Source: Caecitellus pseudoparvulus (Eukaryota; Protista; Bigyra: Bicosoecida). Taken from it: a DNA stretch of 64,000 bases. Each line of letters starts with the position of its first letter. Position 1 is the first letter of the stretch. The notes beneath the pieces are model-generated. The model was not told the origin of the DNA, made no database searches, and saw nothing but the letters and a program-made list of their open reading frames with translations. Shown here piece by piece: positions 1 through 64,000 of the stretch. The stretch covers positions 62,001-126,000 of the forward strand of contig CBFFRQ010000056.1 of assembly GCA_965644315.1 (NCBI GenBank), read 5' to 3'. The position numbers were made by a program, and so were the translations under genes.

Positions 1-807
1 GAGGTCGTGGACTGCATCTTGGGCCGCCCCATCCGGGTCGTGCCGCAGCTGCGTGTGGGGCAGAGCATGCTGCTGCCGCCCACGCTGTACGACGAGCCCA
101 GCGACACCCTCACCATCTACGATGAGTGGGGCTGCAAGGGTTCCTTCCTGTGGCTTGACGCGTCGTTGCTGCTGCTGGCACAAGACGGTGAGCGCCTGGC
201 CACGCTGGATTACAGCCACAGGGAGGCATTCGGTGGCGTGTTCGTCCACTCGGGGGACCAGAAGGACGAGTCAGGGAAGAAAGGCCACCACTCCATCACC
301 ATCCGCATGCAAGCCATCCCAGAGAAAGTCACGTGCATGGTGCTGACCATGTCTGCCTTCTCAGGGTGCCTGGCAGACGTGCAGAAGCCCTTCATCTCCC
401 TGCAGGACAACGACGGGCGAGAGCTGACACGCTTCTTGCCCGAGGGCATGACAACCACAGATGCCACGTGCTGCACCATGGTCACCGTGCACCGCACAGG
501 CGCCGCCTGGACGCTCACCGCGCACGGCTTCCTCAGCAAAGGCAACGCTTCGGACTATTCGCCTGTGCACAAGGTGATCAAGGCACTGCAGCCCATGGTG
601 GTGGCGTCCTCCGTGCACAACCCGCTGCAGGGTGGGCCGCAGCTGGGCATCAAAGACACCCACATTGACTATGTAGCCCTGCGGGGCAAAGCAGGGCAGC
701 CCACCCCTAAGCAAATTGTCAAGCCGGCTTCTAGCAGCGGCGGGGCCGCCAGTACCAGCGGGGCTGCATCTAGTGAGGCGAGCGGCGGCTGCTGCATCGT
801 GCAGTGA
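1..807 (+). CDS. TerD-domain protein with C-terminal CaaX box (5'-truncated)
   Basis: HSGDQKD...HHSITIRMQAIPEKVTCMVLTMSAF resembles the TerD/CABP1 core. The protein ends GGCCIVQ*, and the frame is open from the window edge. Confidence 0.7.
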   Translation, partial: EVVDCILGRPIRVVPQLRVGQSMLLPPTLYDEPSDTLTIYDEWGCKGSFLWLDASLLLLAQDGERLATLDYSHREAFGGVFVHSGDQKDESGKKGHHSITIRMQAIPEKVTCMVLTMSAFSGCLADVQKPFISLQDNDGRELTRFLPEGMTTTDATCCTMVTVHRTGAAWTLTAHGFLSKGNASDYSPVHKVIKALQPMVVASSVHNPLQGGPQLGIKDTHIDYVALRGKAGQPTPKQIVKPASSSGGAASTSGAASSEASGGCCIVQ

Positions 808-942
808 CGCTGCCCTGACCATATCTTCGTCACCAAGTGCGTGCAAGTGCGAATGCAAAGCAGGGCTCTCAGTGCCTCTCATTCTGCAGGCCTTGCCAGT
901 GTGCCAGCCGCTCGAAGCCACTCTAGACACACGTTGCGCAGC

Positions 943-2397
943 ATGTCCAGGGAGTGGCCCACCAGCCCCCATGTCACTGCAACCCTGTCCACACTGACGA
1001 CACCAGTGCATGAACTGGAGCAGGGGGTACTGTCAGGTCTGGACAAAGCAGGGCTGGGGTTCACGCTCCCAGACAGCTTCGCAGCACCACCTGCGTCGCT
1101 GCGACACGCCCAGTCACTTGCACTTTCAAGTGCCACCCGCCCACGCCACACAACTTGGGGGGCAAAGAACCGCGCGTTCCATGAGTCAGGCAGCTTCTCT
1201 CCGCTGTCTGGCATGCGCTCCGCGGCATACACTTCCGTTTCGCCCCAAGCAAGCGGTGGTGTGGCTTGTGGTCGCGACAGCGTCGCTTCTGCTCAGTCTC
1301 GCTGCAGTAGCAGTGATGACGAGGGCAGTGGCCACTGGGGCGACAGTGCTGTGCACATGAGTCCGGATCTAGGGCAGACCCTCGAGGGGGGCACTGCACG
1401 CGGCACCACCCAGCGCTTCGCTGCGTGGTGGACGTGCAGGCAAGCAGCAGCCCAGCGCCACAAGCCCAGGCGGCAGTCCCCCCCTCCCAGCCCGCCCCGA
1501 CCCATTCCTGACGCGCAAACCATGCAGCGCACAGCCCGAGTGCTGCAGAGGGCAGGGGCGTCTCCGTGTGTCAGTGTGTCACCGTCCCTGGTCCAGCGAG
1601 CCAGGGCCTTACGGGACGCCGACGTCCCCTCCAGCACACGCAGCCCTGCAACATCCCCACCGTCGCCTGCTTCGCCTGCCAAGGCACGGGCTGAGCGGCG
1701 CAGGGCAGCGGTGGCTGCGGCACGTGCAGGCCCCCCCCAGCGCCGCTCTCCTCGGCCGACGCCCCTCCCCCGTGGCTGTGAGCCGTACCTGCCACGGAGC
1801 GAGGTGGCGGAGGGGCCTGTGGTGACACGGCATGCGGCTGGGCGAGGCCTGTTCTCACACCCCACCGTCGCCTTGCATGTGCAGCAGGCCCTGGACGGCG
1901 GAGCAGGACAGTTGTCCGAAGCCTTGCCTCCGCTTGATCCGCCCGTCCAGGAGACGGCAGCTCCACGCCCAACCCTTCGCAGCACAATCGCCGCAGAGCA
2001 GTACCTGTCAGGGGAATCGCCCCTCCGCCGGGCGCTGGCCGTGGCGGCTGCAAGCCGGGAACAGTCCCCGGTACCGCAAGAGGCACCTGCCTCTGTCACC
2101 GCGGCAGAGTACGCGCAGCGCAAGCGTGAGTGGAAAGAAGCTGAGGCTGCCCGGGTTGCTTTCTGGGCAAGTGGCGGCTTGCGCACGACTGGAGGTCGCC
2201 TGCTGCGCCCCACAGCAACCGAGGATGGCGAGCAAGAACAGCCTGAGAGCACAGTGCCTGTCGAGGCAGAGGGGGCCCTGTCCGCAGTGCTGCGGGTGCA
2301 CCCCCGACCCACATCCCCCACTGGTCTACGGGATCGAGCGGCGTGGCGGGAGAGCGGCGTGAGCGCGTTGGCAGGGCAGGGCAGCGGACAACAATAA
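943..2397 (+). CDS. Hypothetical Ser/Pro/Arg-rich protein
   Basis: Long ORF (841..2397) fills the gap between neighbours. ATG 943 is preferred because it lies beyond the AATGCA at 852. No family recognised. Confidence 0.5.
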   Translation: MSREWPTSPHVTATLSTLTTPVHELEQGVLSGLDKAGLGFTLPDSFAAPPASLRHAQSLALSSATRPRHTTWGAKNRAFHESGSFSPLSGMRSAAYTSVSPQASGGVACGRDSVASAQSRCSSSDDEGSGHWGDSAVHMSPDLGQTLEGGTARGTTQRFAAWWTCRQAAAQRHKPRRQSPPPSPPRPIPDAQTMQRTARVLQRAGASPCVSVSPSLVQRARALRDADVPSSTRSPATSPPSPASPAKARAERRRAAVAAARAGPPQRRSPRPTPLPRGCEPYLPRSEVAEGPVVTRHAAGRGLFSHPTVALHVQQALDGGAGQLSEALPPLDPPVQETAAPRPTLRSTIAAEQYLSGESPLRRALAVAAASREQSPVPQEAPASVTAAEYAQRKREWKEAEAARVAFWASGGLRTTGGRLLRPTATEDGEQEQPESTVPVEAEGALSAVLRVHPRPTSPTGLRDRAAWRESGVSALAGQGSGQQ

Positions 2398-2403
2398 TGC
2401 ATT
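2396..2403. terminator. AATGCATT palindrome, candidate bidirectional poly(A) signal
   Basis: Lies between convergent stops 2397 (+) and 2507 (-). Confidence 0.6.
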
Positions 2404-2506
2404 CTGGCGCTGGTTGGCGCGGAGGGAAGGAACACAGCAGCGACAGTGGGCCCAGGTGGCGGGCTGCAGACCAGCACACAGCACCCGTTCGAGGGACACA
2501 CGCCGC

Positions 2507-3357
2507 TCATGCGTAAGAGGCCCCCGTTGCGCCCAGAGACGTGCCGCCTCGGGAGCTGGTGGTGCGCCCAGGGCTGCCGGCAGACCCCCCCTGCAGCTGC
2601 AGCAACAAGCTAGGGTTCTTCACCTTCACCAGGTTGTTCACTTCCTGCAGGTGTGCCTGCATGCCCGCCATCTGCGCCTTGAGCACGTTGTACCGCCACT
2701 GGATGCTCTGCCGCACCTCCTCGTCGCCCGCCCGCGCGAAGTCCACGCTGAGCAGCTCCACGAACTTGTACTCCAGGCTCTGGATGAAGTCCAGGCGGGC
2801 GTGGCCAGCGCGGTTCATGATGAACACGGCCAGGTAGCTCTGGGGCTGCTGGATGGCCTGGGTCAGGGTCTTGACCAGGACGTTGGCGTACTCGCCGAAC
2901 TCCACCATGAGCTTCTGCTCCGCCTGGATGCTGGGAAACTCCGCCGCCGTCACGGAGGCGACGTAGTTGAAGAAGATGTCGCTCTCGGACGTCAAGGTGA
3001 CCTTCACCACCCCCTCGCTGCCCGTGGAGACATAAATGGACACCTTCACGGCCTCCAGCGTGCCCACCTCCGCGGGGGCTTCGTCTGTTTCCTGGGCACG
3101 CAGAGAAGTGGCCGGTATGAGCAGAGAGGGCGCAGCACCCAGGCGCAGGACGAGTGCCAGACTGGTCGTCCTGGGCCACGGCAACTTCAAGCCCGGCGTG
3201 GGAGGCACGCCCCACTCACCTGCAGGCGCATCTCGATGGGCACGTCACGGTCAAAGACGAGCTTGAAAGCACCGCCCTCCAAGTCAGGGTTCAGTCGCTG
3301 CACGTCGTCGCCGACGAAGCTGGGCATGGGGCCCGTGGAAGAAGCAGCCTGGGCCAT
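2507..3357 (-). CDS. SAS6L: SAS-6-like protein (SAS6L), 2 exons (3357-3220, 3091-2507)
   Basis: Motifs SESDIFFNY, QKLMVEF, YLAVFIM..ARLDFIQSLEYKFVELLS and VKVKNPSLLLQL. Intron CAG|GTGAGT...CCCAG joins the exons in frame. Confidence 0.85.
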
Positions 3358-3645
3358 CGCGGAAATTGGTGGCGCGCCAAGCAATTCCGCACGGCTGCCT
3401 GTCGCAACGAGGAGGGGGCAGAACGCAGCAGGGTGTGCGCAGTTAGTGCATTGGGTGCTGGGCTGACTCGCGGGCTGGGGCACAGGTGGATGTGTTTTGA
3501 ACTGGCCTGGCCAACTGCCGGGCGCCGCCGCTGCGTCGCAGTCGACCGCCAACGCTCTGCGGCAGCATTGGTGCCGCCCACCGTACGCACAAGGACGAGG
3601 CACTGCATGCGTCGTGTCGCCGCATGCATGCGCACTTCGCCATTC

Positions 3646-4532
3646 TCAGCAGCACTTGCCCTTGCCCGCGGAGCCGCGCCCACCCCCCACACCCACAGTG
3701 TCCTCAGCCTCCACTGGCTCTGACGCCTTCAGCTGTGTCAGGTCATCGGCCATGCGGGTGAATGCCTGCTCGACGTTGTCGGCACTCAGAGCAGAGGTCT
3801 CGATGAAGGGCACGCCAAGCTCTGCAGCGAGGGCCTCGCCCTCCTCCGTCGACACGACGCGGTCACGGCGGTCGCTCTTGTTGCCCACCAGCAGCTTCAC
3901 CGTGTTGTCGTTGGCGTACTTCTCCACCTCCTGCAGCCACTCCCGCACGTGCTCGAAGGACTCCTTGTGTGTCACGTCGTACACCATGATGATGCCATCG
4001 GCCCCACGGTAGTACGCTGACGTGATGGTGCGGAAGCGCTCCTGGCCCGCCGTGTCCCACTGCGATGGCAGGTGCAGCGGCGCCAGTGATGACGAGGCAA
4101 GGAGCACGCCATGCCCACCACTGTTGCACGTACGATCTGGAGCTTGACAGTCTTGTCTTGTAGTTTCAGCGTCCGAAACCGCTGCGGGGCGCGGAGAAGC
4201 AGGGCATGCCAGCCTGTGCTGCCATTCGTTGCGTTGCGGCAGTGCACCACCAGCCCTGGCTGTTGTGCTCCTCCCCGACAATGCCACGGTTTCGCTGGTT
4301 CACGAGCGGGCACGCACAAAGTCAACTCCGATGGTACTAATGAAGCTCTCCACGAATTCGTCGTCCTGCACCGAAGCGCAGCGGGGGCGTGTGCGTCGCT
4401 GCCCAGCCTGGCGCCGCCAATGCTGGCACTCACAGCAAAGCGCAGCAAGAGACAGGACTTTCCCACGCCACTGTCGCCGATCAAGACCAGCTTAAACAGG
4501 TGGTCGTAGTCCCGCTTGATGGATGCAGCCAT
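3646..4532 (-). CDS. RAB1A: Rab GTPase, Rab1A-type paralog, 4 exons
   Basis: [32 protein letters not shown]|[38 protein letters not shown] and C-terminal CC. Confidence 0.92.
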
Positions 4533-4804
4533 GGCGACCCAGCGAAGTGTCCTGTGGTCAACACCGCCTGTGTGGAACTTCCCTGCTTGCGCTGCTGCTG
4601 CTGTTTGGACAAGCACCCACAAGCAACACAAACTCGAGGCCTGAGAGGACGTGTGGGTGTGGGGGTGGAATGTGTGTACAGGGTGTGTTGCCTCTCACCT
4701 CCCTCATTGCCCCAGGCTGCCCCTCGTCTGCGCGGGGGGGCACGCGCTGGCAGGTGGCTCCTGCGGAAATCGATTCCTGGCTTTGCCCGGATTGCTCCCA
4801 CAGC

Positions 4805-5460
4805 ATGGCTGCCGTGGAGCAGCCCGCACTGGACCTGACACACCTCACGCCCCTCTCCCTGCAAGACTGTTCACACGAAGACCGTATCGTGGAGATGATC
4901 AGACGCATGGATGCATCACTCCTGCCCCGAGTGGGTGAATTCGTCGGCTTGCCTGGCTCTGAGCGCGCTGCAGAGGCTGCAGCTGAGAGCCGACTGAACT
5001 GCCCAGGGTACCTGACAGAGGGCCTCTGTCAGTATGACTTCAGGTGAGGCCCAGCCGCCGTCTGCCACTGTGCCCAACCCTTCAGGCCCTGTACCCCCCC
5101 CGCCTTGCAGGAGTGCATTCTTCAACCCGGCCCTGGCTCTGTACAACCCAGCCTGCAGGCCGCCGTACCCAAACGTGGCTCCCTTAGACAACATTTCCAA
5201 GTTCCGCTCCAGTGTACGTGCCCGGTATGCCGTGTGCCGCCCCAGGACCTTTGCGCACTGCCGCCTGGCCGCACCCTGCTCAGCTGCACCCGCTGGACGG
5301 CAACGCCGACTACAAAAGCTCCGTCCAAGTGCAGCGCAGCCTGACACGAGCAGCAGACGGCACCGCCATCGAGCAGGTGGATGCCTCCAAGCAGCGTGGC
5401 ACCATGTTTGCCATCGCCACAGGGAGGAGAGAGGCGGGACAGGCTCAAAGACGCCAATAA
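4805..5460 (+). CDS. Hypothetical protein, probably 3 exons
   Basis: MAAVEQPAL... from ATG 4805. Two GT-AG introns (near 5044-5110 and 5214-5284) join three ORF fragments through to TAA 5460. Confidence 0.55.
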
Positions 5461-5491
5461 ATGTTGTTGGCTGGGGGGTGAGGATGAGACC

Positions 5492-5499
5492 AATGCATT
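5492..5499. terminator. AATGCATT palindrome, candidate bidirectional poly(A) signal
   Basis: Lies between convergent stops 5460 (+) and 5544 (-). Confidence 0.6.
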
Positions 5500-5543
5500 C
5501 CGCGCTCAGCGGGCTCACGCCAGCACGAACATGTCCCAAGCAT

Positions 5544-6526
5544 TTAGGAGAAGTAGGTGGAGGGGCGGTTGGCCTTGAAGGTGGTGCGGTACTTCTTCTG
5601 GCTGGGGCGGGGGATGCGGTGGGGCAGGGGGAACTTGATGCGGCTGTCCAAGAACTGCTTCATGTTCAGGCGCTGCACGGCAGGGGGAGGCACGGGGCCG
5701 TCCTTGTCGGGGTTGTACTCCTGGGTGGCCTTGATGCCAGCGGGCACCTCCTTGGCGTCCACGATGTGGATGGTGCTGTACCGGGCGCGGTGGCGGCCGG
5801 CCATGTCCTGGTACATCTGCTCCACAGCGCCGCAGAGGGTCACATCACGGAACTCCTTGTACATGTTGTGCGTGCCGGAGCGGGAGTTGTAGCGGATGAG
5901 GATGCCGAAGTTCTTCACCACGCGGGGGTTCTTCTCGCGGATCTCAGTCACGCCCAGGATCTCACCAGTGCTGGCCTTCATGTTGGCGAACTGGTGCAGG
6001 AAGTACCAGAAGCGGCTCTGGGCAGTCACCTTGGACTTGGCGAACAGGCGCATGCGGTAGATCTTGGGGGTGGGGTCCACCTCGGTGGGCTGTGACAGAG
6101 CGAAAGGGTGCAGTGTGGGATTGCCCAAGCGCAGCGCAAGCCAGTGAAGTTGGAGGACTCACGCGCTTGCGGCCGACCACCTGGAACTGACGGATCTGAA
6201 CCTGTGCAAGGAGACCAAGGTGCATGTGTGGAGAGTGCGGCGCTGGGAGAGGCAGGATTGGGGCACGCAGAGCAGCCTCCAGCAGCATCGGCAGCATGAG
6301 TGCGGAACTTGAGCCAGCTGCACCCCCGAACTGGAAAGGCGGCCTGACCCGTGCCAGCACGCAGCAGAGTGCGCATGCGCACAGCAACGGCATCATAAGC
6401 TGCCTGGTCCATCCCGGCAACAGCTCCCCTGCCTCTTCCGCACTCGGCATGCTCGAGACAGCCCCTGCCCCCAACACTGTGCTGCAGGGCTGAGCAGAGT
6501 GACAACCCGACACGTTCACGTACCAT
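5544..6526 (-). CDS. RPL18A: 60S ribosomal protein L18a (eL20), 3 exons (6526-6524 ATG only, 6201-6163, 6089-5544)
   Basis: [13 protein letters not shown]|[56 protein letters not shown] and IKFPLPHR. Confidence 0.97.
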
Positions 6527-6835
6527 GATGTTCTACGGGAGGAGAGTCGCCACGACAACTGTGACCAACAAACACAGAACTGAGCCTGGCAGGGTGCAGA
6601 GTCTCTGGTAAAGTGAGTGCGGCTACGGAGCAGGTTTTGGGGAGGAGATGGTAATTTATGAGATCCGCGAATGATGCAACATCGAGTCTCATCTGCGCCC
6701 ACGCCTTTCTAAAGCAATGCACACCGCCTCAGCAAAACTGTCTGTGACAAAGAACATCTGCACGATTCTTGTATCGTTTCTCCCTTCCCTTTGTTGCCTT
6801 GTTCGTGTGTCGGTCACAGGAAGGCACCTCAAGCC

Positions 6836-8090
6836 ATGGCGGCCGAGGTCACCGCAGGCACACCAAAAGTGCGCACCATCGTGTGCCCAGGGCACTCCCG
6901 CCCTGTCCATAACCTGCATTTCAGTGCGGAGACGCCTGACGGCCGATTCTTCATCTCGGCATGCCACGGTGAGTGGGACAAGGCACCGTTCAAGGTTCAA
7001 ATTCCGCCACACTGCCAGCAGCTTTCCTCACTCCCTCCCACACCTCTGCCGCAGACAAGCTGCCCATGTTGAGAGATGCTGAGACTGGGGACTGGGTGGG
7101 CACCTTTATTGGCCACAAGGTGAGGCGGTGCGCACACCATGGCTCGCGCCAGTACTGACGCGACAGCTCGTCGCCTGGCCTGCGCGGCACTTTGTTGCCG
7201 CCTCTGACGTTGTGATGACACAATTTAGCTCTAGTCTGACTCCAGCATGAAGTCTTACACAGTTTGCCTGAACGCAGCCGGCCTTGTCCTTGCATTTCCC
7301 TCGGGTCACACGTGCCAAACCATCCCCACGCATGTGTTCGCCGCTCGCTTCGCAGGGAGCTGTCTGGTCTGCCAAACTCAACCCCACCGCTACCCGTGCT
7401 GCCACCGGTGCTGGCGACAGCACTGCAAAGTTCTGGGATGCCACGAACGGCAGCGAGCTGCTGAACATCGACCACAAGCACGTCGTGAAGAGCGTCGAGT
7501 TCTCCCCCTGCCACACCCGCCTCGCCACAGCTTGCGACGACAAGACACTCCGCCTGTATGACCTGTCCAAGCCCACCGAGCCCATCATCGCGGCCGACCT
7601 GCCTGCCGCTCCTCGTGCTGTGCTGTGGGCGCCAGACCACAAGCTCCTGCACGTGGCAGCTGGCGAGCAGGTGCACACTGTGGAGGCCAGCTCCGGCAGC
7701 ATCGTCACCTCTGTCGACGTGGGCGGAGAGGTGCGCGACTTGGACTGGGCCCAGGGTGGTGCCTCCCTCGTCGTCGCTGCCGGCAAGCGGGCCTCGGTCC
7801 TGGATGTGGCGACGCTTAAGGCCTCTGTCTCCCACGAGTTGGAGTACCACCCAGACAGCATCTCCATGCACCCCAGTGACTCTTCAGTGTTCGTGACGGG
7901 GTCTCAGGACGACGTGTGGGTGCGCATGCACTCCACGAAGGGTGGTGCCGAGCTCAAGTGCCTGGAGGGGCACCATGGTCCCGTGCATGCCGTGCGTTTC
8001 TCACCGTGTGGCAGTCAGTTCATCACGGGCGGCAACGATGCTTCCGTGCGCATGTGGCCCTGGACTGGTCCCCCCGCTGCTGCCTCCTGA
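6836..8090 (+). CDS. STRAP: WD40 protein STRAP/unrip, 3 exons (6836-6968, 7055-7119, 7356-8090)
   Basis: [55 protein letters not shown]. Confidence 0.93.
7208..7274 (+). ncRNA. Intronic box C/D snoRNA (STRAP intron 2)
   Basis: Box C GTGATGA 7212-7218, D' CTGA 7236-7239, C'-like ATGAAG about 7247, box D CTGA 7268-7271, short CGT/ACG terminal stem. Guide TTAGCTCTAG is complementary to the conserved 18S sequence CTAGAGCTAA. Confidence 0.85.
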
Positions 8091-8111
8091 TGAGCGTCTT
8101 TGTGTCTGCTG

Positions 8112-8119
8112 AATGCATT
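8112..8119. terminator. AATGCATT palindrome, candidate bidirectional poly(A) signal
   Basis: Lies mid-way in the 47-nt gap between the STRAP and THOC1 stops. Confidence 0.65.
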
Positions 8120-8137
8120 GCGTTGCGCGTGCCCCCC

Positions 8138-10223
8138 TCACTTGCGCTTGCGGCGCCGAGGTTTCTTCTGGCCATCACCACGCGCACGTTTGGGCGACAC
8201 TTCCACTTCACCTTCCTCATCGCTTTCCGTCGCTGCGTCTTCCTCGCGATGGCGCTTGGAGCCGCCTTGCTTGCTCCTGCCAGTGCCCTCAGCTGGCCCA
8301 CTCCCTTGCCCCTCTTCTGCGCTGCCACTGCCTGCGCCCGCGCTGTCTTGCCCGCTCGCCCCTTCTTCTGCAGCTGGTGGAGATGCCGCTGGCTGCTCGC
8401 TGGCTTCGGGGCTCGCGTCTGGAGATGGAGACGCTTCAGGGGGCGGGCTGGCCTCTAGCCCTTCCGAGGCGGGCGACGCAGATGGCTCTGCCGCCTGCGG
8501 CTTCGCATCACTGCTGGTAGGTGCAACATTGAATGTCTCCAGCACGGTGGCCGTGAAGGACTGCGCCGGCATGCGCTGCAGGACCGACACCGAGTGCTCG
8601 CTGAGTAGCCGTGTGCCACGCCAGACCCAGTTCTTGTCGCTTTCCAGGCTCTCTGGCTTGAAGTCTGCGTCCCGAAATGGGTTCTCCGGGTCCATCTCCG
8701 CCAACAGAACGTCCACGTGCTTCCGCAGAGTGGGCTTCGTGCTGCGTTCGCTGTCCCGCAACTCCGCCATCCAGTCCAACCCCAAGCCCTGGGCTGCCCA
8801 CCCCACGCTGGCGACAGACCCCTTCTGATCAGGAGCGTCGAAGGATGCGTCCACGTCATCGTGGTGAGGCGTGAACGGATCTGGTACTGGGGTGGCTGGC
8901 GCTGCCAAGGCCTTCTGCGCCTGCTCAGCGGCCGCCACGTTCGCAGGTCGCTCCAGGGCTTTGGCCCCGGCCGCCTTCCACGCAGACCAGCTCTCTTCCT
9001 GCACCAGCACTCTGCGCACCGCCCGAATCAGTGCTTTGGAGCCAGGGCCAGTGCCTGCCAGCACCTTGCCCAGGCGAGATGAGAAGGAATGGCACCAGGC
9101 GGGAATGCCCACACCCTGCAGCTCAGAGCCAGGGTTGGCTGCCAAGAACCGCAGCACAATGAGGAGCTGGATGCAGATCTGCCGCTGCACGACTGGATCT
9201 CGCTTCTGCAGGTCAAACAAGGCGAAAGAAGTCAGGTACTTGGGGCAGAAGAAGGTTGCTGTGTCCAGCGTTGGCGCAGCGGAGCCCGCCTCGTCCTCCT
9301 CGGCACTGCTCTTGCCATGAGGGAACTGCTCAAACACCGTGGCCACGGCTTCGCAGCAAGCCATGAACTCCCTCCACGCATCCATGGACGCCGTTGCGCG
9401 GGGCGGCACCGCCAAGAACTCGTGCAGGCCCCAGAAGGCCGTGTACTGCTGCCACGTCGGCTCCTCTTCGAGTCCCGCAGGCGGCGTGTCGAAGGCAGTC
9501 ACATTCTCTGCACTGAACGTTCCCTTGGGATTCACGCCTGACCGCTCCGACAGCGGCAGAGCATTTGCCAGGAAGACCTGGATGCGCCCACACAGCACTG
9601 GCTGTGCCGCGGGGCTCAGGCGAGACAGCAGCGAGTTCGAGAAGCGCAGCAGGGCCAGCTTCCCTCGGCTGTTCGCCTTGCTGTGTTCCAAGACAGCTGT
9701 GTGTGTCAGGGCTGATCGCCGCACGTCCACGACGTTCCACAGCAACGCGCACTGCGCAGCCGGCGAGCAGTACAGCGCTTCCTCCAACACCAGCAACGGC
9801 AGCTCCACAGGCAACTGCCCCACGCCAGAGGCGTGGATGGAGGAGTGCAGAGCAATGTCAACCAGGTTAGCCACGTTGCTGCACTGCTCGTTGCCGGACT
9901 TTGCGTCGGCGGCAGTGGCAGCGTGACTTGCCCGCTTGAATGCTGTGACGGCCCTCGGTGGGCTCAGCTCTGCAGCGAGGCGTGGGGACCGAGTTACAGG
10001 GAAATGCAAGCAAGAGCATGCCGTTGGTGTGAACCTAAACGCACTGTGACTCGAAAACTTCTGCAAAACCGAGGCAGCATCCACGCTGGCTGCGCCTGCA
10101 GCAGCGACAAGCTCGGCCTGTGAACGCGGAATTAGGAGCTGTGCCACAGCCAACACGCCTGGAATGCGGGCACCAGCGACGCACAGCAGCCGTCTGCACA
10201 GCTTCAGAGGGGGTTGAAGACAT
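8138..10223 (-). CDS. THOC1: THO complex subunit 1 (Hpr1)
   Basis: LLRFSNSLLSRLS...LCGRIQVFLANALPLSERSGVNPKG, KYLTS, EESWSAWK. Probable ATG 10223 followed by two short introns. Confidence 0.88.
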
Positions 10224-10628
10224 GTCCGTCGCCACTCGTCTCCTCGGTGCTGCTCAGCCCAGCCGCCGAAAGCAGATGGCCGCCCGCAGCGACAGACGGC
10301 TGGCCTAACTCTGCACGCTACGCTTTCAGTTCCTCTTTGTAGCGAGGGCGTCTGAGAGACACACTGTGGTCGGCCAAAAATGAGTATGTATGCTGTGATG
10401 GGGTGGTGGCGGCGTAGTTGCCGAGTTAATTGTTGCATGTACGATGAATTGTAAGGAAAGAAAGGTTGTCCCGTAAGGATCCGCGGCAGGACTTATTTAC
10501 TGGCAAGTCTGGCGCTTCCCAACACATTTTCCTCAACCGCGATGCGTATCGCGTTCAGGAAGTGTAATGCGCATCTATGGTGAAGTTTCGATACGCTGGG
10601 CGCACTTACCACCTTCAAAGCTGTTCAC

Positions 10629-13600
10629 ATGGCTTCGGGGCAGGATGCCTGCGCCGCGGCCGGTGCCTCGCCCTTTGAATCCACTGCCTGGCTGGCGCTC
10701 ACGGACGGCGTCCCATACCCAAGCAGGGCAGGAAGTAGGCGTGCAGTGGCAGTGTTGGCAAATGCAGGCGAGGCTAGGCATGCAGCGTGCTTGGAAGATG
10801 CGCGCTTGCAGTGCTGCGCAAGCGCCAGCGGCAGCGACGTCCGGGAAGTTGGCACGTCGTTCGCGGCCATGAATGAGTCCTCCTCCACGCTGACCTTCCA
10901 CGCGGCAGGGCCGATGTGGCTGCAGACCATCGCGGTTCTACCACCCCCTGGAGCGACCTTCAACCTGCAGCTCCAGACGCACATTCAAGTGGCCACAGGC
11001 TGGGAGCAGCACCAGTTTCCGCACCTTGTGCGCTGGCAGAGCGCGAAGCACGGCATAGTGACCTGGAGAAAGTTGCATTTGACTGAAGTATCATGTCAAG
11101 TGTATGCATTTCCCTCCGAGGCCGCAGGGCGGAGTGTCTTTCTTGCCGACTTGGAGTTCCCATTGCTTGCTAGCGCCGCAAGGCTGTGTTTGCGCGGCAT
11201 CGCTGCTGATGTTGCCCAAGCAAGCATCCAGCAAGCCGCCCTCCTGGGCAGACACTGCACTGCAGATGACAGCGTGCCTTTCATGCTGCTCTGGGAGCCC
11301 CACACTCAGGCTGACGTGTGGAGTGGGGGAAGCGGAGGCTTCGTGCTGACTGCCCTTCATGGATGCCTGCGACTGGCATGTGCGGCAGCTCCAGGCCCAT
11401 GCTGTGCCGTGCAGGTCGGCAAGCGTGGACTCCAACTGATTGGACGGACCCCCGCGGCACCGGTGCCGCGCCTTGAGGCGCACATGAAGGCCTGCTTCCC
11501 CGCCATGCCTGCCGAGGCCCGTGCCGCTCTGTGCCGTGCGCTGCTGCGCTCTGTTCAGGCAAAGCTGTCAGATGTGGCGGGGAAGACATTCGATGAGGAT
11601 CGAAGTGAGCTAGAAGTCGCGGCAGCCATGTCCCTGCCGAGCCTTGACCGCCTGCCCTGGCCGGTCGAGATCACGTGCACGACAGGTTCAAGCAACCTGC
11701 CCAGGATGCCAAGCGGCAATGAGGGTCACAGCCCAATCCTCACCCTCCCATACCACAGTTTCGAACAGCTGCTCCAAGATGCTTCCTTGCTGCAGACTGT
11801 GGCTGACCTTCGGCGGGCCTGCGCGGTTGAGGCTGTAAAGCCATGTACTCACAAGCCCTTCACCCTGCTCTGCCACGACGGCGGCCCCATGGTGTACAAA
11901 GAAGACTGTGTGGCTGCTGCGGTGCCGAAAGATCGCAGCATGTCACCTGCAGCTTGGCCTGATGATGATGACGCGTCAAGCCTGGGCCACCCCATGGACC
12001 GCAGCGAGATGGCGCTGCCCTACCACCTGGGAAGTGCAAGGGAATGGGCCTGCATCGACGTCCTGAACATCTTCAGCCACTTTCGCGTGACAGTGCCCCC
12101 AGCAACCTGGATCCAAGCAGCGCACCGCAACGGTGTGGCAGTGTATGGGACCCTCATCACAGAGTGGGAGGCCGGCGCAGCTGACACGTGTGCCCTCTTG
12201 CATCCGGCCACTGGCAAGGAAATCGCCCTACGCCTCGCCGCACTCATGCTCAAACAGGGTTTTCAGGGCTGGCTTGTGAATTTAGAGGCGCCCCTTCCCG
12301 ACGAGGACCAGAGCACGGCCCTGCTGGCTTTCCTCAAGCACCTGCGAGTAGCCTGCGAGCGCGCAGCATCCACGCAGGCTTTTCCGAGCACCGGCATTTC
12401 CCCTGTCATTTGGTATGATTCCGTGTGCACTGACGGAAGGCTTCGATGGCAGTCGGCGTTGACTCCTGCCAACTCGCCCTTTGCTGCAGCGTGTGGAGAA
12501 GTGTTCCTTGACTACCACTGGGTTCCCCGGCACTTGGATGAGACGCTTGCCTTTCTATCCCAAGACACTGGCTGTGAGGGCCTTCAGCCCGAGAATGTTG
12601 CTGTGGGCATTGACGTCTTCGGCAGAGGTTGCTACAGCGGAGGCATGTGGAACACCCATCATGCCGTCCGAGCGGTGGCAGACAAGGGTCTCTCCGTCGC
12701 GCTCTTTGCGCCTGGCTGGCTGTACGAGTCGGGGGAAGCGGGAGGCTGCTTGTCTGTCTCCAGGTGGAAGGAAGCCAATGCCCTCTTCTGGGGCGCGCAG
12801 TTGCCCTCGCAACTGCGAACTCCTGACAAGCCCAGCCTTGAGCAGGCAGCTTCGCTGCAAGCCGCAGCGCCATCTGAGCGCTTGGCAGTGCCGTCACTCA
12901 TGCAAGGCTTGCCAACCAAGCAGGGCTCCTTGGTGCCCACTGCCATAGATGAGGTGTTGCCCTGGCATGCTTTGCACTGGGGAGGCCAAGGCTGGTCTGT
13001 GCAGTGGCCAGACGGCAAGCCGGTACTCCGATCCTCTCATGCTTGGAGTGCTGCAGGGTGCTTGCTGCATGTGCACTGCCCGCCTGGAGGGTGCACAGTG
13101 ACTCTCTCAGACACGGTGCGGGGCACGGGGCCAGATCCAAACGACCATGTCCACGTAGACGTGTGGCTATTTGAGGCAGGTGGTTGCGCAGCGAAGGATG
13201 TCGTACCGCTGGCGTTCGCGAGCACGCGGCAGCTAGCTGATCATCCGGCTGCACCGCATGCTCTTCAGATTTCTCCCTCAGCGGCCAGTCCCACCTGGTC
13301 GACTCCGCTGCCACCCCCAGATTCGGCTGGAGTGCCAGTGAGCGCGGAGTGGCGTGATGTTTCCTGCAGCATTGATGTACCGGCGCGACCGCGCGGCTGT
13401 GACTTGCTGTGGGTTCGATGGGCTCGTGACGCAGAGGGCTGGGCGGGCCACTATGGCGCAGAGTTCGGTGTGCTGAGCGCTCAGGCGTCACATCCAGAGG
13501 CACGCGTGGTCATCGCTCCGCCAGGGCATGCGCCGGGATTCCCGCAAGACATGAGCTCGCTGCGTGATGACCAGCGCCTTGCCCTGTCTGCGAGCACCCC

Positions 13601-14495
13601 GCAAGCTTGTAAGCTGGTACAGGCCCTCCCCCGAGCACCTCGACTCTTCCCGCGTGAATTGTGGACTTGTTTCAGCGCGGGTTGCGGAGAGGGAATGTGG
13701 TGTGCAGGAACACGGGTGCACTGCGCTCCCATCAATGCGCTCGGGTGTAGCACTGCAATGCCTGTGCCCGGTTGTGAGTTCCCAGGGCAATCCTTGAGCT
13801 GGGAGGTGTGCTACGACTCAGCATGGATGGGATGCAGCTGTTTGCAGATGCTGGTGACTAGCCCCTCAACAGGTACAGAGGGCACAGCGATGGTGGGCTT
13901 GCTCCCGCTGGCAGGAGGCGTCAACGCCGAAGTGCGCCTGGTGTGGCGTGCCTCGAAACTGGCCAGCCTGCGGCCACTATGGCTGGAGGAAGTAGGCGCC
14001 GGACACATCACGCCTAGTGCTGCAAGTAGCCCATTGTCAGTGGGCGGGGGCTGGCTAGAGACCAAAATGACGCTGCCGGCCGGTGAACAGGCTGGCTGGA
14101 TCGCAGTCCAAGCCAAGGGCCTGTCCCCCGGCGAGCGTTGTTGGGTTGGGGGGCTGAGCGTCGCCCCCCAAGGAAGCAACATGGGGACCCATCACTCTGT
14201 CGCTGCATGTGGTGCCGAGCTCTTCACCCCCGCAGGCCTGAACACGTGGAAACTGCCCCGAGACAGTCCGCCAACATGCTTGCTGGGCATCGCCACTGTC
14301 GGCTGCTTCACGGTGTGGGTGTCGCCCCTCTCAGGCACTGGTGCAGGGAGCAGCGACACGCAGTGGCAGTGGGTGAATTGGCAGGTGGCAGACCCTAGCG
14401 GCGTGACACCTCTGTACGTTGGGCCTGGCTGTCTCTTCAGCACAGGCATAGCACCAGACACAGACGTGCTGGTCCAGGTGCGGCACCACACGTGA
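10629..14495 (+). CDS. ENGASE: Cytosolic endo-beta-N-acetylglucosaminidase (GH85) with extra domains
   Basis: LLCHD, FSHFRVTVPPATWIQAAHRNGV, GTLITEW, catalytic GWLVNLE, VIWYDSV, VGIDVFGRG, SVALFAPGWLYE. Confidence 0.9.
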   Translation: MASGQDACAAAGASPFESTAWLALTDGVPYPSRAGSRRAVAVLANAGEARHAACLEDARLQCCASASGSDVREVGTSFAAMNESSSTLTFHAAGPMWLQTIAVLPPPGATFNLQLQTHIQVATGWEQHQFPHLVRWQSAKHGIVTWRKLHLTEVSCQVYAFPSEAAGRSVFLADLEFPLLASAARLCLRGIAADVAQASIQQAALLGRHCTADDSVPFMLLWEPHTQADVWSGGSGGFVLTALHGCLRLACAAAPGPCCAVQVGKRGLQLIGRTPAAPVPRLEAHMKACFPAMPAEARAALCRALLRSVQAKLSDVAGKTFDEDRSELEVAAAMSLPSLDRLPWPVEITCTTGSSNLPRMPSGNEGHSPILTLPYHSFEQLLQDASLLQTVADLRRACAVEAVKPCTHKPFTLLCHDGGPMVYKEDCVAAAVPKDRSMSPAAWPDDDDASSLGHPMDRSEMALPYHLGSAREWACIDVLNIFSHFRVTVPPATWIQAAHRNGVAVYGTLITEWEAGAADTCALLHPATGKEIALRLAALMLKQGFQGWLVNLEAPLPDEDQSTALLAFLKHLRVACERAASTQAFPSTGISPVIWYDSVCTDGRLRWQSALTPANSPFAAACGEVFLDYHWVPRHLDETLAFLSQDTGCEGLQPENVAVGIDVFGRGCYSGGMWNTHHAVRAVADKGLSVALFAPGWLYESGEAGGCLSVSRWKEANALFWGAQLPSQLRTPDKPSLEQAASLQAAAPSERLAVPSLMQGLPTKQGSLVPTAIDEVLPWHALHWGGQGWSVQWPDGKPVLRSSHAWSAAGCLLHVHCPPGGCTVTLSDTVRGTGPDPNDHVHVDVWLFEAGGCAAKDVVPLAFASTRQLADHPAAPHALQISPSAASPTWSTPLPPPDSAGVPVSAEWRDVSCSIDVPARPRGCDLLWVRWARDAEGWAGHYGAEFGVLSAQASHPEARVVIAPPGHAPGFPQDMSSLRDDQRLALSASTPQACKLVQALPRAPRLFPRELWTCFSAGCGEGMWCAGTRVHCAPINALGCSTAMPVPGCEFPGQSLSWEVCYDSAWMGCSCLQMLVTSPSTGTEGTAMVGLLPLAGGVNAEVRLVWRASKLASLRPLWLEEVGAGHITPSAASSPLSVGGGWLETKMTLPAGEQAGWIAVQAKGLSPGERCWVGGLSVAPQGSNMGTHHSVAACGAELFTPAGLNTWKLPRDSPPTCLLGIATVGCFTVWVSPLSGTGAGSSDTQWQWVNWQVADPSGVTPLYVGPGCLFSTGIAPDTDVLVQVRHHT

Positions 14496-14512
14496 TCACT
14501 GCCATCCAGCAT

Positions 14513-15916
14513 TCATTCAGCCACTGTCGAAGCCTCCTTCAGCCGCTCTGTCAGGCTGGCCAAGCTGGCTGCAGCAAGTTTCGGCGCCGCAGCAGCCTCC
14601 GCCCCCTGCGACACGGGTCCCTTGCCCTTGCCCCCCTTGCGCTTGCCGCTGCCCTTCTTGCCAGGCTTCCCCTGCTGTCCTGCCGGCGCTGCAGAGCCGC
14701 GCTGGGCACCGACCTCGGCCTCCCCCTCCAACTTGGATGTGTCCAGCCCTGCGCCGCGCATGGCCCCCAGTGCCTTGGCGTGGCGCCTGTGCAGAGCGGC
14801 AAGTTCCGCCCCCAGGGCTTCGTTCTCAGCCTGCAACTGCTGCACAGAGGTCGCCAGGGCCGTCTGGGACGTAGACATGCCAGTGGCGATGAGGTCTTGC
14901 TGCTGGCGCACCGTGTGGCGCGCAGACTCCAACTGCTCCTTCTGCCCCTGCACAGTGCCCAGCAGCGTGGACAGGGCGGCAGCCAGGCGGAGGAGGTCCC
15001 CGTTCCCCAGCGGCACCGCCAGCGGCACTTGCACTGCCCCTGCACCACCACGTCCCTTCTCCGCAATGACAGCCTTGTGCGCGGCCGCGAGGCGGATGGC
15101 GTGCTGTGCTGACTCGGGCAGCAGCGCCAGCGCCGCAGAAGAAATGCCAGGCAGGTCACCCTGCAGCGGCTGGATGTTCTCTCGCGAGCGGTCGTACCCC
15201 ACATCTCCGCGTGCTGCAGCCTGCAGATCAATCTCTGAAGCTGCCTCTGCGGCGCGGTCAGCTGCCTGCGCCCTGCGCAGCTCCTGCTGCACGAGGCTAT
15301 CGGCAGACAGGCCAGGCGGAGCTTTGCTGCCGCCTGCCACGGCAACAACTTTCCCGCCAACCACCGCCACGCCATCTGATAGTGCACGCAAGCCGGGAGG
15401 GGTATGAGTATCGCCCCCTGTCTCCTGGCTCTGCAGGTGCTGCGCCAGGGTGACCTGACTGCGCCCCTTGCGGGACTTCTTCTTGCGCCCGCCCTTGCCT
15501 GCGGAAGTTGGACCTGCCTCCTTCCAGACGGCAGCGACGTCAGCGGCTGTAGCAGTGCGCAAGGACTCTTGCAGCGCTGCCTCCATGTCTTCTGCATATT
15601 GCGCTGTGCGTCGGGCGGCAACCTCCCGCTCTTGAGCAGGGGTTGGGGCTGTGGGGACTCGGCGTGGTGGCGCTGGCTGAGGTGCTGGTTCCTGCTTTGG
15701 AGTTTCGGCTGACGTGCCAGCCGCTTGCTTCTTCCCCTTCTTTTTGCCCTTGCGCTTCTGACCTGTGCTGGAGGTGAATGCGAGGGAACGCAGGTCTGAC
15801 GCCCCGCCCTTTCCCTTGCCACGCTTGCCGCCCTGTTGACGGCCAGACGGGCCTGCCTGGATCGCTGGGCCTTCCTCGTCAGAGGAGGACTCGACAAATG
15901 CTCCGAAAGCGCTCAT
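14513..15916 (-). CDS. Lys-rich coiled-coil protein, GKAP1-like
   Basis: MSAFGAFVESSSDEE, DLRSLAF, YAEDMEAALQES, basic tracts and a C-terminal coiled coil. Confidence 0.6.
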   Translation of the reverse strand: MSAFGAFVESSSDEEGPAIQAGPSGRQQGGKRGKGKGGASDLRSLAFTSSTGQKRKGKKKGKKQAAGTSAETPKQEPAPQPAPPRRVPTAPTPAQEREVAARRTAQYAEDMEAALQESLRTATAADVAAVWKEAGPTSAGKGGRKKKSRKGRSQVTLAQHLQSQETGGDTHTPPGLRALSDGVAVVGGKVVAVAGGSKAPPGLSADSLVQQELRRAQAADRAAEAASEIDLQAAARGDVGYDRSRENIQPLQGDLPGISSAALALLPESAQHAIRLAAAHKAVIAEKGRGGAGAVQVPLAVPLGNGDLLRLAAALSTLLGTVQGQKEQLESARHTVRQQQDLIATGMSTSQTALATSVQQLQAENEALGAELAALHRRHAKALGAMRGAGLDTSKLEGEAEVGAQRGSAAPAGQQGKPGKKGSGKRKGGKGKGPVSQGAEAAAAPKLAAASLASLTERLKEASTVAE

Positions 15917-16281
15917 GCTGGAGGGCGGGGGAGGTGCAACGAGGGTACCACAGGCAACTGGTGCAGACAGAGCACACATTCGACCGTGTATTGACGAGGA
16001 TGGTTTGAAATGTGCCAGGAGACGTCAACCGCGAGCAATTGTGCGGGGAGCAAAAGCACCAGTCGAATCCAAGCCCCCGCAAACCTATACCACTAGAAGC
16101 AGCTGGCGCTTCGCAAGTACTTTCAATCCCCTGCCCGATCAGGCATCCTGCTTCATCGCACGTGTGCGACGATGCTGCCTCGCTCAACTTTGAACAAGGC
16201 GCGTCAACAGTCTCCTTGCGCACAGCGGAAATTGGTGCTGTGCCTGCAGGTACCTCCTTAGCGCGACCGCTTTCGCCGAAC

Positions 16282-19266
16282 ATGGCCCAGTCTAGCTCGG
16301 CAGGGGACTCCGTCGTCAGCCAAGACTCAGCTGCAGTGCAGCCCCCCTCCCTTGGGGCTTTTCACGATGTCATCTTGAGTGACGTCAAAGCGGCCGATGC
16401 GCTGGTGGTCATGTCTCCGGGGCTGGGCATGCTGCACGCCGTGTGCAGGTTTGCCCAGCCACACTGCAAGCGTGTGCGGGGCAAGGCTGTCTTCCTGCTG
16501 AATGCCATTCCCCACCAACGCGGGATCGCAGAGGTGCTGGAAGCGTCGGGCGTGCCCCCCGAGCAATTGCCCGTTGTGCTCACCAACGAGGCCGGCTCCA
16601 GCGGCAGGCGCGCAACGTACGAAGCTGGCGGCGTCATCATCGTCACGTCTCGCATCCTTGTCGTGGATCTCCTCATGGGGCGCCTGCCCCCCTCCGCTGC
16701 CCACGCCATGGTCGTGCTGGATGCCCACCGCGTAGGTGACACATCCACAGAGGCCTTCATCCTGCGCATGTTCAAGGCAGGCAACCCGGCCGGGCAGGTA
16801 AAGGGCTTCTCCGAAGACCCTGAGGCCATGGCCGCAGGCTTCAACCGCCTGGAGAAGCTCATGCAGGTGCTGCACGTGCGCAAGCTGTCAGCCTGGCCGC
16901 GCATTCGCGTGGAGGTGGCACGGCTCCTGCAAAGCAGCCAAGCCGACGCCGTGAATGTGTCACAGCCCCTGACCCCAGACATGCACACGATGCAGGTGGC
17001 CATCGTGCAAGCCATGGATGCGTGCCTGGCAGAGCTGCGCAAGGCGCCTGCGGTGGACTTGTCGGGGCTGAGCTTGGAGAAGGGCATGACGGACAACTTC
17101 GACAGAGCCGTGCGCAGGCAGCTGGAACCGGTGTGGAATAAGGTGTCCCCGCGCCTCAAGGGCCTTGTTGGGGAGCTCAAGACGCTGAGGCAGCTCCTGT
17201 CTTACCTTCTGCGCTACGACGCGGTGACTTTCTACACCTACTTAGAAACACTCCACACGGCTGCGCGCTTCAGCCCTGCTCCAGCCAGCTGGATGCTCAC
17301 CAGTGAAGGGGATGAGCTGTTCACGACGGGCAAGCGCCGCATGTTCACAATCGTACGCAGCGACACTCGACCGGCTGATGTGCAGCCGAGCCAGGAGGAG
17401 CCCTTCGCGGGGCTGTGGGTGCAGCACACCTCCACGAACGCAGGTGTGCCGCCTGCAGCCTGCTTCGTGCGCCTGGAAGTGAACCTGCAGCCGAACCCTA
17501 AGTGGATTGCGCTGTGCGAAATCTTGCATGAGGTTCAGAACCACTGGGTGGAGGCGTTCGCGACGGCGCGCACACCTGGGGGGCCAGTGCGCGCTGATGT
17601 GAACACTGGCGCGGCAGTGCTAGTCGTCGTGAAGGATGAACGCTGCGCTGCGCAGCTTTCAGAGGTGCTGCGTGTGGGCCACCGCACCTTCCTCATGAAC
17701 AAGTGGAAGGCTTGGCTGCTCGCCTACGGAGCCCGCACTGCCACCCTTCGGGAAGCTTACATGGCCGCGAAGGAGGCGGCACTTTCAGGGCAGGACTCCG
17801 AGGCAGTCCCCGTCACTGCAGAGCAGCTGCTGCTTTGGGAAGCCTTGGCGCGCCTGCAAGGAGTGGGCGCAGTGACCGCAAGCCAAGCTCCCGGCCATCG
17901 GCCGCCTGGCGCGCTGCACAGGCTTAACTTGCACATCGCCCCGCTCGCTCACTTGCAGGCGCAGCCCGTGCTGCTGACAGACCTGCGCCCGACCTTTGTC
18001 GTGGCATACGATCCTGATCCCTGGCTGACACGCACGTTGGAAGTGTACAAGGCGTGTTTCGCGCCCACCCGCCCCTTGCGGGTGTTCTACGTGCTGCACC
18101 AGAACAGCGTGGAGGAGCACGCCTACACTGCCAGCTTGAAGCGGGAGGAGAATGCCTTTGAGAACCTCATCCGCGCCAAGGCTCACATGGCCCTGCCTGC
18201 GCAGAGCACTGTGAGCACGGCACAGCTGACCGCCGGCTCGGGTGCCGCACAGTCTGCTGCCGCCGCGGTGGCTGCCTCACACCACGGACGCACATCCCAC
18301 AAGCGCACAGCCATCACGGGCTCTGGCTTTGCTGACGAGTGGGCGGAAGCAGGGCGTACCTCCATTTACAGTGCCGACTCACGAGGAGGGGGGGCAAGGG
18401 TGGGCCCTGGCGTCGTGGGCTTGCTGGGCGTGAAGGACGAGGGCCGGAGGGACATCATCGTGGACATGCGGGAGTTCCGGTCCAAGTTGCCTTCGCTCCT
18501 GCACGCCGCAGGGCTGAAGATCCACCCCATCACCCTCACCGTGGGGGACTTCGTCCTGTCCCCTGAAGTCTGCGTCGAGCGCAAGTCTGTGCCCGACCTG
18601 TACGGCTCCTTCGCCTCTGGGCGGCTGTTCACCCAGGCCACAGCCATGACGCGAGCGTACCAGCGGCCCGTCCTGCTCATCGAATTCGACATGAGCCGCC
18701 CCTTCGCGCTCATGAACACGCCCACTCTGCCTGCCGACATCGAAGCCAGCCACATCATCTCCAAGATCGTCCTGCTCACGCGGCACTTCCCCTCCCTGCG
18801 CCTCATGTGGTCGCGCTCCCCCCACGCGACGGTGGACTCCTTCATGGCCCTCAAGCAACGCATGCAAGAGCCAGACGCCGAGACAGCTGCTGCGATTGGG
18901 ACAGAGGCTGAGGAGCGCGCGTCAGACACGAGCTCTGCGGCAGCGGCGCGGGTGGAGACTGCGACGCGCAATGATGCGGCCATTGACGTGCTGCGCACGC
19001 TGCCAGGTGTGACAGCGGGCAATGTGCAGACCATCCTCAGCCACGTGGACTCCTTGGCCGAGCTGTGTGTGCTGCCGCTGCACACGCTGCAGGCCATCAT
19101 GGGCAAGGGACACGGCAGCCAGCTGCACGCCTTCCTGCACCGAGGTCGCAGCGAGGGCCAGGACGAAGCAGAAGGCAAGGTTGGCGGGGCGGGCGGACTG
19201 CACACCTTCTTCAACCCCGCCATGGCCGCTCAGCGTGACGAGGAGCAGACTGGGGCGCATGCCTGA
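16282..19266 (+). CDS. ERCC4: DNA repair endonuclease XPF/Rad1
   Basis: VTSRILVVDLL, EAFILR, IIVDMREFRSKLP, VGDFVLSPEVCVERKSVPDL (nuclease motif) and a C-terminal HhH2 region. Confidence 0.96.
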   Translation: MAQSSSAGDSVVSQDSAAVQPPSLGAFHDVILSDVKAADALVVMSPGLGMLHAVCRFAQPHCKRVRGKAVFLLNAIPHQRGIAEVLEASGVPPEQLPVVLTNEAGSSGRRATYEAGGVIIVTSRILVVDLLMGRLPPSAAHAMVVLDAHRVGDTSTEAFILRMFKAGNPAGQVKGFSEDPEAMAAGFNRLEKLMQVLHVRKLSAWPRIRVEVARLLQSSQADAVNVSQPLTPDMHTMQVAIVQAMDACLAELRKAPAVDLSGLSLEKGMTDNFDRAVRRQLEPVWNKVSPRLKGLVGELKTLRQLLSYLLRYDAVTFYTYLETLHTAARFSPAPASWMLTSEGDELFTTGKRRMFTIVRSDTRPADVQPSQEEPFAGLWVQHTSTNAGVPPAACFVRLEVNLQPNPKWIALCEILHEVQNHWVEAFATARTPGGPVRADVNTGAAVLVVVKDERCAAQLSEVLRVGHRTFLMNKWKAWLLAYGARTATLREAYMAAKEAALSGQDSEAVPVTAEQLLLWEALARLQGVGAVTASQAPGHRPPGALHRLNLHIAPLAHLQAQPVLLTDLRPTFVVAYDPDPWLTRTLEVYKACFAPTRPLRVFYVLHQNSVEEHAYTASLKREENAFENLIRAKAHMALPAQSTVSTAQLTAGSGAAQSAAAAVAASHHGRTSHKRTAITGSGFADEWAEAGRTSIYSADSRGGGARVGPGVVGLLGVKDEGRRDIIVDMREFRSKLPSLLHAAGLKIHPITLTVGDFVLSPEVCVERKSVPDLYGSFASGRLFTQATAMTRAYQRPVLLIEFDMSRPFALMNTPTLPADIEASHIISKIVLLTRHFPSLRLMWSRSPHATVDSFMALKQRMQEPDAETAAAIGTEAEERASDTSSAAAARVETATRNDAAIDVLRTLPGVTAGNVQTILSHVDSLAELCVLPLHTLQAIMGKGHGSQLHAFLHRGRSEGQDEAEGKVGGAGGLHTFFNPAMAAQRDEEQTGAHA

Positions 19267-19323
19267 CTCGCCCGCCATCCTCCACAGCACAATCCATGCA
19301 TGCATTGTGCTGTTTGGCACCTC

Positions 19324-22300
19324 TCAAGGCAACGGCTTACCAAAGGCCACCTCGTACACTTGCTCGTACCGCTCGGCAAAGTGCACCTCCATGCCTTCCT
19401 TCAAGTGGTCCGCCAGCTCCTCCCAGTCCTTGCGGTTCTGCTCGGGGAACACCAGGCACGACACGCCTGCGCGGCGGGCAGCCATGGTCTTCTCCTTGAT
19501 GCCACCCACAGGCAGCACCTTGCCCGTCAGCGTGACCTCCCCCGTCATGGCCAGGTCGCTGCGGATGGCCTGGTCCGTGGCCAAGGACAGCAGGGACGTC
19601 GTCATGGTCACGCCTGCAGACGGCCCGTCCTTCGGCGTCGCCCCCTCGGGAACGTGCATGTGCACCTGGCACCGCTCCAGGAAGGTGTTGTGGTCCTGCC
19701 CAGGCACCCGGCGAAGCAGCTTGCGCGCCAAGGTGTGAGCGATCGTGGAGCTCTCCTGCATGACTTCGCCCGCCTTGCCCGTCAGCTTGAGGCTGCCGGT
19801 GTACTCCACCTTGCCTGCTTTCTCAGGGGCATCCGCCGTGATGAGCGTGGGTGTCGTGGCCTCGATGTACAGGGATGCACCCCCCATGGATGTCCAGGCG
19901 AGACCCATGACCACTCCAGGAGGCGTGTCATCGTACATGCGGTCAGACGTGAACACGGGCTTCCCCACATAGTCTGCCAAGTTCGCTGCGGTGATGCGCC
20001 AATCCGTCTCATCAGGCGTAGTGGCCGCCGCGCCCCCAGCTCCCGAGTCTACTGAATCCACACGCTCCCCTGATGCGTGCTCACTGTCTGCCTCGCCATC
20101 GCTTGCGGCAGCAGCTGCCGCCTCGCGCTTCTCCGCCTCCGTGACGATCTTCAGTGCTGCCTTGCGGTAGATGCGCCCGATGTGCTTCTCGAGGTTGCGC
20201 ACGCCACTCTCCCTGCAGTAGCCCTTGATGAGCGCCTCGATGGCGGACTCGTCGAGCTGGAGAGATTTCGGCGTTGAGGGGAGGTCAGCGTCGAGACCTG
20301 TTTCCTTGCGGGTCTTGGGGTCCAAGTACCGCTTGGCGATCTGCACTTTCTCGGGGGCGTCGTAGCCTGACAGCTGGATGACCTCCATGCGATCCAGCAG
20401 GGGGCCTGGAATGGTGTCTGTGGAGTTCGCCGTGCACAGGAACAACACCTTGCTGGCGTCGTATGGCGTGTCCAGGTAGTGGTCCATGAAGTCCTCGTTC
20501 TGGTTGGGGTCCAGCATCTCCAGGAGGGCAGAGGATGGGTCCCCCAGTCCAGTGCGCCCGCTGCCGATCTTGTCCACTTCGTCAATCAGCACCAGCGGGT
20601 TGGACACCTTCACGCTCTTCATGCCTTGGATGAGTTTGCCAGGCATGGCGCCCACATACGTGCGGCGGTGGCCCTTGATCTCTGCAACGTCGTGCAGGCC
20701 GCCCACAGAGAAGCGGTAGAACTTGCGTCCCAGCGCCTCGGCGATGGAGCTGCCGATGGAGGTCTTGCCGACGCCCGGCGGCCCCACGAGCAGCATGATC
20801 TTGCCCTGTGTGCTGCCGCGCAGCTTCCCCACAGCAATGAACTCCAAGATGCGCTCCTTGACATCCGACATGCCGTAGTGGTCGGCATCCAGCACCTTCC
20901 GCGCTGCCTCCAGGTCAAACGTGTCCTCCGAATACACGCCCCACGGCAGAGTCGTCATCCAGTCCAGGTAGGAGCGGGTGACGTTGAACTCAGACGAGTT
21001 GCGCTCCAGCACCTGCAGCTTCTCCAGCTCTTCTTCAAAGACGATCTTAGCGGACTCTGGCATGTCCAAGTCCTTCGCGCGGTCCTGAAACTTCGTCACA
21101 AGGGCGTCCTTATCGTCCTTCTCAATGCCCAGCTCTTTCTTGATGCTCTTCAGCTGCTCCTGCAGGAAGTACTTGCGCTGCGACTCCTTCATCTGCTCGT
21201 CAGTCTTGGCCTGGATGCGCTGCTGCATCTTGGCGATTTCCTCCTCCTTCTTGAGCAGGTCCAAGGCTGTCTCCAGGCGCGCCTGCAGCGTCTCCGCCTC
21301 CAGCACCGCCTGTGCTTCGACGGGGTCGGCGTTGGTCATGCTGGCCGCAAAATCGGCCAGCTTGTACGCGTCGTGCACTTCCAGGCGCTGCATGAAGTAC
21401 TGCATCTGCTCCTTCATCAGCGGGTTGATGCGCACCAGCGTCCGGATGCTCTGCAGGATCTCGTTGGACAGTGCCCGCACCATGTCCGTGTTGGCCTCGC
21501 CCTGCAACCGCTCCAAGTGGTGCACCTTGGCGATGGGCGGCAGGTCTGCCGTTACCGCCCGCATCCACTTGATGCGTCGGTGAGCCAAGAACCACGCTCC
21601 CACGCCACCGTCAGGCGTCTCCATCAGGCTCTGCAAGCTGGCCAGTGCGCCCATCGTGTGCAGCTCCTCAAGAGGGCGGGCAGTGGTAGTCACAGCATCT
21701 GATGCTAGTTCCCCGGTCTCTTTCTCCATGAACAGGCCCACAAAGGGCATCCGGCTGGACCGCACCGTTTGCAAGGCGCTCACAATCTTCTGCGAGAAGG
21801 GCAGCGGAATGGAAGGCGGCTGCAGTGCACGGAAGGAATGCCAACACGCCCGGGGGTTCTTACCGGGTCCTTCGTGGTCATGTGGGCGATGAACCATGGG
21901 AAGATGGGTCGCCGGATGGGCAAAGCGACGACATGAGGTGGCTTGGGGGCTTTCTCTCCTGTGCCAAGGGTTGGGGCGTGTCGTGTTGGTGTGTGCCAAC
22001 GGCTCCGCACCCAGCAGGTTCAGCGCTCAGCCACACGCACCCACACCCATGCGCGCAATATCACTATTTTCACCCGAAGATGAATGCTCAACCAAGTCTC
22101 TGCTGTCACTTCCGCCATCCTGCGTCGTGGGGAGCGATGCGGCAGGGTGTGCTAGCCGCGTTTCACTCCCTGGCGTGGCTGCTGCACGTCACGTACACCT
22201 TGGCCGCCCTCACTCCCCGAGCCACCTAGGGAGCTGCCCGACCCACTAGATTCATCGCCACTCCCATCGGAGGAGAACAGGCGCCTCCCGGAGCCGCCCG

Positions 22301-22397
22301 CCCAAGCCACAACTGCCTCAGCCTGCGAGCCATGTGGCTGCACAAACAGCGCAACACGCACCACAGCCTTGGAGGCTGTTGCCGCGTACCTCAACAT
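19324..22397 (-). CDS. LONP1: Mitochondrial Lon protease (introns in the 5' part)
   Basis: Walker A GPPGVGKTS, LIDEVDK, HRRTYVGAMPGK, catalytic PKDGPSAG and VGGIKEK. Transit-like start MLRYAATASK. Confidence 0.97.
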
Positions 22398-22493
22398 GCC
22401 GAACACATGCAGGAAGGGCGCACAGAGAACCAACGCAGAGGTGTGTCGATGCCAGCTGATGTTGTTGAATTTGTCTTGGTCGCGGGCTGTTGC

Positions 22494-24548
22494 TCACGCC
22501 ACGACTTGAGGCAGGAGCAGCCCTCCAAGTCTCGAAGCGAGCAAGGCTCCGAGCCAGCGGCAACCACTGCCAGTGGGGCCCTTCACAAACACACTCAAAT
22601 GCTGCCGCAATGGTGCCACACTCACCTCGATGCCGAAAACCTGCCCGCCCTCGTCAGCCACCGCAAAGTACAACTTCACACTCGTGCCCGAGCTGCGTTC
22701 GAGTTGCGGCACCTCCACCACGTGCAGGGCGTCGAAAATGTCCATGAGCAAGGGCTTCATCACCTCTGTCGTCTGCTCCGCCGTGGATGAGACATCTTCA
22801 AGCAGGCCAGGCGCCAAGGCACCCCCAAAGATGTCAATGCCCGGCGCAGACTCCCACGTGCTGGGGAAGGAAGCAAGCTGCTGCTGGGACGGTGGGCACA
22901 GCTTCAACGCGTCAGCCTCGCTCGTACCGGCATGGGAGGGGCTTGAGTGCTGCTGCTCTGACTCTTCATCTGACGACGCAGCAGGCGTTCGGATGGTCAG
23001 CTCCACACCCTCCGCTGCCTGTGAAGTGCCTGGCAGCGCTTGCCAACCTCCCTGCTGGCGCCTGGACACAGCGTAGCCCACTGAAAGCAGAACCACTGTA
23101 AAGGCACCACCGAGAGCGCCCCAAACAGGACCCAACATGTTTGAACCAGTGGAGCTGTGCCCGGTCTTTGCCTTCGACATACTGGGCCCAGAGTGCTCGT
23201 CGGCCTCAGGAGCAGGCAAGCCGGCAGGGCTAAAAGCTGCACAGTGCAAGACGGAGACAGAGGAGAAGTGGGCGCACACCACGAAAGGGAGAGGAGGGTC
23301 CGCTTCCCGCGCTCTTTGCATGCTGGCATGGGACAAAGCACAATGCAAGGATGCCTCCAAGATTTGTCCCGCCGGCAGTCGCATCGTGGAGGGGGCTTCA
23401 TCCAGGGACTTGCCCCCTCCGTACGCAACGACTTGGCAAGAAGCGTCTGTGATAAAATCTCCATCAAGCTCCAATGAGTGTACTCCACCTCGACCGACAG
23501 CCAGGGTCAGCAGAGGCAAAGTAACGACAGTTGCCTGGGACGAGTTGCCATCTGCCCAGAATGCCATGGAGACCATGAAGTGCCCAGAAGACTCTGAGCC
23601 CTGAAGGAAACGGGCTGGAAAGGGACGATCCAGTGTTGGGCTCGCGTTGAGGTCAAGAGCTTCATAGTACTCGAACTCCAGCGTCTCTGGCTGATTCCAC
23701 TGCACAGCCAGCTGCCCGCCCCAGCCGGCACCTGCATGCTCGGAGAAGCAACTCGTTCGGAGAAAGATGGCGGCGAAAAAGGAGTCCATTTGCGACACCA
23801 AATCACCAACAGACGAAGCGTCTCCCTTCGGGTTTGAGTCTGCAATGACAATGTCCAGCGCATCTCGACCTTGCGAATCGAACCCCGACTCCACACTGAC
23901 CGGTCGATGCATGAAGTAGAACTCCGGCTGCCGAATGGACAGGCACGTCTCCAGTGATGTCAACTGCTCAAGTGTCACAGGTGCGCCGTGCCCTGCCCTT
24001 TGCGCGGCAGCGAAGCTCTCATCCAGCGGGAGGATGACATGGGCAGTTTGGTGCGAGCGGCTGACATGGCGCTTCGGCCACCCAGTCTCCGGGGAGTCTG
24101 GCAGCACCTTGGCCGCGATCTCTACACCTGGAAGGCTGAGCACGCTGGGTGGTTTACCCGGCTTGAGAGAGGCAAAGTGCCACTCGAGCGTCATGAAGAG
24201 GCTCTTTGCTTGCACCGTGACATTCAGCTGTGCTGAGCTGGGAACATGAAAGTGGGCGAGCACCGCCCCATCAGGTGACAGGCCATCGTGAACTGTCAAG
24301 TTGCCTTCGAAGACCGAAAATGTCCCCGAGTGCACGTTGAGCTCAACAGCTGGGAGCACAAAGTCTGGGGGGAACATGAGCAGATCTTGGCAGGGGAAAG
24401 GCACCTCTATCTGCGGCGGCAACTCCCACGTTCCATCCACCCACTTGGGCTTCTGCTCCCGCCCGCAGTCCGGGAGAGCGCACACCGAAGCACATGATGC
24501 AAACAAAGTTAGAAGAAGCGTCCCGAAAACAGCAGCACTCTTCAGCAT
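22494..24548 (-). CDS. Single-pass membrane protein with signal peptide and possible CUB-like domain
   Basis: Hydrophobic start MLKSAAVFGTLLLTLFASCASVCA, CUB-like LTVHDGLSPDGAVLAHF, TM segment VWGALGGAFTVVLLSVGYAV then SRR. The 3' end is uncertain. Confidence 0.6.
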   Translation of the reverse strand: MLKSAAVFGTLLLTLFASCASVCALPDCGREQKPKWVDGTWELPPQIEVPFPCQDLLMFPPDFVLPAVELNVHSGTFSVFEGNLTVHDGLSPDGAVLAHFHVPSSAQLNVTVQAKSLFMTLEWHFASLKPGKPPSVLSLPGVEIAAKVLPDSPETGWPKRHVSRSHQTAHVILPLDESFAAAQRAGHGAPVTLEQLTSLETCLSIRQPEFYFMHRPVSVESGFDSQGRDALDIVIADSNPKGDASSVGDLVSQMDSFFAAIFLRTSCFSEHAGAGWGGQLAVQWNQPETLEFEYYEALDLNASPTLDRPFPARFLQGSESSGHFMVSMAFWADGNSSQATVVTLPLLTLAVGRGGVHSLELDGDFITDASCQVVAYGGGKSLDEAPSTMRLPAGQILEASLHCALSHASMQRAREADPPLPFVVCAHFSSVSVLHCAAFSPAGLPAPEADEHSGPSMSKAKTGHSSTGSNMLGPVWGALGGAFTVVLLSVGYAVSRRQQGGWQALPGTSQAAEGVELTIRTPAASSDEESEQQHSSPSHAGTSEADALKLCPPSQQQLASFPSTWESAPGIDIFGGALAPGLLEDVSSTAEQTTEVMKPLLMDIFDALHVVEVPQLERSSGTSVKLYFAVADEGGQVFGIEVSVAPLRQHLSVFVKGPTGSGCRWLGALLASRLGGLLLPQVVA

Positions 24549-24878
24549 TCTGTGAGCACCCCGCGAGTGCAGCGTGGTCGTCGCCGCGATTCCCGCAAAA
24601 CCACAACGATTCCCAGGCTCAGCCGCCCTGCCACAACAAGAGCTGCACCCCAAGCATGCAACCCCGGCCTGGAATGAATTCCGGGAGTCTATAAGTCTCG
24701 GGCATGTGTCTCCATCGCCACTTGCCGCGTCGTGCAGAGTTTGACGCAAGATGAGCGCTGCTTCGCACAGAATGCTCCGCACTGGCCTGGAATCTACCAC
24801 GCCAGGGCCAGAGACACCTGGCCAGCTGCCGCCGGGAGCCACGCAAGACGCAGGCTGCTGATGCCACCCATACTGCAC

Positions 24879-25622
24879 TCACTCGTCTGCACTGCCTTCC
24901 ACCTCTTCCGGCATCGCAGCGGCCGGGACCTGGTCGCTGAAGGGAAAGGCATCCCCCATTGCGTTGCGAAGCTGCTGCTGCTTGCGCAGGCTGGCATCCT
25001 GGGCGTCCCGGAAGCGCTGGGCTGGTTGGCCCAGAAGCCCCATGGAGTCCACCCTGCGCATGGGCAGGTCGCGCTGGACGAGCCCTGCCTCCCCCAGCGG
25101 CCACACCACTGCGTGCGCCACCCCCCGCACCATGGACAGCGGCACCTGCCCCCACTCCCGACTATCGTCCCCTGGCACGTCAGGCGAATCAGTTTCCAGC
25201 CACAGGCGCCCAGGGCCTACGAACTCTGTGAAGCCGTCCTTGCTCTGGATCAAGTTGCCAGGTGCGCCCCGCACTCGCCGGTACACACAGGGCCCACTGC
25301 CTGACGGCTGCGGGACACGAACGACATCTCCAGCCCTGGGGGGGTCAGTGTTCAGCAGCCAGGACGGGATACGCTGGGGGGTGTTGGGGGCATGTACTAG
25401 CAGGTCTTTCCGAAACAGTGCCCACCTGCCTCCAGACGCTTCAGCTTTGCTGCTCTGGGCTGCTGCTTCGGCTGCTGCACTCCTGTCGCTGGCGGGCCAC
25501 AGCAGCGCACTCTCTGATGAAGGCGGAATGTAGTGCAGTCCAACTACTTTCTCCTGAATCATAATTGCAACAGGGATGGCTGATGCCACGGCCCATGCGC
25601 CCCGCACCGCCGCAGACGCCAT
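24879..25622 (-). CDS. Mitochondrial inner membrane peptidase (S26, IMP1/IMP2-like), divergent
   Basis: RAGDVV, GPGRLWLETD, DDSREWGQVPLSMVRGVAHAVVWP match the IMP C-terminal boxes. Confidence 0.75.
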   Translation of the reverse strand: MASAAVRGAWAVASAIPVAIMIQEKVVGLHYIPPSSESALLWPASDRSAAAEAAAQSSKAEASGGRWALFRKDLLVHAPNTPQRIPSWLLNTDPPRAGDVVRVPQPSGSGPCVYRRVRGAPGNLIQSKDGFTEFVGPGRLWLETDSPDVPGDDSREWGQVPLSMVRGVAHAVVWPLGEAGLVQRDLPMRRVDSMGLLGQPAQRFRDAQDASLRKQQQLRNAMGDAFPFSDQVPAAAMPEEVEGSADE

Positions 25623-26060
25623 GATTGTGCACGTGGTCTGCGGAAATCGCCTGTGGCGGCCTGCTCCTCCTCTGGGCCCCGACAAGCGTAGAGCATGCAC
25701 GAGTGCAAGCAATTCCACACAGGTCCCCGTACTAGTGATCCCCCTCATGTGACCATGCAGTGGCATTGCCAAATTTGCAGCTACAGCTTCACTTTCAGGC
25801 TTTGTCGTCTGAAGTCTCTGAACCGCGGCAGCCCTGAACGCAGTGGCTGGGCCAAACTAAAACAAAACGCTCGCCCTGTTCCTCAAACGTGTGGCCTCAC
25901 CTGAGGCAGCGAGAATGCCTGTTTGCAGAGAGCAGACTGCCCTGTGCTGTCCTTCATCCGGCCGCCGTGCGGAAATTGAGTGCCACCCCGCACATCGCGC
26001 CGTCTCACGCCGAAGCCTGCGCCGTTGGGCTCTACCTGAAAAGGGGCAACGAAGACAAGC

Positions 26061-28167
26061 ATGGCAGATGCAGCCTACCTTCAGAGCACTGTCTCAGGCG
26101 CCTTGAGCGACGCCCTGGCTGCAACAGTCGAAGCGCAACCTGAGGATCCAGTCGCGTATCTTGGCAACTACCTTTTGGCACATGTGCGGCGAATGGAGGC
26201 CATCGAGAAGGTGAGGGCGGAAGCCGCTTGTATCGTTCCTACTTTTTTGGTGCTTGCTGCAAGGCCCAGGGCTTCCCTTGGCCGCTGGCGCCCGTGCTGT
26301 GTGCAGTGCGCCGAATGATCTATCATCGCGCAAGCTGCACCTCCCACCCACACCTGCCCCTTTGCAGCACAAGGAAGACGAGGCAGCCAAAGCTGCACGT
26401 CGTCAGGCATATGTAGAAGAGGAGACAAAAGCCCAAGCTGCTGCAGAGCCAGCTAAGCGCGCTGCCGCCGCAGCAGCAGCAGCAGACGACGCACTGAAAG
26501 CCAAGCTGCTGGAAATCGCTGCTGTGGACGCCAGCGTGCTGAAAGAGGTGCTGGCAGCAGCGCAAAAGGCAGCAGGGGGTGCTACAGCCGCCTATCTGGC
26601 CAAAAAAGAGCCCTACGTGCCCGTGGAGGGGGAGGTGCTCGACGACCTGGCCGTGGATGACGAGGATGAGGCAGCTGAGCCAACCCTGCAGTTGCGGTAC
26701 GTAGCGACAACGGACGGCCACGAGTGGATGCTGAAGCGCAGCATGGTGGAAGGGCAGGGAGTGACCTTCCCCTGCTGGGTGCTGCCCGAAGTGGACGAGG
26801 AGGAGGAGGAGGAGGAGGAGCTGGAGGAGGGCGAAGAGGCCCCCGTTCGGCCCCCCCCCGAACTGCCCACCATCACCGTGGACTCGGTCCTGCACGATGG
26901 GCCGGTGAAGTTCCTGGCCATCCCTCGCCTGGGAGGCTACGTCGCTGTGCCGGTGCGGTACAAGTCCCTCCTGCACGCGGAAGCGCTGCCAGAGGTACCG
27001 GAGCCAGCTGAGGAGGAGGCGGAGGAGGAGGTGGACGGGGAGGAGGGCGAGGAGGAGGAGGGGAAGGATGTGGAGGAGGGCGAGGGCAAGCAGGCACAGG
27101 AGGAGGCCCCCGTTCCCGCTGGCAACGCCGTGGACGTCGACCTGGCCCTGTGTGTGGACAGCGTCGGGCAGAACCGCGCCTTCACTGCCGAGGAGGTGGC
27201 GGCCTTGCAAGGCTGGGGCAAGGCGCTGCAAGGCGCCCTCGAGCGCACCGAGCTGGCCACGTACGAGGCGGAGTGGCGCAAACTGGAGGCCATGCGCCTG
27301 GCCAATGCCACCCTGTTGGAGGGCTGGGAGGAGACACTGCTGCCTCTGCAGGATGCGGCGGAGGAAGCTCGTGCCTCGGCGGCAGCGGCTGCGGAGGAGG
27401 GTGAGGAAGAGGCGGGTGTGAAGGAAGAGCTGACAGCCCTGCTGGAGGCGCGTGTGCCGTTGCACACGACTGTGGCCGCCTTGGCGCTACCCGGCCTGGA
27501 GCAGCAGTGGGCCACCACCGTTGCGCGCCACATCCCGTTGGCTGGAGAGGCGCTGAAGGTGCTGTGTGCTGCAGCACACTTGCTGGGTGCATCCAAGGCC
27601 GACATTGGCGATGCCACGTCACGCAGCCCAACCGAGCCGCACTGGCCAACACTGACAGAGTTCCTGGGCAAGGAGGCGCTGAAGCGAGTGGCCAAGTTCG
27701 ACGCCGAAGCCGTGTGGCCTGCCGAGGCGGCTGCGGTGGCCGAGGCAGCAGCAGCAGCAGCGGCAGCAGCGGCAGAGGGAAAAGACGGGGATGAAGAGGG
27801 CGATGGGGAAGGCAAGGACGCAGAGAGTTCCCCTTCTGCAGCAACTGGCGCCGCCGCTGGCGGTGCCAAGGAGGCTGCCGCTCAGGCTGCCTCACACGCG
27901 GACAGCAGGCCTGACGTGGAGGCTGCGAAAGAGGCAGTGGATGGGATTGAGCGAGAGGGCTTGCTCAAGGGCACGTATAACTCAGCCCTCCTGTTCGGAG
28001 TGCTGCTGGACTGGGTGCAGCAGAGTCTTGCCGTGAATGAAGCGGCAGCTGCTTGGCGAGCACGGCTGAAGGCTGACGCAGAGGAGGCCGCACGGGAGGC
28101 GGCGGAGGCAGCAGCACGCCTGGCGGAAGAGGAGGCAGAGGCAGAGCGTGAGGAGAGCGAGGACTGA
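26061..28167 (+). CDS. Radial spoke protein 2-like (Dpy-30 motif plus GAF-like domain), intron 26211-26367
   Basis: YLQSTVSGALSDALAATVEAQPEDPVAYLGNYLL is a Dpy-30 motif. GVTF...PRLGGYVAVPV...LCVDSVGQNRAFT is GAF-like. The protein is highly acidic. Confidence 0.75.
26797..26820 (+). repeat. (GAG)8 coding microsatellite (poly-Glu)
   Basis: Eight tandem GAG units read directly from the sequence. Confidence 0.9.
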
Positions 28168-28231
28168 GCTGCCTCGTCAGAAATGCACCGTTGCTTCCGG
28201 CAGGCCTTGGCTGCACACAGTTGCCAAGGAG

Positions 28232-28239
28232 AATGCATT
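28232..28239. terminator. AATGCATT palindrome, candidate bidirectional poly(A) signal
   Basis: Lies between convergent stops 28167 (+) and 28248 (-). There is an extra AATGCA at 28182. Confidence 0.6.
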
Positions 28240-28247
28240 GCCCTCTC

Positions 28248-29928
28248 TCACTTGAGCTCTTCAGCGCGCGTGAAGAGGCTGTCGACTACGCCGTGCAGGC
28301 CAGACACCGCTGCGAGGGCTGAGGTAAAGGCTGCGTCTTCCCCGGACGCTTCGAACAGCACTAGCTGCCCCTTGCCCTGGTCCAGTGTGCCGCTGAGCTT
28401 CTTGTCCAAGATCATTTGGGCAAGCTTGCTCTCCACGCGGTCCAGGGGCAACTGGATCAACTCAGCTACGTGGCTGATCTCCACGCACGAGAATGGCTCC
28501 ACCAGCCGCTGCAAGTTCTCCTCCAACATGCGGTCCCGCAGGGAGCCCAGGTGCCCAGCCACCATGCTGTCCTGGCCGAGGTCTGTGAAGAAGGCGCGGC
28601 ACGAGCAGTGCCACAAGGTGCGGTGCAGGTCCGGCGAGACTGGGTGGTAGAGGCACGCAAGAACGCACACTCTTCGTGGGCCGTCAGGGCGGCTTCAAAT
28701 TCGTTCAAGCTGCGGCTCTTGAAAGCCTTGGCCACCGCGCGCATGGCTTCCATGTGCGGGCCAGCGAATTCCACACCGCTCTTGCCGTTGATGATGTGCA
28801 GTGCATCAGCAGCCTGTGCAAGGGCAGCAAGCAAAGTGAAGAAGGCCATGGCGGTCGCAGCTGACAAGCAGTGCCCAGGCGCCACTCACGCTGCCCGCCA
28901 TGAGCTTCGCCAGCACCATGTACTTGAGGCACACCGCAGCACGGGGGTCTTTCAGGGTTTTGTAGCCCTCAAATCCTTCCAAGAAGTAAGAGTATGATGT
29001 GGTGTAATCCTTGTCTTCGGCCTGCAGCGTGCCGGCGTGCAGGTCTATGTCTGCTTGCGTCTCAGGGCTGAGGTAGATAGAGTTCGCGGCAGTGCGGGCA
29101 GCGGTGAGAGCTGCGCGGGCCTTGGGAGTGTTGCGCAAGGCATGCTGGGCCTTGCTTTCAATCAAGTGGATGTCTACCAGCAGGGGCTTGTCGTCCAACT
29201 TCTTGACCTCCCGCAGCAGGCCGGAGATGAGGGTCAGTGCCTCTGTGAAGCGGCCCTGCGCGACGTACAGCCCCGCCAAGCGATTCTGAATGCGGAGACG
29301 CAGAAATGTTCGTCGTTCCTGCTTGGTCCACTCGATGCACTGCATGCACAGGTGCACCTGCACGTCCACAGTGTCTGGGATGCGTCCAACCATGTCAATG
29401 ATGGTGCGCACTGCGCCAGAGCAAGGAATGGGGCGGTTGCTCGACACTCAGCGGCGCAGGGCTGTGCTAGGACGACGCACCAATCTTGGCAGTCTTCGCC
29501 TTTGCAATGCCAGCGAAGAAGGGCTTCACCTCCTCCAGCAGGGCGACGAGCGCCTCTGCGTTTCTGCGGCAGGTAGGGGGACCAGGTGAAACGCCAGCGT
29601 CAGCACGACGCGCTTGGACACAGGCCCGCCAACGTACTGCAGGCGCGCAAGCAACTTGGCAAGCTTGTAGATGGCTGCTTCTTTGATCTTGTCGGCCTCG
29701 GGACCGCCCTCTGAGAGAAGCAGCGCAGGGGATGCACCAAGGCTGCTTTGCTGAGGCAACGCCAGCTCACGCACCAGCTGCGAGAATGGAGCGATACCCA
29801 GCTTCAGCTTCGTCGGGGCGCGCCTGCTCTACCTCCTCTGCGGCATCAAGAGCATCTTGGAGCGGGTGCTGGTGCTGCTCGGAGTCTGTGTCAGGCACGA
29901 TGCGGGATGCCCCAGTCGCGGCCGCCAT
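28248..29928 (-). CDS. PSMD11: 26S proteasome lid subunit Rpn6, multi-exon
   Basis: [79 protein letters not shown]. Confidence 0.96.
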
Positions 29929-30174
29929 TCTGGCTCTGGCTCAATCTGCCACCACGCCGGCGAACTGCTGGGCGGCTGCGAGAGACACGGACAAGTCAGG
30001 CACGCAAAAAGCACGCCAGAAGAACTGATTTTCGGATGCAGAGTAGGAGTGGTGTGAAGTTTCGGCTGGATTGATGTCAAAGAGGTGCACGCAGTGCTGC
30101 CTCCCACAAGCACCTTTTTGCAGCGGCCCCTCACTCTTGCGTGGCATGCCACTCGGACCCTGAGAGCCAATGGG

Positions 30175-31474
30175 TCAGTTGTATACACAGCTTTCGTAGG
30201 TCGGGATCATATACTTGATGTTCACTGCGATTGGAAGGGAGGTGTGCTGTGCATACGTCGTGCGTTGGTGCAGGCGGCAGCAGCTGACCACCCACGAAAG
30301 GCGTCTTCCCCGCCGTGTTGCTCGAGGAGCTCCAGAGTCTCACAAACCAAGGCGCCCATGTCCTCTTTCTTCTGTTGACCGTAGTCAATGCGGTCTCCCA
30401 TGTTTTCTGAGTGAGCACGAGCGAACCATGTGCCTGTGGAGCAGCAGCAGTGCACGCCGGCCTTTGCCACGCACTCTGATCCTTGAAAATGGCCATGACT
30501 GGGAGCAACTGGCGGTAGTATGGCACAAGGGCCTCTCCAATGCGGTCCGCCGAGCGAACAAGCTCCTGGAGCACCAGCAGCGCCCGTCGCATGACGAAGG
30601 GGTCCCGCGTGTTCAGTGCGGCTGCGAAAGAAAGTGCACGGCCCCTCAGAGGTGCCAGGGAGCGCTCATCGCCCCCACTATTCAGGTGAACACTCACTTC
30701 GGAGAGGTGTGATGAGTTGCGGCACAACTGGCAGCAGCTTGGAGCCCCCGACACGCAAGAGGTCCAGCGTACCTTGCAGAGCCATGGTTGAAAAGGGCTC
30801 TTCGAGCTCTCGAAGCCCAGTGAAGAAGATGGGCAGGTAGAAATGGTAGTCCAGCTTGCTGGCTTCGGTCTTCCATGCAGGTCGGATGCCACTTGAGGCG
30901 TGCTCCACAATGAAGGGGAGGTCCCCTCGCTCAAAGGCACTTCGAAACTGTGTGTTGGGGGGGTTGGCGCGCCTGGCCTTGGCACGCTGCGCCTTGTCCG
31001 GGCCTCGGCGAGGAGCCTCTTTCAAGGTCTTTCCTCGTGTGGGGGATGCCTTCATTGTGCCCCCCATGCCCGTCCGCGCTTTTAGCCGCTCTGTGAGAGG
31101 GGAGCCGCGCGGCAGGTGACACACCAGGCGCCACGCCAGGCAAAGGCTCGAGACCGCAAAGGGCACCCCCGGCGTGCAGAAAGCTCAACCCTCATAACAT
31201 TGGAGGAATTTCGCCTCCTGCATGGGCAATAGCAGGCTGCGGCCCAAGTGTGCTCGAACGCGGGCTCACCTTGCGGGGTCTTACGATGGGTCACAATGTG
31301 ATCGGTGAAGGACATTGGGTCCAGGTCCGCCTCTTGCGAGGGCTTGTGGGAGCCAACTGGAAGGTGGTGGGAAATGACAGTGGAGTCGAACAAGCTCGGC
31401 TTCTCCTTGCACCGCACTGGTGCCTTAGTGATGCGGGGCGCCTGATTCTTCGTGAAGCGCGTTTCTGCCGCCAT
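30175..31474 (-). CDS. PACRG: Parkin co-regulated protein (axonemal inner junction), multi-exon
   Basis: [62 protein letters not shown]. The start is either ATG 31474 (via an in-frame intron 31269-31091) or ATG 31067. Confidence 0.93.
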
Positions 31475-31834
31475 GGCAAGCAATTTCCGGCTTTTCAACA
31501 AGCGCCCAGCGCTCCCTTGAGTATCCTTGCTGTTGCACGACAATACTGACCGAAGGAACGCGGCGTCATGTTGGGTGATCACGGCCGTCGGGTTTTGATT
31601 TTCCTTGGCCCCTGCCGCTGCAGAGGCCGTAGTCCCACGCGTCCAACCCTCCACAATCCACAAAACCACAGAAAATCTGTGCACTTCGTGCTGAACATCC
31701 CTAGCATTGGACTTTGCAAGGTCACCAAGCCTTTGGTCAGTCCGATCGCCAGCCTTGCGCTCAAGCCACTGGCGCACCTGCTGCGTTTCCAACGCAAACG
31801 AGCTGTCTCCGCGGATTCCCGAGAGTGCGCGACG

Positions 31835-34800
31835 ATGAACCCCTTCCTCGAGCCCACCAAGCAATTCGAAGCAGCAATATCGCGCATCGTCGCTCTGTTC
31901 TCCTCAGATCCCAGCAGTGGCGGGAGTGAGGAGTCCGTGCGCAGTGTCGCGAGCCGTGCGGAAAACGCGCTGCAAGAGCTGGACACGTCCCATGCAAGCT
32001 TCACCGTGCATGTGCTCAACCAAGCCTGGGACTTGATTCATTCGAAACGACTCAGTCACGGACTCCCACCCACTGGCCACCGGGCGCTTGCGCTCCAAGC
32101 CTTGGCTGCAGCAGCTCTACACGCTCTGCGCCTCGCTTCTGGCACCGAGACAACGGGCAAAGCGCAGCTGCTTGCGCTTGACATGTGGGCACAGTGTCAT
32201 AGGGCCTGGCATGAAGCTTCTGATTCGCTGCAAGCTCTAGCAGCAGGCGGGCAGATGGTGCAAGTCCTCCAAGACATGGGCGGGGCCGGTGGCCTTGCCC
32301 GAAACGGGCAAGCAGGGCAATCCGCCCTCATCGCAGTGTGCCAGGTGCTCACACACAGCTTGGTCGCATTCGCACAGCTCCTCAGTGCTGGTGTGGTCTC
32401 CATGCCTGTGCCTTTTCTTGAGGACATGGCGAGAGCTGGCCTTGAGTGCTCAAAAATGGTGCCGCAAGCGGAGTACGGACTTGCCTGTGCCACACACGCG
32501 TGCGGTGTTGCAGCAGCGGCAATCGCCGCAAAGGTGGAACATGAAGATACACACCTTATCGCCGCACTGCAATGGTTGCAGCTTGCAGCCTCTATCCTGC
32601 AGCAAGGAGGCGACGAGGCCGATGCCAAGGTGGAAGCCTTGTCCAGCCGGGTCCACTTGGCCCTCTCAGACATTCTCCTGCGACAAGGCAAGCACGACGA
32701 GGCTTCTGCATCACTCAGCATGGTCGCTGGTGAGTTGGGTGCGACGCCCGTTGCGTCACTTCTCCGCTTGCAAGTGGCAGCAGCAGCCGGAGTTGAGGCA
32801 GCCGAGCGAGAGTGGGGGCACCTACTTTCCATCAAAGACTGCCCTTTAGAGCTGGTCCTGGAAGGTGCCGCCTGTATGTACACGGCTTGCATTACCCACG
32901 ATTCCCACGCAAAAGCGGCTCGCGTGTATCACTCCTTGCTTTCCAAACACCCGCTCTCAAGTGAGTCCAAAATGCGACAGCCAGTACCTTGTGATTCGAG
33001 GCACACTCACTTCGCTGACGATACAGAGCAAGAAAGGGCGCTTGTCTACCATCAGCTCATGGAGCGACTCGTGGAGCATGGCCAAGAAACCGAGGCTGAA
33101 GCTACTCTGAGCTCAATGGTGGACGAGCATTGCTCCTCTCGTTGTGAACTGTTCGGAGATGTGCTGCGAAACGTCCAAGCACGCCTTTGGTATGTGCTGC
33201 CTGCAGCAGCACTAGTTAAGCAGACGCGTTCAGCCCACCCCCCACCTCATCCACACAGGGGAGTCGTGCAGAATCACATGCGAGAGTCAGAAGCATCTCC
33301 GAAGGCGCAGGCTGCGGCATCCAGACTGCTGGAGCTGTACGACGAAGGGTCTGCCGAGGCTACGTCCGTCTTGAAAGTACTGGCGTACCTGTTCCTCCGC
33401 CAAGGGATGCCTGTGGAAGCCGCCGCCCACGCAAGCCTTGCCCTGAAGTCCTCCACAGGCGAACAGGATGCAGCTCTTCATGTGCTCAGCTTCAGCGCAG
33501 CTTGTCGCATGGAAGGGGCACCGACTGAAGAGCTCGCACAGCGACTGGACTTCATCAACTCTCTCCCTCACACCTCCCAAGTTGAGTCGCTGCAGCAGTG
33601 CGTCGCAGAGGCCGCCGCAGCCAAGCGGCAGGATGCCGTGCTGCTCGCCATCGACGCTGCCCTTTCTCATCGTGTCAGCGCCAGTGACAAAGCTACAGAA
33701 CACCTGGGACTCGGCAAGCTCACCCAAACGGCTTTGAGCCTCCTCCTGGATGCTGCGACTGACGCCCCCCGCGACGGCAATGTTCGTTCTGGAGTGCAAA
33801 GTCCCGTGCATTGGCTTCAGCGTGCCGCAGATTGCGTGCAACGCGTCAAGGCGACAGCCGCTCGCACTGGGGCGACAACAGCAGAGATGCATGAAGACCT
33901 TGCACGTCAATTCGGTCCGCCAGCTGTGGGGGCGTGGCATTGCAAGATCGCGTGGAATTGCATGGCAGCTGCGGCCGCAGACCGGCAGGCGCAAGCGGCC
34001 TCTGCCATGGCATTGGCGCGCCTTCTAGATGCCATGCAGCTTGAGCCTGGGTGCTCAAGTGCAACAGCAGTAAAGGCATATGCTCTTTGGATCGCAGGGG
34101 CTGCGCAACATCCTGACCTGCGGGCAGAGGCGCAGCTCGCCACCATTCGTGAGGCACAGCGCCAAGTCGAGGTGTGGATTCGCACAGCCCAAGAACAAGC
34201 CACCGAAGAGGGTGGGCAGAAGGAGCACCCCTGTATCACATGGCTTGACAGGTGCAGCGCTCACCTCCAGCAGCACACAAGTCCCGTGCAGCTAAAGGAG
34301 ACGTTGCGACTGCTCGAGTTTGAGATCCTGTGCCACACTCCTGCTGCAAGCGAGCCGGGCTCCCTGCAGGCATTCGTACAGGCCTCAGCGGATGCAGGGG
34401 CACCCTCCAGCACCTTGGTATCCATGGGACAGGTCGCACAGGCGGAAGGGCGGCAAGATGCTGCTGCTACCGCCTTTCACCGGGCACTCCAGGCAGGCGC
34501 CCGGGAGACCGACGTGGACCCTGATGTCCGAGGGGGCATGTTCATCGGCATCGTCACTGCGCACGCCTCTGATCCCCAGACACAGCTGAAATGGCTGCTG
34601 CAAGCGGCCCAGCTTGCAGATGGTGGACTGCCAGATGAAGCCATCGCCCAGCTTGCCCGTGCCGCGTGGATGGCGGGGAGGCAGGCATTCCACCTGAACC
34701 AATGGAAGGAGGCAAGGCCGCTCCTGGATATTGCATTGAAGCTAGCTCGGCGGGGTACCTTCATCTCAGAGAGCGAAATCGCGGCCTTGCAGCATCAGTA

Positions 34801-35464
34801 TGAAGCGTTCGTCCGAGTGCTGGAGGGGATGCCTGCGGCGGAGCGGGCAGCGGCAACTACCAGGTACCTGGACATCGAGAGCTTCACGCCAGCCACCAGC
34901 ACACTCACTCATCAGTCACTGCAAGTGCACCCTCGCCGTGCTGAGGCCGCGCGTCGCGGCCTTCGCAGAATGGGCATCGAGGTGACCGCAAGCAGCATCA
35001 GCGCAAGTCCTGCGACGGAGCCCCCAGCGCCGCAGCTCCAGCCGGCCATTCGCAAGCGCCGACGCAGTGTCCCTATGAAGCAAGCAGGCAGTCCTGTCAT
35101 GTCGCCCCCGACGCCCGCGCAGCCTGCACGGGTCGACACTGCTGTGCGAGTGGAAAGCGCGACGCTGGGCTCGGAGGCCAGCCCGGTTGTGTCACCGACA
35201 CCAAAACGCCAGGCAACAGAGCCAAGTCCCCAGCCTGCAATGGTAGCTTTGTCAGCACCTGAAGTCGGGGCGGGTGCCCTCCCTCTCAGGGACCATGCAG
35301 GGTTCAAGCAAGCTGGAGAGAAGTCAGAGCTGACAACGCCCCCAGCCACCGTGAAGCCGGCTCAAGGGCAGCAACCCGAAAGCTCGGGGAAGGGACGTGC
35401 CACAGATGTTGCTTCTGAAGCTGATTCATTGGACATGCCGCCCAGTGCGCTGGTTCCCAAGTGA
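31835..35464 (+). CDS. TPR-like protein, SPO22/ZIP4/TEX11-like
   Basis: All-helical 1200-aa ORF with ALQWLQLA, WHCKIAWNC and AAWMAGRQAF...ARPLLDIALKLA, resembling ZIP4 motifs. It probably contains stopless introns. Confidence 0.65.
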   Translation: MNPFLEPTKQFEAAISRIVALFSSDPSSGGSEESVRSVASRAENALQELDTSHASFTVHVLNQAWDLIHSKRLSHGLPPTGHRALALQALAAAALHALRLASGTETTGKAQLLALDMWAQCHRAWHEASDSLQALAAGGQMVQVLQDMGGAGGLARNGQAGQSALIAVCQVLTHSLVAFAQLLSAGVVSMPVPFLEDMARAGLECSKMVPQAEYGLACATHACGVAAAAIAAKVEHEDTHLIAALQWLQLAASILQQGGDEADAKVEALSSRVHLALSDILLRQGKHDEASASLSMVAGELGATPVASLLRLQVAAAAGVEAAEREWGHLLSIKDCPLELVLEGAACMYTACITHDSHAKAARVYHSLLSKHPLSSESKMRQPVPCDSRHTHFADDTEQERALVYHQLMERLVEHGQETEAEATLSSMVDEHCSSRCELFGDVLRNVQARLWYVLPAAALVKQTRSAHPPPHPHRGVVQNHMRESEASPKAQAAASRLLELYDEGSAEATSVLKVLAYLFLRQGMPVEAAAHASLALKSSTGEQDAALHVLSFSAACRMEGAPTEELAQRLDFINSLPHTSQVESLQQCVAEAAAAKRQDAVLLAIDAALSHRVSASDKATEHLGLGKLTQTALSLLLDAATDAPRDGNVRSGVQSPVHWLQRAADCVQRVKATAARTGATTAEMHEDLARQFGPPAVGAWHCKIAWNCMAAAAADRQAQAASAMALARLLDAMQLEPGCSSATAVKAYALWIAGAAQHPDLRAEAQLATIREAQRQVEVWIRTAQEQATEEGGQKEHPCITWLDRCSAHLQQHTSPVQLKETLRLLEFEILCHTPAASEPGSLQAFVQASADAGAPSSTLVSMGQVAQAEGRQDAAATAFHRALQAGARETDVDPDVRGGMFIGIVTAHASDPQTQLKWLLQAAQLADGGLPDEAIAQLARAAWMAGRQAFHLNQWKEARPLLDIALKLARRGTFISESEIAALQHQYEAFVRVLEGMPAAERAAATTRYLDIESFTPATSTLTHQSLQVHPRRAEAARRGLRRMGIEVTASSISASPATEPPAPQLQPAIRKRRRSVPMKQAGSPVMSPPTPAQPARVDTAVRVESATLGSEASPVVSPTPKRQATEPSPQPAMVALSAPEVGAGALPLRDHAGFKQAGEKSELTTPPATVKPAQGQQPESSGKGRATDVASEADSLDMPPSALVPK

Positions 35465-35668
35465 CAGTCATGACATGCAGGCACTTGCAACAGGTGTCAC
35501 CGCCGGCGGGGTCCCATGCCAAACCTGCCTGGCTCCTCAGAAACACAGAATCGAATGGGTGGCAAAATCCGGAAGTTGGGTGAATCAAGAGGGGCAAATG
35601 CACCACGGGCATTGTGCTGGTCTGCATCGCAGCCCCCCAATTGAGGTCCAGCTGCCCAACCCATCGCC

Positions 35669-37007
35669 ATGGCAGCTGAAGAATCGACACCAAAATCCGC
35701 AGGGGTGAGCCCGGCACAGATGCGCGAGTCGCGCTGCACAGCGCACGAGCTGCGCCCTGTCCACCTCTGCAGCACAAGGCCTACGATCCTACGAGTGATG
35801 GGCTGCCTGCGGACTTTGTGTTGACCAAATTCACAAAGGTGTGGGGCGTGGCGCACAGGCGTAGCAGCTGCTTCTGGCGTTTGATGAATTGACACCCGCC
35901 CCGCTGCAGCTGAAAGGATGAGGGTGCAAGGTCCCTCAGGACAAACTGTTAGGATATCTCAAGTCGATCGGAAACGAAATCAAGGTGGGTGCCTTGTCAC
36001 CAGCGGGCACACGCTTCGCGCAGCACACCACACCTGCCTGCCCTCACGCCCAGCCAAACCAAACCCCCGGCATGGACTGCAGCGTCGTGGAGTCCTCCAT
36101 ACCGGGCATCTTCCTCTGTTCAACCACGGACTTCTTCTACCCGCTGGTTGAGGACCCATACCTGCAAGGGCGCATCGGCGCCTGCAACGTCTTGTCGGAC
36201 TTGTACGCCATGGGCGTCGCAGACATTGACACCGTGCTCATGATCCTTGCCTCCTCCCTGGACATGACGGCTTCTGAGCGCGACATCGTCACGACGCGCA
36301 TCATCCAGGGCTTCAATGATACGTGCGCAGAAGCCGGCACAAATGTGACGGGGGGCCAAACTGTTCTCAACCCGTGGCCCATCATCGGCGGCACAGCGAG
36401 TTCCTTGCGGAAGGAGGACCAAATCATTCGCCCCCAGGGTGCAGTGCCAGGGGACGTGCTGGTGTTGACCAAGCCGCTGGGAACGCAGGTCGCAGTCAAC
36501 TTGCAGGAGTGGAGCAGGCTGCCTGAGAAATGGGCGCGGGTGGAGGCGGTGGTGACCCCAGCGCAAGCTGCGGCAGCGTTTGCCAAGGCGTGCGAGAGCA
36601 TGGCTCGCCTGAACAAGGCCGCAGCCACCCTCATGCACACGCATGGCGCCCACGCTGCGACGGACGTGACGGGATTTGGCATCCTGGGGCACGCCACGAA
36701 CCTGGCGGAGGCCCAGCGGGCTCGGGTGAAGCTGCAGCTGCACACGCTGCCCATCATCCAAGGCATGGCAGCAGTGGACGCAGCCCTGAGAGGTGGGGAC
36801 TACTTCAAGCTGTGCAAGGGCTTCAGTGCAGAGACCAGCGGCGGGCTGCTCATGGCAGTGCCGGCGAGTGCTGCCGAGGCGTTGGTGGCAGACCTGCGGG
36901 CGGCTGACGGGCAGCCGGCGTGGATCGTGGGGGCGGTGGAGGCCCTTTCTGAGGAGGAGGCGCCACATGCCTATCTTTCAGAGGACGTTCGCGTCTTGGA
37001 AGTGTAG
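35669..37007 (+). CDS. SEPHS2: Selenophosphate synthetase (SPS2 type, selenoprotein), 4 exons (35669-35704, 35773-35838, 35910-35984, 36054-37007)
   Basis: The spliced frame reads LTKFTK|LKG-TGA-GCKVPQ. Also TTDFFYPLVEDPYLQGRIGACNVLSDLYAMG, GGQTVLNPW, ATDVTGFGILGH, AETSGGLL. Confidence 0.96.
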
Positions 37008-37179
37008 GCAGAGGTGAGATGGATTGGCCGGGGCGGGCTGGCTACCCGCTCTGGCCCGAGTGACTTGAGATTTTCGGCAGTGCCTGACTGAGGGGCCGGC
37101 ACGGCAGTGCCTCGCGACCATCGCAAGTGGACGATGGATGGTGGTTGAGGCTTGAGACGCCCTTGGAGCGTCGTGGAAG

Positions 37180-37242
37180 TGGAGATAACGATTGTCCTGG
37201 CCGCCAGCACGAACCGTGCAGGCCAGAGCATGACCCCCTCCA
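37180..37242 (+). promoter_or_regulatory. Candidate type II SECIS element (non-canonical)
   Basis: Helix I TGGAG/CTCCA, core CGAT/TGAC (tandem G.A pairs), helix II TGTCCTGGCC/GGCCAGAGCA, bulge GCCA, mini-stem GCACG-AAC-CGTGC. It lies in the 3' UTR of a TGA-containing gene. Confidence 0.75.
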
Positions 37243-37458
37243 ACACACCTTCCTCGAATGCAACAAACGGCGCACCCAGATGCTTGAGACAATTTCAAGA
37301 CCACCCTCCTCACCTCCGGCGGTCGACACAGCTCCGAACAGCGCCCGCTTGTTGTGCTGGCCTCAGACAGCAGGTTGCGGAATTCGCACCTCCACGATCT
37401 CGCATCGGCGAAGAACCCCCCACTGCCCACCCGCCATCTCAGCACCGGCCGGAAAGCC

Positions 37459-39178
37459 ATGAGTGTTGCGAGCGAGCGTAGTCGGGGCTCGAAGCGCTCA
37501 GTTGGGCGGTATAGAACTGTCGCACGGGGGTCCCGAGTGGATTCCACGCTGTTTGGCGAGGTGAGCTTGCCCGCCGCGTGCAACTGAGCTGCCACCGCTT
37601 CCCACACGCGCCCCATACCCGCCCGTGCCCTCACAGAAGAATGCCGCTGCGAAGGAAGACCTCGCTTACAGACGCGCGCTGCTGCAGCGCACAGGGGGGC
37701 GTGCCATGGGCACAGGGTCAGCGCGGGGAGCCGCTGCGACAGGCGGCCGGCCTGGCGCAGGAGCGGCACAAGCTGCCGCAGCGCCAGTCGTCATCACCAG
37801 CGGGCAGCTGCAAACCATGCGTCGCCGTGCTGTGATTCACAGCGAAGAGGACACGCTGCGGCAGAAGCGCGCTGCCATGGACGCCAAGCGGTCCCGCGCT
37901 GCCGCTGCCGAGGCACGCAAGGAACGTATGCTGGCGCTGGAGGAGAAGCGGCGAGCCGCCATGCCCCTCACCAAGCTGCAGAAGGAGGAGCTGCAGTACC
38001 GCGACAGGGTCCGCGCCAACGCCCAGCAGCTGCAGGACGACGAACTGGACGAGGTGAAGCTTATGGCCTCCCATGCCGAGTACGCCAAGACTGCCATGAT
38101 CCGGGAGCGGCAACTGAAGGAGAAGGCGGAGCGGGCGGCCCTGGCCAAGCTGGCAGACCGCATCCAGGACCTGCAGAGCGAAGTGCACCGACTGGAGAGC
38201 CTGAAGGCGACGTACGACCGGGAGCAGGCCAGCATTCGGGGGCAGCGCAAGGCACGGGAGGTGATCCAGGAGCAGATGGCGGAACGGGAGGCGGCTCGCA
38301 AGGCCAAGCGGGCAGCTCGGGCGAAGGAGGAGCAGGAAATGGCTGCCTTGGTGGCATCCCAAGAGGCTGAGACGAAGGCCCTGCAGCAGGCCCGCATGGC
38401 CTCCAAGCGGGCGCTGAGGGAGGAGGTGCTGGCCGCCAATGAGGCTGCCGTGGCGGCGAAGAAGGCAGCCAAGGCGGCAGAGATCGAGCAAGACAAGGCC
38501 CTGTTCGAGTACCAGCGCGCCAAGGCGCTGGAGGAGGAGGAGGCAGAGGCTGCTGCGGAGCAGGCCAAGGCCCTGCGCGAGTTTAAGTTCGCCAAGATGC
38601 GCGCCGAGCAGAAGAAAGTGTCAGACAACCGGGGTGCTCTGGATGAGCTGCGTGCCAAGCGTGCTTTCGAAGCGGCTGAGCGCGCCCGGCGGGAGAAGGA
38701 GCAGGCTGAGGCGGAGCGCAAGGCGGCCGCCCTGGCCGAAATCAAGGCGGACTGCGAGCGGCAGCTGGCAGCCAAGCAGATGCGCCTGGCCATGGAGGTG
38801 CAGCGGGAGAAGGAGGAGTTCGAGGCCAACCAGCGCGTGCAGCGTGAGTATGTGGAGAAAGAGGAGGCGCAGTTGGCATCCCGGGCAGCCGCCAATGCCC
38901 GGCACCGGGAGCAGTTGGCGGGTATGGTGGAGTCCAAGCGTGCAGAGCGCAAGGCAGCCCGTGAACGGGAAGCAGCGGAGGGCAAGGACTTCATTCAGGC
39001 GCGGGATGCGCGGCTGAAGCGTGTGGCTGCCATCCGGGACGCCAAGGTCGCTGAGCTGCAGCAAATGGGCGTTGACTCCAAGTACACCTCCCAGCTCAAG
39101 CGTGTGGACCCCATGGCTGCCTTCTTGAAGGACTACAAAATGGGTCCTCAGCGGGGCACCAAGCTGCGTGGCTCATGA
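37459..39178 (+). CDS. CFAP45: Cilia- and flagella-associated protein 45, intron 37561-37636
   Basis: Exon 1 RYRTVARGSRVDSTLFG. DDELDEVKLM...YAKTAMIRERQLKEK, DELRAKRAFEAAER and a long trichohyalin-like coiled coil. Confidence 0.88.
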
Positions 39179-39207
39179 GGGCCGATGCCTGTGGCGTGCT
39201 CGCCGGC

Positions 39208-40207
39208 TCACGCGGGCGCGAGCGCCGGCATGCCAGCCTCAGCTGCAGCATGCACTGCTGCGGCCCCTGGCGTATCCCGGCGCACTTTCAGGATGAAGAG
39301 CACTTCATTGAAGGCGCGGCGCTTGGCCACCTGCACGGTGCAGAAGCCCAGCTTGGCCAGCTGCCTGGCGATGTCGGCGGGGTCGTTCTCCAGCACAGCC
39401 ACCATGTACATGGCGCCTGTCGGTGACAACAGTGAATGCAGCGTCGGAAGCACTTGGTCAATGACGACACGCCCTCTCTCTCCCCCCGCCCAGGCGGCCT
39501 CCACGCCTTGGCTGCCAACCTCCTCGTCAGGTGTGGGCACGTACGGCGGGTTGAACACCACCATGTCCACGCCCCCCTGTAGCGAGGGCCGAAGGCAGGA
39601 CCACTTGTCTCCATTCACGACATCCACACAGCGCGCGTTCGCGGCGGCAGTGCCCACTGTCGCGGCCGCTGCCGCGCCGTTCAGATCAATGGCCAGCACA
39701 GGCAGGCCGCTGAACTGCTCGCCTGCAGCGGCTGGGGCCGCGCCGCTGGGCAGGGTGACAGGGAAAGCAGCAGAGGAGCTACTTTGCTGTGGCAGTGAGG
39801 CGGGGCCGTCTGCAAACGCTTGCTCCAAAAGGCCTGACAGGAAAGTGGACACCACTCCAGAACCCGGCCTGCACAGGAATCAGCGCAACCCCTTCACGCA
39901 CAGTGTTGCGCAGTCGTGTGTGCCACCCACTCACCCTAACTCAACGCAACAGCATGGCTTCCATGCCTTCAACAACGCGAGTTCTCCTTGCAGAGCATCC
40001 AGCAACAGGTACGTGTCGTCGGCTGGCTCATAAAGCTCCTCAAAGTCCTGCGGAAATAGGTTCCCACAGCCGCAAACGAACGAATGTGCAAGCAAACCTT
40101 CCCTTGAGCATGAGCGAGTTGGGCACTCTAGATGTGTCGCTCACCTTGAATGTGAGGTGGTCCAGGCTCGGCACCTTCGCCTTCGCCGCGCTGGTTGATG
40201 CTGCCAT
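39208..40207 (-). CDS. N6AMT1: HemK2/Mtq2 eRF1 glutamine methyltransferase, 3 exons
   Basis: LYEPADDTYLLLDAL, ELG|AGSGVVS, VFNPPYVPT, AWAGGERGRVVID. Confidence 0.93.
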
Positions 40208-40369
40208 GCTTGCGCAGACTGGCCCCACAAGCCGTGGCCCACACCAACGTGCGGCCCGAAATCTGCAAGCAAGGGGAAAGCCTACGCTCGAGGGAGGCCC
40301 AGTTGGGCAGGTTGTGTGTAGTACAACATACATTTGATGCCCCGTGGCCAGTGCTGGACACCCCGTGCC

Positions 40370-43300
40370 TCACTCCCCCCGCGCCTTCAGCACTTCCTCG
40401 TACGCCGCGTTGATGGCTTTGAACTTCTCAGCACCCTCAGCCTGCTTCTCCTGCGATGCACCGGCCAGCTTGTCAGGGTGCCACTTCAGCGCAAGCTTTC
40501 GGTACGCTTTCTTCACCTCCGACGTGCTGGCGGAGTGCGACACGCCCAGCACACTGTACGAGCTGACGCTGGCGCCACTTGCTGCACCTGCTCCGGCGCC
40601 TGCATGACCAGAGTGCTGCTGCCGTTGCCGCCAGCCGTGGCGAGAGCGCTGTTGCCGCCCTGACCTGGACTTTTTTCCACTGTGGGTCTTCTGCTCTGCC
40701 CCCTCACCGCCTTGACCTCCAGCCCAACCAGACTGCTGGTACCGATAGGAATGCCCCCGAGACTGGGGCCCGTACCGCCCCCCCTGCGCCCCCCCTGCGT
40801 CTCCCCCACGGGGCATGTCCTGCCACGCGAAGCCTGCCTTGGGGTACTCTTCGGGTCTGTGGGCGCCGCCCCTGCCCTGCGCTCTGCGAGCGCGCCGCCG
40901 CGCTGCCTCTGCCTCGCGTGCCTTCGCCTGGGCCTTAGCCTTGGCCTCGGCCCGCTCCCGCTGGGCGGCAGCCTCTGCCGCTGCCCGTGCTCGAGCGCGG
41001 GCCTCCACGTGCGCCTGCCGCAAGAGGTCCCGCATGGAGTCTGCCTCCTCATTCGCCTGCCGCAACTCCTCACGGGTCTCTGCCAGCAGCCGGGCAATGT
41101 CCGGATCCCGCCCCAGCCCATATGCACGCACAGCCCCAGCATCCACCGTGAAGTCCCCTGGCGGAGCGACACCCGGACTGCCCACAGCGCCAACCCGCTT
41201 GAGCAACTTGATGAGCTCTTGCAGGCACCGGCGTGCTTCGGCGTACTGGCTGCCGTCAAAGTCGCCTTGCAGTGCCGCATTGCGCCGAGCCTCCACGACT
41301 GCCTTGCCAGCAGCGGAGCGTGCGCGTTCCTGCAGGGCCCGAGCACAGCGCGTCGCTGCGCGGACGTGGTGGGGCTCGTGCTTCAGAGCGAAGGTGGAGG
41401 CGTCGATGGCGGACTCCCAGTCTGCGCGGCGCATGGAGACAGCGGAAGCGTTGGACCACAAGTGCGCCAGCAGCACGGGGCACCAGGTGAACTCTGCTGC
41501 CGCTGACGTGATGCACCAGAGGTGTGGCAGGGACGCAATGCCAGTGGTGCCGCGCACGAGGCAGGTGGCCTTGCGGTGTGGCGGGGCGGCGGCCCGAGTG
41601 CTGGTCAGAAACTCCTCCATGGAGTCCAGGCACACCTCCATGCCCTCACCCGATTGCAGCGCCGCCTGATACCCACCAACGGCAGCCACGGCATCCACCA
41701 CCAAACGCCGTCGATGCCGTCGGGCGAAGGGCCCTGTAGAGCCCCCCAAGGCGGACCACTGCCCACACGGAGAGCGCTCCAAAGGGTCCCCCTCTGGCTC
41801 GCGGTGCAGCACACACATTCCTCGGCCCTCCAGCGCCTGGTCGAAGACGTAGTCGCCGTCGTCTGAGTCCACCATGTCTTGGGCCTCGCCACTTCGTGTG
41901 AGGGGGGAGCGCGCTGCGAAGGCAGAGGCTGTGGCTGGGAACGCTCGGTGGTCGGCGCCGCCCACGCCAAAGTTCAAAGCGCGTAGCAGGACACTGGACT
42001 CGCTGAGCGCCTCACGAAGCAGCTGCATGGCTGCCTCGTACTTTGCGTCTGCGTCGTCCAGCTCCTCACTGGCAAAATACCGATTTCCATCAGCCTTCAA
42101 ACTGCCCACGCGCGCCATGAGCCGGGCACTCCACACGGCCCACGGGTGCTCGCCATGTGCGGCAGGGTGCACCAGTTCCAGCAGCCGCGCTGCCAGGGCC
42201 TCGTCGTCACAGCACCAGGCACAGCGAGCGGCGACGATGGCCAGGGAGCACTCCTCCGGGGTCACGCCCTCGGACAGCAGCTGATAGCTGGTGTCGCCTT
42301 GCATAGTCTGCAGCCACGCCTCCTCTGCTGCTGACGCTGCTTCCTGTACAAACGCCCGCGCGACGTCTTGGCGCTGGGAGGTGGGCTCGCACCGCCCTCC
42401 CAGGCACGTGGGCAGCGCAAGCAGGCAGGCCTCCAGGGCAGCATGCGGCTGCCGCTGCAGCAGCAGCGCCTGTGCCTTGATGGCCACAGCAACAGGGGAC
42501 CACATCTCAGCTGCAGCAGTGGCATTTTCCACCAGCTGCAAGGCCCGCTTGCCCTCCCCCTCACGCAGCGCGTCGGCAGCGGCGCTGACCTGGGCCTCAT
42601 GTAGCCGAATGCGTGTGCGCAGGTGCTGCACGTCTTTCATCTGCACGATCTCAGACAGGTTGTGCAGCCCAGTGTCCAGCACGCGAGCCGTCCACCTTGC
42701 CTGGTCCTCTTTCGCCTTCCGCGCCGCTGCAGTGGCGTGTTGGAAAGCACGCCGCAGAAACAGCCGGGCGTCCCACAGCTGCCCCAGGTAGCACAGCGCA
42801 GTGGCGGCACGCAGATTCGCACGCACGTACCCCGGCTTGAGGGCTGCCGCCCTGAGGGAATCACTCAGCGCTAGTGCATACTGCCCTTGCATGACGCGGG
42901 CAGCGGCCCGGTTGCACCTGTGTGTCGCGTCACCTGGCGCAAGCGACACCAGGCGACAGTACTTGTGTTCAGCCTCCGCCCAGTTCCCTGCTTTGTACGC
43001 ACGGCGCGCTGCATCCTTGAGCTCGAGCGTTTTTGCGCTGGCTTCAAACGCCTCGAAGGCGGCTGCCCCCTTGCTTGCGTCAGCGGGGACAGGGAAGAGG
43101 CGAGGGGAGTCGCGCGCAGATCGGGCGGAAGCCGGCCTGCCCCGCCTTTTACGGGAAGGGGACTTCGGTGCCAAGAGTGGGGAGTCAGCTGGGGAAGACT
43201 CGGAGCTCGTGCTGGCCCCCGGCGCGTGCACAGAGTCCACAGCCGTGTCCACCGTGTGTTCGAAGGAGGATGCAGGCGCGGGTTCGCTGGGCCCACCAGC

Positions 43301-44026
43301 AGCCTGCTTGCCCAGGCTGGAGAACAATCCCCCGCCTGCAGCAGTAAAGTCCTGTGCAGCCTGGGCTTGCCCCGTAGACGACAGGCCAGAGAACAGGCCG
43401 GAGCCCTGCATCACAGGCGTGTGCATGGGTGGCGGGGCGAAAGGCGTGTCTGTGCCGGGCCGTGGCGGAGAAGACTGCTTTGGCCGACTGCCTGCGAATA
43501 CAGGTTCCTGACTCAGCTTGCTGCTCGACATGTGTTCTGACGCAAGGGACGGCGTGAGGAAGGGGTTTGAGAGGAACAAGCCGCTGGTGCCGGGACCTGC
43601 AGCGGGTGTGGGTGGAGCACTGCCGTCAACAGCATCCGCCGCGTCTAGGAACGGGTTGCTCCGCATGAACGACTGCCGCAGTGCATCCAGCTGTTCATCA
43701 AGCTGCTCATCCTGTTCGCTGCCCTCTTCTTCACTCGTCCAGCCATCGTCGGGTGGTAGTGGAATGGTGGAGGGGTGCGAGTCAGTGGACGCTGCCCTTG
43801 CAAAGGGTACAGATTCGTCGAAAGCAGGCGCAGGCGGAATGGAAGCACTGGGTTCATCATGCCCAGCACTCGCAGTAGACTGCTCAGGGGCTGCAGCCTT
43901 GGCCAGGAAAGGGTTATCACGCGCAAAGTCAGGCAGCGTTTCGCTTGGTGCTGCACCGACCCCACCACCCCCCAAAGGAGCGCTGCTGGAACTGGGCGCA
44001 CCCCAGAACAACCCTCCCTGCTGCAT
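40370..44026 (-). CDS. TPR plus J-domain co-chaperone (DNAJC7-like) with long disordered N-terminus
   Basis: TPR motifs [15 protein letters not shown] and LWSNASA. C-terminal J domain YSVLGV...[16 protein letters not shown]...[11 protein letters not shown]. The start is uncertain. Confidence 0.85.
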
Positions 44027-44373
44027 TCTGATAAATTCGTTCGCGGAGTCTGGCACCTGCGAGCGTTTACTCCACAGAAGGCAAGGAAACAGCAGGAAAA
44101 CGGAGGACTGGCGTTACGGTGACACCCAAGCCTGGTACAGGTCTCCTTCGCAAGGCTGCAGCTCAACGAAGCAGCATGGGGGACTGGAAAGCTGCGTCCA
44201 CCACTCCAGAGAAGTAGCACCCTGCACCCTCGAGAGTGATATCCGTTTTGAATGGTCAGCGTGTTTTCAGCACGTGCCAGAGCGCCCACCGGCGTGCTTC
44301 CCAGCATCCTCTGGCCCAAGATGAAGGACAAACCGCCGTGCATGCACACACTACTTGCATTGTCTCTAAGGAC

Positions 44374-47300
44374 TCACGATCGGACCCCCTCGGCGTGCCG
44401 CACGTGGGCCTTGATGATCCGCTTGGCTGCCTCTGCTGCCCTCGCAGACTTGCTGAACACGTACTCGGGAATGAGCAGAACAAGCGTGCGGGCCGCAACC
44501 AAGTCCCCCACGAGGCGATCTGAATATAGCCAAATGGCCCACACGTCCAGGATCAAGAGAAGGCAGCCAGCAGCCATGCAGGCAGCCAGGCCGGCGAGCA
44601 CATCATCCACCGTCGCGTCAGCACGGGCCTTGTTTGCACGGTTTGTCTCCAGCAGCGCATCACGAAGGATCGTGCGGTCCAATGCGTTTATTTGTCGCAA
44701 CTTGAACAGCGTCCGTGCTGTGGCTGCGTCCCCTGCGCGGACGAGGGCAGTGCCGTTCCCCTGTGAAGCGTGCAGCGCCTGCAAGTCAGCCAGCACGGAG
44801 TCGCCAAGAGAAAACACGCGCAGTAAGCTTTGAATGATGCCCCCCGTGGAGGGAATCGAGTCGAAAGCTGTTGTGCAGTTGACCTGGAAGACCGGGTCCT
44901 TGACACAGGCGTTGTTCAGCAGCAGTCCGAACTCCTCAGAGTCCGTGTCCAGGGGCGGCACCTGCACGCCCCGCACGGTGGAGCCATGCACCAAGCTTGA
45001 CACAGTTTCAGTGCAAAAGTCTGCCAAGGCCTGTGCCTCCCGTGGCATGTCAGGGGTGAACGTGAACGCGGCGCCGTTAACGAGCAGGCTCGTGTAGTCA
45101 GCGAGTGCCTGCGTGATGTCGTCAACCTGCACCATGCGCCGGGTCGCAATCTCCTCCGCTCGAAATCCTGAAGTTGCCAACTGGCTGGAAGCCGTCTGAG
45201 TCACCAGCAACAAGACGATGGTCGGCAGCATGCCCATGAGCAGCGCTCGCAAGACCACCCCCGAGCAACAGGCGTCCACACCTCGCGCCCGAGAGCGCCG
45301 GCGAGGCTTCCAGCAATTCCTCCAGGTCGGCGGGGGTTCTCGTGAATGCCCGTTGCTTCGCCGGTGATGCGGGTGGCGGCCAGGCGACAGCTGAGACTTT
45401 CCTGCAGTGGGGGAGGGGTCTATTCCCTGGATGGTGGAGGAAAAATCGCGCTGCAATCCTGGTTCAGACAGCGTGCGCATGGGGGACATGTCGGTGTCGC
45501 CGGCAATGGAGGAGCCGAAGCGACTATCCTGGGTCATCATTCGCGAACTCGGTGGAGACAGCGCCTTCGGGCTTGGGCGTGGCTCCGACTTTCCACTCGG
45601 CCCTGCCTTGTAGGCGTGCCCGCCAATCGTGACAACAGTTGGGTGCGTTCCCTGTTTGCTGTCCAGCACATGCTTGGACACGCCTCGCGCAGCACCAGTG
45701 CGAGCTCCAGACAGGGGCGTTGGCCGGGGCGGCTGTCCGCTCAGGCGAGTGGTAGCGGGGAGGGTATGCTCTCTCGGGGTTCCCTGGGGGCTGCCCCGCG
45801 TGGTGTGGCTGTCGTCTTGCAGACTGGGCAGCGTGTCGTCCACTGCCAGCGGGGAGGAAGGCAATGTGGGCACGTTTCTTCGAGCAGAGCTCATGCCCCC
45901 CGCATCACTTGTCATACTGAGGCTCATTTCATCTGCAAAAGAATGCTGTTTGGCGACTTCCAGCGGCTCGGCATGCTGCCCGGGTGGAACCGAAGTGTGG
46001 CCACCATCAGAGTCTGACGTCGAATCCGAGCCAATGTCGCCCATGGCAGCGTTAGAACTGGCTTGCTGCAGGAGCCACTCGTCCACCATCTCCACACGGA
46101 CATCCACACGACGAATGTCGCTGATTTTGTTCTGCACCACCTCTGCTTGAGCCCGGGCGTGCCGGCGCGAGAGCTGAGCCATTAGGCGGATGGGAGCATA
46201 ATACTCGGCCGCAAAGCGCTGCAGTGAGTACAACAGCCCAAAGGACATGAAAAGCGTGAATCCAGCGACAACACCAGCGTACAGGAAGTCAATGAGCGTC
46301 AGGAAGGACTGGGCAGCCACAACGAGCGCCTCAGACTTGAAGTGCAGGGATCGACGAAACGCTGGGACCATGACAGGTCTGAAGTTCATCTCAATCTGTG
46401 GTGTCTGGGGCAGTGTGTCAATGGGGGTGCTGGATGGCTCCTCAGTGACGGTGCGGGTGATCTGCACGCCCCACTCGCCAGCCTCGAAGATGGAGCGGTA
46501 AAACACTGCGCCGCTGTCCGATAGAACTGGCACCAACCGCTGCGTGTCGTACTTCAGGTCCCCGCCGTCAACCAGGAAGCTGAAGAACTCCTCCAGTGCT
46601 GCAGCAGTGGAGGAGTTCGCAGGCGATGGTCGGGTGGCCAATACATCTGCCTTGTCGATCCCCTTCGACGCCACGACTGCGTCAACAGCCGCGCGTGAGA
46701 GCCCAGCGTTAGCTGCCAGCACGCTCGAGGCATCGTCCATGGTGCGAAGCAGGAACTGCAGCTCCCGCTCAGATTCAGTCGCTGCTTCCAGCTCTGTGCC
46801 CTGCTGGCGAAGGCGAATGCGCTCCAGAGCAGACGCAACCCATCGAGTGGAGTGCGTGCGGAGCCCGGCGGCCTGCAAGCTGCTGCTCATTCGCTGAGCG
46901 TCGTCAAAACCTTGCGGCAGCCACCAAGAGGCAAGCAGGACAAGACAGGCCACGACGAGCACTCCAACAACCCACAAAAGCCACTTCATGGTATTTGCAT
47001 GCGGGTTCGAGTACTTTGAAGTCATGGACGTCGCCTCCTGTCGCGTCCGCCTGGCGAGGGAGTGTGTGGGGTGCAAGAGAATATTGCGCAGGACATGTGC
47101 CCACTGGCGCATGATGCTCGGCATGCCTTTCGAGTCTTGTCGAGGGGCAAGGCGCTGTGCAGCTGCTGGGGCAGGAAGGGCCCGGGGCTTCGTGCCCGAC
47201 ACAGGCTGGCGCTTCCCCTCCAACTCCATGTCGGTCGGCTCAGACACAGCAATGCCTTGGAAAGAAAGTCTGCGCTCGTCAGCACGGTTCGGAGGGGGTG

Positions 47301-50300
47301 TAGACGGTGCGGCGGCCACTGTGTCTACCTTGGCCTCCTCATCCTCAATCTCTTCCACCACGACCAGGAACTTGTCAACGAGCCCGCTGGAGTCGTGCAG
47401 GAACGGCAGCGCCTGCACTGTCAGGCGTACCATGACAGGCCCACCTGCATCTTCCTCCTGCAACAGGCCGCACTCCACAGCAGTTGCCAGTCCTCCCATT
47501 CCAGCTGGGCTCCCTGCACTGCGGTGCAGGGCAGTTCGCAGCGAGCGAGTCTCCATGAGGTTGCATGAGAGGTGAACGCCTGTCCCAGCCGCATCCCGCT
47601 CGCCACCTGCAGCCTTGGCAGACTGGTACCGTGCCAAACCCTCTCGAGGGATGATCAAGTCCCGCAACAGCTGCACATTGCCCGCAGCCAGAGCAGCGCT
47701 AGACACACCGAGCTTTGCCAGCAGGCCGGCACAAGTTCCAGTAACCGTCAAGTCTGCCCACTTCACAACCTTGGGAGCAGTGGTGCCACTGGGCGCCCGG
47801 GTGCCGATATCAAACGGCAGCGTCGCTGCTGATCCATTTCGCAAGGCTTCTTCGTTCTTCACTTTGGCCTTGCACAGCAAGAGGCCGGCGGTGGAGCGCA
47901 CAGGGCGCAGCAGGAAGTGGATGTGGGAGGCGGTGAGCTCCTGAAGGGAGTCTGCCTTCGCGTTCACGGATTCTTGGGCCATGCAAACGAGGGGAACGAG
48001 GTACTGGCCCACTGTGTGCCAGCCCAGCCACAGCTGGGGCACACGCCACCTGAAGGCGGAATAAATGGGGATGTCGGGCTGCACAGGGGCCCCCTGGGCA
48101 ACGCTGTCTTGGATGGAGTCAAACATGGACTGGCCCAGCAGAGGCGGGAAGATGGTCGTGACGCGGGCGCCAATGAGATCCATGGCATGGCGCCCGAACA
48201 TATGGGTTGTGGCCTTGCTCACATCCGTGATGACGCCCTGTGAGGCACCGTCAATGCTCATGAGCAGCGTGGCGTCGTCATCGCTGACGACTGTAGCACC
48301 AATGGCCACTTGCGTGCTGCCGAGCACTGCTGTGCGCAAGCCGATCATGTGGTCCTGCAGGCCCTGCACGGTTTCGATGCGATCTGCCCGCAGCTGAAGC
48401 TGGTCAGCCATCATGGCCGCGCCAACGACGTGGCGCAGGTACATGGCATACTGGCGCAATGCAGCGGGGTTGTCGGGTAGAATGTCCAGGGCTGATGAAA
48501 AGAGCATGTCTGCTTTGTGAGACGCGTGAATCATGGCGTGGGCCCGGGAGAGGACAGACTCAGACGCCACAGACGTCTCAGATAGCAGCGTCCAAACCTG
48601 CAGCTGCGACGACAGCGCGTCAGCCTGCGCAGCGGAGGCGTCTTGCAGCACTTCCTTGAACTGCTGTCTCACAAGGGGGTTCGTAGATGCCCGCAACACA
48701 GCCTGCACTTCGTGGGCGACCTGCTGGCTGGAGCTGTGCGTGGCGACAGACGGAGCAGCGGAGCTCGCTGCACCGCCATGTGGCGCTGATGTCGATGTGT
48801 CCAGCGTCATCACTGACCCGCGGTCAGATACAAGCCCCATGTGCGTCGAGGGTGCCACCGACGGTCCCCCGCTGCCCTGCTCGCTGCCCCTACCCGAAGA
48901 CTTGAGCAGGTCGCGTACATGCAGTGCCAGGCGCAAGACAGCGCAGTGCACCGATACATCTAGCCAGCTTGACGACATGTGTGCATGGCGCAGGTGCCGC
49001 ATGACTTTGTGAATGCTGCCGGGGATGCGTTTCCGGCCACCAACAGTGCGGGTCAGGATGATGTCAGCGACAGACATCTCGAGCAGCGCGGCGGCAATGT
49101 GCAGACGCGAGGAGCCAGGCCAATGCCCAGCAGCCCACACTGCACGGTCATGGGCCAGCACCAGCGCATCAGCAACGCGGCGAGCCTGCATGCCAGCTTT
49201 GTCGGACAGCGTGACGGCGGCGAGCTTGGCCCGTTCCCGCACGGAGATGTGCTCGAACATGGCTCGGATGGCCTTGCTCTCCGTGGAAGCAGCCCACATG
49301 AGCGCCTGGATGGAGCCCATGGCCGCCTCTGCAGAGTGCAGCGCGTCGCCCCCCGCGTCCACAAGGTCAGCCATGCTGCTCATGCTCCAGTACTGTGCGA
49401 TGGCGACCCCCGCAGCTCCTGCCACAACACACAGCAAGCTCGCGGCGTTCCATGACAGTACCTTTGCGCCATCCTGGGATATCAAGTGGAAGATGGCGAT
49501 GCCGGCTGCAAATGCCGCGACAAACACAGACCGAGAGAGCTCCATTGCGTCCTTGGGGGACAGGTATCGGCGCTGCATCCTCAATGCGGCAGAGAGAGCC
49601 GCTGCCAGTGCCATGAAGACAAGCACAGCACTTCGGGTGGGGGGAGCTGACTCGAGCGTGCTCTGAAGTGCTAAGAAAGCTGTGCCGATGTCCAGCACGA
49701 GCCCGTAGGCGGAGTGATAGCCTGTGATGGTGCGCCAGGGTGAGGTCAGGTGATGTGGCGAAGCCTTGCTCCTTGTGAAGGCCACGCCACGTACCCCAGA
49801 AGCTGGAGATGCCGACGCTCTGGGAATCCGCATGAATGTGAAACACATTCGTGGTTGCTTTGAGAACAGCGAGCAGTGATGACAGCAGCGCGAAGGCAGC
49901 AGCCAAGGCGCTGGCTTCCGGCACGCCCCGGCTGATGCCAATGCAGGAAAGCGCCACGCCAGGCACCATCAGGACCGGCGCCAGCATGGTCAAGCCATTC
50001 ACTGCCGACACTAGGAGGGCTCGGCCGTTCTTCTTCTGGACGGGGGCTCCCCATGATGTCCTGCACAGGGGCACGGCAGCGTGAACGAGGCATGCACAGC
50101 GCTGCTGCTCGAGCCGTCGGCTGAGAAACGCTGCCACATACCAAACTTGGGCAAGGATGAGCGCGATGCCAAGGACGGTGAGGGCAAACGCCACGTCCAC
50201 GGCGATAGCCACAGATACTTTGGGGGTGCTTGCTGGTAGAATAGCGGCCGCGTACGCTGTGATGCCCAGCCACAGCCCAGAGTCGCCACGCACTTCGCTG

Positions 50301-50488
50301 GGCAAGGCGCCATGTAACACCGCTGCCGAGAGCTGCACTGCCACGAAGATGCTCAAGATCCACTCCGCAGCAGGGGGGATGCGGGTCGGATGGGCTGTGA
50401 TGCTGTACAGCACCTTGAGTGGGAATGGCACCAAGCTCTGGCCCCCGATGCCACTGTACCCGACGTCCTGGCGGTCGGCACGTGCCAT
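44374..50488 (-). CDS. Multi-pass membrane PAS-domain protein (TmcB/TmcC-like)
   Basis: N-terminal TM helices across two ORFs joined by an intron near 49750-49790. ALRQYAMYLRHV helical repeat, PAS-like GVITDVSKATTHMFG...LIGARVTTIFP and four later TM segments. Confidence 0.7.
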
Positions 50489-50914
50489 CCTCCTCGCGTC
50501 AGACTCTGGCAGCGTCACCTTCAGGCGACGAGTTGGGCCACGCCTGCGGGCTCTGATCCTTGTGCAGAGCAGCGTTCGAGGGCAGGGCTAGCAGGCACGG
50601 CTGATTCGCTTCCCGCTCCGGTGGGGTTAGTTTTGGCTGCAACTGAGCTTCTGGCCTGTAGCTGGAGAATGAGCAACTGCCGCGAACGATCTCACGATTG
50701 GCAGGTGAAAGCACGTTGGCAGTACCCCCCCCCCCTTGCTCGAAGGCGGGCGGGCCGTCCCGAGCAAGGCGGGGCCTGGGGAGTTACCCTGTAAATTCCA
50801 CGGCCCAGACAGCCCCCTTGCCCTGCGCACCCCATGTGCCACGCCTGGCTTCCACTGCAGCGCTCAGTGAAGCCTGCCGCTTACACCCGTAACTAGTAGC
50901 CACCCTCAGCAAGC

Positions 50915-52340
50915 ATGAAGACGACTACATGCATCCTTCTGGCTGCGGCCTCTGTCGCTGCTGCAGTGTCTCGCTCAGAAGTTGACTACCCGTCCTTCGA
51001 GGAGTGGTCGGTCCGCCACTCCAAGAGCTTCAGGGCGGACGAGTGAGAGGCACATGAAACGCTGGCAGCTTCGAAACGCTCTCAGCATGCCCTGCCACCC
51101 GGCACAGGGCTAACTACCGTCGGGAAGTATACCAACGCAACTTGGATCGTGTCAAGCTGCACAACTCTGCCGGGCACTCCTGGTGGATGGAGCTGAACCA
51201 GTTTGCAGGTGCGCAGATCGAATTCCGCCACATTCCGCACTTCTCCTTCGCCGTCGAGGTGAACAGTGGCCAGGCACCGCACAGCTCGCTCTGACGGCTC
51301 CTTTCACAGCCTTGACGCCTGCAGAGTTCAAGGCGACCTATCTGGGCCTGAAACCCATGCGCTCAGCTTTGCGCGGCGCCGAGGTCGGGATTGACGGATA
51401 CTTGCCGACCACGCTGGGCTCCCCCCTCCCCGCGACATTCAACTGGCAAGACCACCCTGGCATTTTGACGCCAGTGAAGAACCAGGCTCAGTGCGGCTCT
51501 GTGCGTAGCCACAGCTCCCCGTGAACTGAGTTCGCCGCGGCACAGCTCCCTGCTTCCCTTCGCAGTGCTGGGCGTTCAGCACTTCGGAGTCCATTGAGTC
51601 TGCCACGGCCATTGCGACAGGGACGCTGACGCCGCTGTCAGAGCAGCAGCTCGTGGACTGTGCTGGCGCGTGGAACAACCAGGGCTGTGATGGCGGTGCG
51701 TGGCGCACACCTGCCCTGCAAGCACTTTCATGCCTCAGGGACAGCGCCCAGACCCCTCCTCGCGCTGTTTGCAGGCAACCAGAACTGGGCTTACCGCTAC
51801 GTTATCGAGGAGGGCGGGCTGTGTACTGAAGCAGACTACCCTTACACCGGCCAGGACGGCAAGTGCAAGGCCAGCACCTGCGGCCCGAAGCACTCCCCCA
51901 TCCACAACTTCGCCTGGCCCCAGCACCGCAACATCACGGTCATGAAGGCAACTCTCCTGCAGCAGCCTGTGTCCATCGGCGTCAACGCCGGCGATAACTG
52001 GCAGTTTTACGGGGGCGGCGTCCTGAAGGACTCCTGCACGGGGGGCATCGACCACGCCGTGCTGGCCACTGGGTGGATCAACGTGCATGGCCAGAGCGCA
52101 TGGGCGGTGCGCAACTCCTGGACCGCAGGTTGGGGCGAACAGGGCTACATCTGGCTGGACATGAACTACAACTTGCCCAACGGCGTCTCCTGCATTCTGG
52201 ACCAGCCCATCATCCCCCTTGTCTCGGGGCCTATCCGGCACGACGACAGCCCAGCTCATGACTATGATGACCCCTGGAACACGACTTCGCCTTCCACGGG
52301 GGCCCCTTCAGATTCCAGCACCAGCGCAAGGGTGCTCTGA
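50915..52340 (+). CDS. Papain-family (C1A) cysteine protease, multi-exon
   Basis: Signal peptide, I29 propeptide (LNQFA|.LTPAEF), VKNQAQCGS|[38 protein letters not shown]. Confidence 0.95.
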
Positions 52341-52586
52341 GGCTGCCTCGCAGCTGCTCTTTGCTTTCGCCCGTGAAACCCAGCGGGGGCGGCACTCAAA
52401 TGCACTCGCTGACGGCACACGCGGCGCCTCAAAACAAGTTCGTGCGCTCCTTTACACATCGGTCAAATGCCTCACTGAACGAAGTCCCTGCTGGCTCTGT
52501 CCTGCGTCCTGCCCTGCTCTGCACGGCCTGCTTGCACTTGTGCACAAGCGGCTTCGGAGCCAAGTTCCGCAAGCTGCACGCCGACC

Positions 52587-54479
52587 ATGGACAGCGTGCG
52601 CGGCTTGCTGGCCACAGTGGAGGAGGCCATCCCTCCCTCTGGCTTCAAGCGTGCAGTGGTTTTGAGTGTCCTGCTGGGCGGCGCGTTCATTGCCATGGTG
52701 GCTGTCATTTCCCCAGTCGGCGCGTACGCCCAAAAGCTGGCAGTGCAGTCCAAGCTGGCTAAGGCAGCGGCCAAACGACGCGCCCTGCGCGACGCCAAGC
52801 GCAAGGCTGCCGTGATTGACACGTCCACCGTCCCACCAGATGTGCAGGAGCGCATCATCAACTGCACCGCCACGGCTTTGCTGGCGGCCATGCACGACAA
52901 GAGTGACCCCATCACGGCCCACGCCGCCATGGTGACGCTGTGCCACCGCGCACGCAAGCTGGGCGAGGCCCTCAACACGAACGCCGAGGAATTCTTCCAG
53001 GAGGGCCTCCGAGCCGCTGCAGTGGCGGACCAACGCATCGCCATGGGCAATGCCCGTCCACTGGAAGGCCTGCCCTTCTCTGTCAAGGACTGCCTGCACA
53101 TGACTGGCGCAGTGGCCACCTGCGGCACGGCGGCACTGGCCATGAAGGTGGCAGACCGCGATGCCGTCGTGGTGCAGGCGCTGCGCGACCTGGGGGCCAT
53201 CCCCTTCGTACGCGGTAACGTGCCGCAATCCCTCATGCTGCCCGAGAGCGTCAACGCAATTTGGGGCCGAGCACTGAACCCGTGGGACACCTCCCGCACG
53301 CCGGGCGGCAGCTCAGGTGGCGACGCTGCCATCGTGGCAGCCAGGGCCGCCCCCCTTGCTATCGGTACCGACATTGGCGGCAGCATCCGCATCCCCGCCA
53401 CCTTCTGTGGCGTGGTGGGCTTCAAGCCCGGTGCAGCTCGCCTGTCCCACGAGGGCTTCGCTGTGCCGCGCAAGTTTGGCTACAACGGGCAGGAAGGCGT
53501 GCTGTCCACGTCTGGGCCGTTGGCCAGGTGTGTGGAGGACTGCGCCTTGTTCATGCGCGCCGCGACGGCTCCTGCAGCGGCGGCTCTGGACCCCCTCACC
53601 ATGCGGCGTCCCTTCGACGAGGCAGTGTACGCAGAGGGCAAGCCTCCCCCCGCCTCAGCACGTCCTCTGCGTGTGGGGTATTTCACCACGGATGACTTCT
53701 TCCACGCCTGCCCCACGGCCCAGCGTGCAGTACGGGAGGCGGTGCGCGCTCTGGAGCAGACGCAAGGCGTGGAGGTCGTCCCGCTGACCCTGCGCCCTGG
53801 CCTGCTGGGGGAACTGGCGGTCATGTACTACGCCATGATGGGGGCTGACGGCGGCATGCGTGAGTTCAAGGGCGGCTTGCACGGCGAGGAGCTGCACGAG
53901 ATGTACTCCAAGCTGTACTTCCTGTCCAACCTGCCAGGCTGGCTGCGGCCGCTGCTGAAGGCCTTCCTCCTCGCAACAGGGGAGCCGCGCCCTGCCGCCA
54001 TTCTGGCCGTCGCCCATGGCAAGTCGACACACGAGTACTGGGACTTCGTCGGGCGCCGGGGCCGCCTCAAGCGGGAGTTCGTCCAGGCAGTTGCCTCAGC
54101 GGGCCTGGACGCCTTCCTGGCCCCTGCCTTTGGCGTGCCTGCCCTCAAGCATGGCTTCTCCGCAGATTTGAACATCGCTGCTGAGTACACCTTCGTGTAC
54201 AACCTCATGGACCTCCCCGCTGGCACAGTGCCGGTGACCCTGGTCGCCAAGGACGAGGAGCGATACATCGCCCTGCCTGGGCAAGACGACAGGTACGCCA
54301 AGAAGGCCAAGGAGAACGCCGTGGGGTCCGCAGGTTCCCCTTTCGGGGTGCAGGTCGTGGGCCTGCCCCACGCGGACGAGGTGGTGCTGCGAGTCATGTC
54401 CATCCTGGAGAGTGCCTTGCCTGCCCACACCGCGGACAAGCGCGCCTTCCCAGCTGTGCCAGGTGTGGATGACGCTTGA
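52587..54479 (+). CDS. Amidase signature family, FAAH-like
   Basis: PLEGLPFSVKD (Lys), TPGGSSGG, GTDIGGSIRIPA (Ser-cisSer-Lys triad) and an N-terminal TM anchor. Confidence 0.93.
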   Translation: MDSVRGLLATVEEAIPPSGFKRAVVLSVLLGGAFIAMVAVISPVGAYAQKLAVQSKLAKAAAKRRALRDAKRKAAVIDTSTVPPDVQERIINCTATALLAAMHDKSDPITAHAAMVTLCHRARKLGEALNTNAEEFFQEGLRAAAVADQRIAMGNARPLEGLPFSVKDCLHMTGAVATCGTAALAMKVADRDAVVVQALRDLGAIPFVRGNVPQSLMLPESVNAIWGRALNPWDTSRTPGGSSGGDAAIVAARAAPLAIGTDIGGSIRIPATFCGVVGFKPGAARLSHEGFAVPRKFGYNGQEGVLSTSGPLARCVEDCALFMRAATAPAAAALDPLTMRRPFDEAVYAEGKPPPASARPLRVGYFTTDDFFHACPTAQRAVREAVRALEQTQGVEVVPLTLRPGLLGELAVMYYAMMGADGGMREFKGGLHGEELHEMYSKLYFLSNLPGWLRPLLKAFLLATGEPRPAAILAVAHGKSTHEYWDFVGRRGRLKREFVQAVASAGLDAFLAPAFGVPALKHGFSADLNIAAEYTFVYNLMDLPAGTVPVTLVAKDEERYIALPGQDDRYAKKAKENAVGSAGSPFGVQVVGLPHADEVVLRVMSILESALPAHTADKRAFPAVPGVDDA

Positions 54480-54487
54480 CGGCGCTC

Positions 54488-54495
54488 AATGCATT
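54488..54495. terminator. AATGCATT palindrome, candidate bidirectional poly(A) signal
   Basis: Lies between the amidase stop 54479 (+) and KDSR stop 54634 (-). It extends to CAATGCATTG. Confidence 0.6.
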
Positions 54496-54633
54496 GCGCT
54501 GCTGTCAGCTTCACTCGTCAGAGACACGTACACGTCCTCCTCTGCCGCGGCCGCGCTCTCACCCTCTGCCGTACCTGACGCCTGTGTAGATCGGTGTGGA
54601 AACGACGTGGCGAGACCAAATTGCGCAGCAGTC

Positions 54634-55907
54634 TCAGCCCCGCCGGCGGGTGGATCCACGCACTTGCTCGTCGGCCTGGGGCATGGCCTGTCCGTCTTGC
54701 TGTGTCAGTCCAGCCGCTGCGTAGTCGCCAGGGGCATACTTGGAGATGTACCCGTTCCACTCGAAGTGCAGGCAGCCGAGGATGAATCGCACGAGCCCCG
54801 CGGCAGCAGAGGACACCAACAACTCATACAGAGAGGTCCAGTGGGAGGCTCCGTATGAGCCAACGGTCAGGAGGTCTGGCAGCAGCCCTGCACTGGCCAC
54901 CGCCCAGCCATGCCGCATGGACTGCACGAGGGCGCGGCCGACCGTGTCTGCAGTCTCCAGCCCCGCACCCTCGGAGATCTTCGCGCACGTCACGGGCTTG
55001 CTCTGGTTCTCGCGGGCCAGCAGCGGCGTTTCGGTGTCAGGGGGGAAGAAGACAGTGACACCGATGTTGAAAATGCGCAGTTCTTGCGCGAGGGCCTGGG
55101 CGAAGCCAGACAGCGCAAACTTGCTAGCCTGCGCAGAGAAGAGCGGACATGCACCAACCTCAGCGGGGAGTTCGTCGGGCATCGTGAGGCGCCGGTCCAC
55201 TCACAGAGTACAGCGTGAATCCAAAGACGCCCACTTGCCCTGCGGACGAGGAGACCATGACAATGCGCCCTGCATCGCTGGCCTTCAGGTGGGGCAGCGA
55301 GGCGGCGATGACGTTGCGGGTCCCCACGACATTCAGGCGCAGCATCCACTCCCACTGCTCGGCAGAGATGGCCTCAAACAGACGGGGCAGGCTCGTGCCT
55401 GCAGACGACACCACGCCGTCTAGACGCCCGTGCGCGTCGGCCGCGCCCTCCACAGCTGCCTTGACAGCCTCTTCATCCATGATGTCCGCCGCGTGCAGCG
55501 AGATGCGGGCTCGGACACCTTCGTCGCCCCCCGCAAGCTCAGCTTGGGCCTCTGCAAAGAGCAGGCGAGCTGGGTGTGCGCGCTCAGAGCATCGCAGACT
55601 GGGGCTGCTGGCCCTCACCATCCAAGCCCGCCTGCTTGCGGGCCACGAGGGCAACTGAGCCACCCTTCGATAGGATGTCCTGTGTGGGGTGTCAACATGC
55701 TCGACTCGTGCAGCTCTGGCTTGGAGACGGCGGTGCTCTGTGGCTCACCTTTGCGACGGCCTTGCCAATGCCGCTGCTCCCGCCCGTGATCAGGTACGCC
55801 CTGCCCTTCACATCAATGAAGTTGGGGTTCGCAAAGTAGTGCAGCAGTGCCAGGACCGTGATGGCCAGCACCAGTGCGACCAATACCCAAGCCCAGACTG
55901 GCAGCAT
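54634..55907 (-). CDS. KDSR: 3-ketodihydrosphingosine reductase (SDR), multi-exon
   Basis: N-terminal TM, LITGGSSGIG, VSSSAGQVGVFGFTLYS|ASKFALSG (YxxxK), FPPDTETP...ENQSKP. Confidence 0.88.
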
Positions 55908-56333
55908 GGCGTCAAAGTTGCAGTGCGGAAATCGACAGCTTGGCCAGCGCAGACCGAAGCGTTTTACCCCCCTGCTGCAGCTGGAGGGCACCAAAGACGG
56001 CCAGAGATTCAGTCCAGCTGTTCGGAATGAAACTTGCTTGTGGGGGTAGTTATCTGAAGTGTCATATCAATTACGTTGAGGCAGAGCAGGCACAGTTTTG
56101 GTTCAGAGCTCTAGTGGCCCGGTTGTGAGGAAACATGGTTGCTGCACATACTTGGTTGCTTTCTATCCTTGGCGGTACCCCATTTTAGTTGCACTGGCCA
56201 ATACAATTGTTGCCTGTGAACTCCGCAGAGCCCAACAAGTGCACATAATTCACCTTTCCCAAACATTGAAGCTCCCTTGTTTCCTACACACTTCCTCTGA
56301 CACCGGCGCCTCTTGGCAAGCCGGTGGTCCGAC

Positions 56334-59300
56334 ATGGCCACGCGAGCCATCGTCACAGCGAGGAGAGGCGCTCGGGAGGGCTACGCCAAGGCCTTAGAGC
56401 ACACTGAGCCATGCAGGGCGAAGTGTAAAGAGTGTACAAACGAAGTGGAACGAGTTCTCGGCAAGTTTGTCTCGCTGAAACTCCTGTACTTCTGGGGGGC
56501 AGCCATCTTCCTTGGCACCGCAGCACTGCTCTTCGTGCTTGGCCTGGGAATTCCGCCCGCAATGGCCGATGCTCTGTCCCAAGAACTCCGGGCATCAGTC
56601 ATTTCCACGAGCAAAATCCCCCGCGCCACTGCCTTGACGGGCGGGAAGGAAGTGCACGAGAAATGTGAGTCAAGGCGTTTCTTGGTTTGTCACGCGCCCC
56701 AACGCAAGGCCGCAACCCAAGCGCCACGCAGATCGCTACCGGGTGATGGAGTTCACTAACTTTGTCCCTTCTCTGGAGCAAGGTGACCAACCAGTAGCTG
56801 ACATTGTGGGGCCTGTGACATACGAGGTTCAGGAGCATGTGCGTTTGGCCCTCTGGTTCTGGCGCAGGCGAGTTGCCCAGCAGCCCGCCCACGCTCCCTG
56901 TCCCTCCAGTTTCACGAGCGCAACCGCTTGGACAACTTCATGGAGTACAAGAAGCGGACCACCCGCAGTTTGATTTCATCAGAGACCAACACAGGGAACT
57001 CTGGGCGCCTGATCACGATGCCGAACCCGGCATGGCACACCCTGCATGGTGTCTTCAAGAGGTGCGTACATGCGCCACGCTGGGGATCAGGGTTTCAGTT
57101 CAGCATGCTGAGTGGCCTTTTGCTGCAGGAACAAGCTTGTCGTGGACTGGGAAGATGCAGGCATTCCCATGCTGGCCAGCATGGCATTGCATCAAATCAA
57201 GGCCAGTGCGCCCCTAGCAGTCAAGCGGGTCTTGTGGTCTGCGGTTGTCGGCAAGTGGTACAGCACGGCAATCACCAGGATCTACGGGGGCGACCAAGGC
57301 GCCCACATCAGCGACTTTGTGTCCTCCAATCGCGACGGGCTCATCGTCCGCGGGTATGATGCTGGCGTGCAGATGAACGAGCCTTCCAACGACTTTGACT
57401 TCCTTGTATTGCCTGTCGTCAGCGGAGTCACGGGCTCTTCTCAGACGCAAATCAGCGTGGAAGTGGCGCAAAAGCTGCTTGACCCTCAAGATAGCTTTTC
57501 CCTGCTGCACCACAACGGCATTGCAAGGTTCATCTCTGTCCTTCGGCACTTCGACTTCGACTTGCCGCCGGCCCCGCTGGAAGCGCACCATGAAGAAGTG
57601 CAGAGATTTGTGGAGGTGTGGACCGCACAGCTGAACTCCCTCGAGCCCCGGTACATCCAAGACAAGGAGCTGCTCGTGAAGCACCTCCGTCAGGTGCTGC
57701 TGTGGCTGGCAGAGCTCATTGATGGGCGAGGGGACGTGGGCCGGGTCGCACGCTTGCGCTTGCAGCAGCGCATCGCAGATGAGCTGTACGGTGCAAACCT
57801 CATCCCATCAGCTGATTGGAGTTTAGTTGTCCCGGCCCAGCTCGGCAGCAACGCGGCTGCCGGCCTGGCTTTCTGGCTTGGCGACCGAGGAGTCCCTGTG
57901 GAGAACCGCCAGCTCACACGCCTGGACCAGGTCGCCGGCATGACCCTTGAGAACCAGTGCAAGGCAAGCAGGGAAACAGACGCGGGGCTCACATCCTCAG
58001 ACCACGGCGGCAGTCTGGCTGACAACACCCTGAACGCGGAGCAGCTGTGGCATGAGCCGCTGTACTTCGTCGCACCGGAGGCGTCCTGTGTGCTGGTCCG
58101 GGCGCAAACAGCTGATCCAGCCCTGCCACCGTCGAATTTTCAGAGCAAGTTCAATGCGACACAGATGGCATGGCTACTTGAGCGCTTCACAAGTGGCCCA
58201 GCCATGCAAGGCGTGCCCACGCCGGTCGACACTACCTTGCAGGTGAACGGCAGTGAGGCCATCTCCAAGCTGTACTTCGGAATCAAAGACATCTGGTACG
58301 ACTTCAAGGACCGTACCCTTGCAAATGCCATCCAGCTCGCTGCAAACACTAGTGGCCACGGCCTCACGGCGATTCTGCAAGAGTTTGCTGTGCAGGAACG
58401 CACTATGGTGCAGAACAACCCTGACACAGCGCAGTACATCGCAGCCCAAATACGGAAGGAGGAGCTCTCTCGAGCTTACCTTGAGGCAACAGGGCACTCC
58501 TCTTCCGACCCACATGGTCTTGGTGCTGGGGCGCGGCTGAATGGTTTGGCCTGTCGGCGGCACCTCGAGGTGCATTGGGGACTGGACCTTGGCAGCATGG
58601 ACTTCACATGTGAGCAGCTTTACGACGTCGTCTTTTGGCTGGATCACCTGGCCCTTGAGTTTATGTTGCGGCCTCAGTTCATTTTCGATGAGCCCGACTC
58701 CGTGGTGCCTTCCCTGTCACACTTGAGCTCGGGCCCCATCATCCGGGCCAAAGGCGTGGACTACCTTGACGGCGGCCTTGACGATCCCCTTTTCCGGCGC
58801 ATCTTTGGATTCAAGTACCCAGGCGCAGCACCTTGGAACAGTGATCAAGCGAATACTTGGTTGGCTCAATACGCTGACGACATGGAACCAGATGCTGTGG
58901 ACATTGGTGTTGTTTCGCAAGGCGACATCGGCCTGCTGGTGAAACGCAACGGCAGTCGGTCCCTTGAAATATGGGGAGGCGTAACCCTTATCTCTGGATC
59001 AGCTAGTGGGTGGCAAATCCCTCCCCAGCTCCAGCGCGTGGCGGACTTTGGGGAGTATGCGCCGTCTGTGAGTGTGTGGATGCCTTCTCTTGAGCGCCCC
59101 GCCCGCTTCACGTACACGGCGACCAAGCAAGACAACGACCGGGGGCTTCGAGTGCATCGGTACGAGCTGTTGGAGAGTGCAGACATACAATCCCTGCCCT
59201 CTGACGTCGCCTTCTGCAGGCGGGCTGAGGTGCAGGCTTGCAGGGGCCCCGAAGTGGAGAGCGCCCCGCCTTCTTGCTTGCGATCGCTGCGGTTTGCACC

Positions 59301-60273
59301 ATCGCTGTTCGACACGGAAAAATCCTACGAGGCGTTCCTGATCGGCCAACCCTTCCTCTTTGGCTGCGACGCAGATACACAAGCGCTGGGATACGAGTGG
59401 GTGGAGACGGTGCAGGTGGACAGGTCCAGCAGTGCGGCACATGGCTCCTTCGCCGAGTACGAGCCCATCGTCGGGCAGTCTGTCAGGTCTCGCTTTCAAG
59501 AAGGAAAGTACGTCGAAATCAAGCCTTCCAGGTGGTTTCAACATGCGCCCCATGCAGTGCTGCAGTTGCATTCGCTGTCACGGGAGCGGAATCTACCCGT
59601 CAGCATGGTAGCAGCGTGGGCTGCTGATGTCGGCACACGAAACCAGCTCATCGACTCGTCCATCCCAGGTGGCTGCTTTGGCGGAGGCACTATCCTCGCG
59701 GTGGTGGGCCTCCTCCTGCTTTGCCTGTTTCGAAGGCGGCGTGCCCTGGTTCGGGCCCGAGTGCGCCCGCCCAAGGTCCGGAGCTACGCAGAGGTGCAGG
59801 CTCTTAGAGCACAGCGCATGAAGGAAGCGGAGGAGGCTTTGAAGAAGCAAGACGAGCAGAAGCGGCTGACCAAGGCCGGGAAACGCGCAGTCATGCTGCG
59901 GAAAGACCCCGCGGCGACCGCGAAGACGTACACTCTGGAGGAGATTGAGCAGGAGATGCAGCGCCTCGCTGAGCGCAAGCAGGCGCTGGAGGAGGCGGCT
60001 GCGGCAGGGAAGGCCTGGGCGAAGGGGGTGCAAGTGGCAGCACAGAGGCCCGGCACGGCACCCGCAGATGCTGAGATTGCCTCAAAGCGGGCGGCGCAGC
60101 CTAGCCTGGCAGCAGTGACACAGGAGCAGCTGGCAGCGGCGGAGGTTGGGCTGGAGAAGGAGCAGGTAGAGGCTGCTGTTCGGCCTGGGGGGGGGATCCT
60201 CACGCGATTGAGTGGCATCCTGGGCAGTGGCGGCGCAGGGGACCCAGAAGCGGACCAAAAGGCAGCGCCCTAA
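56334..60273 (+). CDS. CD36/SR-B-like scavenger receptor, multi-exon, with large insertion
   Basis: Two flanking TM helices. IVGPVTYEV, SGWQIPP, VWMPSLERPARFTY, VHRYEL, IGQPFLFGCD and HGSFAEYEPIVG follow the CD36 motif order. Confidence 0.72.
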
Positions 60274-60312
60274 AGCATCGAGGGGCAGTAAGAGAGAGGG
60301 GACCAGCGCGCA

Positions 60313-63300
60313 TCACGTCGAAGCGCTGCCGCCTGCAGGACTTGAGTGTTCTACGGCAGCCACCGCCTTCTCTTGGTTGCGGCGGCTGTTGCGCGCGCGG
60401 ATGATGGTTTCAAACTGAGCGCGCATCTCTGCGAGCGCAGTTTGTAAGCGGGACAACTGCCCATCCTTGCGGACCGACTCAGCATTGGCCGCCTCTAGGG
60501 CCACCTCCATCTCTCGGTACTTGACGATCTGCTCCCGCAGCATGGCTTCCCGGCCACGCACAGCCACGAGAGCAGTCTCGCACGCATCTAACTCGCCCTC
60601 CAGCTCGCGTGCAGCTTGCACCGCAGCTTCTCGCGCCGCTACGGCAGCCTGCGCATCGCTGCGTGCTTCCTTAGCTGCAGCGTCGGCACCCTTAGCGGCC
60701 AGCGTAGCTTGTTCCATTGTTAGACGTGCTTGTTCTGCCTCCCTTTGGGCTTCTCGTACCCGTTCGCGGGCACTCCTGGCGTCGCAAGCGGCGGCCATCA
60801 TGTTGCCCCACGCGGCGTACTGCATGAGCGAGCCACACAGCAATGAACCGGTCAAGGCCAGCATGTTCACCTGAGCCTCATCATAGGCCGTGCCGGGCTC
60901 CGGCTGGACGTACAAGGCACCCAGGCAGTGGAACTGTGCCACGTGCTGGCCCACAGTGTCCAGAGCTGATGCCTGCTCGGCTGCCACGAGGAGGGGCACC
61001 GCCACGGCCATGGGCGCTGCTTCGGGCGTCGGCCGCGACTGCACCACTTGCCGCCGCTCGAATGCATCTCCCGCTGGGCCGGCAACGGATCGCATGATGC
61101 GCCCTTCGCTTGAAGCGGCGCCTTCAGCATCCACATCTGCGGCTGCGGCAAGCAGCAGCGACTCCCGCCCAATGGAAGTCAGGACTGAAGATGCGTCGGT
61201 GGCATCATCGCCGTAAGCACTAGAGAGAGGATCGGAAGCTCTCACGAGTTGGCCGATTTCCTCTGCGCTCAAGTACAAGCGCACGCACGCTGCGCCGAGG
61301 TCCACTGCCAGCCCATGGCACCAGCGGGTCAGCGGAGCCGTGGGCGCGACACTGCCCTGCACTTCCCACTGCTGGTCTGGGTGCGCCAGCTGGAGAGCTT
61401 GCAGCACCGGCATGGACTGCATGGGGCGCAGCAAGGGCGTCCACAGGTGCGACATAGCAGCCTCAAAGAGCCGCGTGACGTGGCGTTCGCGGGCTGTGCT
61501 GGCTCGTGTCGCCTCCAGCTGCTGCGTGACGGCGAGCAGCTCAGCATCCTGCTCACGAGCCAACGAAGCCGCTTGGTCTGCCGCTTCTTCCTGCTCCAGG
61601 GAGCGAAGGTGCAGGGAGCGGCGTTGCTCCTGCAGCGCCTGCACTGTCGCTGTGCCTGTGCTGTGGGCCGCCAGCACACGCTCTGCTTCGTCGACAATGC
61701 CCTGCAGGCCAGCGATGAGCCCACCCACGGACACCATTGTGCGCATGACGGGCTTGAGGTGTCCCAGGGCGTCGGCGGAGGTGCCCCTTGAGGACCGCAG
61801 CAGAACCACCTGCAGGACGCCCTGAACCTGCCCCCGCCCTCGGTGGCGCGGAGGCAGGAAAGGCAGGCACACGACAGTGCCCAGTGCGATGCTGCTCTCG
61901 TGCGTGGAGTGCCGGGCATGGCCTCCGCGGGATGGCCCAGCTGGCCCGTGGATGAGCATGCTGCGAGCTGTCAGCGGCTCCTCTGGCGCCACCAGGGCAG
62001 CAAGGTCCACGACATCCTGGGAGAGCGCTGCGGACATGGCTGCTCGCAGGGCCCTGCCTTCGGGGGCCTCGTAGCGCTCATCGCGGCCGCTGGCATCCCC
62101 TGCGATGACAGGTCGCCGGGAGGACGCTGCCCCCGATGCCAGGCCCTCCCCATCGGCCAGCACAAAGATGCGGGCATCAGTGCCGCTGCTGCCAGATGAT
62201 TCCGGGACCACTGAGATCCAGACATGCTCACCATGCACTGAGCCATCTGTGGCATCTGGGTGCTGGGAACCGCGGACAGGGCTGGCGTTTTGGAGGCCAC
62301 CCTGCCCCTGCAGCAGCCCACACCGCTCCGCCAGGACCCGGGACATGCGCCACCACATGACTGCTGCGGCCGCGCCGGCGACGGCTGGGATGCTCTTCGT
62401 CGCAGCAGCCATGGTGGCGCCCAACATATCGCGAAGGGCTCGGAAGGCATCCACGGAGAGAGTGCTCGGCGGCTGTGGTGCAGCGGCCTGAGGTGGTGTG
62501 TGCGGGGCATCGTCCAGTCCGCTCACGTCAGGCGACACCTCCCTGTCTTCCAGCTGCTCAGCTGCCCAGTCCAGCGAGTCCGAGACGTGCTCTTCGTGCA
62601 CAGCACCTAGGGCATCCCCCACACTGGACAGCGTGGCCAGGGCTCCCTTCGCAGCAGCCTTGCTGACCATGGCCTGGGCTCGCTCAGCAGCCCACTGCTG
62701 CCGCACTGCACCGTACGCCAAGCGCACTGACTTCATGAAGGCCACTGCTCGGTGCAGCCGTGCGGCGCCCGACCGCTGCACAGAGAAGGACGTCAGCTCC
62801 CACACCAGCCCAGCGGCCGCCGCCCCCAGCGTGTGCGCGTACACTCGCATGAGCATCTGCCGCTGTGCCTCTGCCTGGGCTGCCCGTGCTGCCCGGGAAC
62901 GGTGCTTGGCACTGCCAGACTCGGCCAGGCGTGTCGTGCGGCTGACGCGAGGCTTCACTGTGATGAGTTGCACCACGCCGAAAGGTGTGCAGCCATGCGC
63001 ACTGGCCCGAGCGCCGGCATCGGCATTATCAAGCCCAGTGGTGGTGAGGGGCAAGTGTCCATCGTCGCCCGAAAAGAGACCCGGGACGGGCTGGTCACTG
63101 AAACCAGCACCAGGCTGTGGCTCCCCTGCGCCACGAGCCGTGCTGCCCAGGGTTGTCGAGGCCCCTCCCATCACACTTCGGTTCTCTGACACGTACGCTG
63201 CCTCCCGAGCGCTGGCAGCTTGTTGTGAGGCGGCTGCAGCAGCCTCAGCTTGCGCCGCCAGCGCAAGCAGGTCTCCAGCATCTTTACCACAGTCAACGAG

Positions 63301-64000
63301 GTGCCCCACTCCCGGGTTCACCGGAACTGCCGTCACGTGCGCCACGGCCCGGCTTGCAACTTCATCCACGATGGCATCGCGGCTGACACCCATCACCTGC
63401 GCAGCTGCAAAGCCTGTGCCAACGCCGCCACTAGTGGTGGACACACCTGCTCTCTCAGCCAGCTCACGCAGCACTGTATCCACTGCATCCCCAGTGGCAG
63501 GCGAGGTCTGCTGCTGAGCCCAGGCGCCAGCGACGCTGCCCGGCACCGCTGCCTCTGCCGCACCACCTTGCCGTGAGGTACGTCTTCGCAGTCCCTTCAC
63601 ACGAGCCGCCACGACAGCTGACGGGACGGCGATGGAGCTGGACACCCACGAACCTTGCACAGCGCCCACTGGGCCATGATTCGTGACGGGTGCCGCTTCG
63701 GCCAGTGCTTGGGTCGCAGGCGCTGTCGTGACACCCAGCGCTTGTGTGCTGATGCCGCTGGGCCCATCCACACCTGACACGACAGAGGACGCCGCAGTCA
63801 GAGGCGACGTCGCACTGCCGCCACCATACATGGTCTCCCCCAGGCCCGCCACCACGAAGTGCGAGCGCAGTTCATACCCCATGGAGTGAATGTCCAGGCA
63901 CGCATCTGGCGGGTGGGGGGCGCCGACGATGGGGTAGTCGTCTTCCCCAGCTGCCCCGACCAGACGGTGCCACGCCACGCCACCCTCTCCGTCCCCCTCC
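60313..64000 (-). CDS. Large coiled-coil protein with GAF-like domains (5' end beyond window)
   Basis: ORF of at least 1221 aa. VVCLPF...VQGVLQVV and GPAGDAFERRQVV...AVAVPL...LGALYV...YDEAQVNML are GAF-like, with coiled coils between and after. Confidence 0.6.
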   Translation of the reverse strand, partial: EGDGEGGVAWHRLVGAAGEDDYPIVGAPHPPDACLDIHSMGYELRSHFVVAGLGETMYGGGSATSPLTAASSVVSGVDGPSGISTQALGVTTAPATQALAEAAPVTNHGPVGAVQGSWVSSSIAVPSAVVAARVKGLRRRTSRQGGAAEAAVPGSVAGAWAQQQTSPATGDAVDTVLRELAERAGVSTTSGGVGTGFAAAQVMGVSRDAIVDEVASRAVAHVTAVPVNPGVGHLVDCGKDAGDLLALAAQAEAAAAASQQAASAREAAYVSENRSVMGGASTTLGSTARGAGEPQPGAGFSDQPVPGLFSGDDGHLPLTTTGLDNADAGARASAHGCTPFGVVQLITVKPRVSRTTRLAESGSAKHRSRAARAAQAEAQRQMLMRVYAHTLGAAAAGLVWELTSFSVQRSGAARLHRAVAFMKSVRLAYGAVRQQWAAERAQAMVSKAAAKGALATLSSVGDALGAVHEEHVSDSLDWAAEQLEDREVSPDVSGLDDAPHTPPQAAAPQPPSTLSVDAFRALRDMLGATMAAATKSIPAVAGAAAAVMWWRMSRVLAERCGLLQGQGGLQNASPVRGSQHPDATDGSVHGEHVWISVVPESSGSSGTDARIFVLADGEGLASGAASSRRPVIAGDASGRDERYEAPEGRALRAAMSAALSQDVVDLAALVAPEEPLTARSMLIHGPAGPSRGGHARHSTHESSIALGTVVCLPFLPPRHRGRGQVQGVLQVVLLRSSRGTSADALGHLKPVMRTMVSVGGLIAGLQGIVDEAERVLAAHSTGTATVQALQEQRRSLHLRSLEQEEAADQAASLAREQDAELLAVTQQLEATRASTARERHVTRLFEAAMSHLWTPLLRPMQSMPVLQALQLAHPDQQWEVQGSVAPTAPLTRWCHGLAVDLGAACVRLYLSAEEIGQLVRASDPLSSAYGDDATDASSVLTSIGRESLLLAAAADVDAEGAASSEGRIMRSVAGPAGDAFERRQVVQSRPTPEAAPMAVAVPLLVAAEQASALDTVGQHVAQFHCLGALYVQPEPGTAYDEAQVNMLALTGSLLCGSLMQYAAWGNMMAAACDARSARERVREAQREAEQARLTMEQATLAAKGADAAAKEARSDAQAAVAAREAAVQAARELEGELDACETALVAVRGREAMLREQIVKYREMEVALEAANAESVRKDGQLSRLQTALAEMRAQFETIIRARNSRRNQEKAVAAVEHSSPAGGSAST

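Follow-up and report, generated by a model that had tools for sequence, protein, structure and literature searches.

Positions 37180–37242 of the window, the whole 64,000-nucleotide stretch of DNA analyzed here, very probably form the functional SECIS element of a Sec-containing selenophosphate synthetase (SPS) mRNA. The element is predicted from sequence and fold to be of type II, with a C at position 3 of the K-turn-like loop as the sole exception in its core, and in our reading this C is the rule in the organism and in the clade around it. A broader proposal concerns a whole clade of apparently non-photosynthetic marine flagellates, in which the SECIS K-turn would have changed its flipped-out base from U to C throughout the selenoproteome; the balance of evidence is favorable, and we lean toward it.

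The SPS Gene and Its Sec Codon

The window is GC-rich eukaryotic DNA (~63% G+C) and belongs to a genome of 30.6 Mb in 215 contigs. The gene located 5′ of the hairpin encodes a selenophosphate synthetase of the SelD/SPS2 type, and the homologues of its last exon are selenide, water dikinases with the domains PF00586 and PF02769. The introns at 35704–35771, 35837–35907, and 35983–36051 all have GT..AG borders and are absent from RNA contigs that span them. Translation across the junctions gives FTKLKG-U-GCKVPQDKLLGYLKSIGNEIKPNQTPGMDCSVVE and places the in-frame TGA at the catalytic Sec/Cys site (G-U-GCKVPQ). Since this TGA is in frame on spliced RNA, SPS needs a SECIS element. The exons in this part of the gene (35704–36051) are very short, 65–90 nt, and are separated by introns of 68–71 nt; the gene after SPS has a 76-nt intron at 37559–37634.

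The closest named relatives of the protein are from stramenopiles and share ~60–66% identity with it. The two nearest relatives, L015 and L016 (67% identity), are both Sec proteins with the same G-U-GCKVPQ site. A metagenome search for close SPS relatives yielded matches at 47–55% identity only.

Anatomy of the Hairpin and Its Place in the Transcript

The hairpin begins 172 nt past the SPS stop codon, and its parts are listed in Table 1. Its minimum free energy (MFE) fold has an energy of −28.6 kcal/mol and a z-score of −2.85, and 1 of 200 shuffled sequences folded equally well. In the core, A37188 takes the place of K-turn loop position 2 and C37189 that of position 3, which is a U in canonical SECIS elements. 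Two tandem sheared pairs, G37190.A37233 and A37191.G37232, are predicted from sequence and fold, and this xGA/GA tandem is flanked by an internal loop and a 5-bp helix I, as is characteristic of SECIS elements. Helix II has 10 positions with 9 pairs and a single C.A mismatch at 37196/37227. The A that precedes the core triplet is invariant across the structural alignment of seven SECIS elements described below (A7), and every member of A7 has a U.U, C.C, or C.U apposition atop the G.A tandem. Leaving aside the apical bulge, which is treated below, the predicted hairpin is SECIS-like in each feature tested except for one SECIS-defining feature, the UGA, in which the first base of the core triplet is C37189 and not U.

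Table 1. Features of the SPS gene and of the predicted SECIS element in its 3′ UTR (coordinates of the window).
Feature	Position	Strand	Basis and remarks
SPS exon with Sec codon	35908–35982	+	TGA 35919–35921, TKLKG-U-GCKVPQDKLLGYLKSIGNEIK; translation, flanking introns skipped in RNA contigs
Last SPS exon (AIRS and AIRS_C domains)	36052–37007	+	ORF list; stop TAG 37005–37007; splice junction in RNA contigs
Helix I, 5′ strand, UGGAG	37180–37184	+	MFE fold; pairs with 37238–37242
5′ core, ACGA	37188–37191	+	Sequence; position invariant in seven aligned SECIS elements; C also in RNA contig
U facing U37231, non-Watson–Crick pyrimidine–pyrimidine pair atop tandem G.A	37192	+	Alignment A7
Helix II, 5′ strand	37193–37202	+	MFE fold, covariation; pairs with 37221–37230
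Apical 5′ bulge GCCA, at the site of the AA(R) motif	37203–37206	+	Structural alignment A7; genome consensus GCAA
Mini-stem GCACG/CGUGC with loop AAC	37207–37219	+	MFE fold; 5 bp, 37207–37211 with 37215–37219; type II feature
Helix II, 3′ strand	37221–37230	+	MFE fold, covariation
3′ core, UGA	37231–37233	+	Sequence, A7; U37231 faces U37192, G37232 and A37233 in predicted sheared pairs
Helix I, 3′ strand, CUCCA	37238–37242	+	MFE fold
AATGCA, probable poly(A) signal	37257–37262	+	15 nt 3′ of the hairpin; recurrence in selenoprotein UTRs

An earlier reading made from the sequence only had described a hairpin of full type II geometry followed by AATGCA, with no canonical AUGA-AA-GA element in the SPS UTR. 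The MFE fold and the sequence agree with the first part of this description, and a scan of the UTR agrees with the second: no canonical element is present there. A helix II closed by an xGA...GA pair occurs nowhere else in 37008–37700, which leaves this hairpin as the single candidate between the SPS stop and the next gene.

AATGCA is probably the poly(A) signal of the clade, judging from its recurrence, and the SPS hairpin would then lie in the transcript, 5′ of the signal, which speaks against a location beyond the poly(A) site. The hexamer is found 15–100 nt 3′ of the SECIS element in eight of nine selenoprotein UTRs, both relatives included, while its background in the window is ~0.15 per kb per strand. 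Neither TGTAA nor AATAAA is present in the SPS UTR. A literature search on AATGCA as a poly(A) signal returned nothing relevant. Sites of AATGCA include 35597–35602 and 39435–39440 in the window in addition to the one in Table 1, as well as L001:2113–2118, L049:1734–1739, and L050:1055–1060, and both genes neighboring SPS also have the hexamer past their stops.

ACGA Elements behind Other Sec Genes

Selenoprotein genes were located by Pfam searches of the genome, and their 3′ UTRs were then read. A predicted ACGA SECIS element was found behind every Sec gene examined in the genome, which amounts to 8 distinct genes in 10 copies. Besides SPS, the genes are SelK, SelT, SelS, SelW, two copies of MsrA, and two copies of a small membrane protein, and all of the elements are of type II with ACGA on the 5′ side and YGA on the 3′ side. 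SelK, which ends in GGG-U-G, has ACGAU...UGA 93 nt past its stop. In SelT (U-GYRNEF) the hairpin is ~40 nt past the stop, and SelS, which ends in GG-U-G, and each of the two Sec-MsrA copies have theirs in the 3′ UTR. SelW (CGR-U-GY) was discovered by the covariance model R2 although SelW was absent from the training set, with a score of 40.5 bits and a genome-wide E-value of 2.7e-6. The small membrane protein ends in PPRA-U-GRGPC, and its hairpin is 74 nt past the stop; the two copies score 29.0 and 23.1 bits with model R3, which was trained on neither. Among the Cys homologues, namely a Cys-MsrA on contig C18 and two Cys-GPx genes, none of the three has such a hairpin.

The two small membrane protein copies, L051:1370–1521 on contig C13 and L052:1370–1521 on contig C117 (both on the minus strand), are near-identical, and each has an ACGA element with the bulge GCAG. 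A single base distinguishes their helices II, giving a U-A pair in one and a C.A mismatch in the other. The MsrA gene is duplicated on contigs C10 and C5. These duplicates may be haplotigs or recent duplications.

The Apical Bulge

The bulge at the site of the AA(R) motif varies among the elements of the genome. It is GCAA in SelT, SelW, and the two MsrA copies, ACAA in SelS, UAAG in SelK, and GCAG in the small membrane protein. In SPS it is GCCA, a single A-to-C change from the genome consensus GCAA, and starts 12 nt past A37191. The sequence-only reading had called the SPS element doubly non-canonical, with CC in place of AA. There is indeed no AA in the bulge, and in the register of SelK (UAAG) the CC holds, at +13/+14; when compared with the consensus GCAA, however, the bulge reads CA, and one A is kept. 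Nor is AA obligatory here, as the GCAG of the small membrane selenoprotein shows. Published SECIS search patterns accept CC variants as well (PMC2375036, PMC3753652). GCCA is probably a permitted form of an A-containing motif whose conservation is loose.

The bulge could also be taken as the mark of a decayed or weak SECIS element, which would lead mostly to truncated SPS, or to inefficient recoding that would serve as a brake responsive to selenium. Autoregulation of selenium use has been proposed for SPS2 in other organisms, which would fit such a brake, and the SPS element is one of two distinct SECIS elements of the genome without AA. On the other hand, the core, helices, and spacing of the SPS element are intact and its score is like those of the other elements, a second Sec gene has the bulge GCAG, and SPS is indispensable to all other selenoproteins. 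Natural CC variants also work in mammals (PMC3753652, PMC2375036). We therefore regard a weakened element as unlikely, and a functional SECIS element as the better description of the SPS hairpin.

Alignment, Covariation, and Specificity

No usable alignment of the SECIS elements was obtained with MAFFT. A model built on a single sequence, R1, is weak (true elements score 10–17 bits) and has been used only for the structural alignments behind the models R2 and R3. In the structural alignment A7, the fixed columns are [A/C]-A-C-G-A-[U/C] and Y-G-A, and the helices are almost without shared sequence. Of the cells in paired columns, 93.2% are paired in A7, compared with 57% in shuffles, and none of 500 shuffles scored as high. 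Fitting to the model favors pairing in A7, but slid controls gave 34–54%, and the pairing is thus unlikely to be an artifact. Compensatory change on both sides was observed in 14 of 15 pairs (9 of 10 in helix II and all 5 in the mini-stem).

The SPS element scores 55 bits with both R2 and R3, scores that are not independent because SPS is among the training sequences of the two models. Scans of the whole genome with R2 and R3, in which 150 of ~20,000 first-look candidates were scored, returned the training set and SelW; because of this sampling, the statement that all SECIS elements are ACGA applies to the genes looked up. In 134 kb (the 64-kb window and 70 kb of another contig), R3 found nothing else above 11 bits, and on the 68.8 kb of contig C28 that were scanned it is the SelK element alone that was found. 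The sequence-only reading had suggested a covariance model built from relatives and scanned across other selenoprotein UTRs; with the models built here, the elements of SelW (R2), of the membrane protein, and of SelT in two relatives (both R3) were detected without training on them.

A strict descriptor was also applied to both strands, consisting of the core, a helix II in which 9 or more of 10 positions are paired, a 3–5-nt bulge, the mini-stem, and NGA. In 178.6 kb it has 5 matches, all with ACGA and all 3′ of Sec genes, and zero matches with AUGA, AGGA, AAGA, or other cores. In Markov-simulated sequence, the same descriptor gives 0.07 ACGA matches and 0.9 matches with any NNGA core.

The Rfam SECIS models show no match at the gathering threshold in the window, at E ≤ 10 in the SPS UTR, or at E ≤ 10 in the genome (RF00031), and the Rfam thresholds are reached by none of the ACGA hairpins. 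The silence of SECIS_1 says little, because SECIS candidates from related protists escape this model as well. A weak Metazoa_SRP match at 37502–37695 on the minus strand, which overlaps the start of the next gene, is most likely due to chance (17.7 bits, compared with a gathering threshold of 70).

The lack of Rfam matches, together with the fact that the SECIS function of the hairpins is a prediction, would suit an explanation in which the ACGA hairpins serve some general purpose in 3′ UTRs, such as stability or 3′ end formation, and have nothing to do with Sec, the true SECIS being elsewhere or of an unrecognized kind. This explanation is very improbable in view of the distribution of the hairpin, which stands behind every Sec gene examined, behind 0 of 3 Cys homologues, and nowhere else in 134–178 kb. 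It also has to contend with a SECIS anatomy in every part but one base, and the failure of SECIS_1 on the candidates of the relatives takes weight from the Rfam result.

RNA Evidence for C37189

The poly(A) metatranscriptome contig X17 (36987–37201) differs from the DNA solely at 37146 and reads C at 37189; a second RNA contig, X18, also spans 37189. RNA contigs from four runs cover the SPS UTR to 37184 or 37201 at a depth of ~2–7, and the next contig starts at 37305. The RNA evidence therefore extends over the 5′ half of the hairpin, and contigs are not informative on transcript ends. The C in the RNA contig indicates that C37189 is no assembly error, and the ACGA core given in the sequence-only reading, which had named a sequencing error at this base as a possible flaw, stands. 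C-to-U editing of C37189 in the mRNA, which would restore a canonical AUGA and fit the known U requirement of SBP2 (PMC1874613), is hardly credible, since the C in X17, with X18 spanning the same base, argues against it, even if contigs do drop minority variants. At 37146, in the SPS 3′ UTR and 5′ of the SECIS element, the assembly has T and the contigs of all four RNA runs have C, which is a population or strain difference.

Relatives and Host

In the protein collection, SelT has its two closest matches, at 65% and 48% identity, in proteins encoded on contigs of other assemblies, and both have an in-frame TGA. Their contigs, L049 from the ENA record ERZ21854002 and L050 from the ENA record ERZ23491292, carry an ACGA hairpin ~40 nt past the stop. 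These hairpins, L049:1575–1634 and L050:929–990, score 29.1 and 21.8 bits with R3 although they had no part in its training, and their helix II sequences are unlike those of the source genome.

The best hairpins of the two nearest SPS relatives, L015:2610–2681 and L016:2332–2381, have the form UUGAC...AA...GA, in which U, not A, precedes UGA. We tentatively regard them as SECIS elements, the predictions being weak; if this is right, the ancestral U has been kept outside the ACGA clade. For four further SPS relatives, the UTRs are truncated or uninformative on their contigs.

Near-identical sequence is present in marine metagenomes and metatranscriptomes. A six-frame search of the genome for the light-harvesting protein domain PF00504 gave no match, which suggests a heterotroph. 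The nearest relatives of the ribosomal protein eL8 share 79–88% identity; the eL8 of the genome, L028 (C18:406880–410110), is in the same 90% cluster as a protein assigned to Symbiodinium sp. KB8. Runs labeled as seven different organisms also contain near-identical DNA. It may be that the organism is a frequent contaminant of co-cultures.

The Binding Protein and a Proposed Mechanism

In the K-turn-like loop, position 3 is taken by the U of AUGA, the base that is held in the pocket of L7Ae-type proteins (PMC1874613); in other K-turns, the nucleotide at this position flips into that pocket. SBP2 prefers A at position 2 and needs a non-Watson–Crick U.U or U.C pair atop the G.A tandem, followed by Watson–Crick pairs (PMC1874613). 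The SPS hairpin offers all of these in A37188, U37192.U37231, and helix II, and position 3 alone differs. In the SECIS element of human SEPN1 (SelN), a U-to-C mutation at position 3 abolishes SBP2 binding and causes rigid spine muscular dystrophy (PMC1874613). A U-to-G change is reported to cut Sec incorporation by 88%, and L30 to prefer C or A at position 3 (PMC1874613).

Because the human U-to-C change abolishes SBP2 binding, an element with C at position 3 would need an altered binding protein in order to function. We propose that the SECIS-binding protein of the clade, SBP2 or a substitute, has a pocket that accepts C, and that this protein would recruit eEFSec and Sec-tRNA and so recode the UGA of the SPS mRNA. 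A six-frame search of the genome with PF01248 matched eL8, eL30, Snu13, Nhp2, and eS12 only, and SBP2 was not found among the matches. With exons as short as the 65–90 nt that occur in this genome, the pieces of an SBP2 gene could be too small for a six-frame search to pick up.

If the selenoproteome of the clade has indeed switched to C, its SECIS-binding protein has changed in specificity or been replaced. Candidates would be an SBP2 whose pocket is altered at the residues equivalent to human E699 and R730, or a binder similar to L30. This would be a case of RNA–protein co-evolution, and the selenoproteomes of the clade would be invisible to UGA-based SECIS tools. A lineage that naturally uses C would also imply that the U requirement belongs to the partner protein and not to the RNA fold. 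The ACGA lineage would in this way offer an RNA/protein specificity pair with which orthogonal Sec insertion could be studied and perhaps engineered. On the practical side, surveys that confirm genes by a UGA-type SECIS element may overlook the Sec genes of the clade, at least eight of which are without an AUGA-type element here.

Comparison with Known SECIS Elements

The literature search, which covered part of the whole literature, found no description of an ACGA SECIS element or of a C at position 3. With canonical type II elements (AUGA...AA...GA), the SPS hairpin shares the location in the 3′ UTR of a Sec-UGA gene, helix I, the internal loop, the tandem G.A/A.G with a pyrimidine mismatch atop it, a helix II of ~10 bp, the unpaired apical bulge, the mini-stem, and the A before the core triplet. 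It differs from them in having C for the near-invariant U and GCCA for AA(R), and also in its detection, as it is below all Rfam thresholds and does not fit the NTGA that SECISearch patterns require (PMC2375036). The surmise of the sequence-only reading that a lineage-specific SECIS is being missed by standard searches is supported by this analysis, since ACGA is found in all Sec genes examined and in SelT of two relatives and in none of the Cys homologues.

The human SEPN1 mutant has the core itself in common, as the same AUGA-to-ACGA change occurs at the same position (PMC1874613). In humans, however, the change abolishes SBP2 binding and means disease, whereas here it is the conserved wild type, shared by every Sec gene examined and by two relatives. 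In the CC-type motif of mammalian SelM and SelO, AA is likewise replaced by unpaired bases that include C; the SPS element differs in that GCCA keeps one A and stands above an ACGA core, and in that the same genome also has GCAG.

The GGGA-type SECIS elements of Toxoplasma and Neospora carry G where the core triplet otherwise has U, a feature known from some of the organism's genes only. They are similar to the present elements as a lineage-restricted replacement of the U of the core triplet, and different in that G is found in some genes there and C in every Sec gene examined here. The comparison with apicomplexan GGA cores, already drawn from the sequence, is thus apt as an analogy, and it goes no further than that. 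Lineage-specific characteristics have been described for the SECIS elements of Toxoplasma (PMC3753652), and lineage flavors are also known from Ostreococcus, with G before the core, and from Dictyostelium, with UGUA-AUGA-UU (PMC2375036). As in these organisms, the core sequence is convergently uniform within one genome ([A/C]ACGA[U/C] here). In Ostreococcus and Dictyostelium, however, UGA is kept and the base before it has changed, whereas in the genome described here it is the UGA itself that has changed.
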